DNA of 64,000 bases from Myxococcota bacterium (GTDB lineage Bacteria; Myxococcota_A; Polyangia; Nannocystales; Nannocystaceae): assembly GCA_039028615.1 (NCBI GenBank), contig JBCCHT010000058.1, positions 10,268 to 74,267 on the forward strand. The letters run 5' to 3'. Under the pieces are notes generated by a model that searched no databases, had not been told where the DNA came from, and saw only the letters and a program-made list of their open reading frames with translations. Below are positions 1-64,000 of this stretch, one piece after another. Each line of letters opens with the position of its first letter. Position 1 is the first letter of the stretch. The translations under genes and the position numbers were made by a program.

Positions 1-1488
1 GGCGCACCACCGCACGATGGTGTCGACGTCGGTCGCGGAGAACTGTCCCGAGGCGTGCTCCTGCAGGGCCTCGCGGATGCGGGACTCCGAGGTGTTGATC
101 TCGAGCCAGTCGGCCACGATGTCGCGCAGGCCGTCGCGGGCGTTGCGGAAGATGGTGGTGGCGGCAGCCTTGGTCTTGGGGTGCAGCTTGCTCGAGGCGC
201 GACCCTGGCCGAGCCACTGGAGCATTCGCTCCGCTCGCGGCAGGGGAGCCAGGCCCGAGCTGTTGTTCCACTGCGTGATGACCTGCTCGCCGCCCGCTCG
301 CTCACCGAGGCGCTCGGCCAGCTGATCGTCGACCTCCTGCACCTGCTCGGCCACGACGTCTTCGATCATGCGAATGACGGCCGGGTGCTTCTTGAAGCGC
401 ACCACGGGCTCGGGGACCGAGCTGGCGTAGCGCATGTCGAGCGAGAGCTTGAGGCGCTTGACCAGGGGCGCCGACCAGCGGCGATAGGTGGTCACGTTGA
501 CCCCGTCGACGCCCAGCGAGGGCAGGACGTGGCGGATGTACTCGACCAGGCCTTCGTTGAAGACGATGATCATCATCTTCTGGGGGGCGAAGCGCTTGGG
601 GTCCTGGAAGGCCAGGTAGGCCACGCGGTGGAGCGCGACGGTGGTCTTGCCCGAGCCTGCGCCACCTTGGATGAGCACGATGCCCGAGTCGGACTTGGTG
701 ATCAGCTCGAACTGCTGCTTGTCGATCAGCGCAGTGATCTCTTGCAGGTGCTTGTCGGCGCGGATCGGCTCGTCGTCGCCCATCACCCCGAGCTTGCGCT
801 TGTCGTAGCGGATGGCCGTGCCGCTGCCCCCGTGCAGGGTGGGCTGGGCCGAGCCCTCGGCCTCGCGCCAGTCGCCCTGGCGATCGAGCGAGAAGGTGCC
901 CTGGGGCGAGGCCACGCGACGAAGTCGGCCTTCGCCGACGGCGAGGCTGCGACGGGTCAGGATGCGCCCCTCGATGGTGCGATCGTCGAAGTCCTCTTCG
1001 TACTCGTCGTCTTCTTCGTAGCGGTAGTACAGGCGGCTGACCGGGGCGTTGCGCCAGTCCACCACGCTCACGCCGTCGCCGTCGTCGAGCAGGGTGTGGC
1101 GACCGATCAGCACGTCGCGCTCGCGGCCGCTCTTGGCCTCGCGCAGCCGAAGGTGCCCGAAGTACGGGTTCTTGGGATCGATGGGGATGCTGCGCCCCTT
1201 GCCTCGCTTGCGGGCGAGCGCCGCGACCTGATGCATCTGGTCGATGAGCGAAGGAACGTCTTCTTCCTTGGCTTCGGCGATCGCGTCGCGCAGCTCGATG
1301 AGCTGTGCGTCGAGGTCTTCGATCTGTTGGGGTGCCTCGCTCGCCTCTCGCTCGAGCCGGGCCTGCACCGACCCCAGGATGCGAAGCTCGTCCCCGACGA
1401 TCTGCACGCCTTTCTCCGACAGCTTCTCGAGCGCGGAGGAGGGTGCGGTGTCGTCCCCGGGTTCCCCCTGGAAGGTCCCTCTAGGCAT
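1..1488 (-). CDS. HelD/UvrD-like SF1 helicase, N-terminal part (runs off the left edge)
   Basis: Not in the ORF track. Manual minus-strand translation from ATG 1488 gives MPRGTFQ...NPYFGHLRL...VVDWRNAPVSRLYY...IDKQQFELIT...IQGGAGSGKTTVALHRVAYL, the motifs of the HelD-like family. Confidence 0.85.
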   Translation of the reverse strand, partial: MPRGTFQGEPGDDTAPSSALEKLSEKGVQIVGDELRILGSVQARLEREASEAPQQIEDLDAQLIELRDAIAEAKEEDVPSLIDQMHQVAALARKRGKGRSIPIDPKNPYFGHLRLREAKSGRERDVLIGRHTLLDDGDGVSVVDWRNAPVSRLYYRYEEDDEYEEDFDDRTIEGRILTRRSLAVGEGRLRRVASPQGTFSLDRQGDWREAEGSAQPTLHGGSGTAIRYDKRKLGVMGDDEPIRADKHLQEITALIDKQQFELITKSDSGIVLIQGGAGSGKTTVALHRVAYLAFQDPKRFAPQKMMIIVFNEGLVEYIRHVLPSLGVDGVNVTTYRRWSAPLVKRLKLSLDMRYASSVPEPVVRFKKHPAVIRMIEDVVAEQVQEVDDQLAERLGERAGGEQVITQWNNSSGLAPLPRAERMLQWLGQGRASSKLHPKTKAAATTIFRNARDGLRDIVADWLEINTSESRIREALQEHASGQFSATDVDTIVRWCA

Positions 1489-1671
1489 AAGTGCTACTGC
1501 ATAACAAACGCGCCCAAAAAGGAAAGCCCCGCGCGACCATGCGAAGCAGGGTGCGCGGCGCGAGCCCCACCGAAGTCCCCGTCGCCGCGTGGAATGGTGA
1601 GCCAACGCACCATCATGCATGGCTCGTGCATCGCGATGCCCAGCGATGATGCACGGGCTCCCGCTCGCGTC

Positions 1672-3333
1672 ATGACCTCTTCCTTCCGCTTCGTTCGCCT
1701 TCCCCGCCGCTCGCGGCTCGCTCTCGGCTCCGTTGCGCTCACGCTCGCGATGTCGTGCAGCAAGCAGCCGACCGCTCCGCCGCCGACGCAGCCTCCCGCC
1801 GCGGCCACCACCGAAGACGCGGTGCCGCGGACGCTCGATGCCGAGCGCATGCTCGCGCTGCTCGAAGAGCTGGCCAGCGACGAGTTCGGCGGTCGCTACA
1901 CCCTGCACGAAGACATCCGCCGTGCCGCCGAGGCGATCACCCGTCGCTACCGGGAGGTCGGCGTGCAGCCGGCCTCGGGTGACGACTTCGTGGTCGACTA
2001 CGAGCTGCGCGTCGGGGTGGAGCCGGGGCCCGATCTGTCGCTGACGATCGACAAGAACCGTCGCAAGTCCGTGTCGATCGCCGCTGAAGCCTTCGTGCCG
2101 CTGCCCGCGGGCGCACCGGGCAAGGTGGAGGGACCTCTGGTGTTCGTGGGCTACGCGATCGCGCAGCAGGGCACCGAGGGCATGGTGCTCGACGAGCTGA
2201 CCGGCGTGGACCTGAAGGGCGCGATCGCGGTGGTGCATGCCGGCAGCCCGCCGCCGAGCCCCGAGTCGCCCGAGGCTCGCTTCGGCCGCAACGATCGGCG
2301 CTTGGGGAAGAAACTCGAGCGACTCCAGGCGGCCGGGGCCGCGGGCGTGGTGGTCGTCAATCCCGATCCGGCCGCGACCCTGCCCGACATCAGCGAGGAT
2401 CGACCCGTCCGCAGTCACGTCTCGATCCCCGTGGTGCAGCTGGCCGCCAAAGAGGCCTACGCCAAGATCCCCAAGATCGACCGGCTTCGGGCCCAGATCG
2501 ACGAGACCAAGCAGTCACGGTCACGGGCGCTGAAGGGCATGCGGGTGTCGCTGAACAACGACGTCACCATTCGCACCATCAAGGCGCCCAATATTCTGGC
2601 GATGGTGCCCGGCACCGAGCTGCCCGACGAGATCGTGCTGCTCGGGGCCCACTTCGATCACATCGGCACCGACGAGCCCGGGCACGGGCACTGCCGCACG
2701 CGCGACGGCGACGCCATCTGCAACGGCGCCGACGACAACGGCAGCGGCACCGCCATCGTGGCCGAGCTGGCGATGCACATGAGCGACCCCGATCATCGGC
2801 CGCGTCGCACCGTCGTGTTCGCCCTCTTCTCGGGTGAGGAGCTCGGCCTGCTGGGCTCCAAGGCCCTCGCCGCGCAGATCGACGAGATCGAGCCCTTCGC
2901 GGGCCGCAAGATCGTCGCCATGCTCAACATCGACATGGTCGGCCGACTCCGCGAGCGCCTCACCGTGAGCGGGGTCGGCTCGAGCGACGGGTGGATGCCG
3001 ATGCTCGACGACATCGGCACTCGCGGCATGCGGATCCTGTACGACCGCGCTCTCACCACCCGCAGCGACCACGCACCGTTTTACGAGCATCAGGTGCCCG
3101 CGCTGTTCTTCTTCACCGAGCTGCACGGCGACTACCATGCGCCCGGCGACGGGATGGAGGGCATCCTGCGCGATGGCCTGGTGTCGGTGGCCGGCTTGGT
3201 CGGCGAGATCGCCGAGCGCCTCGCCAATGGTGACGGCATCACCTTCAAGCCAGCGACCAAGCCGAATGAAGGGCTCGTGCCCGCGCTGCCGGGCGACGAC
3301 CCCAGCACCATCGAGAAGGAAGTCGGGCCCTAG
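1672..3333 (+). CDS. M28-family aminopeptidase with PA domain, lipoprotein
   Basis: Lipobox-like LAMSC; motifs GAHFDHIG, NGADDNGSG, FSGEELGLLGS, NIDMVGR, RSDH and DYH; PA insert GPLVFVGY. The start codon is an estimate. Confidence 0.9.
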   Translation: MTSSFRFVRLPRRSRLALGSVALTLAMSCSKQPTAPPPTQPPAAATTEDAVPRTLDAERMLALLEELASDEFGGRYTLHEDIRRAAEAITRRYREVGVQPASGDDFVVDYELRVGVEPGPDLSLTIDKNRRKSVSIAAEAFVPLPAGAPGKVEGPLVFVGYAIAQQGTEGMVLDELTGVDLKGAIAVVHAGSPPPSPESPEARFGRNDRRLGKKLERLQAAGAAGVVVVNPDPAATLPDISEDRPVRSHVSIPVVQLAAKEAYAKIPKIDRLRAQIDETKQSRSRALKGMRVSLNNDVTIRTIKAPNILAMVPGTELPDEIVLLGAHFDHIGTDEPGHGHCRTRDGDAICNGADDNGSGTAIVAELAMHMSDPDHRPRRTVVFALFSGEELGLLGSKALAAQIDEIEPFAGRKIVAMLNIDMVGRLRERLTVSGVGSSDGWMPMLDDIGTRGMRILYDRALTTRSDHAPFYEHQVPALFFFTELHGDYHAPGDGMEGILRDGLVSVAGLVGEIAERLANGDGITFKPATKPNEGLVPALPGDDPSTIEKEVGP

Positions 3334-3335
3334 GC

Positions 3336-4127
3336 CTACTTCTTCACCAGCTCGACGATGTACTGGTGCGGCAGCGCTTCGCGGTCGCTTCGCTGCAGCA
3401 CCAACCCGACCGCGCCGAGCTGCTCGACCAGCCGCTCCTGCGCGATCCTCATCGCGGGCGGCGGCCCGGGGATGCCTTCGTCGGCGTCCTTTTTGAACTC
3501 CACGATCACCACCCGCCCCCCGGGCTGAAGCGTCTCGACCACATGCTCGAAGAAGACCTCGGGCGCTTCGATGTGGTGATAGACGTTGCACATGAACGCG
3601 ATGTCGACCGGCTGCGGTAGCGCAGGGTCGTCGGCCTCGCCCTGCACCGCCTTCAGGTTGGGCAGCCCCTCCCGCTGCGCCCGCTCGCCGAGGTAGCGCA
3701 CCATGTCCGGCTCGATGTCGTTGGCCAGCACCAACCCCTTCGGTGCGGCCCGAGCCAGGTGTACGGCGAAGTAGCCCGTGCCCGCTCCGAGGTCGGCGAT
3801 GACGGCATCCTCCGCGGGCGCGATGAAGTCCACCACCGCCTGCGGTCGCTGCCACTCGTCGCGCGACGGATCGTCGAACTGCTTGGCCCATTCGTCCGCG
3901 TCCTCGAAGCGATGGTGACGGTGGTGCCCGCGGCCATCGTGATCGGCCGACGGCTGAGCACCGTGCGTGTGGTGATCCCCGTGCTCGGGCCCCTCGCCGC
4001 TCTGCGCTCCGGGCTCGACGGACGCATCCTCGGTGCTCTTGGTGCACGCACTCAGGGCAATGACGGCACAGATCGAAATGGCGCGCAGATCGAGACCTCG
4101 CATGCGGTGGCTCTTATCATTTCGCAC
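3336..4127 (-). CDS. Class I SAM-dependent methyltransferase with lipoprotein signal and His-rich linker
   Basis: IADLGAGTGYF motif I, VYHHI, LQPGGRVVIVEF; signal ending ALSAC. Confidence 0.85.
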   Translation of the reverse strand: MRNDKSHRMRGLDLRAISICAVIALSACTKSTEDASVEPGAQSGEGPEHGDHHTHGAQPSADHDGRGHHRHHRFEDADEWAKQFDDPSRDEWQRPQAVVDFIAPAEDAVIADLGAGTGYFAVHLARAAPKGLVLANDIEPDMVRYLGERAQREGLPNLKAVQGEADDPALPQPVDIAFMCNVYHHIEAPEVFFEHVVETLQPGGRVVIVEFKKDADEGIPGPPPAMRIAQERLVEQLGAVGLVLQRSDREALPHQYIVELVKK

Positions 4128-4449
4128 GCGCGATCGAATGAACGGTCATCACCCTCATGCTCTTCACTGACAGTGAACGCGTTGGGCAATCCGTACTTTT
4201 TGCGCTTCAAGCCCAAGTCGCGAGCGGCCTGTCGGGGGGGCTACACGTGCAACAGAGGGAAGGTTCAATAAACCTGCGAAGGGCCGATCTTTGTGATTCC
4301 ATCGCCGATTTTCGACGTGTAGCTTGTAGGTCAAGGTGAACGATGTGGGTTCACTGCCCACCAAGGCAGTGGAGTCGTTCATCGCGGAAGGCTGGGGGCC
4401 AATTGGGCTCCCAGACGTGGGGAACGTAGGAAAACAGGAGGTCTGCGTG

Positions 4450-6171
4450 ATGCGACCAATGCGCATTCGTGAGGTCGTGGTTGCCCTGGGGCTGACCATG
4501 GCCAGTTGTGGAGACGGTTCCGACGGCCGGGCGGGCGATCCCGCGCGGCCCGGGGCGGACGGCGAGGATCAACAGCCGCTGGACGTGGAGCCGCTCGATC
4601 TGACCTCGAGTTTCGAGGACGCGGCGGAGGAGTTCGACGTACCGGTGCAGCTGCTGCAATCGGTCTCGTACACGGAGACCCGCTGGCAGATGGTGGACAG
4701 CGAACTGGAGTTCGAAGGGCGCCCGGCCACCTTCGGCCTGATGGCGCTGCGGTCCGATCGGCTCGAGGACGCGGCGGAGCTGGCCGGGGTCGACCCCGAC
4801 GAGGCGGCCTCGGAGGTGGGCGCGAACATTCGAGCCGCGGCGGCGTGGATGTCGGCGCAGGCGGACATGCTCGGCGTGGAGGATCGAGCCGACCTCGGGT
4901 CGTGGGCGGAGATCGTCGCCGACTACAGTGGAATCGAAGACGAAGTCGGACGCTCGAGCTACGTGTACCAAGGGGTCTACACGACGCTGCGCGAGGGCCT
5001 GTGGGTCGAGTCGGCGTCGGGAGAGTTTCGCGGCGAGATGGAGCCGGTCGATGCGTGGCCATCGTTCTTGGTACCGCCGCCGTCTCCGGTCGTCGCCCCC
5101 GGACCGGACTACCCGGCGTCGCTGTGGCGCCCCTCGGCCAACTACAGCAATCGTCCCGGCGGCGCGATCGGTGACCCGGGGATGGTCATCATCCACTCGT
5201 GCGAGGGCTCGTACGCGGGCTGCTGGAGCTGGCTGAAGAACCCGGCTTCGGGCGTCAGCGCCCACTACGTGATCAAGGAAGACGGCGAGGAGATCACCCA
5301 GCTGGTCCGCGAGAGCAAGAAGGCGTGGCACATCTCGGCCTCGTACGACTGCGATCGCAACAGTGACGTGGAGTGCTGGCGCAACGGCTACTCCAGCAAC
5401 CACTTCACGGTGGGCATCGAGCATGCGGGCTACGCGGGCCAGGCGAGCTGGGATCCCACGCTGATCGACGAGTCGGCGAAGCTGGTCTGCAACATCACCG
5501 AGGACCAGGACATCCCGCGCGACAGCTACCACATCGTTTCGCACGGTCAGCTGCAGCCGTGGAACCGCGTGGATCCGGGCCCCAACTGGCCATGGGACGA
5601 CTACCTCGACCTGATCGATGCGCACTGCGGAGAGGCGGCACCGCCTCCGCCTCCGCCTCCGGGCGGCGGTGGCGATCCTCCGCCGCCCGACGATCCGCCT
5701 CCGCCCCCCGGCGAAGATCCGCCCCCGCCCGGCGGTGAGCCGCCCGACTCGATCATCATCGACAGCAACAACGACAACAACGACGAGGCGCTGGGCTTCA
5801 TCGCCAAGTCGAGCAACTGGATCTCCTCGAGCGGCTCGGCGGAGCGCTACGAGACGGGCTACTGGTACGCGGGGGCGAGCCCGGTCTCCGACCCGGTGAC
5901 GTTCTGGTTCCACTCTCCCGACGGGGGCGAGTACACGGTCGACGCCTGGTGGACCGCGGGCACCAACCGCAGCGCCACCGCGCCCTTCGTGATCTACGGC
6001 GAAGGCGAGGGCGTGAGCGTGGTGAAGGTGAACATGCAGCAGGACGGCGGCCAGTGGAACGAGCTGGGCACGTGGACCTTCGCGCCCGGCTGGAACAAGG
6101 TGCAGCTGTCTCGCTGGACCTCGGGCGGCGGCGTGGTCATTGCCGACGCGCTGCGCGTGCGCAGCCCCTGA
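4450..6171 (+). CDS. N-acetylmuramoyl-L-alanine amidase (Amidase_2) lipoprotein, with lysozyme-like N-terminal region and golvesin-like C-terminal domain
   Basis: [35 protein letters not shown] and RVDPG motifs; poly-Pro linker; C-terminal YTVDAWW...NR...QWNELGTW...IADALR. Confidence 0.88.
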
Positions 6172-6178
6172 GGCCACG

Positions 6179-7351
6179 ATGCACGACGACGGGAACACTC
6201 GATCGATGGAACGCACGCTTCGGCGTGGCCTGGTGGGCCTGATGCTGTGCATCGGGGCCTGCCAAGGCCGTGGCGGTTCACCGGGCGGTACGCCCCCCGA
6301 GCAGCCGGCCGATGCCGAGGTCACCGAGGCTCCCGTCGTGGCGTCGACCACCCCCGAGCGCGCGCTCGATCTTCAGGCCCTGCCGGGGACGATCCATTTC
6401 GTCTCGGAGCGCGATGGCAACCTCGAGGTCTATCGCTGGCGGGCGGGAGCGTCGGTCGAGCGATTGACCGACGATCCGCGGGACGACTTCGTGGCCGAGG
6501 TCGCACCCGGAGGGCAGGGCTGGACGCGGGTGCGCACCGCAGGCGGTCACGATGCGCAGCAGTACCGCGAGGGGCTCACGTGGATGGCCGCGGGGGGCCC
6601 CGGGGTCGACTTCGGGGCCATCGGTCGCCGTGCTCGATCACCGAGCTGGTCTCTGCAGCGGGACTTCGTGGTGTTCGAGTCCGACGATCAGAGCCGCTTC
6701 AGCGACTTGTGGCGCTGGGACGGCCACGGGGCACCGCGGCGGCTGACCACGACCCGAGACGGGGCCTTCGAGCCCGCTGTCTCCCCCGACGGGCAACACA
6801 TCGCCTACGTGTCGAGTGATCCGGGCAACCCGGAGATCTTCGTGATGGACGCGGATGGAAGCGAGCCGCGTCGCCTGACGCACTGGCGTCGCGACGACCT
6901 CTCCCCGCGTTGGTCCCCGCAGGGCTCGACCGTGGCCTTTCTCCGTCGTGAACGCGGCGGGGTGCGATTGCAGCGACTCGAGCTCCACGACGACGGCACT
7001 CACGAAGAACGACCGCTCGTCATCACGCAGCCGGGGGAGCGCGTGCGGCATGCCGAGCATCGCTGGTCGCCCGACGGGCAGCGCATCGCGTACACCGTGC
7101 ATCGCCCGGGAGTCGCGGCGCAGGTCGTGGTCACCGAGCTCGCGACCGGCCAGACGCAGGTGGTCTCGCCGCCCGGGCTGACCGCGAGCATGCCGAGCTG
7201 GTCCCCGCAGGGGAGTCATCTCGTGGTGGCGGCGTTCGAGGACGATCCCGACGCGATGGATCTACATATCGTCGAGGTGGCGACCGGGGCTTCGGCTCGC
7301 CTCACCGACGACCCGGCCCCGGACTGGCTCCCGTACTGGTCCGCGGGTTGA
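6179..7351 (+). CDS. TolB-like PD40 beta-propeller lipoprotein
   Basis: Repeated PxWSPDG/WSPQG motifs, FVSERDGNLEVY; signal ending IGAC. Confidence 0.85.
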   Translation: MHDDGNTRSMERTLRRGLVGLMLCIGACQGRGGSPGGTPPEQPADAEVTEAPVVASTTPERALDLQALPGTIHFVSERDGNLEVYRWRAGASVERLTDDPRDDFVAEVAPGGQGWTRVRTAGGHDAQQYREGLTWMAAGGPGVDFGAIGRRARSPSWSLQRDFVVFESDDQSRFSDLWRWDGHGAPRRLTTTRDGAFEPAVSPDGQHIAYVSSDPGNPEIFVMDADGSEPRRLTHWRRDDLSPRWSPQGSTVAFLRRERGGVRLQRLELHDDGTHEERPLVITQPGERVRHAEHRWSPDGQRIAYTVHRPGVAAQVVVTELATGQTQVVSPPGLTASMPSWSPQGSHLVVAAFEDDPDAMDLHIVEVATGASARLTDDPAPDWLPYWSAG

Positions 7352-7362
7352 ACCAATAAAAA

Positions 7363-7398
7363 TTCGGGGCGCACTCCCGCCCAGGAGTGCGCCCCGAA
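7363..7398 (-). terminator. Intrinsic terminator hairpin
   Basis: Perfect 15-bp stem TTCGGGGCGCACTCC/GGAGTGCGCCCCGAA, followed by a T-rich tract on the minus strand, between convergent genes. Confidence 0.75.
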
Positions 7399-7406
7399 AA
7401 GGGGCC

Positions 7407-7450
7407 CGGATGGTCGGCAGGCGCCCGCCCAGACACCTGCCGACCATCCG
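7407..7450. terminator. Second strong hairpin between the same convergent genes
   Basis: 15-bp stem CGGATGGTCGGCAGG/CCTGCCGACCATCCG with a 14-nt loop; no clear U-tract. Confidence 0.45.
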
Positions 7451-7499
7451 TTCCACACGTCTTGCCGTCACCACCTGCCGTTTCCGACAGGAACTCGTT

Positions 7500-7871
7500 T
7501 CATGCACACGCCTTTGCGTCGGCCGTGTCGTCGAAGAGGAAGTCGCCGCGGCCCCAGTCGCTCTCGCGCGACCGGACATGGGCGACCAGAATGTTCCAAA
7601 GTCTCGAGCGGACCTCTGCCGGCACCACCGAGGCTCCGCGTGCGTCGATCCGCAGGTCGCGAGCGCCAGGGCCGTACATCCAGATCTCTCCGATGATGAG
7701 CCCGGGGTGGAGGTCGACGCCCAGCCCGTAGTGCTGGCCGCCGATGTCGGCGATGCCGTGCCACCGGAAGCGCACCGTGGGACCCGCCGTCTCCGTGACC
7801 ATGTCCGGGGCGACTCGGAGGTCGTCCACGTTGTGGCGGAGCCACTTGGGCAGGTCGTTGGGGTTGAGCAT
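7500..7871 (-). CDS. Hypothetical protein (123 aa)
   Basis: Globular-looking translation from MLNPNDLPKW, GC-rich third positions, followed by the terminator hairpins. Confidence 0.65.
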   Translation of the reverse strand: MLNPNDLPKWLRHNVDDLRVAPDMVTETAGPTVRFRWHGIADIGGQHYGLGVDLHPGLIIGEIWMYGPGARDLRIDARGASVVPAEVRSRLWNILVAHVRSRESDWGRGDFLFDDTADAKACA

Positions 7872-8101
7872 CGGAGGGGTCCTCGGAGGGATGGGGTGGC
7901 GAGAGGGCCAGCCATCTCTCCCTTGTGCCCTCCTAGTGAGCAAGGTCGAGGCCAAGGCCGAAGCGATCAACGATCTCTTGGGGTTGGCTCGAAAACCGGA
8001 TGGAAGCCCACTCAATTGGCGCCTATGCGATCGGCTACGGTGGTTTCGTGAGGTGACCACAGTCGTTGCAGCCTTGTGGACGCTGAACCTACAGTGGAGC
8101 C

Positions 8102-8731
8102 GTGAAGGGGTGGGCATGGACGCTGGCGCTGGTCCTCATGGGCTGCGGCGGCGACTCGGAGCCCGCCTCGGCGCCCAGCCCCGCCCCCGAGGGCCCGAGC
8201 ATCACCGGAAAGGTCGGGCCCGCGCCCAAGACCAAGGTCGACTACGCGCGCCGGGTCCTCGAGCTGCTGAGCAAGGACGACTGGGACGCCTACACCGACG
8301 TACTGGCCACCCGGGCAGACGTCATGGGGATGGAGCGGACGGGCACGCGCAAGAAGAGCCGACGGCAACGACGACGGTTGCGGCGGCAGGTCAACTCGCT
8401 GCGATCCGAGGAGGCCGAGCGGGGCTGGACCATGGTGCGTCGGGCGGTGCGGGATCGCGGTCTCGCCTGGGATGCGCTGAAGCTGCGCGACATCAAGGAG
8501 TCGCCGTCGCGGCGTCGCTCGGTGCCGTCGAACGCGACGGCCTCGCGGCTGGTGCTCGAGCTCGAACACGACCAGCAGATTTTTCGGCTCGACCTGGCGA
8601 CCGTGCTCGAGGTCAAACGCGGTTGGGTCGCCATCGAGGCCATGTCTTGGCACGACGGCGCCGAGACCTCGTCGCACGCCGAGAGCCTCCTGACGCCCCG
8701 GGGGGATCCACCCCTTGCGACTGGCCCCTGA
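8102..8731 (+). CDS. Hypothetical lipoprotein
   Basis: GGAG RBS before GTG; signal WTLALVLMGC. Confidence 0.75.
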   Translation: MKGWAWTLALVLMGCGGDSEPASAPSPAPEGPSITGKVGPAPKTKVDYARRVLELLSKDDWDAYTDVLATRADVMGMERTGTRKKSRRQRRRLRRQVNSLRSEEAERGWTMVRRAVRDRGLAWDALKLRDIKESPSRRRSVPSNATASRLVLELEHDQQIFRLDLATVLEVKRGWVAIEAMSWHDGAETSSHAESLLTPRGDPPLATGP

Positions 8732-8779
8732 CCGGCGCAGATTCTGGACGGTGGCATCGCCACCGAACGCTGCGCTGCC

Positions 8780-10204
8780 ATGACCGACGCGAACGACACG
8801 AGCCTGGCCGGACGAATCCTCGTCGTCGACGACGAGCGGAACATTCGCCGGACGCTCCGCATGGTGCTCGAGGGCGAGGGCGCGACGGTGGTGGAGGCGG
8901 AGACCGGCGAGAAGGCCCTCGTCGAGCTGGCCGCGGCCGAGCCCGCCATCGAGGCGGTGATCACCGACGTGATGATGCCCGGGATCTCGGGGCTCACCTT
9001 GCTCGAGCGCCTGCGTGACCCCGACAGCGGCCGTCCTCCGGTCCCCGTGATCATGATCAGCGGGCATGCCACGGTCGAGGATGCGGTCAAGGCCACCCGC
9101 CTCGGCGCGTTCGACTTCTTCGAGAAGCCGCTGGCCCGCGATCGCGTCATCGTCAGCGTGCGCAATGCCCTGCGCCAGTATCGGGCCGAGCAGCGCGTTC
9201 GGGCCCTGCGGCAGCGCATCCGCGGCTCGATCATCGGCGAGAGTACGCCGATGAAGACCCTGCTCGCCCAAGTCGCCAAGGTCGGGCGCAGCAAGGCGCG
9301 CGTGCTGATCACGGGAGAGAGCGGCTCCGGCAAGGAGCTCGTCGCCCGGGCCGTGCACGAGGCCAGCGACCGGCGGGATGCACCCTTCGTCAAGGTCAAC
9401 TGCGCCGCGATCCCCCGCGAGCTGATCGAGAGCGAGCTGTTCGGCCACGAGCGCGGGGCCTTCACGGGGGCCACCGCCCAGAAGCTGGGCCTGTTCGAGG
9501 TCGCCGACGGGGGCACCATCTTCCTCGACGAGATTGGCGACATGGCTCTCGGCGCTCAGGCCAAGGTGCTCCGGGTGCTCCAGAGCGGCGAGATCATGCG
9601 CGTGGGCGGCCGCAAGCTCTCGGTGGTCGACGTGCGGGTGCTGGCGGCCACGCACAAGAACCTGCCCGAGCTGGTCACCCACGGTGAGTTCCGCGAAGAC
9701 CTCTACTTCCGCCTCAACGTCGTGCCCATCCACGTGCCGCCGCTGCGCGAGCGGGCCGAGGACATCCCGCTGCTCGTGCGGAGCTTCATCGACGAGGCGT
9801 GCCGCGAAAACGGCATGACCGACAAGCCCATCGACGACGCCGCGCTGGGGATGCTGGTGCGCTACCGCTGGCCGGGCAACGTCCGCGAGCTGCGAAACGT
9901 GATCGAGCGGATGGTGATCCTCTCGGACGCCGACCTGCTGCCGTCGGACGTGCCCCCCGAGATTCAGGGCGACGAGCAGGTCGCGGCCGACTCCGGTTCG
10001 TTGGTCGAGATGAACGACAAGGGCTTCGAGCTCCCCGAGGGGCTCTCGCTGCGAGAGTTTCGGGAGGCGGTGGAGCGGGCGTTCATCTCACGTCGCCTGC
10101 AGGAGCTCGGATGGAACGTGTCGCGCACCGCCGAGTCGCTGGGCGTGGAGCGGACGCACCTGCACAAGAAGATGAAGGTGCTCGGGATTCAGCGCGGAGG
10201 CTGA
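8780..10204 (+). CDS. Sigma54-dependent response regulator (NtrC family: REC, AAA+, Fis-HTH)
   Basis: ILVVDDE, TDVMMP, GESGSGKE, GAFTGA, FLDEIG, FREDLYFRL, WPGNVREL, C-terminal HTH. Confidence 0.95.
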   Translation: MTDANDTSLAGRILVVDDERNIRRTLRMVLEGEGATVVEAETGEKALVELAAAEPAIEAVITDVMMPGISGLTLLERLRDPDSGRPPVPVIMISGHATVEDAVKATRLGAFDFFEKPLARDRVIVSVRNALRQYRAEQRVRALRQRIRGSIIGESTPMKTLLAQVAKVGRSKARVLITGESGSGKELVARAVHEASDRRDAPFVKVNCAAIPRELIESELFGHERGAFTGATAQKLGLFEVADGGTIFLDEIGDMALGAQAKVLRVLQSGEIMRVGGRKLSVVDVRVLAATHKNLPELVTHGEFREDLYFRLNVVPIHVPPLRERAEDIPLLVRSFIDEACRENGMTDKPIDDAALGMLVRYRWPGNVRELRNVIERMVILSDADLLPSDVPPEIQGDEQVAADSGSLVEMNDKGFELPEGLSLREFREAVERAFISRRLQELGWNVSRTAESLGVERTHLHKKMKVLGIQRGG

Positions 10205-10228
10205 GTCCCGCGGTGCGTGCCGCTCTCG

Positions 10229-10690
10229 CTAGGGGCAGGTCTTGCAGGAATCGAACACGATCTTCGCGTGCCCGCCAGCTCGGTGTACCCGCAGCCAGTC
10301 CTTGACCAGGCTGCGCCCGCCCTTCTTGGACCAGGCTTTCTCGAGGGCCTGGACGAGCACCTCGTTGCGCAGGCGAAAGTCGTGGACCAAGCCCTTCATA
10401 TCCGCGAGCTGCTGGGTGAGAGCCGTGACATGGGCATTGAGGCCCTTTGCCCGACCTTCCGCGTCGGCGAGCTTTTCATTGGCCGTCGTCAGCTGATCTT
10501 CGGCCCGTTCGGCGCGCTGCTGTGCGTCCATACGGTCGGCCTGGCTCTGGGTCAGAGCGCTGCGAGTGTGCTTCACCTCGGTTTCGAGCTGCGCAACCTT
10601 GATTCGGTAGGCACAGCCCCCTTGGCTGAGCATGAGCCCCACCAATAGGCTCGCGCCGCGCATTCCCATCGTCATCGTCGTTCGTTGCAT
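10229..10690 (-). CDS. Hypothetical coiled-coil lipoprotein
   Basis: Signal LLVGLMLSQGGC followed by a long heptad-like A/E/Q/L helix. Confidence 0.65.
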   Translation of the reverse strand: MQRTTMTMGMRGASLLVGLMLSQGGCAYRIKVAQLETEVKHTRSALTQSQADRMDAQQRAERAEDQLTTANEKLADAEGRAKGLNAHVTALTQQLADMKGLVHDFRLRNEVLVQALEKAWSKKGGRSLVKDWLRVHRAGGHAKIVFDSCKTCP

Positions 10691-10814
10691 CGTTCCACCA
10701 TTCATTTTTCGACTGGCACGCAGCACCATCGGCGCTACCCGTGCCGGGTTGCATAGGGTCGGTCTCGTAAACTCGTCCGTCGTACGCGACGGTGTCTTTT
10801 CGGGCGCGCCGAAC

Positions 10815-11450
10815 TCAGCCGTCGTCCATCGACGCGGGCGCCTTGTTGTGAATCGACTCGAGCCAGGTCTCGAGCCCGCCGCGCGTCGACAGGCGATGCG
10901 ATGCGGCGCGGAAGCCCTCCAGCGTACGGCGCAGTCGCGCCTTGGCGGTGCGGACGTGGTTGTAGATCTTGTCCGGGGCGACGCCGATCTTCTCGGCGAT
11001 TTCGTGGCGGCTCTTGTCGCCGACGAAGTCGTAATAGAACAGCAGCTGGTCGTCGATCGGCATCGTGCGAAGCGCCTTGATCATGAGCTTCTCTTCCTGC
11101 CGCTGGGCGATGAGAGACGGCGCGCTGCCCTTGGGCACGTCGGGGCCCGCCTCGCCATCGAGCGGGTCGTGGGCGCGTCGCCGGGCCTGCGACAACACGC
11201 TGAACACCACCACCTTGGCCAGATAGGCGCGGAAGCTGGTCTCGATCATCTCCCGCTTGCGGACCACGATGGTCATCGCGTGCTGGGTCGCTTCTTCGAC
11301 GTCGTCCTTGTTGCGCAGGCGCTTGCGGGCGATGTCGTGGGCGTAGCCGTAGTGGCGACGAATCAAGCGGTTGCCGGCTTCGCGATCACCCTCGCGCCAC
11401 TGTTGGAGCAGGACCATGTCATCGTGGTGAGTGTCGTCGTCGTGGGACAT
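10815..11450 (-). CDS. ECF sigma factor (sigma70 group 4)
   Basis: DMVLLQQWREGDREAGNRL, DVEEATQ, SFRAYL (region 2); EIAEKIGV...VRTAKARLRR (region 4); AGGAG RBS. Confidence 0.85.
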   Translation of the reverse strand: MSHDDDTHHDDMVLLQQWREGDREAGNRLIRRHYGYAHDIARKRLRNKDDVEEATQHAMTIVVRKREMIETSFRAYLAKVVVFSVLSQARRRAHDPLDGEAGPDVPKGSAPSLIAQRQEEKLMIKALRTMPIDDQLLFYYDFVGDKSRHEIAEKIGVAPDKIYNHVRTAKARLRRTLEGFRAASHRLSTRGGLETWLESIHNKAPASMDDG

Positions 11451-11621
11451 GGCCATCTCCTTCGGCGGTTTTTCGAGGCGTGACACCATGGTGCCGTTGC
11501 GTTGCGTCGGTCTCGGGTCGATGCCGTCGTCGGCATTCAAACATCCGGTGACGATGGGAAGTGCTGCGAAGGCGACCCATCTTCACCGGCCATCGAAAAA
11601 AAATCGTGGTACCGTCGAACG

Positions 11622-12899
11622 GTGTTTGTGAGTACGGCCAGAGGCCTTTGGGGCCAGGGGTGCCTATGGGCCGGCATGGGTCTCGGAGCGGCCTGCACCG
11701 AGTCGCCACCCCCGGCCAGCACCTCGTGCGCGGGCAATGTCGATTGCCCCGCCGGGCAGCGCTGCGAGTTCGACTCTGCGCTCGAAGCCAACGTCTGCGT
11801 CGACGACGACGGCACCACCTCCCCAGGCCTCACGAGCGCCGCATCGGGGGTGGAGCCGTCCACGGGTGCCGACCCCTCGAGCACCGAGGGCACGAGTGCC
11901 TCGATGTCCGACTCGTCCGGCCCCACGGCGGACTCCACCGGGACTCCGGGCAGCTGCCCCGCGCCGTTCTTCGAGGTCGACGGCGAATGCCTCGGCATCA
12001 CCCGACTCGACTTCCTCACCACCTGCACCGCGTCCAACGTCGAGTACACGTTCGATCTGCCTCCGGGCGCCGACACGCTGATCGTGCCGTCGGTCACCGT
12101 CTACGGGCCGGGCGACGTGCTGATCGAGCCCGACGGTTCCCGCGATCAGGTCTTTCACATCGAGACGTCGATCGATCGCGGTGCCGGATCGATCGACGTC
12201 ACCATCGGCTGTGCGCTGGCCGGGGATGTGCCCAACAACGCGCTGCAGGGCTACGTCACCGCCATCGGTCTGCCTTCGGGGTCGCTGGTGGGGACCTCCG
12301 CGCATCCCTTCACCCACGCGGCCACCTGCGGGATGTCGTCTTCGTTCACGCAGCCGCTGCCCGCGTTCGACGACGCGGCGTTCGATAGCGTCACCCGCTT
12401 CACGGCCGTCACCGCGCTGGAGCTGCCGACCTGGTTCGACACCAGCCTGCACAATCGCGACACCACCTTCGAGACGTCGCTCATGGCGGGCGAGCCCTGG
12501 GAGCTTACGGGGCGGCTCAACGGGGGCACGGGCGCCGACAGCTTCCGCGTGCAGGCGTATCAGGTCGGGTTGCCGGCCACGGGTGCGGTGCGTGTCGACG
12601 TGCAGTCCTTCGACACCTTCACCCTGAGTCCGCCCGAGATCTTGGAGTTCGAGGGCCTCGGCGGGCGCCGGGTCGCCCCGCTCGTGCTCGTCGAAGACTT
12701 CGACTCCGAGGCCCCCGGGCAAGAGTGCAACGCCGATGTCGACAATGACCTGGCGTTCATGATCGACGTGGCTCCCCTGCCGCCGACCGATGGCCCGATG
12801 ACCGAGGATTCGCTCACGGTCGAGGTCACGGCGCTCTCCGACCAGCCGACCTCCGAAGTGCGGGGCCAGGTGGTCGTGTTCTCGATGGCCGCCGATTGA
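11622..12899 (+). CDS. Hypothetical lipoprotein with Cys module, S/T stalk and beta-rich domain
   Basis: Lipobox LGAAC; CAGNVDCPAGQRC module; typical codon bias. The start codon is an estimate. Confidence 0.7.
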   Translation: MFVSTARGLWGQGCLWAGMGLGAACTESPPPASTSCAGNVDCPAGQRCEFDSALEANVCVDDDGTTSPGLTSAASGVEPSTGADPSSTEGTSASMSDSSGPTADSTGTPGSCPAPFFEVDGECLGITRLDFLTTCTASNVEYTFDLPPGADTLIVPSVTVYGPGDVLIEPDGSRDQVFHIETSIDRGAGSIDVTIGCALAGDVPNNALQGYVTAIGLPSGSLVGTSAHPFTHAATCGMSSSFTQPLPAFDDAAFDSVTRFTAVTALELPTWFDTSLHNRDTTFETSLMAGEPWELTGRLNGGTGADSFRVQAYQVGLPATGAVRVDVQSFDTFTLSPPEILEFEGLGGRRVAPLVLVEDFDSEAPGQECNADVDNDLAFMIDVAPLPPTDGPMTEDSLTVEVTALSDQPTSEVRGQVVVFSMAAD

Positions 12900-12909
12900 T
12901 CGCGGTATC

Positions 12910-13836
12910 ATGAACGGGGTGAGCGGCCAGGGCAGCTCGATGGCGGCAGTCGGGGGACGAGCCCGCGCGGGCCGTATTGTGAGTATGGTGGTCGCGCTGA
13001 GCCTGTCGTTGCCCGCGTCGTCATGGGCGGCACCATCGACCGACGAAAAGGCGCTGGTCGACGACTTTCAGCAAGGTCAGCGGCTCGAGAACGAGGGCAA
13101 GTTCGTCGAAGCGGCCGAGGTGTATCAAGCGGTCTACGAGGCGATCGAAGAGGGCAAGGGCAAGCACTCCTGGAAGGCGCAGGCGCTGGCGAAGTACGTG
13201 GAGGCGCTCGAGCGCGCTCACGATGCCGATCGCGACCCCGAGCATCTTCGTCGGGCGCGGGCGCTCGTCGTTCAGTACGAGGCCGTGCTTCGGGCCGTGT
13301 ACGCGGGGGATGCCGAATCGTTGAACGGCTATGGGTATTGCACCGATGCGTTGGCCAGGCTCGACGAAACGCTGGCCGCGTTCCCCGAGGAGCCCGAACT
13401 CGAGCCCGAGCCGGAGCCCGCGGGAGAGCCCGAGCCGGAGCCTCAACCCGCACCCGAGCCGGAGCCCGAGCCGGAGCCCGAACCCGAGCCGAGCCCACCC
13501 GCCGTCGATCGTGGTCTGCTGATCGGCGGAGCGGTTGCGACGACCTTCGGTGGCCTCTCGGCGGTCGGCATGGGAGTCAGCCTCGGTTTCGGCACGAGGG
13601 CACGGACCGACTATCGCGAGGGCCCCACGCGTGCGGACCGAGATGCAGCGGCCGCGATGGGTCGTCGCGCGAACGCATCGGCCATCGCCACTGGCATCAT
13701 CGCGGCAGCGCTCGTGACCGGAGGCGCGGTGCTCCTGGCCGTCGCGCTTCGACGGGCTCGACCCCACGACGACTCGACCGCCCGAGCCTGCCGCCGATGG
13801 GCCGCGCCGTTTCAGGCTCGATGGGGGATGTTTTGA
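12910..13836 (+). CDS. Exported TPR-like protein with EP-repeat linker and two C-terminal hydrophobic helices
   Basis: Signal peptide ending SWA; helical FQQGQRL...GKFVEAAEVYQ; (EP)n linker; two Gly/Ala-rich hydrophobic segments. Confidence 0.75.
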   Translation: MNGVSGQGSSMAAVGGRARAGRIVSMVVALSLSLPASSWAAPSTDEKALVDDFQQGQRLENEGKFVEAAEVYQAVYEAIEEGKGKHSWKAQALAKYVEALERAHDADRDPEHLRRARALVVQYEAVLRAVYAGDAESLNGYGYCTDALARLDETLAAFPEEPELEPEPEPAGEPEPEPQPAPEPEPEPEPEPEPSPPAVDRGLLIGGAVATTFGGLSAVGMGVSLGFGTRARTDYREGPTRADRDAAAAMGRRANASAIATGIIAAALVTGGAVLLAVALRRARPHDDSTARACRRWAAPFQARWGMF

Positions 13837-14258
13837 TGCGGCTTCGCCGAACGACGTGGCTCGGGTTGCTGACGGTCTCGCTGCTCGCGTGCTTCGACTA
13901 CGAGGATCTCGAGGGCCAACCCTGCGAGCGCTCCGTGGACTGCAACGAACGCCAGATCTGCGTGAACTCGGTGTGCTGGTCGATCGACGGCGACCCCTCG
14001 TATCAACCCTGCGCTGCCGATGGCACGTGCGAAGGCGACGGCGAGTTCTGCTGGATGGAGTCGGAGACCGACGAGTTTTCGTTCTGCGGTGCGTCTTGCG
14101 CGCGGGACTCCGAGTGCCCTCCTGCACTGCCGGACGGCACCGCCGTGCCTCGCTGTGCATCATCGGGCCAGGGTCGGTTCTGCCGCTTGGAGTGTGATGC
14201 TCATCTGCGATGCCCCGACGACATGACGTGTCGCTCGGGAGTCTGTTACTGGCCGTAG
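13836..14258 (+). CDS. Small Cys-rich lipoprotein
   Basis: TGATG overlap with the upstream stop codon; lipobox SLLAC; many Cys in repeated modules. Confidence 0.8.
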   Translation: MRLRRTTWLGLLTVSLLACFDYEDLEGQPCERSVDCNERQICVNSVCWSIDGDPSYQPCAADGTCEGDGEFCWMESETDEFSFCGASCARDSECPPALPDGTAVPRCASSGQGRFCRLECDAHLRCPDDMTCRSGVCYWP

Positions 14259-14334
14259 TCCGCCACCGCCGTCGCCCGATGGACTCCGAATCGCGCGTCG
14301 ACTAGATTGGCCGACGAGGTCAGGGCCGACCCTC

Positions 14335-15876
14335 ATGGACGAAGACCGCCCTGCAACATCACAAGAGCAGGAGGCCGCGGACGCCCACGCCGCGATGGAG
14401 GCGTTGATGCAGCTCAACACCGAGGGGCGGCTCTACGAGCCTCCCGAGGTGGGAGCGACCCTCGGCGACTCGTGGAAGCTGACCCGATGGCTCGGCTCGG
14501 GCGGCTTCGGGCACGTCTACGAGGCGTGGGACATCGAGCTCGAGCGCACCCGCGCCATCAAGATCCTCGATCCCGCTCGAGCCAGCGAGCAGATGCGGGT
14601 CGCGTTTCTGACCGAAGCCCGCCTCATGTCCAAGCTCGAGGGCAAGCACCTCGTCGAGGTGTTCTTCTGTGGCCGGCTTCCCGAGGGCACGCCCTTTTTC
14701 GTCATGGAGATGATCCGCGGCGGCTCGCTGCGCGCTGCCCTGGGTCGAGGCCTGGCCCCGGACGATGCCATGGAGATCGCCGAGGAGCTGCTCGTTGGCC
14801 TCGCCCTGGTCCACGAGCGCGGCTACGTCCACGGCGATCTCAAGCCCGAGAACATCCTGCTGAGCGAGCACGGGGCGCGGGTTCGGATCGTCGACTTCGG
14901 CCTCGCCCGCAAGATGGCCGCCATCGGAGGCACCGTCGCCGGGACGCCGCCCTACATGGCGCCCGAGATCCTCCTGGACGGGCGCGAGCCCACGGTCGGC
15001 ACGGACCTCTTTGCCGTCGCCGTGATGCTCTACGAAATGCTCACAGGCGAGCTGCCGCGGGGCCACGTCAGCATGGGCCTGGACGAAATGCGGGACTCCT
15101 GGCGTCGGCGCCCCGACATCGACGCCCTGCGACTCGCGGGTCGAGCGGGCATCACCGACGCACTCGAGCGGCTCATGGCGCAGGCCCTGTCCACGGACCC
15201 CGACGAGCGGCCCCCGTCCGCGAACGCCATGCTCGAGCGCCTCCGGGCAGCGCGGCCCGGGCCGCGGGTGGCCACGGACTCGCCCACTCCTGCGTCGTCG
15301 TCCGTGGACGTGCGGTGGATCTTGCTGGCCGTCGTTGCGCTGCTCGCCGGGGTCGTCGTCTGGCTCGTGCTTCGGGAGCGTACCGAAGGGCCCTCGTCAC
15401 CCCGAGTGCCTGCGGCCGCCGCCCTTGAAGAACCCTCCGCCGAACCACGCCCGGTCGAGGCTCCACAGGATGATCCCGCCGTGGAGTCATCCGACACCTC
15501 GGACGGGAGCGGGCCCACTGGGTCGGGGAGCACGGGCGCCGCGTCGACGTCACCGGTGGACGCCCCCGCCAGCGACGAGCGGCCTCCGTCACCGAAAAAG
15601 CCCCAGGCGCTCACGCGTGCCCGCTTCGATCGCACCATTCGAAGCCTCGACCGCGCCATCGAGGAGTGTGCCCGCAAGACGGACGTCTTCCCCGGCACCG
15701 AAGTCACCGTGCGCGTCACGGTCGACGCCAGCGGGAGCGCCGTCGCGACCGTCGGAGGAGCCGAGGCGAGGCTTCCCATCGGCACGTGCATCCGCGACGT
15801 CGTGCAGCGCAAGCGCTTCGATCGAACGAGAGACGGCGGCGCGTACGACCATACCTTCCGCCTGCGGGGACCGTGA
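14335..15876 (+). CDS. Membrane Ser/Thr protein kinase with extracytoplasmic two-Cys (TonB-C/AgmX-like) domain
   Basis: LGSGGFGHVY, AIK, HGDLKPEN, DFG, GTPPYMAPE; TM WILLAVVALLAGVVVWLVL. Confidence 0.93.
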   Translation: MDEDRPATSQEQEAADAHAAMEALMQLNTEGRLYEPPEVGATLGDSWKLTRWLGSGGFGHVYEAWDIELERTRAIKILDPARASEQMRVAFLTEARLMSKLEGKHLVEVFFCGRLPEGTPFFVMEMIRGGSLRAALGRGLAPDDAMEIAEELLVGLALVHERGYVHGDLKPENILLSEHGARVRIVDFGLARKMAAIGGTVAGTPPYMAPEILLDGREPTVGTDLFAVAVMLYEMLTGELPRGHVSMGLDEMRDSWRRRPDIDALRLAGRAGITDALERLMAQALSTDPDERPPSANAMLERLRAARPGPRVATDSPTPASSSVDVRWILLAVVALLAGVVVWLVLRERTEGPSSPRVPAAAALEEPSAEPRPVEAPQDDPAVESSDTSDGSGPTGSGSTGAASTSPVDAPASDERPPSPKKPQALTRARFDRTIRSLDRAIEECARKTDVFPGTEVTVRVTVDASGSAVATVGGAEARLPIGTCIRDVVQRKRFDRTRDGGAYDHTFRLRGP

Positions 15877-15903
15877 TCACCCGCAGGCGGCCCGCACCGT
15901 CGT

Positions 15904-17304
15904 TCATGCGCTCGCGCGCGTGGCCTGCACCGCGTTGGCGGGCTCGGGCGCCTCGTTCGAGGGCTCGGGCGCGACCGCAAGGGGGGCTCGGCTGCGCTCC
16001 TTTTCCGGGGGCCCGAACGATGGACGCATGCGCCACTGCTGCTGGGTGATGAGCCGAGCACCGCGGCGGTAGCGGATGTACGACCAGACCCACTGGAAGA
16101 ACACCAGCGCGCGGTTGCGGAAGCCCACCAGATACAAGATGTGGACGAAGCACCACGCGAGCCAAGCGACGAAGCCCGTCATGCGGAAGCGGCCGCTCTG
16201 CACCACGGCCGAGGCCCGACCCACGGTGGCCATGATGCCTTTGTCGAAGTACTCGAAGTCTTCCCGCGGCTCCGAGCGGAGGTCGTGCAGGATGTTGTTC
16301 GCGGCGTGGCGCCCCTGCTGAATGGCCGCGGGGGCGAGGCCGGGGACCGGCTCACCGTCGGCTTTGCGTACGTGAGCCTGGTCGCCGATGACGAAGACCT
16401 CGGGATGCCCGGGCAGGCTGAGGTCGTCCGAGACCACCACGCGCCCCGCCCCATCGAGCTCGACGCCCAGGCTGCGCCCGACCGACGAGGCCCGCACGCC
16501 CGCCGCCCACAGTACGGTGTCGGCGTAGACCATCTCGCCACCCGCCTCCACGTGGTCGTCCGAGATGTCGGTGACCCGGGTGTTGGTCCACACCGTGACC
16601 CCGAGTTTCTCCAAGCTCCGGGTTGCTGCACGTGACATCTCGGGGTCGAACGCCGACAACAGGCGCGGCCCGCCCTCGATGAGCATCACTCGGGTGCCGC
16701 CCGGATCGATGCGGCTGAAGTCGCGGCTCAACGTATGGCGGCTGAGTTCACCCAGCGCCCCGGCCAGTTCGACACCCGTCGGGCCACCGCCCACCACCAC
16801 GAAGGTCAGCAAGCGTCGGCGTCGCTCGGGGTCGGCCTCGATTTCCGCCCGTTCGTACGCCGTCAGCACTCGGCGACGGATCTCCGTGGCTTGCTCGATC
16901 GTCTTGAGCCCCGGCGCATGCGGCTCCCACTCGTCGTGCCCGAAATACGCATGCGTCGCCCCGCAGGCGAGCACCAGCGAGTCGTACTCCAGCGGCCCCG
17001 CCGACGTGTGCACGCGACGCTCGGCGAGGTCCACCCGCTGCACCTCCGCCATGCGCACGCTGATCCGCGGGTCGTTCTCGAACAGCGACCGAATCGGCGT
17101 CGAGATGTCCGCCGGGCTCAGCCCCGCCATCGCCACCTGGTACAGCAGCGGCTGAAACAGGTGATGGTTGCGCCGATCGACCAGCGTGATGCGTAGCGAG
17201 CGAGGCCCGCTCGACAGCAGCCGCCGGGCCGTATTCAGCCCCGCAAAGCCCCCGCCCACGATCACCACATGCGTGGTCTCTTCCGATCTGGCCCTATCGC
17301 CCAC
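15904..17304 (-). CDS. ndh: Type II NADH:quinone oxidoreductase
   Basis: VVIVGGGFAG, HLFQPLLYQVA, VVVGGGPTGVELAG, WAAGV, VFVIGD, YFDKGIMATVG. Confidence 0.93.
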   Translation of the reverse strand: MGDRARSEETTHVVIVGGGFAGLNTARRLLSSGPRSLRITLVDRRNHHLFQPLLYQVAMAGLSPADISTPIRSLFENDPRISVRMAEVQRVDLAERRVHTSAGPLEYDSLVLACGATHAYFGHDEWEPHAPGLKTIEQATEIRRRVLTAYERAEIEADPERRRRLLTFVVVGGGPTGVELAGALGELSRHTLSRDFSRIDPGGTRVMLIEGGPRLLSAFDPEMSRAATRSLEKLGVTVWTNTRVTDISDDHVEAGGEMVYADTVLWAAGVRASSVGRSLGVELDGAGRVVVSDDLSLPGHPEVFVIGDQAHVRKADGEPVPGLAPAAIQQGRHAANNILHDLRSEPREDFEYFDKGIMATVGRASAVVQSGRFRMTGFVAWLAWCFVHILYLVGFRNRALVFFQWVWSYIRYRRGARLITQQQWRMRPSFGPPEKERSRAPLAVAPEPSNEAPEPANAVQATRASA

Positions 17305-17835
17305 GCCAGCAATCTAAGTCCGCAGCTCCGGGACGCCAGTGGAAGCAACCCCCTCGAAAATCGAGAAATCTCCCGTCGGATTCCCACCGAACTCGCCCTG
17401 ATTGCTGGTCGCCACGAAACCTCGGGTCCCCCTGCCGTTTCCGCCCCCGAAACCCACGGCGAACCCCCCTGCGAACCCCCCTGCCCAACGGCAGAACCGT
17501 TTCCGGACCCACGCATCGGCATCTCCACCCACCCGCGCAGGGCGGCGCCGAGCCCCATGGCCTCGGCCGATGTGAGCGGCAGGCTCCGTTAGCCGCAACT
17601 CATCGGGGCGGCCAGCTCCGTTCGTCGCGACCCCCTCGTGGTCGGCCGCCTCCGTCCGCCGAGCCCCCTTGTGGACGTCCGGCTCGGTTCGCCGAGCCCG
17701 ATCCCGTCGCCCTCCGATTTTTTTTCGATTTCGGCGATCACAATTCCTCGCCGCGACATGTTGGTGGGCCGCCGACGCGGAACGGTGCTCGGACCCCGAG
17801 CCCCGACGGCAACGAAGGCGCGGCAGGAGCCCCCA

Positions 17836-18609
17836 ATGAACGCCCAAAAGACCAGCCCTCCCACTCGCGATGCCGCGCGCGCGCTCGGGCGGCCCAGCCT
17901 CCGAGCGGTCGCCATCGCGATCACGATCGCCTTGTCCGGCTGCAAAGCTGCAGCGGCCCCCCGCCATCCCGATACCGACGACCAAGCGTGGCCCAATGCA
18001 GACCGCTCCCAGGAGTCGGCAGCGTCCTATTGCAGACGCGTCGCCATCAATGCCGACGCGTATGCGCAGACACAACTCGGAGTAGGAATCGCGCTGGCCG
18101 CGGTCGCGGGTGGCGGCACGATCGTCGGCACCGCGATGGGCCCCGGTCGTGGCAGCGACCCCAACTGGGCAGAAGAGAACCGGAACGCCCTAGTCCTGGG
18201 CGCCTCCGCACTAGTCGGAGCCGTGGCGAGCACGATCTTGGTCCTGAGCCGCAACTCCTCCAACGTCTCGGAAGCGGCCACCCTGGCCATGATGGAGCGG
18301 GACGAAGAGATGAAGATGAGGCTCTGCCTGGCCGCTCGGGCTCAGCTGGCAGCGGGCCGCGCGAACGCGACCGGAGCCCTGATGGACCGCCTCGAAACCG
18401 TCCCGTCCGGCGACCCCGCCGACGGTAAATCCGACCAGAGCAACCCCCCAACCGCCCTCACCAACGATCGAGCGACGGCCTCCCCCACACCGCCCCCCTC
18501 CCCAGACAACGAGACCGAGCCCACCACCACCCCGGCCGAGGACGCCGAAGAACCCCAAGTCCGGGAGGGCCTGTCCCTCCTTCCCCGACAACAACCCCCC
18601 GAGGGATGA
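17836..18609 (+). CDS. Hypothetical membrane lipoprotein
   Basis: AGGAG RBS, lipobox LSGC, two hydrophobic helices, Pro/Thr-rich tail. Confidence 0.65.
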   Translation: MNAQKTSPPTRDAARALGRPSLRAVAIAITIALSGCKAAAAPRHPDTDDQAWPNADRSQESAASYCRRVAINADAYAQTQLGVGIALAAVAGGGTIVGTAMGPGRGSDPNWAEENRNALVLGASALVGAVASTILVLSRNSSNVSEAATLAMMERDEEMKMRLCLAARAQLAAGRANATGALMDRLETVPSGDPADGKSDQSNPPTALTNDRATASPTPPPSPDNETEPTTTPAEDAEEPQVREGLSLLPRQQPPEG

Positions 18610-18816
18610 CTCCCGCCCCCCTTCACTCGCCCCCCGAGAGACAACCGCTTCCCTTCATCATCCTCAACCCCGCCGCCTTCAACCACATCACCACGAACAC
18701 ACCCCTGGACGACTTCACCCACACTCGCTCGACCAACCCGCCGAACCCGCCAAACAAGATCACCTTGGAACCGGGCAGGGCCCACGCCGACTCTCGAACG
18801 GGAGACCGAGTGCGGG

Positions 18817-18957
18817 GAGGGCTGAAGCGAAGCCGCGTAGGATGGAGGGGGCCCGGTCGCGCGGAGGCGGCCGCGTACAGCCTTCGAGAAACACTCGGGT
18901 GCTACGGCCGCCGAGCACGTCCGGGGAGGGTTCCATCCGTTAAACAGGCGAGCCCTC
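18817..18957 (+). repeat. Dispersed palindromic element, copy 1
   Basis: Matches the reverse complement of 63864-64000; nested internal inverted repeats. Confidence 0.9.
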
Positions 18958-19290
18958 CGCTCGAATTCAGCAGACCCCCCGGCCCCACGAAACCGCCGGT
19001 CCGAGCAGACCGCAATCAACCCCGAGCCCCCGGCTCAAGTTCGGCAAACCGCCGGGGCGCACGAAACCGCCGGTCCAAGCAGACCGCGATCAACCTCGAG
19101 CCTCCGGCTCAAGTTCGGCAAACCGCCGGGGCGCACGAAACCGCCGGTCCAAGCAGACCGCGATCAACCTCGAGCCCTCCGTTTGAATTTCGGTAGCCCC
19201 CGGGTCGCCCGAAGCACCCGGCCTCAGCCGCACGCATCAACCCCGAGCCCCGCTCGAATTCGACAGGACCCCCACATCGGAAGCACCCGG
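18949..19290 (+). repeat. 74-bp tandem repeat (about 2.6 well-conserved copies plus degenerate flanking copies)
   Basis: CACGAAACCGCCGGTCC recurs at 18986, 19060 and 19134 (period 74). Confidence 0.9.
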
Positions 19291-19315
19291 TTCTCAACCG
19301 GGCGCCGTCAATTTC

Positions 19316-20050
19316 TCAGGCCCCCGCCAACACCGCAGCCACCTGCGGCACCACATGATTCGCGAGCACCTTCGCCCCACTCCGCGTGTAGTGCACCCCA
19401 TCCCCAGCCCGCACCGTCACGCGCTTCCCGTCGACCAGCAGACGCTCGGCATAGTTGCCCTTCTTGTCCGCCAGCACCGACCAGGTGTCGATGAAGTGCC
19501 CGCCCTCGCGAGCCTCCATGCTCGCCTGGAAGATCCCGTTCATTCGTTCCATGCGCGACTTGAGCTTGTTCGAGCGCATGACGGGCATCCCCACCCAGAA
19601 CACGTGCTCGCCGTTGGGCGCGACCGCTTCGGCGAATTGCTTCACCCGACGCCCGTACTCCTCCGACCAGCCTTCTTCTTGCCAGCGAATCCACTGCGGG
19701 TCCGCCTTACGCCCCATGTGCAGCCCCTGCCCGTCGTTGCCGCCGAACATGCACACGGTCGCGATGGGCGACTCGCTCTCGTACAGGCTCGCCGCTTGCC
19801 CGGGCCAGTCGTAGAAGTCCGGCCGGGCCAGCCCGGTGCTGCTCTTGGCGTGCCGGGTCGCAGAAAACCCGGCTTCGACCAGGCCATCTTCGATGAAGCG
19901 ACCCACCGCGCCGACCATGGCGCTGCCACCGATGACCATGACCGTGCCCGCCTCGGTACGGGCGGCATGAACTCGCCCGGGGAGGAGCATCGAGCCAAGG
20001 CCGGCGGAAGCGCCAAGGAGGAATGATCGACGTTGGATCGCGCCAGACAT
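19316..20050 (-). CDS. Tat-exported SGNH/GDSL hydrolase (DUF459-like)
   Basis: QRRSFLLG twin-arginine signal; VIGGS, STGLARPDFYDWP, FGGND, WVGMP, DGVHYT. Confidence 0.85.
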   Translation of the reverse strand: MSGAIQRRSFLLGASAGLGSMLLPGRVHAARTEAGTVMVIGGSAMVGAVGRFIEDGLVEAGFSATRHAKSSTGLARPDFYDWPGQAASLYESESPIATVCMFGGNDGQGLHMGRKADPQWIRWQEEGWSEEYGRRVKQFAEAVAPNGEHVFWVGMPVMRSNKLKSRMERMNGIFQASMEAREGGHFIDTWSVLADKKGNYAERLLVDGKRVTVRAGDGVHYTRSGAKVLANHVVPQVAAVLAGA

Positions 20051-20193
20051 CACGGCCTCATGGAATACCAACTGCTCGGGCTCCGCAAAATCCCGTCGAG
20101 GAGGAAGGTCTGGAGCCAAATTCGCAGGGAAGAGTCGTTCGAGTGTGCGCATTGAGGGGGGCTTTGCTCCGACATGTGATAGAAACGGGGCGG

Positions 20194-21201
20194 ATGGCGC
20201 GCGAAGTCACCCTTGTCGATGCCGGGATCGGAAACCTCGCCAGCGTTGAGCGCGCCCTGATTCAGGTCGGGGCGGGTGTGCGCGTGACGAGCGATCCCGA
20301 CAAGGTCGCCACCTCTCGAATGGTGGTATTTCCTGGCCAAAGCGCTTTTGGCCCCGTTTCTCAGGCCATCGTGGATGGCGCAATGGGCGCGGCTCTGAAG
20401 ATGGTCATCGAGCGGGGCGACCCGTTCCTGGGCATCTGCATGGGCATGCAGCTGCTGTTCGATGGCAGCGACGAAAACGGCGGTCAGGAGGGCCTGCGGG
20501 TGCTTCCAGGGCGTTGTCGCCGGTTCCCGAGCAATCGCGAGGAGAAGGCGGAGCCCGGTGCGACCCACGTCGACCCGTCGCCAGCCAGCGCGACCGGCGA
20601 TGACGTGGCTCCGCCGCAGTCGGTGGCCCAAAGCCCCGCGCAGACGGCCAGCCCCGCGCAGCAGGCCCCGAGCCCCGCTCCCGTGACCCAGGCGCCGAGT
20701 TCGGCTCCGATGGCGCAAGCGACCCCGAGCCAGAGCGCGCCTTCGCCCGCCACCCAGGCCCCCGCGGGCACCGTGTCGGCCGAGCAAAACGGGGGCATCC
20801 CCGCGCCTCCGCCGTGGGGCGCGTCGCAGTCGCCCGAGGGCACCACGTCGGCCGATGCCGTGCAGCAGACGGCCGCACCCGAGCCCGCCGCGCCCGAGCC
20901 CGCCGTGCAGCAAGCACCCGAGCCCGAGCCGGCTCCCGCTCCGCTCATGCGCCGGATCAAGGTCCCGCACATGGGGTGGAACGAGGTCGAGCCGACCGGC
21001 GATCACTACTACTTCGTGCACAGCTTCTACGTGGAGCCAGGGCGCTCCGAGGACGTGATGTGGATGTCTCGCTACGGCGGCATTCGCTTCCCGGCCGCCG
21101 TTCGAAGAGGCAACGTGCTCGGCTGCCAATTCCATCCCGAAAAGAGCCAGAGGGCAGGCCTTCGGTTCTTGAGAGCGTTCTTGCTCGGGGGCTGGGGATG
21201 A
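20194..21201 (+). CDS. hisH: Imidazole glycerol phosphate synthase glutaminase subunit, with a long internal insertion
   Basis: [39 protein letters not shown]; coupled to hisA by ATGA overlap. Confidence 0.93.
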
Positions 21202-21917
21202 TCATCATTCCCGCCATCGATCTGATGGGCGGCAAGGTGGTCCGACTGGAGCAAGGCGAAGCCAGCCGCGCGACGGAGTACAGCGACCGGCCAGTTCGGA
21301 TGGTGACCGACTTCGCCCGCAAGGGTGCGAAGCGCATCCACGTGGTCGATCTCGACGGCGCCTTCGGGGGCAAGCCCGCCCAGCTCAAGCTCATCTCCGA
21401 GCTGTCCGACGCAGCCCAGGCCCATGGCGCCGTGGTGCAGACGGGCGGAGGCATCCGCGACCCGCAGGCGGTGGAGACCTTGCTCGAGGCCGGCACCGGT
21501 GCGGTGGTGGTCGGCACGCTCGCGGTGCGGCATCCCGACATCGTCGAGCAGCTGTGCCACGCCCATCCCGATCGGATCATTGTGGCCGCGGACTCGCGCG
21601 ACGGCAAAGTCGCGGTCGAAGGCTGGACGGAAGCCTCGAATCAATCTGCTCGAGCGCTGACCGAGGCGGCCCAGAAATGGGGCGCGGGCGGGGTGCTCTT
21701 CACCGACGTTTCGCGGGACGGCATGCAGGGGGGGCCGGCCGTGGAAGCGACCGCCGAGCTGCAGCGGGGGCTGAACATCCCCGTCTATGCCAGCGGCGGC
21801 GTCGGTCGTCTCGAAGATCTCGACGCCTGCGCCGCTGCGGGGATCCGCGGCGTGATCGTAGGTCGTGCGCTCTACGAAGGAGCGTTCACTCTGGAGGAGG
21901 CCTTGGCCCGATGTTGA
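21198..21917 (+). CDS. hisA: ProFAR isomerase
   Basis: [45 protein letters not shown]. Confidence 0.95.
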
Positions 21918-22708
21918 AGCGACGCATCATCCCCTGCCTGGACATCAAGAACGGTCGGGTCGTCAAAGGGGTGCACTTCGGTGGCCTGCGTGACGCCGGC
22001 GACCCGGTCGAAGCTGCCCGTGCCTACGACGCCCAGGGGGCAGACGAGATCTGCCTGCTCGACATCACCGCCACCACCGAGGGGCGCGAGACCTTCGTGG
22101 AGGTCGTGCGCCGCGTGGCGCCCCAGCTGTTCGTGCCGCTCACCGTGGGCGGTGGCATCCGCCGCGCCGAGGACGTGCGACGCCTGCTCAACGCGGGCGC
22201 CGACAAGGTCGCGATCAACAGCGCGGCCGTGGCCAATCCCTTGCTCATCAAGCGGGTCTCCGAGCGCTACGGCTCGCAGGCGATCGTGGGGGCGGTCGAC
22301 GTCAAGCGCATGCCGCCACTGGCCGGCGATCGCGATCCGCTCTACGAAGTGGTCATCCACGGTGGAACCCGCTCGACCGGCCTCGACGCCATTCACTGGT
22401 GCGAGCAGCTGGCCGAGCTCGGGGTCGGCGAGATCCTGCTGACCAGCATGGATCGCGACGGCACCCGCGACGGCTACGACCTGTGGATCACCCGCGAGAT
22501 CTCGCGCCGCGTCTCGGTGCCCGTCATCGCCAGCGGTGGTGTGGGCAGCCTCGACCACATCCGCGCGGGCCTGGCCACGGGCGAAGGCTCGGCCGACGCT
22601 GCCCTGGCCGCGTCGATCTTCCACTTTGGCCTGTACACCATCGCCCAGGCCAAGCGGTTCCTGCTCGAGAGCAACATCCCGGTTCGGCCGCCCGAGACGC
22701 GGGGCTGA
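21911..22708 (+). CDS. hisF: Imidazole glycerol phosphate synthase cyclase subunit
   Basis: [44 protein letters not shown]. Confidence 0.97.
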
Positions 22709-22770
22709 GTCGCGCACGGTGACATTGGGCCCGCCCGGAATTCGTTCCGGGCGGAGCGTCGGAGGATGGC

Positions 22771-23289
22771 TCAGTCGCCGGAGCTGCTCGAGGAGCCGCC
22801 GCCGTCGCTGCTACTGCTGCTCTCGCCGCCGCCGGGCCCGGAGCTGCTGCTGCCCGCCATGCCGGTGGTGGGGTCGGGCTCGGTCGTGTTCGAGGGGCCG
22901 TCGTCACTCGTGCTGTCCGCTGCCGTCGTGCCCGCCGTGTCGGAGCCGCTGCCCGCGGTGCCGCTGCTGCTGCCCGAAGCACCGCCCGTGGCCGGAGGCC
23001 CCTGGGACACCGCGGCGGGCGAGCAGTCGCACTCGCCGAAGCCCGAGCCGTCGGCGCTGCACGTCCGCACGCCATCGAGCTCGTCCGGGCAATCGCAGGG
23101 CTGCGTCTCACCCGGTACGCACGCCCACGGCGGCACGTCGATCGGCCCGTCCGCGGTCGTACTATTCATCGGCTCGCCCGAAGAGCCCGAGCACGACGAC
23201 ACCAGCGCCAGCATCCCGAAGCACGCCGCCGCCCCGAAGGGAAGGGTCCGCGCGCGGGTCGATGGGCTCGGCTGTCCTGCTCGCATCAT
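22771..23289 (-). CDS. Small lipoprotein with Cys module and S/G/T-rich tail
   Basis: Signal ending LVSSC; CVPGETQPCDC...GVRTC...FGECDC module typical of myxobacteria. Confidence 0.7.
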   Translation of the reverse strand: MMRAGQPSPSTRARTLPFGAAACFGMLALVSSCSGSSGEPMNSTTADGPIDVPPWACVPGETQPCDCPDELDGVRTCSADGSGFGECDCSPAAVSQGPPATGGASGSSSGTAGSGSDTAGTTAADSTSDDGPSNTTEPDPTTGMAGSSSSGPGGGESSSSSDGGGSSSSSGD

Positions 23290-23425
23290 CGGCCCCGAAT
23301 CCTAGCAGGCCCCCGCCGCCCGCGTGCTCCGGGGCTGAGATCGAGCGCACACGACCTGGTGAAACCTCCCGGTCATGCAGAGGCGGGCTACGGGAACTTC
23401 GGGGGGCTGGTAGGCTCCGGCCGGT

Positions 23426-24118
23426 ATGAGCCTCGATGCCCAAGCCCTGTGGGCGCGGCTGAAGCCCGATGCGAGCGGGCTGGTGACCGCGGTGGTCCAA
23501 CACGATCAGACGGGACAGGTCCTGATGGTCGGCTACATGAACGCCGAGGCGCTGCATGCCACGCTCGAACATCGACGGGTGACGTTTTGGAGCCGCAGTC
23601 GCAACGAGCTGTGGGAGAAGGGAATGACCAGCGGCAACACGTTGAACCTCGCGGATGTGCGGGTCGACTGTGACGCGGACGCGATCCTGGTGCGTGCCCG
23701 CCCGGTGGGGCCGACGTGCCACACGGGAGCGACGAGCTGCTTCTTTCGTCGCGTCGAGGGGCAGGACGCAAACGCGCTGCCCGAAGACGACGGGCCCTCG
23801 CCCGGAGCGACGCCGACCTTCGAGCGCGTGTTCCAGGTGATCCTCGATCGGCAGGCGGGTCGCGGCATGACCAACGCGGACGGCAAGAGCTACGTCCGCC
23901 GCCTGCTCGACCGCGGCGCCCCCAAGATCAACTCGAAGATCAGCGAAGAGGCGGGCGAGCTGTGCGAGGCCATCGAAAACGAGAGCGACGAGCGAGTCGC
24001 ATCGGAGACGGCGGATCTGCTGTTTCACGCGATGGTCGGGCTGGCGCACCGTGGCCTGTCGATCGACGACGTGGCGCGGGTGCTGGCGGGGCGCTTTGGC
24101 ACCAGCGGCGTCGACTAA
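23426..24118 (+). CDS. hisIE: Bifunctional phosphoribosyl-AMP cyclohydrolase / phosphoribosyl-ATP pyrophosphatase
   Basis: WSRSRNELWEKGMTSGN, DCDAD, CHTGATSCF, KISEEAGE, ETADLLFH. Confidence 0.95.
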   Translation: MSLDAQALWARLKPDASGLVTAVVQHDQTGQVLMVGYMNAEALHATLEHRRVTFWSRSRNELWEKGMTSGNTLNLADVRVDCDADAILVRARPVGPTCHTGATSCFFRRVEGQDANALPEDDGPSPGATPTFERVFQVILDRQAGRGMTNADGKSYVRRLLDRGAPKINSKISEEAGELCEAIENESDERVASETADLLFHAMVGLAHRGLSIDDVARVLAGRFGTSGVD

Positions 24119-24289
24119 AAAGCGAGTCGCTCGTCCACGCCCGCGTCCGACGCGTGAACCCGCGGCGCGGCCAAATGGCGCCTGCGGCCCGCTACGCGGG
24201 GTCGTGAGGGCGATGGCGCCGGGTTCCACGCCCACGCGCCTCGCCCCCGCTTCTCTGTTCGCGAACAGATCGCTATCCTCGGCGCCGCA

Positions 24290-24922
24290 GTGGAGGCCCT
24301 CGTCCACCACGTCGCCGTCTGGGTCGTCGCGGCGTACGCCTTCGCAGCGATCCCCGTCGGGTTGGTGGTGGGGAAGCTCCGCGGCATCGACATTCGCTCG
24401 ATCGGTTCGGGCAACATCGGGGCGACCAATGCCACGCGCGCTCTCGGGCCGCGGCTGGGCATGCTGGTGCTCGCGCTCGATGTGGCGAAGGCCGCTATGC
24501 CCGTCGTGGTGGCGCGCCAGAGCTTTGCGCTGGGGGCCAGCGATCCGTGGCCGATCGCGGCGGTGGGCCTGGCCGCGGTGCTGGGACACATCTTCCCGAT
24601 CTATCTCGGCTTCCGGGGCGGCAAGGGGGTCGCGTGCGCGCTCGGGGTGTTCCTCGCCGTGGACCCGCCGGTCGCGCTCGGCGCGCTAATCATGTACGTG
24701 CACGGGCTGGTGCTGACCCGGACGTCGGCCATTGGGTCGCTCACGGCGGTGACCTCGATGAGCGTGGCGGTGGTCTTGGCGGACAAACCGCTCGCCTACC
24801 AGGCGCTGACGCTCGCGATTGCCGCGGTCATCTGGATCCGCCACACGAGCAACGTTCGCGGTCTGGTCGCCGAGGCGAAAGCACGAAAACGCGCCGCTGC
24901 GAACACGCCGCCGTCGGGTTAA
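24290..24922 (+). CDS. plsY: Glycerol-3-phosphate acyltransferase
   Basis: GSGNIGATN, DVAK, GHIFP, FRGGKGVA, RHTSN. Confidence 0.95.
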   Translation: MEALVHHVAVWVVAAYAFAAIPVGLVVGKLRGIDIRSIGSGNIGATNATRALGPRLGMLVLALDVAKAAMPVVVARQSFALGASDPWPIAAVGLAAVLGHIFPIYLGFRGGKGVACALGVFLAVDPPVALGALIMYVHGLVLTRTSAIGSLTAVTSMSVAVVLADKPLAYQALTLAIAAVIWIRHTSNVRGLVAEAKARKRAAANTPPSG

Positions 24923-25067
24923 ACCGGGTCGATCCGATCCGCTGACATTGTCCTGACGGGGTTCTCAGACCCCGAAGAACGTTGATCTACGGCGAATGTT
25001 CGGGCGACGAACCGCTGGCCAAATTGCCGTGAGGTCGCTAACCTGCGGGTAGGAGGTCCGAGTACCA

Positions 25068-25301
25068 GTGCATACCCTCTACATCGGCGGCCTACCCAGC
25101 GACGCGAGCGACCAAACTCTCCAGAGCTTGTTCGGAGAGATTTCGGGTCTCACTTCGGTCCGGGTGGTCACCAGTGACGCGGGAGATTGCCGTGGTTTTG
25201 GGTACGTGACCTTCAACAGCCGCAACGCGGTGCACGAGGCTCGTCGCCTCGACGGAACCCCCATCGGCGAGCACACCCTTCGCGTCGCCGTGGCCCGTTG
25301 A
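25068..25301 (+). CDS. RRM RNA-binding protein
   Basis: LYIGGL (RNP2), RGFGYVTF (RNP1); AGGAGG RBS. Confidence 0.9.
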   Translation: MHTLYIGGLPSDASDQTLQSLFGEISGLTSVRVVTSDAGDCRGFGYVTFNSRNAVHEARRLDGTPIGEHTLRVAVAR

Positions 25302-25511
25302 GAGCCGGCCCGCAGGCAGGTCGGCCCGTTTGATCGAGCGCGTGTTCGATCGGCGGGCTTCGCCAATTCGTGCGGGTAGGCGCTGACCCGCCGGCCAGTC
25401 AGCAGCTCGCTTCAGCGCGCGGCCAGGGGCGAATCTCGACGTCTTCGGCGTCTTGTCGCGGGGCCGATCGGCATCGATGCCGGGTGACCGCGGCGGGCCA
25501 ACGCAACGACT

Positions 25512-25814
25512 TTGCGTGGCGGTCGACTACGGTGCGTGCTCACCCTCTCGGCCATCGTGTTCCTGCGCTTCGCCGCGCCGAGCATGCCGTGCGTCGCCGA
25601 CTGCGATCGTCACTGCGAGGACTGCGAGATCGAGTGCTTCGAGGCCTGCGAGGAGCACTGCGACGGGCCCGACTGCGTGGCCGCATGCGTCCCCCGGTGT
25701 CGTCGGTCGTGTCGAAGCTGCGACCGCTTCTGCCGTCGCCACTTGGCGTGCCCGTCGGGTCCGTGCCGCTCTCGATCACGCCGACGCCGTCGAGCACGTA
25801 CCATGCGCCGGTGA
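25512..25814 (+). CDS. Small secreted Cys-rich peptide
   Basis: Signal-like N-terminus, 16 Cys in 100 aa, GTGA overlap with the next gene. Confidence 0.65.
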   Translation: MRGGRLRCVLTLSAIVFLRFAAPSMPCVADCDRHCEDCEIECFEACEEHCDGPDCVAACVPRCRRSCRSCDRFCRRHLACPSGPCRSRSRRRRRARTMRR

Positions 25815-26203
25815 CTCCCCTTCGCGTCGCCGGGTTGCTCGTCGTGCTGGCCACGACCGGCTGCCTCGAGAACCTCAACCAGCAAAAGTACTTCGAGAAG
25901 CTCGAGGCCGCCGATCCCTCGCTCGCGCAGCGCGTGCGGACCCATCGGGAGTCGATTGAGCGTCGGCTGGGCGAGGCACTCGCGGCGGAGTCTCCCGATC
26001 CCATCGTGCACGTGGGGTACTGGGGCGAGACCTGGGACCTCGTGCGGCGGGTGACCGACGGCGAGCGCTTGTTCATGCGCGGGCGCCTGTTTCACGAAGG
26101 CGTGCCCGCCAGCACCTACTACCTGTCCTTCACCGTGGCCGACGACGGCACGGTCGGGGACTTGGACGCACGCGTGTACTCGATGCGGGGGCTGGGCCAA
26201 TGA
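25811..26203 (+). CDS. Hypothetical lipoprotein
   Basis: Signal LLVVLATTGC; ATGA overlap with the next gene. Confidence 0.75.
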   Translation: MTPLRVAGLLVVLATTGCLENLNQQKYFEKLEAADPSLAQRVRTHRESIERRLGEALAAESPDPIVHVGYWGETWDLVRRVTDGERLFMRGRLFHEGVPASTYYLSFTVADDGTVGDLDARVYSMRGLGQ

Positions 26204-26808
26204 TCCGCGTACTCGTGGCCATCGTGGGGCTGACGGCCTGGCTCACCACCGCGCTGGGCCTGCGGGCGTGGTTCGGCGGCAAGGCCTATCTCGCGGCGTG
26301 GTTCGGCTCGGAGGCGCGGGCCGACCTGCTCTTCGAACGCGCCCTCGAGTACCCCACCGCAGACCTGCTCGGCCTCGATCCTCTGCCCTTGCTGGCGGTG
26401 ACCGCATTTTCCGTCTCGGCGGTGTTGGTGATCGTCTTGTTGTTGCCCATCGATCTGCTGCTGCGACGGCTGAAGGTCGGCGTACCCGTGCGCATGATCG
26501 TGGGTGCATTGATCGGCGTCGGGGCGGCGGGGGCCGTGCTGCTGTCCATCCATCCGTTGCTGTCGATGCCCGAGGTGCCCGAGGGTCCGCGGACGCTGCT
26601 CAACTATGCCTGCGAAGGGGCGGGCTACGGGTGGGTCAATGCCATTGCGCATGGCGGCGCCATCCTGACGGGACTCGGCTTTGCGTTTGCGGGTCGAACG
26701 CCCGACGCGTCCGCGGATGCGCCATCGCCCTCGACCGACGACGACGCGGAAGCGGCCGCTGAAGCACCGTCCGAGTCGCCCGACGCGGCCGAACAATCAC
26801 CCGCGTAG
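26200..26808 (+). CDS. Hypothetical 4-TM membrane protein
   Basis: Four hydrophobic segments and an acidic tail. Confidence 0.75.
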   Translation: MIRVLVAIVGLTAWLTTALGLRAWFGGKAYLAAWFGSEARADLLFERALEYPTADLLGLDPLPLLAVTAFSVSAVLVIVLLLPIDLLLRRLKVGVPVRMIVGALIGVGAAGAVLLSIHPLLSMPEVPEGPRTLLNYACEGAGYGWVNAIAHGGAILTGLGFAFAGRTPDASADAPSPSTDDDAEAAAEAPSESPDAAEQSPA

Positions 26809-27065
26809 CGCCGAGCAACGCACTGTCGTGCGTGCTCGGCTTCGACCACGGCATCGCGCGACGAACCGAATTGTCGAGCACGCCGCACTTCAGGTGCCGC
26901 GCGTCACCAGGGCGACGTCCACCGAACGTCTCTACGTCGCCATCCGCGGCCTTTTGTTACGGGCCCCGCCACCGACGGGGTGGTAGACCTACTGCAGCCG
27001 CGGCGCGCACGGGCGGTCCCTTCTTTGCCCGCGCGACGCGAACGCAATTCCCGGGGGGGAACAGC

Positions 27066-28448
27066 ATGCAGCGAACCATCATGTCCGTGGGTCCACGAAC
27101 GACGTCCGCGCGCCCCGTACGAATCGGCCTTCCGCCGCTCACGCTCGTGGGCGCCCTGCTCATCGCGTGTGGCGGGGGCACCGCGAGCGACGGTGACACC
27201 TCGGGGGGCGGCATCGCCAGCCTCAGCGACACGGGGATGACCACCGCGATGGAGAGCGAAGGGGCCGACGAGTCCCAAGGCTCGGCCAAGCTCGACGCCG
27301 CGGGAGGCAGCGCCACGGCGGGCGGCGGTGATTGCCCAGGCAGCGGCGGAGGCATGCCCGGCGATCTCGAGTTCAGCAACATCTGGATCGCGAACACCCC
27401 CGACGGCACCGTCTCCAAGATCGACACGATGAGCGGCGTGGAGATCGGGCGCTATGCGACGGGCGCAGACTCCAGCTCCGATCCCTCGCGAACCTCGGTG
27501 AACCTGCTCGGCGACGTGGCGGTGGTCAATCGTGCGGGCGGCTCGGTGATCAAGATCGCGGCCGTCGAGGACCGCTGCGTCGATGCCAACGGCGACGGCG
27601 TCATCCAGACGTCGACCGGGCCCCAAGACGTGCTGCCCTGGGGGCAGGACGAGTGCGTGCTGTGGGAGACCCCGCTGTTTACCGGAGCACGGGCCGCGGC
27701 GTGGGACTCGGGCAACGATCCAGAAAATGTCGACGACATGGGATGCATCGTGGTCGATCCGTTGTTGTGGGTCAGTGCGATGGACGAGAGCAACACGGTG
27801 CACGTGTGGCGCCTCGACGGCGAGACGGGCGAGATGCTCGACGAGGTCACCTCGCCCGGCTGGACCGGGGGCTGGGGGGGCGTCTACGGGGGCGCCACCG
27901 ACCGCGATCGCGGGTTCTGGGCCGCGGGCAAGGACAACACCGTGCTCGTGCACGTCGACGCCGAGACCCTCGAACTCACCGTGCACGATGCCCCCGGCTA
28001 CGAGCGCTTCTACGGCATCGCGATGGACGCCGACGGCACGCCGTGGGTGGCCTCGGAGTACGACGATCGCCTCCTGCACTTCGATCGCGTCGCCGAGCAG
28101 TTCGTCGACCACGGGCCGACCGGGCACGACAGCCTGCGGGGGCTGGCCATCGACGGCGAGGGCAACGCCTGGATCGCCGCCAACAACCCTTGCGACCTGG
28201 TGCACTTCGATCTGGCCACGGGGGCCTACCAGAACATCGCTCTGCCCGATTGCGGCACGCCGGTCGGCGTCAGCATCGACGTGGAGGGCTTCATCTGGGT
28301 CGTCGATCAGGGCTCCGACCGGGCCTACAAAGTTGATCCCAACACCACGGCGGTGATCAGCACCGTCACCGGGCTGTCCGGGCCCTATACTTACTCGGAC
28401 ATGACGGGGGCGGGTCTGAGTCTCGTCACCAATCCACCACCGGGGTGA
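27066..28448 (+). CDS. Vgb-like beta-propeller lipoprotein
   Basis: Lipobox LIAC; IWIANT...VSKID, PSRTSV, repeated GxAxDxxGxxW, PYTYSDMTG. Confidence 0.85.
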   Translation: MQRTIMSVGPRTTSARPVRIGLPPLTLVGALLIACGGGTASDGDTSGGGIASLSDTGMTTAMESEGADESQGSAKLDAAGGSATAGGGDCPGSGGGMPGDLEFSNIWIANTPDGTVSKIDTMSGVEIGRYATGADSSSDPSRTSVNLLGDVAVVNRAGGSVIKIAAVEDRCVDANGDGVIQTSTGPQDVLPWGQDECVLWETPLFTGARAAAWDSGNDPENVDDMGCIVVDPLLWVSAMDESNTVHVWRLDGETGEMLDEVTSPGWTGGWGGVYGGATDRDRGFWAAGKDNTVLVHVDAETLELTVHDAPGYERFYGIAMDADGTPWVASEYDDRLLHFDRVAEQFVDHGPTGHDSLRGLAIDGEGNAWIAANNPCDLVHFDLATGAYQNIALPDCGTPVGVSIDVEGFIWVVDQGSDRAYKVDPNTTAVISTVTGLSGPYTYSDMTGAGLSLVTNPPPG

Positions 28449-28452
28449 TGAT

Positions 28453-29445
28453 TTGACGGGAAGCGGAGGCGTATCGGTTCGCGCGGGTCCTTCGGCCCGC
28501 CCCTCGGGGCGTCGGCAGGCGCAACGGCAAGCGCAGCGGCGGGCGCTTCGACGCAGCAGCCGCGACAAAGGCGAGACCGAGGCGCGCCACATCGACGCCG
28601 CGTTGGTGTGCAGCCAGTGCGGGCAGCTGGGGTGGCCGCAGCCGAGTCAGTCCACGCCGCATCGCCACGAGGCCACCGCCTCGCGCGACGGGATGCCGCC
28701 GTGCAGCCACTGTGGCGACGACGGGTGGATCGACCTCGGCCATCCCTCCACCGCGCTGGCCCTTCGCATGAGCGAAGACCAGCACGCCCAGAAGATCGTC
28801 AGCCTACCCAAGCGCATGTTCGGCTACGGCCTGTTCGGCGCCGCGATGGGCTGGTTTCTCGGGCTCATGGTCAGCGGCGGGATCTGGGCCACCCTGGGCA
28901 TCACCCTGCTGACGGGCGTCATCGGGTCGCTCATGGTGCTGCATCAGCATCGTGCGTCTCATGCCCCCGAGCCCTCCGTCTTACCCGCTCGCTGGGCCAT
29001 GGCCCTGCCGCCTGCCCCCGGGAAACACCGCGAGGTCCGGGGTCCGGCCACGACCACCGCCGATGCCCTGCGGGCGCCGCTGTCCGGGCGGCGGTGTGTC
29101 GCGTGGGAAGTCGGGGTGCGTCCCGACACCGAGTCCGACGGACCCGATGCGAGCTGGTGGCTGCTCGAGCAGAAGCTCCTCCCGATCACCGTCGGCGACG
29201 AAGCGCTCGAGCCGGCACAGACCCACCTTCGGGTGCCGCGCGTGCACTACGGCTCGCTGGCCACGGCCGAGCTCGACGAAGCGGCGCGCTTGTTCCTGCG
29301 CCAGCGGGGCATCGGGGGCAGCGAGGTCGCCACGGTCGAGCTTTACGAGACCATCATCGAAGCCGAAGACCCGGTCCGGGTGCAGATCGGTCCGCATCGC
29401 AAGTGCCTCGAACCAGCGCAGGCGCTGGTACGGTCCGAGGCATGA
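28453..29445 (+). CDS. Zn-ribbon plus 2-TM membrane protein
   Basis: CSQC and CSHC pair, two TM helices, APLSGRRCVAW motif. Confidence 0.7.
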   Translation: MTGSGGVSVRAGPSARPSGRRQAQRQAQRRALRRSSRDKGETEARHIDAALVCSQCGQLGWPQPSQSTPHRHEATASRDGMPPCSHCGDDGWIDLGHPSTALALRMSEDQHAQKIVSLPKRMFGYGLFGAAMGWFLGLMVSGGIWATLGITLLTGVIGSLMVLHQHRASHAPEPSVLPARWAMALPPAPGKHREVRGPATTTADALRAPLSGRRCVAWEVGVRPDTESDGPDASWWLLEQKLLPITVGDEALEPAQTHLRVPRVHYGSLATAELDEAARLFLRQRGIGGSEVATVELYETIIEAEDPVRVQIGPHRKCLEPAQALVRSEA

Positions 29446-29798
29446 TCAAGGCCGCTCACGTCATCATCTACAGCAAGGACGCCGAGGCCGACCGGGCCTT
29501 CTTCCGCGACGTGCTGCAGTACCCCTACGCCGACGCGGGTCATGGGTGGCTGATCTTCGAGCTGCCGCCCGCGGAGGTGGCCGTGCATCCGTCCGAGACG
29601 GGCGGCAAGCACGAGCTGTACCTCGTGTGTGAGAGCGTGGAGGCATTCGCGGCCGCGATGAAGGGCAAGGGCGTGTCCTGCTCGGACATCGAGGACCAGG
29701 GCTGGGGGCGCGTGGTCTCGCTGACGCTGCCCGGTGGCGGACAGCTCGGGGTGTACGAAGCACGGCATGCCTCCCCCATCGAAGGCGTCGGCCCCTGA
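29442..29798 (+). CDS. VOC/glyoxalase family protein
   Basis: AHVIIYSKDAEADRAFFRDVL, WLIF, DQGWG...LPGGGQLGVYE. Confidence 0.9.
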   Translation: MIKAAHVIIYSKDAEADRAFFRDVLQYPYADAGHGWLIFELPPAEVAVHPSETGGKHELYLVCESVEAFAAAMKGKGVSCSDIEDQGWGRVVSLTLPGGGQLGVYEARHASPIEGVGP

Positions 29799-30037
29799 GC
29801 GAGCGGTCGCGGGCGTGGCCGCTGTGCCACTCGCCTCCGCCATGTCTCGGTGCCGTCCTCCCTGGACCGTTCTCGGAGCGCGTGCGAAGGCCCCCTCGAT
29901 GACCGGGTCGGTGATTGCCGACCGCGTGTCTTTTTCGTGGGTCAGGCTGGGGCGACTACCCGAACGGTGGGGAGGCGCTCATTTCGCCGGGATTTGTGGT
30001 GGCACGCGGGGGCGTCACGCGCGATGCTGAACCCGAC

Positions 30038-30649
30038 GTGCTCGATTCGGTCATCGGGTTTGCTTTCATCGCACTGCTAGTCGTGGTGGGGCAGCGTACG
30101 GGGTCGTTCGAGCTGGCGTTGCGCATGCTCTCGCGGATCTTCGTCAGCGGGAGGCGTCGCGACACTCCGATTGCGACCCGCGAGGGTGGGGTGGCCGACC
30201 TGCCCGACTCGCTCGCCCGGCTGGTGCGGTGCGGACGTCAGGTCGACGCCGCGGTGACCGTGCTGCGCGAGCAGTCGCCCGCCTATCACCAGTCCTTCGA
30301 GAACTCGCCGACCAGCATCCTCGACGATCGGCGGCGGCAGGCCGTTCGGCGCGACTTCGAGGATGCCGTGATCCACGTGGCGCGAGCCCTCGACGGTTGG
30401 TCTCGAGCCCATGCGGCGCTCGACGAGACGGCGCGCCTGCGGCTGCGTTCGGTCATCGCCGGGCTGCCCGCGGTCGACGGTTTGCTGCGCGACTTCCCGT
30501 GGCTGCCTCGCCAGGTGTACCAGGTGGGCCATCTGCACTTTCGTACCGACGAGCCCGAGTTCGAGCGTCGCGTGTTCGCCCTCGACCAGGCGCTGCGGGA
30601 CGTCGACGAGTCGCTGACCAGCGCCGCCGTGCCCGTGGCCTATCGCTAG
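30038..30649 (+). CDS. Hypothetical membrane-anchored helical protein
   Basis: N-terminal hydrophobic helix and typical codon usage. The start codon is an estimate. Confidence 0.6.
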   Translation: MLDSVIGFAFIALLVVVGQRTGSFELALRMLSRIFVSGRRRDTPIATREGGVADLPDSLARLVRCGRQVDAAVTVLREQSPAYHQSFENSPTSILDDRRRQAVRRDFEDAVIHVARALDGWSRAHAALDETARLRLRSVIAGLPAVDGLLRDFPWLPRQVYQVGHLHFRTDEPEFERRVFALDQALRDVDESLTSAAVPVAYR

Positions 30650-30665
30650 TCGCGTTCGGGCGCGA

Positions 30666-31766
30666 TCACTCGTACAGCGGCGCGCCCTCGGCCCCAATGG
30701 AGACCCGAAGGACGCGGCTGCCCAGCAGCTGGGTCATGTAGATCGAGCAGGGGTCGAAGCCTGGTCCCGCCCCGAACGCCAGGCTCGCGGGTGTCTGGAG
30801 CCCGTCGGCGACCAGCTCGCCCTTCGTCAGCTCGGTCACCGCACCGTCGACTCGCCAGATCTCACCGGGGATGTTGGCTGCGACGTAGACGAAGCCATCA
30901 GCGTCCACCGCGATCCCATCGGGGGTGCTCAGCGGCCCGAGGTGCATGATCTCGACCCCCGTGTCCTCGATCGGTGCTCCCGTCTCGTCGACATCGTAGC
31001 GGGTGAGCTGACCGAGCTTGGTGAACGTCGACGCCACGTAGAGCGTGTCGCCGCTGGGGCTGTACGCCATGCCGTTGGGCGAGGGCACGTTCTCGAGGGC
31101 CAGGCTCACGTCGCCTTCGTCCGTCACCCGGAACACCGTGGTCACGAAGTCGTCGGAGATGAGCGAGCTGCCGTCGGGCATGATCGTCACGAAGTTGGGG
31201 CTGTCGATCCCCGTCGCGATCTCCGTGGCTGCCCCCTTCGCATCGACCAGGTACACCGCGCCATCCGGCTCCTCCGCGACCCCGAACGCCGCCACCGTAA
31301 AGCCGCCGTCGGCCCGTCGCGCCAGCCCCAACGCCGTCGGCACGCTCGCGAACTCGCTGATGTTCCCGTCCGCGTCCAGCTGCCAGACCGTGCCGCCGTT
31401 GTCCATCGTCGTCACGTAGAGCAGCCCGTCCGCTCCGAACGCGAGGCCTTCGCTGCCGTCTTTGAAGCCGTTGTAGAACTCCTCCGACTCGCCGATCGGC
31501 AGGTCGTCCCAGCAACCCCCGACCCCGCCGCTGCTGCTGTCGGCGCTCGTATCCTCCGACTCACCCGCCGTCGTATCGCCCGTGGCCGGCGTCTCCTCGC
31601 CCGCCGTCGACGACGGTGTGCCCGTGTCGGCATCGGTGGACGACGTCGTGGAACCCGTAGATGCGTCCGTGCTCGTAGCTCCCGCGTCGTCGCCACATCC
31701 GGCGAAGGGCAGGAGCAACGCGGAGACGAGGGGAGCGAATGCGGGGCGGGGCAAGGTCAAGCGCAT
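30666..31766 (-). CDS. SMP-30/gluconolactonase family lipoprotein
   Basis: FAGC-GDD lipobox; SEGLAF, PNGMAYSP, PDGIAVDADG. Confidence 0.88.
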   Translation of the reverse strand: MRLTLPRPAFAPLVSALLLPFAGCGDDAGATSTDASTGSTTSSTDADTGTPSSTAGEETPATGDTTAGESEDTSADSSSGGVGGCWDDLPIGESEEFYNGFKDGSEGLAFGADGLLYVTTMDNGGTVWQLDADGNISEFASVPTALGLARRADGGFTVAAFGVAEEPDGAVYLVDAKGAATEIATGIDSPNFVTIMPDGSSLISDDFVTTVFRVTDEGDVSLALENVPSPNGMAYSPSGDTLYVASTFTKLGQLTRYDVDETGAPIEDTGVEIMHLGPLSTPDGIAVDADGFVYVAANIPGEIWRVDGAVTELTKGELVADGLQTPASLAFGAGPGFDPCSIYMTQLLGSRVLRVSIGAEGAPLYE

Positions 31767-31815
31767 GATTCGGCGGACGATATCACCGAGCCCACCGGGG
31801 CGCTCCGCGCCGCCT

Positions 31816-32703
31816 CTACGCGTTCGATCCGTCGTTGCCGAACTTCTTGCGGTTTCGCATCAACCCCTCTTGGGTGGTCGATGCCACGAGCGTGCCGTCG
31901 CGCGTGAACAGCTGCCCTCGCACCAAGCCCCGCGCTCCACTGGCAGAGGGGCTCTCGACGACGTGCAGCAGCCACTCGTCCATGCGGAACGGTCGGTGGA
32001 ACCACATCGCATGGTCGAGGCTGGCGACCTGCATGCCCGGGACCAGCCAAGACGTCGCGTGCGGCTGCATGGCGGTGGGTAGGAACTGGAAGTCGGAGAC
32101 GTAGGCCAGCAGGTAGCGGTGCAGCGCGGGGTCGTCGGGGAGCTCGTCGCTCGCGCGAAACCACACCGAGCGATGCGGCGGCCGAGGCTCGGGCGCGAGC
32201 GGGTTGCTCGGACGCACGGGTCGAATCTCGATGGGTCGCTCGGCGGTGGCCATCTTGCGGAGCTTGGCGGGGATCTTGTCGGCGAAGCGCTCGGCGAGCT
32301 CGCGCTCGGAGAGCAGCCCCTCGGGCCCCTTGGTCTCGGGCATCGGTGGGCTGTGGTCGTAGCCCTCTTCGATCACCTGGAACGACGCGGCCATGTTGAA
32401 GATGGCGCGGCCGTTCTGAATGGCGACCACGCGACGCGTGGTGAAGCTCCGGCCGTCGCGGATGCAGTCGACGTCGTAGACGACCGGGATGCTGGCGTCG
32501 CCCTGGCGCAAGAAGTAACCGTGGAGCGAGTGGACGACGCGTTCCTCGGGTACGGTCTGCGAGGCGGCGGACAGCGCCTGGCCGAGCACCTGTCCGCCAA
32601 AAATCGCGCCCCAGCCGAGATCCTGGCTCTGACCGCGAAAGAGGTTCTGTTCGATGCGTTCTAGCCGGAGGAGTTCGACGAGCTCTTGCAGGACGTTGGC
32701 CAT
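31816..32703 (-). CDS. tesB: Acyl-CoA thioesterase II
   Basis: LERIEQNLFRG, FGGQVLGQ, HSLHGYFL, RDGRSF, ASLDHAMWFH, QEGLMR. Confidence 0.95.
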   Translation of the reverse strand: MANVLQELVELLRLERIEQNLFRGQSQDLGWGAIFGGQVLGQALSAASQTVPEERVVHSLHGYFLRQGDASIPVVYDVDCIRDGRSFTTRRVVAIQNGRAIFNMAASFQVIEEGYDHSPPMPETKGPEGLLSERELAERFADKIPAKLRKMATAERPIEIRPVRPSNPLAPEPRPPHRSVWFRASDELPDDPALHRYLLAYVSDFQFLPTAMQPHATSWLVPGMQVASLDHAMWFHRPFRMDEWLLHVVESPSASGARGLVRGQLFTRDGTLVASTTQEGLMRNRKKFGNDGSNA

Positions 32704-32785
32704 GGCGTGCGTCCGATGGACATAGCACGCTCCGCGGCCGCAAGAAGGCAGCCCCACCCGGCAGGATTGCAGGTGGGGCCGGCCA

Positions 32786-33358
32786 CTACGCCTGGCAGCG
32801 GTAGTGGGTGCCGCCCTTGTCCATGATCTCGGTGCAGACGGTGCCCATGGGGCACTCGCAGTCGTCCTCGCAGATGATCTGGCAGGTGTCCATGGGGGCG
32901 AAGGCGCCAGAGGGCTGGCACGTGTACGCGGGGGGACAGGCCATGCCCATGGGGCCGCAGTCCTGCCCGATCGCAGCGCCGTCGGCCAGGGGCTCGCACA
33001 TGTCACCCGAGGAGCTCCCGCTTTCCGAGGAGCTGCCTTCGCCGGTCGAGGTGCCGTCGTCGCCCGTGGAGCTACCTTCGCCTTCGCCGGTCGAGTCGGT
33101 GTCCGAGGGAGGCCCGACGGTGGTGCCACCGGGCTCGCTCGAGGTGCCGTCGTCCATGCCGCCCCCGGAAGTGCCGTCGTCCTTGCCCCCGGTGTCTCCG
33201 GCGGCGTCGGTGGTCGCGTTGGCGCTGGTGATGCCTCCGGTGGTTCCGGCGGCTCCAGAGTCGTTGTCTTCGGTTTGGGGAACGATGCCGTCGTCGGAGC
33301 AGGCTCCGAGGGCTACGGCCAGGGAAATTGCACAGGCAAAGCGAAACGGGACGCGCAT
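32786..33358 (-). CDS. Small lipoprotein with T/S/G stalk and C-terminal Cys domain
   Basis: LGAC-SDD lipobox; Cys-rich C-terminus. Confidence 0.8.
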   Translation of the reverse strand: MRVPFRFACAISLAVALGACSDDGIVPQTEDNDSGAAGTTGGITSANATTDAAGDTGGKDDGTSGGGMDDGTSSEPGGTTVGPPSDTDSTGEGEGSSTGDDGTSTGEGSSSESGSSSGDMCEPLADGAAIGQDCGPMGMACPPAYTCQPSGAFAPMDTCQIICEDDCECPMGTVCTEIMDKGGTHYRCQA

Positions 33359-33552
33359 GATTTCAGACTCAGTCTCAAGGCAAATAAAAGCGCATCCACG
33401 GTATCACGACGGGCCGGCAATTAGGGTGCAACCAAGGCGCACAGGGTCCGTCTTGGGGGGTGACCACACCGACTGACGCCAAGGGCGGCGTCCCCCGGTT
33501 TTGGCCGGGTGGCGCCGTCTGTCGTTCATCGCTCGGTCTGGCCCGGTTCACG

Positions 33553-33930
33553 ATGCGTTGGTTGGTCACCATTCTCGGCTTGGCAGGCAGCGCAGCCGCA
33601 GGCCACCTGGGTCGACGATGGATCGCGGAGGCCGGACGCTCGACAGTGGGCGCGCTCACGCCCGCGGGATCGCACGATGCGGTGGTGCTGGCGATGACGG
33701 GCTATGTGCTGCTGGGCAGCATGGTCGCGGCGATCTTCGGGAGCGTGCTCGCCTGCCAACGACGCGGTCGCGCAGCGGGCACGGTGCTGCTGGTGGCCGG
33801 CGTGGTGCCGGGGATCTTCGACCTGCGCGCGTTCATGGTGACGTGCGTGCTGATCATGGCGTCGATGCTGGCCTACGGGCTCACGCAGCCGGGACGCCCG
33901 TGGTCGGCACGCTTCAACGCGGGCTCGTGA
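33553..33930 (+). CDS. Small membrane protein
   Basis: Four hydrophobic segments. Confidence 0.6.
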   Translation: MRWLVTILGLAGSAAAGHLGRRWIAEAGRSTVGALTPAGSHDAVVLAMTGYVLLGSMVAAIFGSVLACQRRGRAAGTVLLVAGVVPGIFDLRAFMVTCVLIMASMLAYGLTQPGRPWSARFNAGS

Positions 33931-33996
33931 TCGCGCCCGCCGGGCCAGGTTCGAGTCTCGGAGCCCGCGGCGGCATCCATCTGGCACCATGGGGGG

Positions 33997-34836
33997 GTGA
34001 GGTCGTCCGCATTCGTCTTCGCGGTTCTCGTCGGGTCGTTGGCCGGAAGCGGCTGCACCGACGACGGCATGACACCCAGCGCGTCGGGTTCGAGCACGGC
34101 CTCCACGGAGGACACGTCCGGCGAGCCGCCCGTGACCCCGGCCGATGACGGCTCAGGAGAGCTCCCGAGCACGAGCACGGGCACGGAAACGTCGGTAGGC
34201 GGTACACAGGGGTCGATCCCGCGCTGCGAGATGCCGATGCCCATCCCCGACGGACCCGATTGTACGAATGCCACGGGCGTGCACGAGGGCAGCCTCATTC
34301 TCGAGGAGGGGATGGCCGCTCCCGAGGCCCTGGTGGGTATTCGCGAGGTGACGGGCTCGGTGCGAATCAACCGGCTCGACATCACCGACCTGGACTTCAT
34401 GCAGTGCCTGGAAGTCGTGGGCGGCGACCTGACGATCTTCGGCAACGAGCAGCTCACCAGTGTCGATGGGCTATGGAGCCTGACCGAGGTCGGCACCCGC
34501 TTCGTGTTCACCGACAACGATGCGCTCACGGAGTTCGATGGCCTGCCCAACATCACCACCATCGGCGAGAACCTGCATTTTCGTCGCAACGCGGCGCTGA
34601 CGTCGATCCGCGGGTTCCAGCAGCTCACCGAGCTCGACAACCTCACCATCCAGGACAACCCCGTGCTGAGCGACATCGATGGTCTCGGCGGCCTGACGAC
34701 CATGACGGGGAACTTCGTGGTGACGGCCAATCCGATGCTGTGCATCAGCAGCGTGAACTGTGTCGGCGAAGGCATCACGATGCCGGCCGCGCCCTCGCGC
34801 GACTGGTCGACCGACGGCAACGACGAAGGGTGCTGA
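33997..34836 (+). CDS. Receptor L-domain / leucine-rich beta-helix lipoprotein
   Basis: GSGC-TDD lipobox; repeats of LxIxxNxxLxxLxGLxxLxxV. Confidence 0.85.
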   Translation: MRSSAFVFAVLVGSLAGSGCTDDGMTPSASGSSTASTEDTSGEPPVTPADDGSGELPSTSTGTETSVGGTQGSIPRCEMPMPIPDGPDCTNATGVHEGSLILEEGMAAPEALVGIREVTGSVRINRLDITDLDFMQCLEVVGGDLTIFGNEQLTSVDGLWSLTEVGTRFVFTDNDALTEFDGLPNITTIGENLHFRRNAALTSIRGFQQLTELDNLTIQDNPVLSDIDGLGGLTTMTGNFVVTANPMLCISSVNCVGEGITMPAAPSRDWSTDGNDEGC

Positions 34837-34842
34837 AGGGGA

Positions 34843-35781
34843 ATGCGCATGCTCGATTTTCATCGTCAACTGTCCGCTCTCGGGGTCGTGCTGCTCGCCG
34901 CCGCCTGTGGTCCTTCGCAGACGGTCCCCACCCGTACTTCGGGGGCATCGGAGGGCACCACCGTCGGTGAGCCCACGCCCGATCCGAGCGCGACCGGGGG
35001 CGAAACGACGGCCGTCTCGCCGATGACCACGATGGCGGACACGACACTCGGCGCCAGCACCGACGAAGGGGGTGGGTTCATCCCCGTGCCCGACGGCGGC
35101 GGTGATGGTTCCGAGTGCGACCCCTTCTTGCAGGACTGCCCAGTGGGACAAAAATGCAACCCGTGGGCCAACGATGCCGGTTTCTGGAACGACTACCGCT
35201 GTGTGCCCGTGGCCGACGATGCGGGTCAGGCCGGTGACCCCTGCACGGTCGAGGAGTCGATCGCCAGTGGCCTCGATGACTGTGAACTCGGGGCCATGTG
35301 CTGGGAGATCGATGACGAGACGCTGACCGGCGTGTGTCGGAATCTGTGCACGGGCACGCCCAGCGATCCCTTCTGCGAAGACCCGAGTGAGTACTGCGCC
35401 ATCACGAGCGACGCCACGATCACGCTGTGCCTGTTCGCGTGCGATCCGCTGCAACAAGACTGCGAGCCGGGGCAAGCGTGCTATCCGATCAACAGTCGTT
35501 GGTCCTGCGCCCCCGATGCCTCGCGTCGTGCGGGTGCCTACGGCGACCAGTGCAAGTTCATCAACGTGTGCGACCCGGGGCTCGTGTGTCTCGCGGCGGC
35601 AGCGACCCCCGGTTGCGAGGGGGCCCAGGGGTGTTGCAGCGAGATCTGTGATCTCTCGGACCCGGCCGGGGATGAACAGTGCATCGGCGCACCCGAAGGC
35701 CAGACGTGTCAGGCCTGGTGGAAGCCGGGGGAAGCGCCCCCGGGGTACAAAAACGTCGGGGTCTGTGCCTTGCCACAGTGA
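34843..35781 (+). CDS. Cys-rich lipoprotein
   Basis: Lipobox LAAAC; duplicated CDPxxQDC modules. Confidence 0.85.
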   Translation: MRMLDFHRQLSALGVVLLAAACGPSQTVPTRTSGASEGTTVGEPTPDPSATGGETTAVSPMTTMADTTLGASTDEGGGFIPVPDGGGDGSECDPFLQDCPVGQKCNPWANDAGFWNDYRCVPVADDAGQAGDPCTVEESIASGLDDCELGAMCWEIDDETLTGVCRNLCTGTPSDPFCEDPSEYCAITSDATITLCLFACDPLQQDCEPGQACYPINSRWSCAPDASRRAGAYGDQCKFINVCDPGLVCLAAAATPGCEGAQGCCSEICDLSDPAGDEQCIGAPEGQTCQAWWKPGEAPPGYKNVGVCALPQ

Positions 35782-35826
35782 CTCCGGTCTTCGTCACAGT
35801 TTTGCGTCAGCCCTAGTCCTCGCTCC

Positions 35827-36483
35827 ATGGCGGAGGCAAGCTCTGCGCCCGTGAACACCGCTCGTGTCGCTCTGCATCCTGCGCTGCACTCCTACGTTGA
35901 GCGAGCGTTGCCCGCGATCGAGACCCTCGAGCCCGCGCGCCGCGAGCTCCTCGACTCGATCGCGGCGTTCGTGAAGCAGCAGATCGCAGCGGGAGAGCCC
36001 GCGCGCCTGGTCTTCATCTGCACGCACAACTCTCGTCGCTCGCATATCGGGCAGCTGTGGGCGAGCGCGGCCGCGGCGTGGCACGGGCTCGAGGGCGTGG
36101 AGACGTTCTCGGGCGGCACGGAGGCGACGGCCTTCAATCCGCGGGCCGTGGCGGCGATGCGTGACGCGGGCTTCGAGATCGAGGCGACGACCGAGGGCGA
36201 CAATCCCCGCTACCGAGCGACGGTGGCCGAGGACGGCCTGGCCCTCGAGGTGTTCTCGAAGCGCTACGACGACCCGGCGAACCCTACGCGAGACTTCGCC
36301 GCGGTGATGACCTGCACCGAGGCAGACCAGGCGTGCCCCCACGTCGAGGGGGCCGCGCTGCGGATCGCATTGCCGTACGTCGACCCGAAGATCTCCGACG
36401 ACACACCCGAGCAAGCGCGGATCTACGGCGAGCGCGTGCGGCAGATCGGCATCGAGATGCTGTATCTGTTCTCGCGAGTGTGA
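35827..36483 (+). CDS. LMW protein-tyrosine phosphatase / ArsC-like protein
   Basis: FICTHNSRRS P-loop (CX5R), SGGTE, MTCTEADQACP, YVDPK. Confidence 0.88.
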   Translation: MAEASSAPVNTARVALHPALHSYVERALPAIETLEPARRELLDSIAAFVKQQIAAGEPARLVFICTHNSRRSHIGQLWASAAAAWHGLEGVETFSGGTEATAFNPRAVAAMRDAGFEIEATTEGDNPRYRATVAEDGLALEVFSKRYDDPANPTRDFAAVMTCTEADQACPHVEGAALRIALPYVDPKISDDTPEQARIYGERVRQIGIEMLYLFSRV

Positions 36484-36488
36484 GCGAC

Positions 36489-37505
<1,017 letters not shown>

Positions 37506-37845
37506 CGTCGTTCGTGCTCCAATCCGAAAAGCCATACTCGGTGAGGTCCGAAAATATGACGCGCGGCTTGAAGTGTTCTCCTTACACGATAGTAGTGCTG
37601 CAAACGCCGAAAGCGATTGCGAAAAACTCGAATTGGACCCAAAGACTCGCCTGAAACAACGAACGGGCGCTTCAATCGGGTCGTGCGAAAAAAGCGAAAA
37701 TGCACGGCCGCCGATCAGCGCACGGCGCGATTGCCCCCCGGCGACCGGGGATGGCCCGAAATGACTAGTTTTTCGATGCGCCACTCGTTGTCTCCGACGT
37801 AGATCGGCCCTCGAGGAGCACTACGGCCGGCCGCGCTAGGCTTCG

Positions 37846-38805
37846 GTGATGCCTCGTTGCGCCGCCCTGGACGCCCTGCGAGAGCACGTCCCCGAGGAAG
37901 CGATCGAGTCGGCGCGGTCCTCGTCCCTGGCGGAGGTGACGGCGATGCTCCGGGACGAGCACGGCCTGTCGCTGTACACCGACTCGACGGGGGGTTTCGA
38001 TACGCATGCCATCGCGTGGTGGGAGCGGCCGAGCACCCATCGCACCGTGCTCCCGGTGGCCGCCGACTTCCACTGGCTCCCCGCACCCCTCCACGATTCG
38101 CTGCGCTCGCTGCTGTCGGCCGAGGTCCGGCTGGTCTACCAGTGGCCGACCGCGGGCGATGGCTCGGCCCCGTGGGTGGTCATGGACGTCTCCACCGAGG
38201 CCTTCGTCTCGCTGGGCCTCGCGTACGAGACCCCGGGCACACCGGTGCTCATCGCCGATCGTTCCGGTGAGCACTGGCTGTTGCCCTCTCCCGGAGGCCA
38301 GCTGACCGCGGTCCTGACCGACGCGCCCCTCACCGCTCGGTCGGAGCGCCTGGTGACCCCGTGGCAGGTCCCGCTGCTCGAGCTCGAGGTCCCGGGTTCG
38401 ATCCTCGACCTCGACCTCGAGCCCGCCGCTTGGTTCGATCCGAGCCCGCGCCGGCTCCGGTACGACGACGGGTCTCGGACCTGCCTGGCGGCGGCGCTCG
38501 AGACCATCCGTTGGTCGCTCCAGCGGGCGTATCGCGACGGGGACCCTTCGACATCCTCGCTCGAGGACCGGATCTACGCCGTGTTCCGTGCCCTCGCGGA
38601 GTCCGAGGACGAGGTCGAGTTCGAGGTCGCCTCCCCGCTCGACCCACCGGCCGCGGCCCCTCGAATTCGGCGCCTGCGTGACGTCGTGCTCTCCGCCCTG
38701 CTGCGGTGGCACGATCTGCACCGCGACGTCTGGAGCGGTCCCGAGGACGCGGACAACGAGCTCGCCGAGCTCGCCGAGCAGTGGCACCGCGACCTCTCCC
38801 GGTGA
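37846..38805 (+). CDS. Hypothetical protein
   Basis: 319-aa ORF with genome-typical codon bias; no motif recognised. Confidence 0.65.
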   Translation: MMPRCAALDALREHVPEEAIESARSSSLAEVTAMLRDEHGLSLYTDSTGGFDTHAIAWWERPSTHRTVLPVAADFHWLPAPLHDSLRSLLSAEVRLVYQWPTAGDGSAPWVVMDVSTEAFVSLGLAYETPGTPVLIADRSGEHWLLPSPGGQLTAVLTDAPLTARSERLVTPWQVPLLELEVPGSILDLDLEPAAWFDPSPRRLRYDDGSRTCLAAALETIRWSLQRAYRDGDPSTSSLEDRIYAVFRALAESEDEVEFEVASPLDPPAAAPRIRRLRDVVLSALLRWHDLHRDVWSGPEDADNELAELAEQWHRDLSR

Positions 38806-38979
38806 CGCGACCGTATTCGAGGGAGCTCAACCCGGTCGAACGATGGTTTCGTACTGCTCACCGAACGCGCCATCCAACGCTCTGCGCGCTTGCCAGCTCA
38901 GCCTTGAACTCCGGGACACGCCGCGGATTGCGGACTCACCGCACTCACGCTCATCTCAAAAACCCTCGTGGGATGAGCT

Positions 38980-39846
38980 TTAATCGCCGGCATCGAAGCA
39001 TGCGGCTTCGACGACCTCGATCGCTCGCGTGAAGGCGACCGAGTAGTCGCCACAGACCGGGGCGACGAAGCTGTGCTCGAACATGGTGATGAAGTCGTGG
39101 AGCTGGAGCGCCTCGACGGCGTGACCGGCGAGCGAGCAATCGGTGCCGGGCTCGTTGACGAGGCCCACGAGCACCACGTTGTCGGAGCGGCCGAGCTTGG
39201 CCTCGACGAGCTTTTCGTAGCGATGCTCGACGGGGCCGGGGTCGTCTTCGTCGGTGACGATCACGACGACCAGCAGCGCGTCATCGCGCACGAAGCCTTC
39301 GTTGCACTCACCCTCGCCGTGAAACTTGGTGACGGCGGAGGTCAGGGCCTCGAGGGGATTTTCGGTGGTGCTGCCGCTGGTGCCGACCTGCGCCGTGCAG
39401 GGGAACGCGGTGGCCAGGTCGTCCTGCTCGGTCATGTAGCGGTGGCCCTCGGCGAAGGGGCCGCACTCCGCTTCGCTCGAGGCGTAGCCGATGGTGCTGG
39501 TCACCAACCCACCGAGGGCGAAGCACTCTTCCGGGTTGGCGGCGTAGACGTCGGTGGTCACCACGCCCACGTGCACGCTGTCGAGCGTGGCCTGGCTGCG
39601 CTGTACTCCGTCGATGAAGACGCCGAAGTTCTCGATCAGCCGGCGTTGGTTGTCGCCCATGCTGGCCGAGTTATCGATGACGAACAGGTAGTCGACCTTG
39701 CGGCAGCCCTCGGCGACGGGGTCTTCTTCGAGGTCGAGCTCGTCGAGGAATTCGCGTTCGAAGACGTCGACGGGGGTGCGGCCGCAGCTCGCCGACAGGC
39801 CCGCCACGAGCGCGAACGACAGCGGAGCGAGGCGAGCCACCTCCAA
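38980..39846 (-). CDS. VWA-domain lipoprotein
   Basis: DYLFVIDNSASM (MIDAS), VGVVTTD, VIVTDEDD. Confidence 0.85.
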   Translation of the reverse strand: MEVARLAPLSFALVAGLSASCGRTPVDVFEREFLDELDLEEDPVAEGCRKVDYLFVIDNSASMGDNQRRLIENFGVFIDGVQRSQATLDSVHVGVVTTDVYAANPEECFALGGLVTSTIGYASSEAECGPFAEGHRYMTEQDDLATAFPCTAQVGTSGSTTENPLEALTSAVTKFHGEGECNEGFVRDDALLVVVIVTDEDDPGPVEHRYEKLVEAKLGRSDNVVLVGLVNEPGTDCSLAGHAVEALQLHDFITMFEHSFVAPVCGDYSVAFTRAIEVVEAACFDAGD

Positions 39847-40139
39847 GCAATCGCACGACGCGCAGCCAACTTACAGTGCTTTTGCGACACGACGGACCGC
39901 GCAGAGCAGGCCCGGGTGCGACCGAGGTCCGAGCGCGAACGCGAGTGCGCAACGGACCAACGCTTTAGCGTCGAAACGGGATGGAGTGGTCGAGCGCCGT
40001 CCGTTGTCTGAGGGTCAATACATGCTCTGACGTTCGACTAATCTTGGGGGATGTTGCGAAAATCGCGCGGTGCCGACGCCGCGAATTCTCTCATCTGAGG
40101 GGGCCCTACGCGCCGGTTTGGGTGCGTACCATTGCCGCC

Positions 40140-41933
40140 ATGACGTGGATTACCGCTCGTGATCAGCTCACCTTGCCGCTCGCGTCCGCCCTGCTGCTGG
40201 CGTTGTCGGCCTGCGGCGACGACGGAGGCAACGCGGACACCAACGGCGCGAGCTCGACGGGGACCAACACCATGGCGTCGACGGGGACGCCCACGCCCGA
40301 CCCGGCCACCACCACCACGGGCGAGGATGCGACGGCCGAAGCCACGGCCGACGAGACCGGCACCGACGAAACGACGGGCGGTGGCAACACCAACACGTTC
40401 TGCGAGGACGAAGGCCTGCCCGTGGCTCCGCTGGCCGATGCCGAGGGCACGGACTGGGGCCAAGTGGCGGGTACCTTCGCGGTGGAGACGACCTTCGGGC
40501 CCTTCGACCTGGCGCAAGAGTACAGCGGCTGCGAGAACTACATCTTCTTCAACGACGTCGGCGATGGCACGAGCAACGGCCTGCAGGACACGATGAGCGA
40601 GGACCTGTTCCTGCGCTCGGCCAGGAACGTGCACTACTTCTTCCTGACCTCGTCGGGCGACGCGGCCGCGGGGGCGAAGAACTGGCAGTCGATCGTCGGC
40701 GGGGCGCTGTTCAACGTGCCCGAGGCCGACCAGGCGTACTGGACCGAGCGCGTGCACTTCGTGACCGACGACCCGGCCAGCATCGCGGGCAGCGTGGGCG
40801 CGTTCGTGTCCGCCAACCCCAACCAGGCGGTGTTCGGCATCGACCGTGCGCAGACCTGGGACAACCCGGGCTCGACCAGCGACACCACCACGGGGGCCTT
40901 TGCCACCACCGCGGGGGTGCTGGGCTACGTGGCTCGCTACTACAACTTCCGCTACGAGCAGGACCAGTGGGTCGACAGCCTCGACGCCACCGAGGTCCCG
41001 ATGATCGACAACGTCGAGTTCACCCCCGACTGCGTCCAGGGCGAAGAGTGCTTCGACACGCAAAACGGCCCGTTCTCCAACAGCAACAACTGGCAGCCGT
41101 GGCCGGTCGAGTTCCCCGATGCGGCGACCATGGCCGGCTTCGACACCATGGACCTGATGATCACCGCGACCTGCGGGCCCAGCTCGTACGCCGACTGTGG
41201 CCACTGGGACTACGAGGCGGTGGTCAACCTGTGTGAGAACGAGACCTGCGAGGGGGGCAACCGCGAGGTCGCTCGCTGGATCACCCCGTACTCGCGTCCC
41301 GGTCGACGTCGCTGGGTCATCGACGCCACGCCCATGCTGGGCATGGTGGCCGACGGCGGCACGCACTACTTCAACTTCGGGATGATCTGGAACATGAACC
41401 CCTCGGTCTGGGACCTGCGCTTCATGCTGCGCAACGAGGGGCGCGACGACAGCTCGGCCGAGGTCGTCACCGCGTTCTCGGGCAACCGAGGCTTCAACGA
41501 CACCTACAACGACGCCTGGGAGACCGTGGAGTTCACGCCGCCGGCCGGGACCACCCGGGTCGAGCTGGTGGCGATCATCTCGGGTCACGGGCAGGACGAC
41601 GGCAACTGTGCCGAGTGGTGCAACCACCAGCACGAGTTCACGGTCAACGGCACCGACACCCACCTGCGGGAGTTCCCCGGCCAGGTCATCGCTCAGCGCT
41701 GCGCCGACGCGGTGGACGAGGGCGTGGTGCCCGGGCAGTGGGGCAACTGGACGCCGGGTCGCGCGGGCTGGTGCCCGGGTCAACCGGTGCAGCCCTGGCG
41801 CATGGACATCACCGACCAAGTGACCATCGATGCGGTCAACACCCTGGACTACCAAGGCCTGTACAACAACGTGCCGGTCACGGGGAACCGCGGGCGGATT
41901 CGCCTGAGCAGCTACGTGGTGTTCTACCAGTAG
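40140..41933 (+). CDS. Peptide-N-glycosidase F-like lipoprotein
   Basis: LSAC-GDD lipobox; CGHWDY, EVARWITPY, SGHG, CAEWC, RAGWCPG. Confidence 0.85.
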   Translation: MTWITARDQLTLPLASALLLALSACGDDGGNADTNGASSTGTNTMASTGTPTPDPATTTTGEDATAEATADETGTDETTGGGNTNTFCEDEGLPVAPLADAEGTDWGQVAGTFAVETTFGPFDLAQEYSGCENYIFFNDVGDGTSNGLQDTMSEDLFLRSARNVHYFFLTSSGDAAAGAKNWQSIVGGALFNVPEADQAYWTERVHFVTDDPASIAGSVGAFVSANPNQAVFGIDRAQTWDNPGSTSDTTTGAFATTAGVLGYVARYYNFRYEQDQWVDSLDATEVPMIDNVEFTPDCVQGEECFDTQNGPFSNSNNWQPWPVEFPDAATMAGFDTMDLMITATCGPSSYADCGHWDYEAVVNLCENETCEGGNREVARWITPYSRPGRRRWVIDATPMLGMVADGGTHYFNFGMIWNMNPSVWDLRFMLRNEGRDDSSAEVVTAFSGNRGFNDTYNDAWETVEFTPPAGTTRVELVAIISGHGQDDGNCAEWCNHQHEFTVNGTDTHLREFPGQVIAQRCADAVDEGVVPGQWGNWTPGRAGWCPGQPVQPWRMDITDQVTIDAVNTLDYQGLYNNVPVTGNRGRIRLSSYVVFYQ

Positions 41934-41957
41934 CCCGCTTGGCACGATTCGCGAAAA

Positions 41958-41994
41958 CGAAGGGACGTGACGCGCTTGCGCTCACGTCCCTTCG
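41958..41994 (+). terminator. Putative terminator hairpin
   Basis: 13-bp stem CGAAGGGACGTGA/TCACGTCCCTTCG about 25 nt after the stop codon, with a weak T tract. Confidence 0.55.
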
Positions 41995-42034
41995 CATTTG
42001 CCCCGACCCCAACCACCTGACAGGCTGAAGCGGA

Positions 42035-43390
42035 ATGAAGGTGGTGGGGTGGTCGATCGTTCCTTTGCTCTTGGTTGCATGCTCGATGGGGCTCGATAAC
42101 GACCCTCATCAAAGCCACGGTCTGGGCGAGGAGACCGACGGCGCGACCACGGAGCCCGCCGAGGCCACCGACGGCTTCGAGGACACCGACGGCAGCGGCT
42201 CGAGCACGACCGGCATCGACGATTCCTCGGCTACCGCGAGCACGACCAGCGACGACGGCACGACGACCGACGGAGACGGCACCGAGGGCGGGGTGGATTG
42301 CTCCGACCTGTGGCGAACGGAGCGATCGGACGGCCGGCTGCGCGATCTGGTGCTCGACGAAACAGCAGGGGTGCTGCACTTGATCGGCAACCGCGAGTCG
42401 GGCGAGCCGTGGGCCATGACCCTCGATGCCTGCGATGGCTCGGTGCTCGCCGACGTCGACGTCGTCCACGACGGCGGCACCAATGCCCGCCTCGACAGCC
42501 TGCTGCTGCACGACGGCTCGCTCTTCGCCGCGGGCTCGGTGCCGCTGGCCGACGATCCGCGCAACGGCCTGCTCGTGCGCCTCGATCCCACCGACCTCGG
42601 TGCCGTGTACACCACCCCGCTGTACGGCTCGCCCAACCTCGACGAGCTGCTCGACATCACCGTCAGCACCAGCGGCCGGCTGTGGATGGTGGGCACGACG
42701 CAGTACGACATGAACCCGGGGGCCTGGACGGTCAGCGCCCAGACCGACGGGACCGCGTGTGGCTTCAACTGGATGGGCTCGGGGTCGGGCACCAACCGGG
42801 CGGTGGGGGCCGATGGCGACCAGATCGTCGTGGCCACCCGCACCACCGACGGGCAGCTCGTGCTGCTCCGCTACGCTCAGGACTGCGCCTGCACCTGTCT
42901 GCCCACCTGGGAATCGGACCCCATCGAGATCGGCGCCGCGGAGACCAACATCGGCGACCTGGTGGTGATCGGCGGGCAGTACTACGTGGCTGGCTGGGCC
43001 AACGACAGCGCGCTGCCCGATCAGATCTTCGGCTATGCCGCATGGGTGAGTTCGACGGGCGCGCTGATCGAGGACTACCGGGCCAATCCCAGCGGGCAGG
43101 GTGACGGGTTCTTCGCCGCGGGCACGGATGGTGAGCGGTTGTTCCTCAGCGGGGCCCAGGGCTGGTCCGGGGCGGCTGGGTTGGCGGGCACCAGTGCTCT
43201 GCTGCAGGCGCTTCCCGTGTCCTTCGGCCCGGGCGTGGCGGCCGAGTGGGAGGCCAGCCCCATGGGCGTGGGTTACATCGACGGCATGGGCATCGACAGC
43301 GCCGCCGACGGGTCGATCTACCTCGGCGGCAACGTCGACGGGGGCGATGGCATCGTGGTTCGCTGCGACAAGCTCGGCATCTGCGGCTGA
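42035..43390 (+). CDS. Beta-propeller-like lipoprotein
   Basis: Lipobox LVAC, T/D/G stalk, beta-strand-rich repeats. Confidence 0.75.
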   Translation: MKVVGWSIVPLLLVACSMGLDNDPHQSHGLGEETDGATTEPAEATDGFEDTDGSGSSTTGIDDSSATASTTSDDGTTTDGDGTEGGVDCSDLWRTERSDGRLRDLVLDETAGVLHLIGNRESGEPWAMTLDACDGSVLADVDVVHDGGTNARLDSLLLHDGSLFAAGSVPLADDPRNGLLVRLDPTDLGAVYTTPLYGSPNLDELLDITVSTSGRLWMVGTTQYDMNPGAWTVSAQTDGTACGFNWMGSGSGTNRAVGADGDQIVVATRTTDGQLVLLRYAQDCACTCLPTWESDPIEIGAAETNIGDLVVIGGQYYVAGWANDSALPDQIFGYAAWVSSTGALIEDYRANPSGQGDGFFAAGTDGERLFLSGAQGWSGAAGLAGTSALLQALPVSFGPGVAAEWEASPMGVGYIDGMGIDSAADGSIYLGGNVDGGDGIVVRCDKLGICG

Positions 43391-43447
43391 GAGCGGGACC
43401 GGCCGGGCTATCGACGGCGCGCGTGCGCGGTGCGATAAGTTCGGCGC

Positions 43448-44458
43448 GTGCGGAGGGCGAACACCCAGGTGCGAGCGGTCGACCGCGATGCACCCGAAGC
43501 GAGCGTGCTCGCGGAAGCAGCCGAGGTCATCGGCCGCGGGGGCGTGGTGGCCTTCGCCACGGAGACGGTCTACGGCCTGGGTGCCGACGCGACCTCCGAA
43601 GATGCGGTGCGCAGCATCTTCGAGGCCAAAGGGCGGCCCTCCGACAACCCGCTGATCGTGCACGTCGCCAGCGTCGAGATGGCTCGGCGCTACGCGAGTC
43701 GATGGCCCGAGACGGCCGAGCGCTTGGCCGCAAAGGTCTGGCCCGGCCCCGTGACGCTGGTGGTGCCCAAAAACGAGATCATCGCCTCTGTCGTCACGGG
43801 AGGGCTCGATACCGTCGGGCTGCGCGTGCCTGCGACCGCGGTGGCGCGGGGGCTCATCGAGGCGGCCGGGGTACCGCTGGCCGCGCCCAGTGCCAACCGT
43901 TCGGAGCACGTCTCGCCCACCACCGCGGCCCATGTGCAGGCCGACCTCGACGGGCACATCGAGATGGTGCTCGACAGCGGGGCGTGCGAAGTGGGGATCG
44001 AGTCCACCGTGCTCGACCTGTGCGGGCCGACGCCGCGAGTGCTGCGGCCGGGACCCTTGGGCGCCGACGAGCTGGCCACGCTGCTCGAGCAGGACGTCGT
44101 CGAAGGGGCATCCGATGGCCCCGCGCGCAGCCCCGGGCAGCGGGCGAAGCACTACGCGCCCGAGGCCACCGCGCTGCGGGTCGAGACGCTCGAAGACTTG
44201 GTCGCTCTGCAGCCTGGGCCCGCCGACGCCGTGCTCTGGGTGGGGCGCAGCGAGGCGCAGGAGCCCGCAGGGCAGGCCGTGGAGGCGGGCACGACCCTCG
44301 TGCTGCCCGACGTCGAGACCGCGGCACGGCGGCTCTACGCCGCGTTGCGGGGTTTCGACGATGCCGGGGTCCAGCGGATCGTCGTCGTCATGCCGCCGCC
44401 CTCACCCCCCTGGCGGGCGGTGAGGGATCGCTTGGTCCGAGCGACGATCGAGGGCTAG
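43448..44458 (+). CDS. tsaC: L-threonylcarbamoyladenylate synthase (Sua5 type)
   Basis: TETVYGLGAD, KGRPSDNPLIVH, WPGP, AAPSAN, GIESTV, SPG..KHYAP, C-terminal SUA5 domain. Confidence 0.93.
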   Translation: MRRANTQVRAVDRDAPEASVLAEAAEVIGRGGVVAFATETVYGLGADATSEDAVRSIFEAKGRPSDNPLIVHVASVEMARRYASRWPETAERLAAKVWPGPVTLVVPKNEIIASVVTGGLDTVGLRVPATAVARGLIEAAGVPLAAPSANRSEHVSPTTAAHVQADLDGHIEMVLDSGACEVGIESTVLDLCGPTPRVLRPGPLGADELATLLEQDVVEGASDGPARSPGQRAKHYAPEATALRVETLEDLVALQPGPADAVLWVGRSEAQEPAGQAVEAGTTLVLPDVETAARRLYAALRGFDDAGVQRIVVVMPPPSPPWRAVRDRLVRATIEG

Positions 44459-44467
44459 AGGCGCGGG

Positions 44468-45226
44468 CTAGATCGGCGCGGCGTCCCAGGTTCCGTTGCA
44501 GCCGAACCCAGGGCAGGTCCAGGTGCCCATCACGTTGAGCATCGCGTCGAACTGCCCTTCGAAGTCGCAGGCCCCGACCAATGCACCCATGGCGGTGGAG
44601 GTGAGCATGCCCATGTCGTCGACGTCTCCGGAGAGGGGTCCCGAATCCAAGCCCGCAAACGAGCCCATCAGCGAGCCGTCGGCCGCGACGCTGAACTCCA
44701 GGGTTCCGCCCACCCCGGGAAAGCCCGGGCACGCGCCCGTCCAGTTGCCGTCGTAGTCGCCCTCGTAGGGGCTGGACATCATGCCCGAGGAGCCACCCGT
44801 GTCGGTGGAGCCGCCCGTATCGGTCGAACCGCCGTCGGTGGAGCCGCCCGTATCGGTCGAACCGCCATCGGTGGAGCCGCTGTCCGTCGACTCGTCGCCG
44901 GTCGTGCCCGTCGTGCCGTCGCCGCTGGTCGAGTCGTCGCCCGGTCCTTCGGTGGTGCCGGCCGACACACCCGTGTCGTCCATCCCGCCCCCGGTGCTGT
45001 CGACCCCCGACGTGCTCTTGCCATCGTCGCTGCCCTCGTCCGCACTGGTGGCGCCCGGGTCCGAGCTCGTCACGCCGGGGCTCGAGGTCGCGGCCCCGTC
45101 GGTGCTGGTCGAGCCGTTCGCCGACGAGGCTCCGGGCGCGATCCCATCGTCGCTGCATCCCACCGTCGCGAAGCTCATGGCGGTCACCGCCATGCCGATC
45201 GTCAAGAGTTCAGTCCAAGTCTTCAT
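44468..45226 (-). CDS. Lipoprotein with GGSTD-repeat stalk and small beta domain
   Basis: VGC-SDD lipobox; GGSTD(T) repeats. Confidence 0.8.
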   Translation of the reverse strand: MKTWTELLTIGMAVTAMSFATVGCSDDGIAPGASSANGSTSTDGAATSSPGVTSSDPGATSADEGSDDGKSTSGVDSTGGGMDDTGVSAGTTEGPGDDSTSGDGTTGTTGDESTDSGSTDGGSTDTGGSTDGGSTDTGGSTDTGGSSGMMSSPYEGDYDGNWTGACPGFPGVGGTLEFSVAADGSLMGSFAGLDSGPLSGDVDDMGMLTSTAMGALVGACDFEGQFDAMLNVMGTWTCPGFGCNGTWDAAPI

Positions 45227-45411
45227 GGGTCCAGCCTACTATCTCGTTCGACGTACCGGGAGTCCCGTTGCAGCGTCCGTCCCGCGCGAATGGCAACAAA
45301 GCCGCGGCCCCAGCCGGGCAATCCGACCAATGATCGCCGTCCATGGCCGATGGCCGAATGTGGGCCGATCGCAGTCGCGCCCACGGGATCGGTGCGGATA
45401 GACTCCCGCGG

Positions 45412-46584
45412 GTGACGCCAGAGGAGATCGGTCAGCTTCAGCACCAGCTGCACCTGATGCAGCAGGAGAACGAGCTGCTTCGCCAGCAGCTAGGTCAACA
45501 CGAGCAGACGAAGCAGACCCGAGCCGATCGGCGCAACAAGGTCGTGCGGGGTAGCGGCCGACTGCTGATTCCGCTGCTCGACCGCCACAAGGTCGTGCGC
45601 TCCTTCGGCTCCCTGGCCGAGACCGCGGCCGACTTCTCGGGTCCGCGCGATGCCTGGCCCGAGCGCGACCGCCTGCTTGCCGACGCCCGGGGCTTCCTCG
45701 AGGCCCTCGTGCGCTTCGCCGTGCGGCGACGGACCCTGCTGCTCGTCTTCTCGCTGCTCGCCTCGCTGATCCCCATCATTCAGATCTGGCTGGTCGTCCA
45801 GCAAAACGAGATCATCCGCAACCAGAACGAGTTCTTCGAGATCCAGGTCTACGACATCGTGGCCCGCTCGATGACCCAGGGCGATCGCAACGCCCGGCTG
45901 ATGACCGGCGCCCTGCTCTCCCGCGCCGAGCCGGCGTTCCTCGCGGGCGTCATCGAGGAATCCTTCGAGCCCAACGTCACCGGTCTGTTCCGTGCCGAAG
46001 CCGTCGAGGCCCGCACCCGCCGGCTCGAGGACGCCGCCTTCCGCGGCTACCTCGCCCAAGCCGTCGTGCGCAACGTGCAGAAGCAGGTGAGCGCCAAGGG
46101 CGTGACCGCCGAAGTCACCCTCCAGTCGGTGCCCATGCTGCGCTCCATCGTGCGAGACGCGGGCGATCGCGTCTACCAGGTGCTGCGCCTCGGCGAGAAC
46201 GCCAAGGGCGTCGACGACGAGCTCGCCGAGCAGGTCGACGGCTACCTCGTCAAGGCGGGCGAGGCCATGCGGGTCTACGCCCGGCTGGCCCGAGACAAGG
46301 GCACGATCGAAGAGTTCTACAAGGACATCGAGCCCTACTTGCGGCGCGTCTCCGGCCTCTCGCTCGAGGGCAACCACTTCCGCAAGGCCCACGTGTTCGC
46401 CCTCGAAGCGCTGCTCTTCGAACTCGCGGCCGAGCCCGAGCCCGGCGATCCCGAGGTCGACCTGCAAAAAGCCGGGCTCACCCCCGAGGAGGCGCATGCC
46501 AAGGGCCTGGAAGCCCTCAAGAGCGGTGTTGGTGGTGACGACGTCGACTGGGACGGCCTCGCCAAGCAAATGGAGCCCTCGTGA
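45412..46584 (+). CDS. Hypothetical single-pass membrane protein with N-terminal coiled coil
   Basis: Q/L/E-rich N-terminus, TM LLLVFSLLASLIPIIQIWLVV, GTGA overlap with the next gene. Confidence 0.75.
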   Translation: MTPEEIGQLQHQLHLMQQENELLRQQLGQHEQTKQTRADRRNKVVRGSGRLLIPLLDRHKVVRSFGSLAETAADFSGPRDAWPERDRLLADARGFLEALVRFAVRRRTLLLVFSLLASLIPIIQIWLVVQQNEIIRNQNEFFEIQVYDIVARSMTQGDRNARLMTGALLSRAEPAFLAGVIEESFEPNVTGLFRAEAVEARTRRLEDAAFRGYLAQAVVRNVQKQVSAKGVTAEVTLQSVPMLRSIVRDAGDRVYQVLRLGENAKGVDDELAEQVDGYLVKAGEAMRVYARLARDKGTIEEFYKDIEPYLRRVSGLSLEGNHFRKAHVFALEALLFELAAEPEPGDPEVDLQKAGLTPEEAHAKGLEALKSGVGGDDVDWDGLAKQMEPS

Positions 46585-47903
46585 GCATGGCCGTGCGTTC
46601 CTTCGGTTACGGCCTGCTCCTCCTGACCGCCGGCCTGCTTGCCTGCACCCCCAAAGCGGGGGGCACCACCGTCACGCCGCAGCCGCAGCCCGAGCCCGAA
46701 CCACAGCCGGCCGTCGTCGAGGCCTTGGGTGACGAGGCCTTCGTGCAGGCCCGAGGCTCGGGGGCGACCGAGCAGGAGGCCTACGCGGCCGCCACCGCGT
46801 CGCTCGCCGAGGCCCTATTCGGCGACGCCCGCTGGGCCACGCTCGTGCCTCTCACCGTCCACGGACCCGATGCCGACCTCATGCACGCGGGCCGCACCGC
46901 CGAGGGCTTCGAGGCCGTCGTCGGCCTTACCCGTGCCCGTGCGGCTGGAGTCCTGTCCGCCTTCGAGCACGGCGAAGTCACCTTCGAAGGTCCCGCCGTC
47001 TGGCGTGATGCCGTGCTCGCCTATCGCCGGGCCCACGTCGCCGCTCAGGCCTGTGCCCGCCGCGTCGAGCTGTTCGAATCCGAGTGCTCCATCGAGACCG
47101 CCGATGCCGATGCCGCCGTCGCGCGCTTGGGCGAGGGCTTGGTGCTCGTGTCAGCCCACGACGGTGGCGTCCCCGTCACTGCCGATGGACACCTGCTGCG
47201 GACCCCCGCCGTCGTCGCCATCTGGGGCGGCGTGCCCGTGGCCGACCTCCCGCTGGTCGTCACCGCACCGCCCGAGCTTGCGTGGGTCCAGCCTCAGCTC
47301 AAGACCGATCTCGCCGGCGGAGCCGTCCTCGGCCAACCCGAGCCCCAGCCCGCCACCTGGGCTCCCGTCACCGTTCGCGTCGATGGCCAGGCCCTGCTCG
47401 GCCCCGCGGGCGCCGAGATCTTCAAGACCGAGCTCGCCCTCGAGCCTCGCTCCGTCGGTCCTCGTCGTTGGACCCTCGCCCTCGACGGCGGCAAGACCCA
47501 GGGCGCCGACGAGGCCCGCAGCGTCATTCGCAATCTCATGGGTGAAGCCGGCTACGGCGATCCCGTCTCCATCGGGGCCGGCCCCGCCAGTGCCCTCACC
47601 CAGGCTCCCGCCACCAAGCGTGAAGCCGAAGCGCTCGCCCTGGGCGATGCCATGGGCGGCCGCCTCGACGTCGTCCTCGTGCTGACCTACGGCACCCGCT
47701 TCGCCAGCCGCATGGGCGGCAGCCGGGTCTGGTACGAAGCCGAAGGCGAGCTGGACGTCCGCGATGTCTGGACCGGCAAGACCCTTGCCACCGCGAAGCG
47801 GAAGATCGAAGCCGACGGCGTCGGCGAAGCGCGAGCCGACAAGGCGGCGCGGCGGAAGCTGGCCAAGACGTTGATCGAAGAGGTGCTGGGCAGCCTGCCG
47901 TGA
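46581..47903 (+). CDS. Hypothetical lipoprotein
   Basis: Lipobox LLAC; coupled to the upstream gene. Confidence 0.8.
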   Translation: MSMAVRSFGYGLLLLTAGLLACTPKAGGTTVTPQPQPEPEPQPAVVEALGDEAFVQARGSGATEQEAYAAATASLAEALFGDARWATLVPLTVHGPDADLMHAGRTAEGFEAVVGLTRARAAGVLSAFEHGEVTFEGPAVWRDAVLAYRRAHVAAQACARRVELFESECSIETADADAAVARLGEGLVLVSAHDGGVPVTADGHLLRTPAVVAIWGGVPVADLPLVVTAPPELAWVQPQLKTDLAGGAVLGQPEPQPATWAPVTVRVDGQALLGPAGAEIFKTELALEPRSVGPRRWTLALDGGKTQGADEARSVIRNLMGEAGYGDPVSIGAGPASALTQAPATKREAEALALGDAMGGRLDVVLVLTYGTRFASRMGGSRVWYEAEGELDVRDVWTGKTLATAKRKIEADGVGEARADKAARRKLAKTLIEEVLGSLP

Positions 47904-47965
47904 CCCGCTGTGCTCCTGTTTGCGGGGCGCAGCTCGGTCACGAGGCTTCGACCCCGTTGACCACC

Positions 47966-50900
47966 CTAGCCCGCGTCGACAAGCTGCCTCTCCATTTCCT
48001 TCGCCCTTTGGTAGCACGCGATGCCCAACGCGTGCTCCATATGGAGCGCGCGGTCGTTGAAGTCATCGTCGAGGCAGTGGAGACCTGCGATGAGCTGGTG
48101 ATACTCGCGCTGGCCTTCTACGATGCCGAGCCCGGCACGCAGCTTCCTCAGCGCCTCGTTCGCGAGCGATTCGAGCTCGTCGGAGAGACCCCGAGACGAC
48201 TTCATCCGGCTGAGTACGAAGCCTCCGATCGTCAGTCCCACGGTCATGGGCGAGAAGTGGCCCGGTGAGTCGAACAGTGACTCCAGCCGTAGCAACTCTC
48301 GAGGGTAGCGAAGGTCCGCGGGTGACTGCTCAGCTTTACGCCTCGTCGCGTGATCCACTAGCCCACGGACAGCAACCATACGGTAGTACATCGGATACGG
48401 AAAACGGTCGATCATGTGCTCCAGCACCGTCCGTGGATTCGGCTTGCCAGCGTTAGCCTGCATGATGCCCTGGCCGACGAGCCACTGCCGTATCGTGGCC
48501 CTCGTATCGACATGGTCCCGACTTTTGGTGTCCTCTTCCGCAAGAAGCTCCAGCAGAAACCAAACGACCACCACCGAGATCATCGAGCGGTGGGACCTCC
48601 ACTGCTCCTTTCCGTCGACGAGAGAGCCCGCGACGAGGATGCGCCGTAGGCACCGCCCCAAAGTCGTCTTGGCCACTTCGACCGAGGGACGCAACGCTTG
48701 AGCGAGTTCCCCATTTTGCATCTCCGACGCGGCCGCGAGGCAATAGATCGAGTACGCAAACCGTACTCCGGTTCGCACCATCGTGCTCGCGTCACCATGC
48801 TGCTCCATGACCTCCATGGCGAGTGCGCTGGTCTCATCATATCGATGAAACGTGCCCTCTTTTTCCTGAAGGCAAGGGACCTCCTCGAGAATGAGCTGCG
48901 CCGCGTTCCAGCGCCCCCACTCTTGTCGCGAGCCAATGCCTCTGAGCCACTCGAGGAGGACTGTGATACTGGCGTTCTGAGAGGTGCCGCCGGCCCAGAT
49001 CTCCGGTTCACAGGGATCGAGCTGCGATAGCCACAGCTCGCTCACGGCGACGAGCAGTCTCTCTACGCGAAGCGAGATCGCCCGCGGCAGGACTCCAGAG
49101 GAGTCGAGCGGAGCGCCGAGTTTCTTCTCGCTGCTCATGGCTCGATGCCAGCAGAAGCTCCGGATGTCGTGCATCGCAAGACATGCGTGATAGAGTGCTC
49201 TTTGACGGTATCCGGTCTGTATGCTTCCGGACGCGCCCTTCCAAAAGTAGAGGTCCACTGCCTGCGCATGGACGTCGGACATCGCGAGGGCGAAGTTGGT
49301 GTCTTCCGGCTGACGCGGATCCAGGTAATTCTCGTTGGGGATTTCGCTCCCTTTTTTCACGAAGGGAAGGTCTTTGCGTAGCGCCCGAAGCTCCCTTTCA
49401 ACCATGGAGACGCTGTTCTCCACACCGACCGAGCTCTTCTCCGCGAGCCATGCCTCCGCGAACAGAGGCAGATAAATGATGCGCCAGTGTTTCAGGCTGT
49501 CGATGGCGCTGACCCTCGGGTCTGCTCCGCACAGGTACGCGTCCGACATTCGATTGCCGAGGGTACGGGCATCACGATAGATGCCGATCGCGCGCTCGTG
49601 GTTCTTGGCCCGCTCGTACGTCATCCCGATCTGGAGCATCAGCCGGATTCGTGCGATGCACCATGCGCCCCGGTTCTGGAAGAAGCGACGCTGTGCAGAG
49701 CGCCAGTTCTCCCCTTCGGGCGCGCTCGTACCATGTTGCTCGTCGAGGTAGTCGATCGCCTTCCCATAGTGATAGCGGGCGCGCTCGAACTCTTGGTCGA
49801 AGTCGCAGAGTTCTCCGAGCGCGCTATGAAACTCCTGGAGATGAGCATCGTCGCCTTTCGAGTTCGCGATGCGGGCTCGGTATTGGTCTTTGAGGCGCTG
49901 TGTCTCGTCGAGCGTGAAGTTGTACGACGCCATCTCCGCCTGAGACGCTCGTGAGAGGTACGCGACCTCGGCGGCCATGTCGCTTCGAAAGCGAAAGCTG
50001 TACATTCCGTTCAGGATCGGGTGAAGGTACTCGCCGTTCCAGTCCTCGACGAACTCGGTGACCATGTCTCTGAGGTCTGGGATCCGGTGGATATGCGACA
50101 GCTCCTCCATGCGCTCCAGGCTGCTCCAGGAGAACGCACGCCGATGGAACTTCGTCACGAAGTCGACCAGCTGGAGTAGGGACCGTACGGCCTTATCGTC
50201 ACGGCCGGCCAGTCGTTGCTCGAATCGGTTCGCCAGGCGGCGATAGACCTCCGACGTCATCCCGACCCGAAACCGATCGATGTCGCCGAAATAGAGCACG
50301 TGCGGCCCCGTGAACTGGCCCCAGCGAATGCGTTTGTCGTCGATGATGCGTCCCGCCGAGCGAACGAACCCTTCGAAGAGAGCATCGAGCTGCTTCGGGC
50401 CACCCCGACTGCGAAACGTGAGGTATTCGATGACCTCTCGCCCGAACTCCTCCGACCAGAGTTCCTTTTCGGGGAGGCTGTGCTCATTCGCCTCACGCGG
50501 GCCGACCTCGAGGACACGAAAGTCATTGCTCGTCCCGTCTGCGCCGGCCTCGGTCCGAGCCGACAGCGGCGTTACGACGGGATTTTGTACATAGACTGGC
50601 AGCACGGAGTTGCGATGGCCGAAGACGATGTCATGCCGTTGCTGCCAGTGGCGAGCCCTCTTCGACGATCGGGCCAGCTGTGCCTGCACGTACGCGAGGG
50701 TCCCGTCCGTCATCCTCTTGCCGATGTCGTCGACCAGTAGCGAGGGAATGTAGATCTCCGCGTCGAAGATCGTGCTGAGTAGCGGGCGTTGGGCCGTCCG
50801 ATCGGCGAGCCATTCATCGTGCAGGTTGCGCCCGCCGATGAAGATGAACCGCGCCGGAGCACTCGACATCAGGCCCTTGAGGTTGGCCAGGAGGCGGAGG

Positions 50901-53401
50901 GTACGCTCGGTACGCTCTCGCTCCGTGTCTTCGGTCGTCGCCTTGTCGCGCGGCAGGGGCTGGATCTTGTCGACCTCATCGAAGATGAACGTGATGTCGG
51001 GCGAGGGAACGCTGATCTCCAGCCCGCCCGGCAAGGTGATGTGGTCGCGATGAAAGTCGTTCAAGATGTTCATCAGCGCTTGCTCGACCTCGACTGGACT
51101 CGCTGCCTTTCGGTGATACTCGATCTGCGTGTTGGGAGACGTGACTCGGAAGAGTCGGGGCGAGAAGGTGACGGTGCCCGGGTTTCTTTGCTCTTTGATT
51201 GGCCCAGAGAGGTGCCGCAGCTGTTTTCCTAGCCGGCGATATGTGCTGGCATAGAACGACGAACCGAACTTCACGCCAGCGAAGTGGAATCCGAAGGCGG
51301 TGGCCAGCCATACCAGGGCCAGGTATCCGACAGGATCGGTGGCTGGTCTTCCTTTGTCGTTTCGCGGGAAGAATGTGGTCGTGAGTAGATCGCCGGTTGG
51401 AAGCTCAGGAGAGACTCCTTCAGATCGCGAATCCGTAAGTGGTTTTCCGAAGGCGCCTCCGAGTGCCCTGGTCTCGAACTCGGTATAGAAAACCGCTTCG
51501 CCTACCGTTAGCGCCACTGTTGTTACTGCGGTAAGCCACACGAGCCTGGAAATGAGACCGATGCCGCTTCGCCATGACGCGAAGTTCTGACGGAACTGCT
51601 CTCGGAGTTCGGACATCATCATCGAGATGACTTCACCGTGCTCCAGGGTGTCGCAACCCAGCGATGACTTCACGACGATCGTTGGGCGCCAAGACGACAT
51701 CGAAGCCCAGAAGAGCGTGGCGGAGGCCATTTTTCTATGGCGTATCTGAAGGTTGAGTTCGTTGCCCTGCTCGGAAGTGGCTCTTGGTGTCTGCCCGGAG
51801 AGCGGCTCGTTGGCATTGTCCGCTCGAGCGCCTGCGTAAGGATGAATGATCCACTGGTACTCGAAAGCGGCGAGCACGAGTAGGCACACCAGCATTCCGA
51901 CGATCCACTGTTGGCTGGTCTTGGCGGACCACAGATAGTCGTACGGGTAGGTTTCGTACAGCGGCCGGAGGAGGAGGAGGGTCGCGATCGATATCGTGGC
52001 GCCCGTCAAGAGAAGGGAGATTTGCGGCGACGAGTTGAAGTGGAACCACGGCGTTTTGGGAACACACTGGGCCTTCTTTGCTGTCGCTTTGCTCTGTCCG
52101 ATGGCACTTGCCGCCATGGACGGCAAGCGTGCGCTGATGTTGATCGGAGTGCTCGTTCCTCGCTCGATCGGTGTCTTCGATTTCTTGAGGACGAACGGGT
52201 AGTTGTTGCTTTGCCGATATATGGTGGTGACGGCCGGGTGTTTGATTCGTCTCGTAACCCCAAAAAGGACGGCGACGAGGACGGGGGTGAGGGTAAGGAG
52301 GTGCCAGCTTGCGAAACGACCCCGGTCGCCCGAAAAATGGACGCTGGCGTAGATAAACAGGAAGGTGATGGCGACGCTCGTGACGATCGTCAACTTCGGC
52401 CAGTTCCATAGGCGGTGCCAGCCGGGCCAGTGTCGAAAGGAGTGGCCATCGGGGGTTGGGAGAAGTCCGGAGAGCCAGAACGTGTCGTGAGCGCGAAACA
52501 GCGCTGCTACGCAAAGGCCTGTTCCGAAGCCGAAGCTCGAGATCGCGATCGCGTTGTCGCTGGTGGTGAACGTGAACACGATGACGTTCACCAGTACGGT
52601 GAACGCCAGCAGGATCTGGCACCAGCTCGGTTGGATACCGAACCGAAGGCCACGACGAGAGGCGCTGGGGGATAGGGGGTCGATGTCGACTCGGTATTTC
52701 TCGGCGATCGAGAGCGCTCGATAGACTCCAGCGGTCGTTCCGCAGATCGATATGGCCACCCAGGGGACCTTGAGCGGCTCGATGGCCAGCCAAGGGGCAG
52801 GAACGTAGCCGGCGGCGCAAACCACGATGATGGCCAGGAATGCAACGAGGGCCAGAACACGCGGCCAGCATTCAGTCCACCGCTCGAAGTCGATCGCCAG
52901 TGCGATCGCCAAGGTCCGAGTCGAATAGTAGAGGGGGAGGAGCAACGTGGCGACGACCACGAAGAGGACGAGCCATTCGAGGATGACCAAGGCTGTCGGA
53001 AATTCTTTCTCGTGACTGTCCGAGAAGAACTCGCTGAGCCAGAACTCCAGGAGCTGCGACGTGAGCAGGAAGAAGGTCAGTATCGCGGCGATGGTGCAGG
53101 CGAACAGCAGCAGGTCGAGCGGGCGGCGACCGGCCTTGCTTCGAACGAAGCGCTCGTACACCTCGGTTTCGTACTGCCCGAGCACGAAATCCGTGAAGGT
53201 CGTTTTCCCAGTGCCGCGATAGCCTGTGATCAAGTACGAGCCGTGGGTGCTCGCACTGCGGAGAAGATCGAGCAGTCGGGCTCTCTGACGCGCACGGCCA
53301 ATCAGTGTCTCGTTGGCAGGCGGTGGTGCAGAATTGGAGCCTTCATAGAGACCGAGATCGGAGGCATAGATCTTGTTGGTTGGGGAGCGATCGTCAGTCA
53401 T
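47966..53401 (-). CDS. Giant multi-pass membrane P-loop NTPase (KAP/STAND-like) with TPR-like C-terminus, ~1811 aa
   Basis: LIGR, Walker A GYRGTGKT, many TM helices, Walker B ITFIFDEVDK, RFIFIGG, SRGGP, TPR-like LGELCDFDQEFERARYHYGKA and IGMTYERAKNHERAIGIY. The start codon is an estimate. Confidence 0.85.
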   Translation of the reverse strand: MTDDRSPTNKIYASDLGLYEGSNSAPPPANETLIGRARQRARLLDLLRSASTHGSYLITGYRGTGKTTFTDFVLGQYETEVYERFVRSKAGRRPLDLLLFACTIAAILTFFLLTSQLLEFWLSEFFSDSHEKEFPTALVILEWLVLFVVVATLLLPLYYSTRTLAIALAIDFERWTECWPRVLALVAFLAIIVVCAAGYVPAPWLAIEPLKVPWVAISICGTTAGVYRALSIAEKYRVDIDPLSPSASRRGLRFGIQPSWCQILLAFTVLVNVIVFTFTTSDNAIAISSFGFGTGLCVAALFRAHDTFWLSGLLPTPDGHSFRHWPGWHRLWNWPKLTIVTSVAITFLFIYASVHFSGDRGRFASWHLLTLTPVLVAVLFGVTRRIKHPAVTTIYRQSNNYPFVLKKSKTPIERGTSTPINISARLPSMAASAIGQSKATAKKAQCVPKTPWFHFNSSPQISLLLTGATISIATLLLLRPLYETYPYDYLWSAKTSQQWIVGMLVCLLVLAAFEYQWIIHPYAGARADNANEPLSGQTPRATSEQGNELNLQIRHRKMASATLFWASMSSWRPTIVVKSSLGCDTLEHGEVISMMMSELREQFRQNFASWRSGIGLISRLVWLTAVTTVALTVGEAVFYTEFETRALGGAFGKPLTDSRSEGVSPELPTGDLLTTTFFPRNDKGRPATDPVGYLALVWLATAFGFHFAGVKFGSSFYASTYRRLGKQLRHLSGPIKEQRNPGTVTFSPRLFRVTSPNTQIEYHRKAASPVEVEQALMNILNDFHRDHITLPGGLEISVPSPDITFIFDEVDKIQPLPRDKATTEDTERERTERTLRLLANLKGLMSSAPARFIFIGGRNLHDEWLADRTAQRPLLSTIFDAEIYIPSLLVDDIGKRMTDGTLAYVQAQLARSSKRARHWQQRHDIVFGHRNSVLPVYVQNPVVTPLSARTEAGADGTSNDFRVLEVGPREANEHSLPEKELWSEEFGREVIEYLTFRSRGGPKQLDALFEGFVRSAGRIIDDKRIRWGQFTGPHVLYFGDIDRFRVGMTSEVYRRLANRFEQRLAGRDDKAVRSLLQLVDFVTKFHRRAFSWSSLERMEELSHIHRIPDLRDMVTEFVEDWNGEYLHPILNGMYSFRFRSDMAAEVAYLSRASQAEMASYNFTLDETQRLKDQYRARIANSKGDDAHLQEFHSALGELCDFDQEFERARYHYGKAIDYLDEQHGTSAPEGENWRSAQRRFFQNRGAWCIARIRLMLQIGMTYERAKNHERAIGIYRDARTLGNRMSDAYLCGADPRVSAIDSLKHWRIIYLPLFAEAWLAEKSSVGVENSVSMVERELRALRKDLPFVKKGSEIPNENYLDPRQPEDTNFALAMSDVHAQAVDLYFWKGASGSIQTGYRQRALYHACLAMHDIRSFCWHRAMSSEKKLGAPLDSSGVLPRAISLRVERLLVAVSELWLSQLDPCEPEIWAGGTSQNASITVLLEWLRGIGSRQEWGRWNAAQLILEEVPCLQEKEGTFHRYDETSALAMEVMEQHGDASTMVRTGVRFAYSIYCLAAASEMQNGELAQALRPSVEVAKTTLGRCLRRILVAGSLVDGKEQWRSHRSMISVVVVWFLLELLAEEDTKSRDHVDTRATIRQWLVGQGIMQANAGKPNPRTVLEHMIDRFPYPMYYRMVAVRGLVDHATRRKAEQSPADLRYPRELLRLESLFDSPGHFSPMTVGLTIGGFVLSRMKSSRGLSDELESLANEALRKLRAGLGIVEGQREYHQLIAGLHCLDDDFNDRALHMEHALGIACYQRAKEMERQLVDAG

Positions 53402-54365
53402 GGGCCATTGGGGGCGGGTCGACGGAGATGGCCGCGGCGGAAGAACCGAGGGCCGGCGAGCGGAGTGCGCTGGTAGGGTCCCGCGCAGGCCTGGGAGAAC
53501 CGCGCTGAATACTGAGGTGGAGGTTGTGGGGGGAAAATTTCGGGTTCTGAAGAAAATCCCTTCGATCGTTTGGTTCGTCACCGAAGTGGCACCTTCGTGC
53601 AAGAACTGCCGTCGTGGTTTCGTGTTCGACGACGGAGCCACGGCAGCACGGATCGGATTGGAGCTACATGTCCAGAGGTGGCTTCGTGGAGTCGGCCGCG
53701 GGCCACCACGGAACTCGGAGACCGGCGACACCGCTCGGGGCGAAGAGGGCGTGAGGCGGACGGGCTCGGAGGGGTCGGCGATCGAATACGTCGGCGCCGA
53801 TGGGCCGCGACCGCTGGAGGTCGGGCCGTCGGTGATGTGAACCGACGGAGCGGGATTCAACCTGCACGTGTAACGACCAGGTAGATCCACGGCGCCGCGA
53901 TCTTTCAGACACGCAGTGGAAGACGATTGAGAGCGGACCGGAGAGACCGCGCCGAAATGTTCGCGGTTGCGACCGTCGAAGAGCGGGGAGTCACGGCTGC
54001 CGTCGACCGTCCAACGCAAGCGCGCGGTGGAGGTCTCGTTCGACGACGGAGCAACTCGCTCGGGAGGCGAGAGCGTTGCTCGAGCGCCCGATGCAGAGGT
54101 ACCCCGTGGCGGACTGAGGCGGTGTCGGGCAAGCCCTGCCGGACGGCGCCGGGCTGACATTGGTCATCCAGACGTGCTCGACAGAAGTCGGCCCCAGCCC
54201 GTTGAGGATGACACCCATAGCGCCGCAGTTGAAAACGGCGAGTTGCGTCCGAGGCTCTCCCCGAACTCTTCGTGCCGCCGTTTGGGACCTGCGGCACGGC
54301 AAAAGTCACTCTGCTCGACGGTCGCAGCGACGCGTTGACCTGGCCTCACAGGTTATCGTGGTGCC

Positions 54366-56372
<2,007 letters not shown>

Positions 56373-56461
56373 GGCCTCGGGCGGGGCGCGCGAGCTTGCG
56401 CGGCCCCGTTTGAGCGAGAAACTTCGGGGCTGGACGCCCGCATGTTATTGCGGCGTTCGGC

Positions 56462-57319
56462 ATGCCTCGTGTGCGACGCGCGACTTCGAAGATCGGCCTC
56501 GTAGGGGCTCTGGGAGCGTTCCTGGGGCTATTGACGCTCGGGGCCTGCGACGAAGAGACGGGCAGCAGCGAAGACCGAGCCTCCATGGAGGAGCGGATCG
56601 GCGACGTGCTGCCCGTGGTGGTGCCGCAGGACGCCCCGCTGCCCGCCGACCGGGCGGAGATCCTTCGCGAGCTCGCGCCCCTGCCCAGTGACGCGCTGGT
56701 CGTGGTGTTCGAGGTCCAGGGTCCGGGAGGACTCGAAGGCACGCTCGAGGTGCTGGCGCGACCGGGCGGCTATCGGCGGGAGAACTGGACGCTCGAGGTC
56801 CCGCTGGGACGCGAAGGCACGCGGCGCTTGGCCGGGTCGACGATTCAGACTCCCGATGGCGTGTGGATGGAAGGCACCGCGCCCGAGACCTTCACGTCCT
56901 CGCCCCTCGGTGCTCTGGCGGATGCGTACCTCGAGCTCGACGAAGAGCATCGCCGCGAGGTGATGGACAACTTGCGAGGCCTGCGATCGACGCTGGCCGA
57001 GGCTCGCGGCAACGAGCTGGCCACCCCCGAGAAGATCCTGGGCGTGCCGTGTCACGACGCTCGGGTCGCGACCATCGACATGTGTCTGTGGGAGGCGACC
57101 GGTCTGCCGCTGCGCTACGATAGCGAAGGTCTGAAGCTACGCGCGCTCAACATCGACACGAAGGTGAGCATCGGCGAGCACGCGTTCGACTTGCCCTTCG
57201 CGACGAGCGGCGACGCCAACTTCGACGCCGAGGCCGCGCTGGCCCGACTCGCCGAGGGCGATCTCAGCGAGCTCGCGCCGCTGCTGCATCCCGGCTTGCG
57301 GATGCCGCACGCGGTCTAG
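56462..57319 (+). CDS. Hypothetical lipoprotein
   Basis: Lipobox LGAC; C-terminal half loosely resembles LolA/DUF4412 folds. Confidence 0.7.
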   Translation: MPRVRRATSKIGLVGALGAFLGLLTLGACDEETGSSEDRASMEERIGDVLPVVVPQDAPLPADRAEILRELAPLPSDALVVVFEVQGPGGLEGTLEVLARPGGYRRENWTLEVPLGREGTRRLAGSTIQTPDGVWMEGTAPETFTSSPLGALADAYLELDEEHRREVMDNLRGLRSTLAEARGNELATPEKILGVPCHDARVATIDMCLWEATGLPLRYDSEGLKLRALNIDTKVSIGEHAFDLPFATSGDANFDAEAALARLAEGDLSELAPLLHPGLRMPHAV

Positions 57320-57398
57320 GCTCCTCGCGTCGGCCCACCCTCGATCGCTCACGGACGCGGGGGCGGCTTTCCGGTATGGTCTGCGCCGGACGACGCCC

Positions 57399-57770
57399 AT
57401 GTCGGAGACACGCATTCAGAGCTTTGCCGAGTTTTGGCCCTATTATATCGGTGAGCATCGGCTGCCGGTTTGTCGGGGACTGCACTACTTCGGCACGACG
57501 ACCGCCATGGCCACCGCGATCGCGGCCGTCGTCACCGCGACTCCGCTGCTGTGGATCCTCGTGCCCCTCGTCGGCTACGGGCCCGCGTGGATCGGGCACT
57601 TCTTCCTCGAGAAGAACCGACCGGCGACCTTCAAGTACCCGCTGTGGTCGCTGATGTCCGACTTCAAGATGCTGAGCCTGGCCGCGCGCGGAAAGATGGG
57701 CGACGAGGTCGTGCGCCTGTACGGCAGCCGCAGCCCCAGCGCCAACGCCCCGCTGCTCGCCACGCGCTGA
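57399..57770 (+). CDS. DUF962 / Mpo1-like membrane protein
   Basis: FAEFWPYYIGEH, LHYFGT, GYGPAWIGHFFLEKNRPATFKYPLWSL. Confidence 0.92.
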   Translation: MSETRIQSFAEFWPYYIGEHRLPVCRGLHYFGTTTAMATAIAAVVTATPLLWILVPLVGYGPAWIGHFFLEKNRPATFKYPLWSLMSDFKMLSLAARGKMGDEVVRLYGSRSPSANAPLLATR

Positions 57771-58200
57771 CGGCCGTCGGCGACCGGCCGAAAACACGAA
57801 GACTCCACACGTTTCGATGTTGCGCGAAGTTGTCACCTGGCAAGTTCGCCCGTCGACTCGATGCGGCAATTTCATTGCCGGTCTGTGACCAGGTCGACGC
57901 ATCGGCGGGTCATGCTGACCGAGCAATCAACGGATGCGATGGGTGCCATCAGCGGGCGCGATCATCGATCTCGTTCGGGTGATCCATTACCCGTTGGGGA
58001 CGGTTTCCGACGATCCAGACGGGATTCGAGCCCGTACTGCATTCGAAAGAAAAACGACGCATCGCGACATGTCGGGTGAAACATCACCGGCGTTTCACCT
58101 TTCCAAACTTTATCGACTTTACGTTGGCAACCGTCGACCGTCTCGATCGTCGTTAAGTAGTGAGGGCCAGGGTATTGGCCCCGCGGAGGTTCGCGCCCCC

Positions 58201-58851
58201 TTGATCCCCGCTCCCCCCTTGGTATCCGGCTCCGAGCCCGTTTCCCCCGACGGGACGGAGCCGGACGCCCCCGTTGTTCGTCAACGAGAGTCGTCCAGCG
58301 CTTCCCATCGCGCGCCCTTGTCCGTCCGACTCGAGCGCCACGCCAGCCTCACCTTGGCCGCGCTCGGGCCCGAGTGCGCGGGGTGGATCGGCGACTACCA
58401 GCATCACGCGGGCGAGGGATCTGCGCTCGGCTTCCTCGAGTTCGTCATCGCCCACACCGGCGAGCACGTGCTGCTCAGTCTCGCGCGCTTCGAACGCGCG
58501 CTGCTCGTGGCTCGGTACGCGCGTGATCGCGAGGACCCCGACACGAACCTCGCGCTTGGGCCTCGGCTGTGCCTGCATCCTGCCGCGCGCACCATCGACC
58601 TGCCCGGTCCCGCCGACCAAGTGATCGCGGCCGTCTCGCTCGGTCTCGACGTCCTGCCCTACGCCGGTTGGCCCGTGCTCGTGGCGCCCGGCCTGCCCAC
58701 GCTATGGCGCAAGGCTTCGCCCATCGAAGACGCCCTGTGCACGTGGCTCACTCGCCCGCGCAACACGAGCGAAGTGCTCGCCCGCTTCCCCGGCGGCGAG
58801 CACGTCCTTCCGTCGCTGCTGGCCGCGCGCGCGCTCGTCAGTCGCGGCTGA
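58201..58851 (+). CDS. Hypothetical protein, loosely like DUF692-partner (HvfC/BufC-type) domains
   Basis: Protein-like from about 58320 (LSLARFERA...LHPA...LVAPGLPTLWR). The start codon is uncertain. Confidence 0.5.
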   Translation: MIPAPPLVSGSEPVSPDGTEPDAPVVRQRESSSASHRAPLSVRLERHASLTLAALGPECAGWIGDYQHHAGEGSALGFLEFVIAHTGEHVLLSLARFERALLVARYARDREDPDTNLALGPRLCLHPAARTIDLPGPADQVIAAVSLGLDVLPYAGWPVLVAPGLPTLWRKASPIEDALCTWLTRPRNTSEVLARFPGGEHVLPSLLAARALVSRG

Positions 58852-58880
58852 GCGCGGCGTGCCGTGCTCAGCTGGGGCCT

Positions 58881-59666
58881 TCAGGCCTCGATGCGCACGA
58901 GCAGCGCGGTGATGTTGTCGTTGCCGCCCGCGTCGTTGGCCTGTTTGACCAGCGTCGTCGTGGCGGTATCGATGCTCGAAAAGCGGGTGGCGGTGGCGAG
59001 CATCGTCTCGTCGTCGAGCATGCCGCACAGACCGTCGGAGCACAGCAGGAACACGTCGTCGCGCTGATACTCGTCGACCACGATGTCCACGTAGACCTGC
59101 TCGGCGAGCCCCAGCGCGCGCACGACCACGTTCTTGTGCGGGAAGTTCTCGACCTCTTCGCCGCTCATTTCCTTCATGCGGCGATAGTCGTTGAGCAGCG
59201 AGTGATCTTCGGTGAGCTGGGAGATCGTGCCGCCGCGGATCCGGTACACCCGGCTGTCGCCCACGTGCCCGATATAGAACCGGCCCTGGTGGAAGAACAT
59301 CGAGTCGACGGTGCAGCCCATGCCCTTTTTGGAAGGGTCACTACGCCCCGTCTGGAAGATCCGCGTGTTGGCCAGCTTCACCGCGGTGCTCATGCGATCG
59401 CGCTCCGCGTGCAGCTGGGGTAGCCGAAAGGGCCACGAAACGGGCGGGTCGGCCGCGGTTCGGCGGTAGTACTCGTCGATGGTCTGCACGGCGATCTGGC
59501 TGGCGACCTCGCCGCTGGCGTGACCGCCCATACCGTCGGACACCACCGCCAGCGGCATGTCCTCCGGGACGAGGAAATTGTCCTCGTTGTGGTCGCGCAC
59601 TCGGCCGATATCGGTCACGCCCGAGAAACGCACGCGGAACTGACCGTCACGGAAGCTGATGCTCAT
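58881..59666 (-). CDS. PP2C-family Ser/Thr phosphatase
   Basis: TDIGRVRDHNED, DGMGGH, HVGDSRVY, LCSDGL, GGNDNIT. Confidence 0.95.
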   Translation of the reverse strand: MSISFRDGQFRVRFSGVTDIGRVRDHNEDNFLVPEDMPLAVVSDGMGGHASGEVASQIAVQTIDEYYRRTAADPPVSWPFRLPQLHAERDRMSTAVKLANTRIFQTGRSDPSKKGMGCTVDSMFFHQGRFYIGHVGDSRVYRIRGGTISQLTEDHSLLNDYRRMKEMSGEEVENFPHKNVVVRALGLAEQVYVDIVVDEYQRDDVFLLCSDGLCGMLDDETMLATATRFSSIDTATTTLVKQANDAGGNDNITALLVRIEA

Positions 59667-59783
59667 GCCCCGTCAACGGTACCAAGGGGCGGTAGGCGTC
59701 CACCAGCACCCTCGCCGGGCCGCCCCGCACGACCGCTTCCGGGCCGGAATGCGGGTTCGACCACGGGCTGCTACGCTGCGCGG

Positions 59784-61526
59784 GTGAGCGACAGCGCGAT
59801 CGGAGCGCAGGGAACCCAGCAGGTCAACCTTGCCCAGGTCAGCGTCCCGCGGCTCCTGTTCGCGTTGCTTCGTCAGCGCTTCACCGGGCGGCTGTTGGTG
59901 CAGCAACCCCCACCCCACATGGGCAACCGCGGCGTGTGGTTCCGGGGGGGCATGCCCTTGTTCACCGACTGGTCTTCACCACCCGACGTGCTGGGCCAGG
60001 TGCTCGTTCATTCGCGCACCATCGATGAAGAACAGCAGCTGCGCGCGCTCGAAGCGATGGCCGCCGACGGCGGCCTGCTCGGAGCCCACCTCGTCAGCCA
60101 AGGGGCGCTCGATCGGGCGCGCCTGCTCGAGGGGTTGCGGCGGCAGTGCGAGCGCAAGCTGGTCAAGCTCTTCGCGCTGCGGGCCGGGCAGGCCCACGTC
60201 GTCATCGGTGACGCGCCCGAGATCGAAGCCGACCTGCTGCCCGTGAATGCCCTGCGGTTGATCCGGGCGGGTGTCAGCTCGATCTTCGATCATCAGCGCA
60301 TCCACGACGAACTCGGACCCATCGTGCGGGCCACCGTTCAGGCTGCGCCCTCGCTCACCAAGTATCGCGCCCACTTCATGTTCCCCGCCGCCGACGAGCC
60401 CATGCTCGACGCGCTGGTGAAGGGCACCACCGTGGCTCAGCTCGGTGCGCTCAGCAACGCGCCCGACCGCGCCGTGCAGCTGGTCTACACCCTGTGGGCC
60501 TGCCAGATGTTGCGGGCCGACACCAGCAACGTGGCCCCCGTCGCCGAGCAGTCGGCAGCTTCCGCGGCAGCTCCTCCCGCTCCGGCAGTACCCGTCGCTC
60601 CGGCAGCTCCCGTCGCAGCTCCCGCTCCGGCCGCTCCCGCGGCCCCCGTCGCATCGGCGCCTCCCAGCCCATCGCCGGCCGTACCGAAGCCAGCCGCCGC
60701 AGCGGTGACCGCCTCCGCCGACGATGACGACGACGATCGGTTCATCGTGGAGCTGCGCACCCTCGAGTCGCGCATCGAGCAGGGCGATCATGCCTTCGAT
60801 CTCTTCGGGCTCGAGCTGTCCGCCACCAAGCGTGACCTTCGAAGGGTCTGGGGCGACCTCAGCCGCAAGTTCCACCCCGATGCCTTGAGCGCCTCCGGTC
60901 GCACCCATCTGCGCGATCGAGTCAGCAGCGTCTTTGCGGCGCTCAGCGAGGCTCACCAGATCCTCGGCGATGCCGAGCAGCGCCAGCAGCTCCGCGAGTC
61001 CATCGAAAAGGGCGAGCACACGACCACCACCGACGGTCGCGATGCCACTGCCCAAGCCCGCGCCGTGTTTCAGAGCGAGCTGCTGGCCAAAGAAGCCGAC
61101 AAGCTGCTGCGCGCCAACAAGTTCGACCGAGCGCTCGAGCGCTACCGCGAGGCGGCCACCTACAACGCCGAAGAGCCCGACATCAAGGCCGCCACCGCGT
61201 GGTGCGAGTACCAGGTCTCCGGCAAGGACACGCCCGACAAGACGGCCGCGCGCGACAAGCTCTTCGCCGTCATCGAAGAGTCCCCCCGGATCCCCCGCGC
61301 CCACTACTTCCTCGGCTTCGTGCTCAACGACCTCGGCAACCCGGCGGCGGCCATCGATGCCTTCGGCAAGGCCGTCGAGCTCGACCCCCGGCTCATCGAC
61401 GCCGAACGCCAAGCACGAGCGCTCAAGATGAAGATGGGGCGCTCCCCCGACAAAGGCGGCAAGCCCAAGTCCAAGGACAGCAAAGGGGCGTTTTCCGGGC
61501 TCCGGGGTTTGTTCGGCAAGAAGTAG
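59784..61526 (+). CDS. DUF4388-like, J-domain and TPR protein
   Basis: N-terminal RFTGRL...VWFRGG..LGQVL; KFHPD J-domain motif; C-terminal TPRs. Confidence 0.88.
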   Translation: MSDSAIGAQGTQQVNLAQVSVPRLLFALLRQRFTGRLLVQQPPPHMGNRGVWFRGGMPLFTDWSSPPDVLGQVLVHSRTIDEEQQLRALEAMAADGGLLGAHLVSQGALDRARLLEGLRRQCERKLVKLFALRAGQAHVVIGDAPEIEADLLPVNALRLIRAGVSSIFDHQRIHDELGPIVRATVQAAPSLTKYRAHFMFPAADEPMLDALVKGTTVAQLGALSNAPDRAVQLVYTLWACQMLRADTSNVAPVAEQSAASAAAPPAPAVPVAPAAPVAAPAPAAPAAPVASAPPSPSPAVPKPAAAAVTASADDDDDDRFIVELRTLESRIEQGDHAFDLFGLELSATKRDLRRVWGDLSRKFHPDALSASGRTHLRDRVSSVFAALSEAHQILGDAEQRQQLRESIEKGEHTTTTDGRDATAQARAVFQSELLAKEADKLLRANKFDRALERYREAATYNAEEPDIKAATAWCEYQVSGKDTPDKTAARDKLFAVIEESPRIPRAHYFLGFVLNDLGNPAAAIDAFGKAVELDPRLIDAERQARALKMKMGRSPDKGGKPKSKDSKGAFSGLRGLFGKK

Positions 61527-61615
61527 GGCGGCGAGTCCCCGGCCCCGCCCTCGTACGGCGACGAACGACGCATCCCGCCCCCCGGGACGCGTCGTTCATC
61601 CACCTTCTCGTCATG

Positions 61616-62170
61616 CTACGGCTGGAGGTGGACGCGGAAGCGCTTGGGACCGTGGATGCCGCGGGCCCGGAGTTCGAATTCACTGTGACCGTATAGCTCG
61701 AGCATGGACTCGCCCGAGATGTCCGGGAATATGAGCGGGGTCCAGGGCCCGACGGGTTGACCCGTCTCGGGATCGACACTGCGAACCTCTACATCTCGGT
61801 CGCCGTTGCGCAGTCCCACCTCGTAGGTCAGGTCGCCCGGCACGGTGCTGTGGATGACCCAGTGGCCGTCCTCGTCCTCGTCGTAGAACGCTTGCTCGCA
61901 TGCCCGGAGATCGGCGAAGCCGTCGTCGAATGCCAGCTCCGCGAAGTCGAGCCCGATGTCGACCTCCTCGGACGACGGGTGCTCGACGAGCTGCTCCAGG
62001 CGTAGCGCCTCGCAGTCGATCGCCGCGCTTCGGGCCACGATCTCGTCGTCCTCGAGCAGGATGTTCGGCGAGGCCTCGGCGGGGTCGCACGCGCCCGCGA
62101 CGAGGATGCCCAGGCCGAGGATCGAGGAAGCGAAGGAGCGAAGGGGGGAGTCGAAAGTCTTCATGGTCAT
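61616..62170 (-). CDS. Hypothetical acidic lipoprotein
   Basis: Lipobox AGAC. Confidence 0.7.
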   Translation of the reverse strand: MTMKTFDSPLRSFASSILGLGILVAGACDPAEASPNILLEDDEIVARSAAIDCEALRLEQLVEHPSSEEVDIGLDFAELAFDDGFADLRACEQAFYDEDEDGHWVIHSTVPGDLTYEVGLRNGDRDVEVRSVDPETGQPVGPWTPLIFPDISGESMLELYGHSEFELRARGIHGPKRFRVHLQP

Positions 62171-62268
62171 TGTCCCGCCCCGCTCGGCATCGTGTTCGTG
62201 TGCCGCGGGGCTCATGAAGGGAATGGACAACGGACCCCGACTCTATTCACCCCCTCGAAGATTTCTTC

Positions 62269-63585
62269 TCAGCGCCGCGACGTGCGACGACGGCGGCTGG
62301 CCACGAGTAGGCCGAAGAGCGCCGAGGCCCAGCCGAGATCGAACGGGTTGGGCTCCGTGCTCGAGCACGCGCAGCCCTGCACCGATGGATCACTGCCGAA
62401 GCCGGGCGGCAGGGCTCCGCCGTTGCCCCCGCTGAACCCGCCGCCGTCGTCCCCGAAACCATCGTCGTCCCAGCCGTCGTCCCCGGCCGAGCCACCATCG
62501 CCCGAGCCCTCGCCCTCGTCACCTCCGGCCGGCGGTGCGCCATCGACCGAGACTTCGATCGTCACCACCGGGCTCACGGTCGTCTTGCCCGCGTCGTCCG
62601 TCGCCTCGATGTACAGCTCGTGCACCCCTTGCGGCAGCCCCGACGCCCCCCACGGCCCAAAGGGCTCCGCCACCGATTCCGTCGAAAGCTCCCCGTCGAG
62701 ATAGAGCGCCACGTGGGTGACCCCGATGTCATCGTTCACATCGACCACGATGTCGAACGAGTCATCGACCCCGAAGATGTCGCCGTCGGCCGGGCTCACG
62801 ATGAGCGCGCTCGGGGCCTCGAGATCCGGTACCGCGGGACCGAACAGCCCCATGATGTACTGGAACGAGTTCTGCGTGTTGCCCCCGCACTCGCACGCTC
62901 GCGCGCTGTACTCCCCGCAGGGATAGTCCCCGTCCTGATACGTCTTGTCGCCGCAGCCCGACAGATAGGACATCGGATCCTCGCACTTGTACTCGTGCTC
63001 CAGCCCCCACGCATGCGCGGCCTCTTGGGCGATCACCTCCGCGATCGTCCGCGGGTGCCCGCCCAGCGACTCGGGAAACGTGAACGTGATCGACTTGTCG
63101 ATCACCCCACAGGTGAACGGCGCCACCCCGCCCGCGCCGCCCCAGCCCGCCGTATTGCCCGAGCCACACACGATCGCCTCGTCGTGCGGAGCCGGCGAGG
63201 GATCCACGTCGGTGATCGTCACATTGAACGGCGAGAAGATCTGCCGGGTATGCTCCATCACCTGCTCCCACGCCGTGTCCCCGTACGCGAAGGGAGGAAA
63301 GTTCACCGTGCCGTTCAGGATGCCCGAGCGATTCGCCACGTTATCGTCGGGCCACCCCGCCGTGATCGTCGTGCCGCCCTCGCAGCGATTGAGGTAGAGG
63401 ACATGAGGCTCGCCATCGGCCGTGGGGGTCGGACCGGCGGTGGTGTTGTCGGGGACCCAGACGTAGGTGCCGCGTGCCTGCGAGTCGAGCTGAGTCGAGG
63501 GCTCGGCGGCGGCGAGCGGGGGGACCAGGAGCACGGCCGCGGACACGACCGAGCCGACCAACCAACGCTGGGGGGATACCGACAT
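62269..63585 (-). CDS. Secreted metzincin-like protein with Ig-like domain and MYXO-CTERM signal
   Basis: QEAAHAWGLEH followed by DPMSY; Ig-like SPADG...; C-terminal GCAC, TM, RRRR. Confidence 0.85.
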   Translation of the reverse strand: MSVSPQRWLVGSVVSAAVLLVPPLAAAEPSTQLDSQARGTYVWVPDNTTAGPTPTADGEPHVLYLNRCEGGTTITAGWPDDNVANRSGILNGTVNFPPFAYGDTAWEQVMEHTRQIFSPFNVTITDVDPSPAPHDEAIVCGSGNTAGWGGAGGVAPFTCGVIDKSITFTFPESLGGHPRTIAEVIAQEAAHAWGLEHEYKCEDPMSYLSGCGDKTYQDGDYPCGEYSARACECGGNTQNSFQYIMGLFGPAVPDLEAPSALIVSPADGDIFGVDDSFDIVVDVNDDIGVTHVALYLDGELSTESVAEPFGPWGASGLPQGVHELYIEATDDAGKTTVSPVVTIEVSVDGAPPAGGDEGEGSGDGGSAGDDGWDDDGFGDDGGGFSGGNGGALPPGFGSDPSVQGCACSSTEPNPFDLGWASALFGLLVASRRRRTSRR

Positions 63586-63863
63586 GCTCGCAGTGTGGAG
63601 GGAAGGGACTGGTACTGTCGATGGAGATCGGGCTCACAATGGGTATTTGGGCACGATGCAAGGTCGATTGTGCATGTTGCCAAGTGGAGCTTGGGCAGGG
63701 TGCACAGTGGCACTATCGGTCGGTGATTCCGCGTCGCGAAGTGAACGTGGGGCGGCATGCTCTCGTTGCGGGATGAGGGAGTAGCGCTGGTGTGAGAGGG
63801 GCCTGGGTGCTTGTGCGAAGGGGGGGAGTGCTTCGCGTGGGGGCTGAGAATCTTCGAATGGGC

Positions 63864-64000
63864 GGCTCGCCTGTTGACGGCTGGAACCCTCCCCGGACGT
63901 GCTCGGCGGCCGTTGCAGCGGAGTGTTTCGCGAGGGGTGTCGGCGGCCGCCTCCGCGCGACCGGGCCCCCTCCATCCTACGCGGCTTCGCTTCAGCCCTC
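63864..64000 (-). repeat. Dispersed palindromic element, copy 2 (truncated by the window edge)
   Basis: Reverse complement aligns to 18817-18954. Confidence 0.9.

Follow-up and report, generated by a model that had tools for sequence, protein, structure and literature searches.

A rare, scattered family of membrane-integrated NTPases with STAND-like domain order: a candidate one-gene sensor-effector

KAP NTPases are defined by two membrane helices inserted into the NTPase domain between strand 2 and Walker B. Proteins of this kind, fused to tails of unknown nature, protect against phage (PMC13552941), and the anti-phage protein Tmn, built of a conserved core and variable repeats, forms a decamer that couples ATP turnover to Mg2+ export (PMC13001434). 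A second design is that of the STANDs, which are defined by the order nucleotide-binding domain (NBD), helical domain, winged-helix domain (WHD), arm and TPR, and which "generally" carry a terminal effector domain; in PH0952, it is the ISM tip of the NBD on which the TPR sensor sits as a cap (PMC6468293). For the Avs proteins among them, the criteria used are proximity to defence genes with p ≤ 1e-4 or the presence of a known effector domain (PMC13581612). As far as accessible, PMC8195603 brings up KAP solely as standing in for STAND domains.

The protein of the current study, P0001, is encoded at 47966–53401 on the minus strand of the window, by which we mean the whole 64,000-nucleotide stretch of Nannocystaceae DNA that was analysed; all features located below lie on that same strand. 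The gene is a single intact frame of 1811 aa with its stop end at 47966. The frame is open up to 54160, and the start is placed at the ATG at 53401 because homologues begin about 55–80 aa ahead of Walker A and because the in-frame stretch upstream is without coding bias (GC by codon position 0.62/0.69/0.68). Gene GC is 0.603 as compared to 0.683 for the genome. An artefact or two-gene fusion is ruled out by the one open frame and the recurrence of the architecture in homologues. The search upstream of the gene found no promoter- or terminator-like site, and tblastn revealed no paralogue in the same genome. A marine metagenome run contains the DNA and may be where it came from; among the runs listed, none from RNA does.

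All six motifs quoted in the initial annotation are found in the translation, each where it had been placed. The N-terminal half of the NBD (53201–53305) comprises the hhGR motif LIGR (aa 33–36, 53294–53305) and Walker A, GYRGTGKT (aa 60–67, 53201–53224), and Pfam AAA_16 covers aa 33–115 above its cut-off (E 9e-9). Walker B, ITFIFDEVDK (aa 803–812, 50966–50995), follows 743 residues later, close to the 730 codons estimated at the outset, with D808, E809, D811 and K812 invariant in 42/42 aligned proteins; the catalytic motifs of P0001 are intact, its Walker B glutamate being retained. Between the two Walker motifs, a Kyte-Doolittle scan gives 12 hydrophobic 19-mers, 11 of them at ≥1.5 and one at 1.36, and an AF2 model of aa 1–1150 places helices at these segments. 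The expectation of a dozen or more hydrophobic helices, in two blocks split by a strand-helix remnant of the ATPase fold, is borne out in that 10 are predicted in membrane block 1 (aa 95–518, 51848–53119), between the Walker A helix and strand 2, and the remaining two form a hairpin with an outside loop in block 2 (aa 620–712, 51266–51544), a location corresponding to the KAP insert position by comparison with the KAP proteins of the same genome. The remnant itself (aa 572–608, 51578–51688, beginning with RPTIVVKSSLG at 51656–51688) is modelled as strand 2 (574–580) and an ISM-position helix (588–608). Lys/Arg counts of the loops alternate according to the positive-inside rule, from which all ATPase pieces of P0001 would come to lie on one side of the membrane, the cytoplasmic one.

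Whether the split Walker halves fold as one nucleotide-binding domain had been set beforehand as one test of the annotation. The AF2 core model (40 alignment rows; pTM 0.72, mean pLDDT 70) gives Cdc6/Orc1 as its best VIA match, with model residues 15–1043 aligned to residues 17–278 of 2qby (Z 14.4, rmsd 4.2, 245 aligned). Since this alignment runs over three pieces of the chain, the pieces rebuild a single ASCE domain with lid; computation thus shows that the two halves are predicted to form one ASCE nucleotide-binding domain from three cytoplasmic segments. Further VIA matches are TnsC (Z 12.3–12.9), RdrA (12.3), ZAR1 (11.8), MalT (11.7) and Avs3 (10.9), the RdrA-type and STAND folds tying within 1 Z as matches to the core. 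RdrA is the sole KAP/Tmn chain among the VIA matches listed, and the absence of others is no test of such kinship. Foldseek with the core model returned no match at E ≤ 0.001 in PDB and BFVD, and nothing significant came from PDB profile searches, whether these used the entire alignment, its lid-WHD part or its Walker B part. The ESM Atlas yielded unnamed clusters at 0.96–0.97 and one set at 0.95 with KAP_NTPase on 14% of its members. Within the modelled fold, strand 4 (RFIFIGG, aa 851; 50828–50851) carries the sensor-1 arginine R858 (R in 41/42), and the candidate arginine finger is an R at position 871 in 39/42 proteins, P0001 having Q at 871 and R at 872. The lid, or helical domain (helices 983–998 and 1002–1011 in the core model), bears the motif R-S-x-G-x-P-K (aa 993–1003, with YLTFRSRGGP at aa 993; 50393–50425), in which G1000 is found in 42/42, P1002 in 38/42 and K1003 in 40/42 of the aligned proteins. 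The motif may be read both as the GxP of STANDs and as the P-[KR], sensor-2-like, of KAP/AAA+ proteins.

A second AF2 model (aa 781–1811; pTM 0.83, pLDDT 79) extends into the tail. Residues 1069–1152 (49946–50197) are predicted as helices 1069–1085, 1092–1101 and 1110–1121, a hairpin at 1126–1138 and a helix at 1140–1152, which suggests a winged-helix-type domain; the pattern is read from secondary structure alone (pLDDT mostly 74–93), no fold-search row having aligned as WHD. There follow an arm or first TPR hairpin (aa 1153–1215, 49757–49945) with the near-invariant motif NFTLDE (250/261) and a TPR-like alpha-solenoid, the putative sensor (aa 1216–1811, 47969–49756). The helical hairpins match TPR proteins at VIA Z 10–13, values that helical repeats readily reach; the top example is 5o01 (Z 13.0, rmsd 4.3, 232 aligned). 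Of the predicted winged-helix and TPR tail, the TPR part is hence supported by fold matches and the winged helix by its secondary-structure pattern. As modelled, the succession of NBD, helical domain, winged-helix-type domain, arm and TPR fits the STAND layout.

Comparison with the KAP NTPases (PF07693; PifA, Kidins220 and the EF_KAP of PMC13552941) shows that both have two helices inserted after strand 2 and ahead of Walker B, a P-[KR] motif in the lid and a sporadic distribution. The differences lie in the sequence signatures: the family has Walker A as GxRGxGK in 259/261 proteins and as GxWGxGK in none, its Walker B reads DE[LIVM]DK whereas that of KAP reads DDLDR, and an extra insert precedes strand 2. 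Searched with PF07693, the same genome gives three other genes and not that of P0001, and the best score of this model among 24 family proteins is 18.4 bits against a cut-off of 20. Those three KAP proteins show GxWGxGK, DDLDR, strand 2 some 35–56 residues past Walker A and TPRxxK in the lid, and two of them carry two helices after strand 2. The KAP link drawn at the outset thus stands for topology, that is, for the position of the insert, and fails for sequence. With Tmn the family shares the single gene without conserved operon, membrane helices within the NTPase domain, Walker A and B side by side in the cytosol, a long variable alpha-solenoid tail, and a conserved core combined with variable middle repeats (PMC13001434). 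Tmn differs in having two helices, a coiled-coil arm, ARM/HEAT repeats and a median length of about 1270 aa (clade I), as compared to P0001 with its winged-helix-type domain, its TPR repeats and its 12 helices distributed over two inserts. PADLOC models for Tmn/YobI match neither P0001 (E ≤ 1) nor four relatives (1e-25).

With the TPR-sensor STANDs (PH0952, MalT, Avs; PMC6468293, PMC13581612), P0001 shares the order of NBD, GxP helical domain, winged helix, arm and TPR, the hhGR ahead of Walker A, the sensor-1 arginine and fold matches at Z 10.9–11.8. It differs in that its NBD is broken by about 650 residues of inserts, that a basic residue follows GxP, that the position of the WHD histidine (judged by eye) is R/K in the family, and that an N- or C-terminal effector domain is missing. 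The STAND/Avs layout of the initial annotation is therefore retained in domain order, GxP and hhGR and is lost in the terminal effector, for which Pfam and NCBIfam gave no domain in P0001; the same searches agree with the annotation, which recognised no enzymatic effector. None of the NACHT, NB-ARC and nSTAND models scores above its own cut-off, NCBIfam gives no family, and PADLOC models give 0 families at E ≤ 1 for P0001. RdrA of RADAR, Cdc6/Orc1 and TnsC are the closest solved folds to the NTPase core (Z 12.3, 14.4 and 12.3–12.9), yet these are soluble proteins of 11–17% identity that act with partner proteins or on DNA targets and have neither membrane inserts nor a matching TPR tail. The family is accordingly KAP/Tmn-like in topology and STAND-like in domain order, and an established member of neither group.

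At E ≤ 0.001, the C-terminal 1031 residues of P0001 match the representatives of 1018 clusters formed at 50% identity (405 at 1e-30), and an alignment-based genome scan, run where a single-protein scan had given no match, located the gene at 46 genomic loci in Myxococcota, Acidobacteriota, Pseudomonadota, Nitrospirota, Bacteroidota and Calditrichota. The family thus comprises about 1000 clusters in at least six phyla and lacks a curated model of its own; Pfam AAA_16, which covers Walker A, is the sole model to score above a cut-off. Cultured carriers include Sorangium cellulosum So ce56, Plesiocystis pacifica, Octadecabacter dasysiphoniae and Shimia ponticola. Both Walker motifs are present in 256/304 proteins, at a spacing of 227–1186 residues (median 753) and with 1–16 helices in between, and such recurrence argues that the split architecture is not due to chance. 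Mean pair identity, computed over 41 proteins, reaches 0.50 for the winged helix, 0.51 for the arm and 0.46 for the stretch from Walker B to strand 5; values are lower for the inserts (0.19–0.20), the middle repeats of the solenoid (0.21) and the C-terminus (0.32). Strand 2 and the ISM-position helix reach 0.38, as against the inserts on either side of them. K1084, H1086 and R1111 are invariant in the winged-helix segment, and an acidic motif near the C-terminus, LxDDFNDRxxH (aa 1777–1787, 48041–48073), is kept in 218/261 proteins.

The membrane portion varies in a different manner in its two blocks. Among the 189 of 261 proteins in which strand 2 could be placed, block 1 has 0–14 helices, and block 2 is nearly constant: 141 proteins have two helices there, 37 have one, 9 have three and 2 lack them. 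The distant relatives L081 (a 1734-aa frame) and L082 (1853 aa), both of full length, keep core and tail and lack any helix between the Walker motifs, and soluble relatives of 540–550 aa retain the NTPase only. The low identity of the inserts leaves no conserved pore lining evident. Poorly conserved, variable in helix number and missing in full-length relatives, block 1 is unlikely to be a conserved effector; of the internal membrane effector proposed initially, only the two-helix hairpin of block 2 could still fill that role. Membrane output is impossible for L081 and L082, these having no membrane helices.

Distribution is patchy, a point that the initial annotation had proposed to check. 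Strong matches occur in 3/36 genomes of the same family, including 1/5 in the genus; the phylum survey gave 4/400 (one strong and three distant), and surveys around three other carriers gave 1/150, 2/80 and 1/300, in counts for which many genomes were incomplete and the phylum survey scored at most 8 candidates per genome. The family is rare wherever sampled (0.3–8% of genomes), and the orthologues of P0001 are not syntenic core genes. In the genomes G001 and G003, the gene of the upstream flank abuts the DnaJ/TPR gene and the slot is empty; in G005, the slot, within about 1.3 kb, holds a CHAT-nSTAND1-kinase gene, possibly by coincidence, such genes being common in myxobacteria. Two other loci, L004 and L005, have three downstream genes in common, including hemB and hemL, from which it appears that one lineage keeps a fixed site. 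Where 6 kb or more of flank was available (37 loci, in which kin are not independent), the GC of the gene lies below that of its flanks in 36 (median −0.057) and its GC3 does so in 33; in the P0001 genome, none of 406 long ORFs has a GC as low. No match was found in 72,556 plasmids or 50,697 phages, and the locus shows no sign of element ends, its repeats being short and at chance level. In a quick tree of 41 rows, most rows group by phylum, the five Myxococcota are scattered and P0001 sits on a long branch, a picture that would be compatible with old lineages as well as with fast transfer.

The neighbourhood is ordinary. An all-against-all comparison of 513 ORFs, crudely called so that some genes in AT-rich loci were missed, found no partner gene and no neighbour family common to the loci beyond generic ones, in line with the annotation. 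Pfam on the 94 nearest neighbours gave mostly metabolism and signalling (housekeeping), the defence or mobile matches among them being one type I restriction enzyme, two transposases and one RHS protein. A MYXO-CTERM-type protein among the window neighbours, together with the nearest homologues, marks the host as a myxobacterium. PADLOC was run on 441/450 neighbour ORFs (with a cut-off of E ≤ 1e-8 in the first 118 and of 1e-25 in the others), and specific matches lie within 5 kb at 5/46 loci, or 3/46 without the candidate PDC models: a type I restriction enzyme (L042), CARF-HEPN-mCpol (L034), SoFic (L026), PDC-S01 (L012) and PDC-S70 (L021). Matches beyond 5 kb were left out, namely SIR2-type (L004), HNH (L007), SEFIR (L017) and type II/IIG modification (L026, L034). 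Dismissed as generic-domain matches were Ser/Thr kinases, sigma-54 AAA+, UvrD and SNF2 helicases, OmpA-like, ABC, radical SAM, GlgB, cold-shock and RmuC. Against the null of 0.0153 given in PMC13581612, the counts correspond to p = 0.0007 (five) or 0.033 (three), in a comparison that involves a different tool, truncated loci and no matched control and that falls short of the 1e-4 bar of that paper. A weak, marginal association with defence islands is suggested for the family; among the 13 window neighbours there was no specific PADLOC match.

Based on the collective evidence, P0001 is tentatively understood, at a little under an even chance, as a sensor-effector of STAND architecture that is integrated in the membrane, works alone, has spread horizontally and most likely counters phage or other invaders in a Tmn/Avs-like fashion. 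At rest, the solenoid would be folded back with its C-terminal acidic helices latched on the core, comparable to the capping of the NBD in PH0952 and MalT. The trigger would be cytoplasmic and probably a phage protein, whose binding to the variable middle repeats would open the latch; nucleotide exchange would follow and the NTPase domains would assemble as a ring. The constant hairpins could thereby be brought together at the centre of a membrane hub, since in AAA+ rings it is the ISM that surrounds the axis. As output, ions would be lost and/or ATP burnt, which would stall the infected cell as described for Tmn, and the variable block 1 may serve as an expandable anchor or scaffold rather than as a conserved effector. 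Structure prediction for aa 1645–1811 against aa 781–1225 lends weak support to the acidic motif as a candidate latch of the solenoid onto the core: the score is 0.59 (best control 0.00), runs agree in at least 65% of contacts and partner pLDDT is at least 73, with the mark for this score being reached by 116/157 solved and 2/215 mismatched pairs and, at ≤0.60, by 18 solved pairs and both mismatches. Rarity, low GC and the lack of a common neighbour family fit the behaviour of conflict genes; housekeeping neighbourhoods, marginal defence proximity and the lack of a plasmid or phage carrier speak against the sensor-effector. It is the relatives without membrane helices, the missing conserved pore lining and the housekeeping neighbours that leave weight to an outside-in receptor and to a DNA-binding function.

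As an outside-in receptor, the protein would use its variable polytopic block to sense cell contact, damage to the envelope, a lipid or a foreign protein inserted in the membrane; block 1 would throw the NTPase switch directly, grafted as it is next to the P-loop helix and the ISM, and the conserved winged helix, arm and TPR would be the output that binds a cytoplasmic host target. This is unlikely, and it is the alternative that fares best. Both the length and the sequence of block 1 vary more than those of most other parts, in the way of specificity domains, and the winged helix, arm and C-terminal motif are conserved at least as well as the Walker B region. The housekeeping neighbours suit it as well, the autoinhibitory contacts of STANDs are located at the ISM region (PMC6468293), and a C-terminal SAM-methyltransferase in 3/120 homologues, among the matches listed, could be an enzymatic output. 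However, the outside loops of block 1 are short (4–23 aa) and match no sensor family in Pfam, the PDB profile search or the ESM Atlas, the latter returning nothing with block 1; there is neither a regulated operon nor a partner; the extreme rarity and low GC suit conflict genes better than physiology; and the middle repeats are as variable as the membrane block. Somewhat less probable again would be its sharper form, an NLR-type switch turned transmembrane receptor, with an expandable polytopic domain, placed at two graft sites in the nucleotide-binding fold, that would sense a membrane event and flip the NOD directly, and with the conserved clamp of winged helix, arm and TPR as output. If true, this would be a one-chain receptor class without precedent described in the literature searched.

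Improbable, on our assessment, is a membrane-tethered DNA-binding ATPase of Cdc6/Orc1 or TnsC type, whose winged helix would bind DNA and which would hold or inspect incoming or chromosomal DNA at the membrane. Cdc6/Orc1/ORC and TnsC head the structural matches (Z 11.8–14.4) and the winged-helix segment is highly conserved with its three invariant residues; yet the 2qby match stops at residue 278 of that structure and residue 1043 of the model, ahead of the winged helix, the membrane helices come after the ISM, the element that initiators use on DNA, the winged helix is succeeded by a STAND-like arm and TPR solenoid, and the search for a partner brought up neither a nuclease nor a transposase. 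Least probable of all is that the protein has no part in immunity and works as an ATP-driven transporter or flippase whose single chain includes a membrane domain of 12 helices: the modal count of about 10–12 helices is transporter-like and the Walker B catalytic glutamate is retained, but helix numbers range from 1 to 16 at 0.19 identity, relatives without membrane helices exist, and neither profile (best E 0.14) nor fold gave a match.

Lastly, the favoured reading of a sensor-effector has importance for how defence genes are recognized. A lone family with a 230–1190-residue Walker gap amid housekeeping genes would tend to escape profile and neighbourhood screens for defence STANDs, since such screens rely on an intact NTPase footprint and a defence-island context. 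No description of the P0001 family was found in the literature searched; twelve accessions and six names or motifs are absent from 7 supplements of the 2026 STAND census PMC13581612, whose three largest supplementary files may list members. The parts are known, and the combination, the two-site insertion and the series of 0 to 16 helices appear to be undescribed in that literature. The family joins two separately known defence designs, membrane helices inside the NTPase as in KAP/Tmn and the NOD-arm-TPR switch of STAND/Avs, and its natural 0-to-16-helix series on one conserved core makes the role of the helices as effector, sensor or anchor testable. Taken together, this rare and scattered family would most likely provide its carriers with a one-gene alarm against invaders.

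Judged from its sequence, the membrane-integrated NTPase P0001 is a divergent member of its family: near-invariant residues are replaced at several sites (603, 770, 871, 1159 and 1406), with both Walker motifs retained. Some relatives are soluble. Two of them are full-length and lack the membrane insert (L081:7343-12544 and L082:7970-13528), the former with a degenerate Walker B in which the catalytic glutamate is replaced by serine. Short soluble relatives of 540-550 residues, carrying the same Walker signatures as the family, come from three genomes of a single genus (L079:4938-7799, L052 and L053); at L079, a RavA-like AAA+ gene lies immediately upstream. Among further variants, a class I SAM-dependent methyltransferase is fused C-terminally to the conserved C-terminal motif in three homologues (P0042, P0046 and P0059), and the genes at L012, L031 and L046 seem broken into two to three frames, for which frameshifts, decay or assembly error are candidate causes.

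The source genome additionally encodes three classical KAP NTPases (contigs C3, C5 and C31; loci L073-L078), with frames of 873, 990 and 1338 residues. In a Nitrospirota genome, a full-length CARF-HEPN-mCpol gene (L034:14920-16431) is located 1.4 kb away from the NTPase homologue.

Near the P0001 gene, the window encodes a multi-copy protein that has cysteine-rich repeats and a MYXO-CTERM-like tail (54366-56372) and a protein in which a J domain and TPRs accompany a segment resembling a c-di-GMP motif (59520-61526), most domain matches of both being under the cut-off; the latter gene is divergently oriented to a PP2C phosphatase gene. Compared with G001, G003 and G005, the gene block at 56462-61526 is flipped relative to the gene at 46581-47903, and the P0001 gene is positioned at the junction of this rearrangement. 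The interval beside the upstream flank gene, empty in G001 and G003, is occupied in G005 by a gene for a 1304-residue CHAT-nSTAND1-Ser/Thr kinase protein (L067:7700-11614). Two unrelated NLR-like genes may therefore share one variable site, and coincidence is possible.
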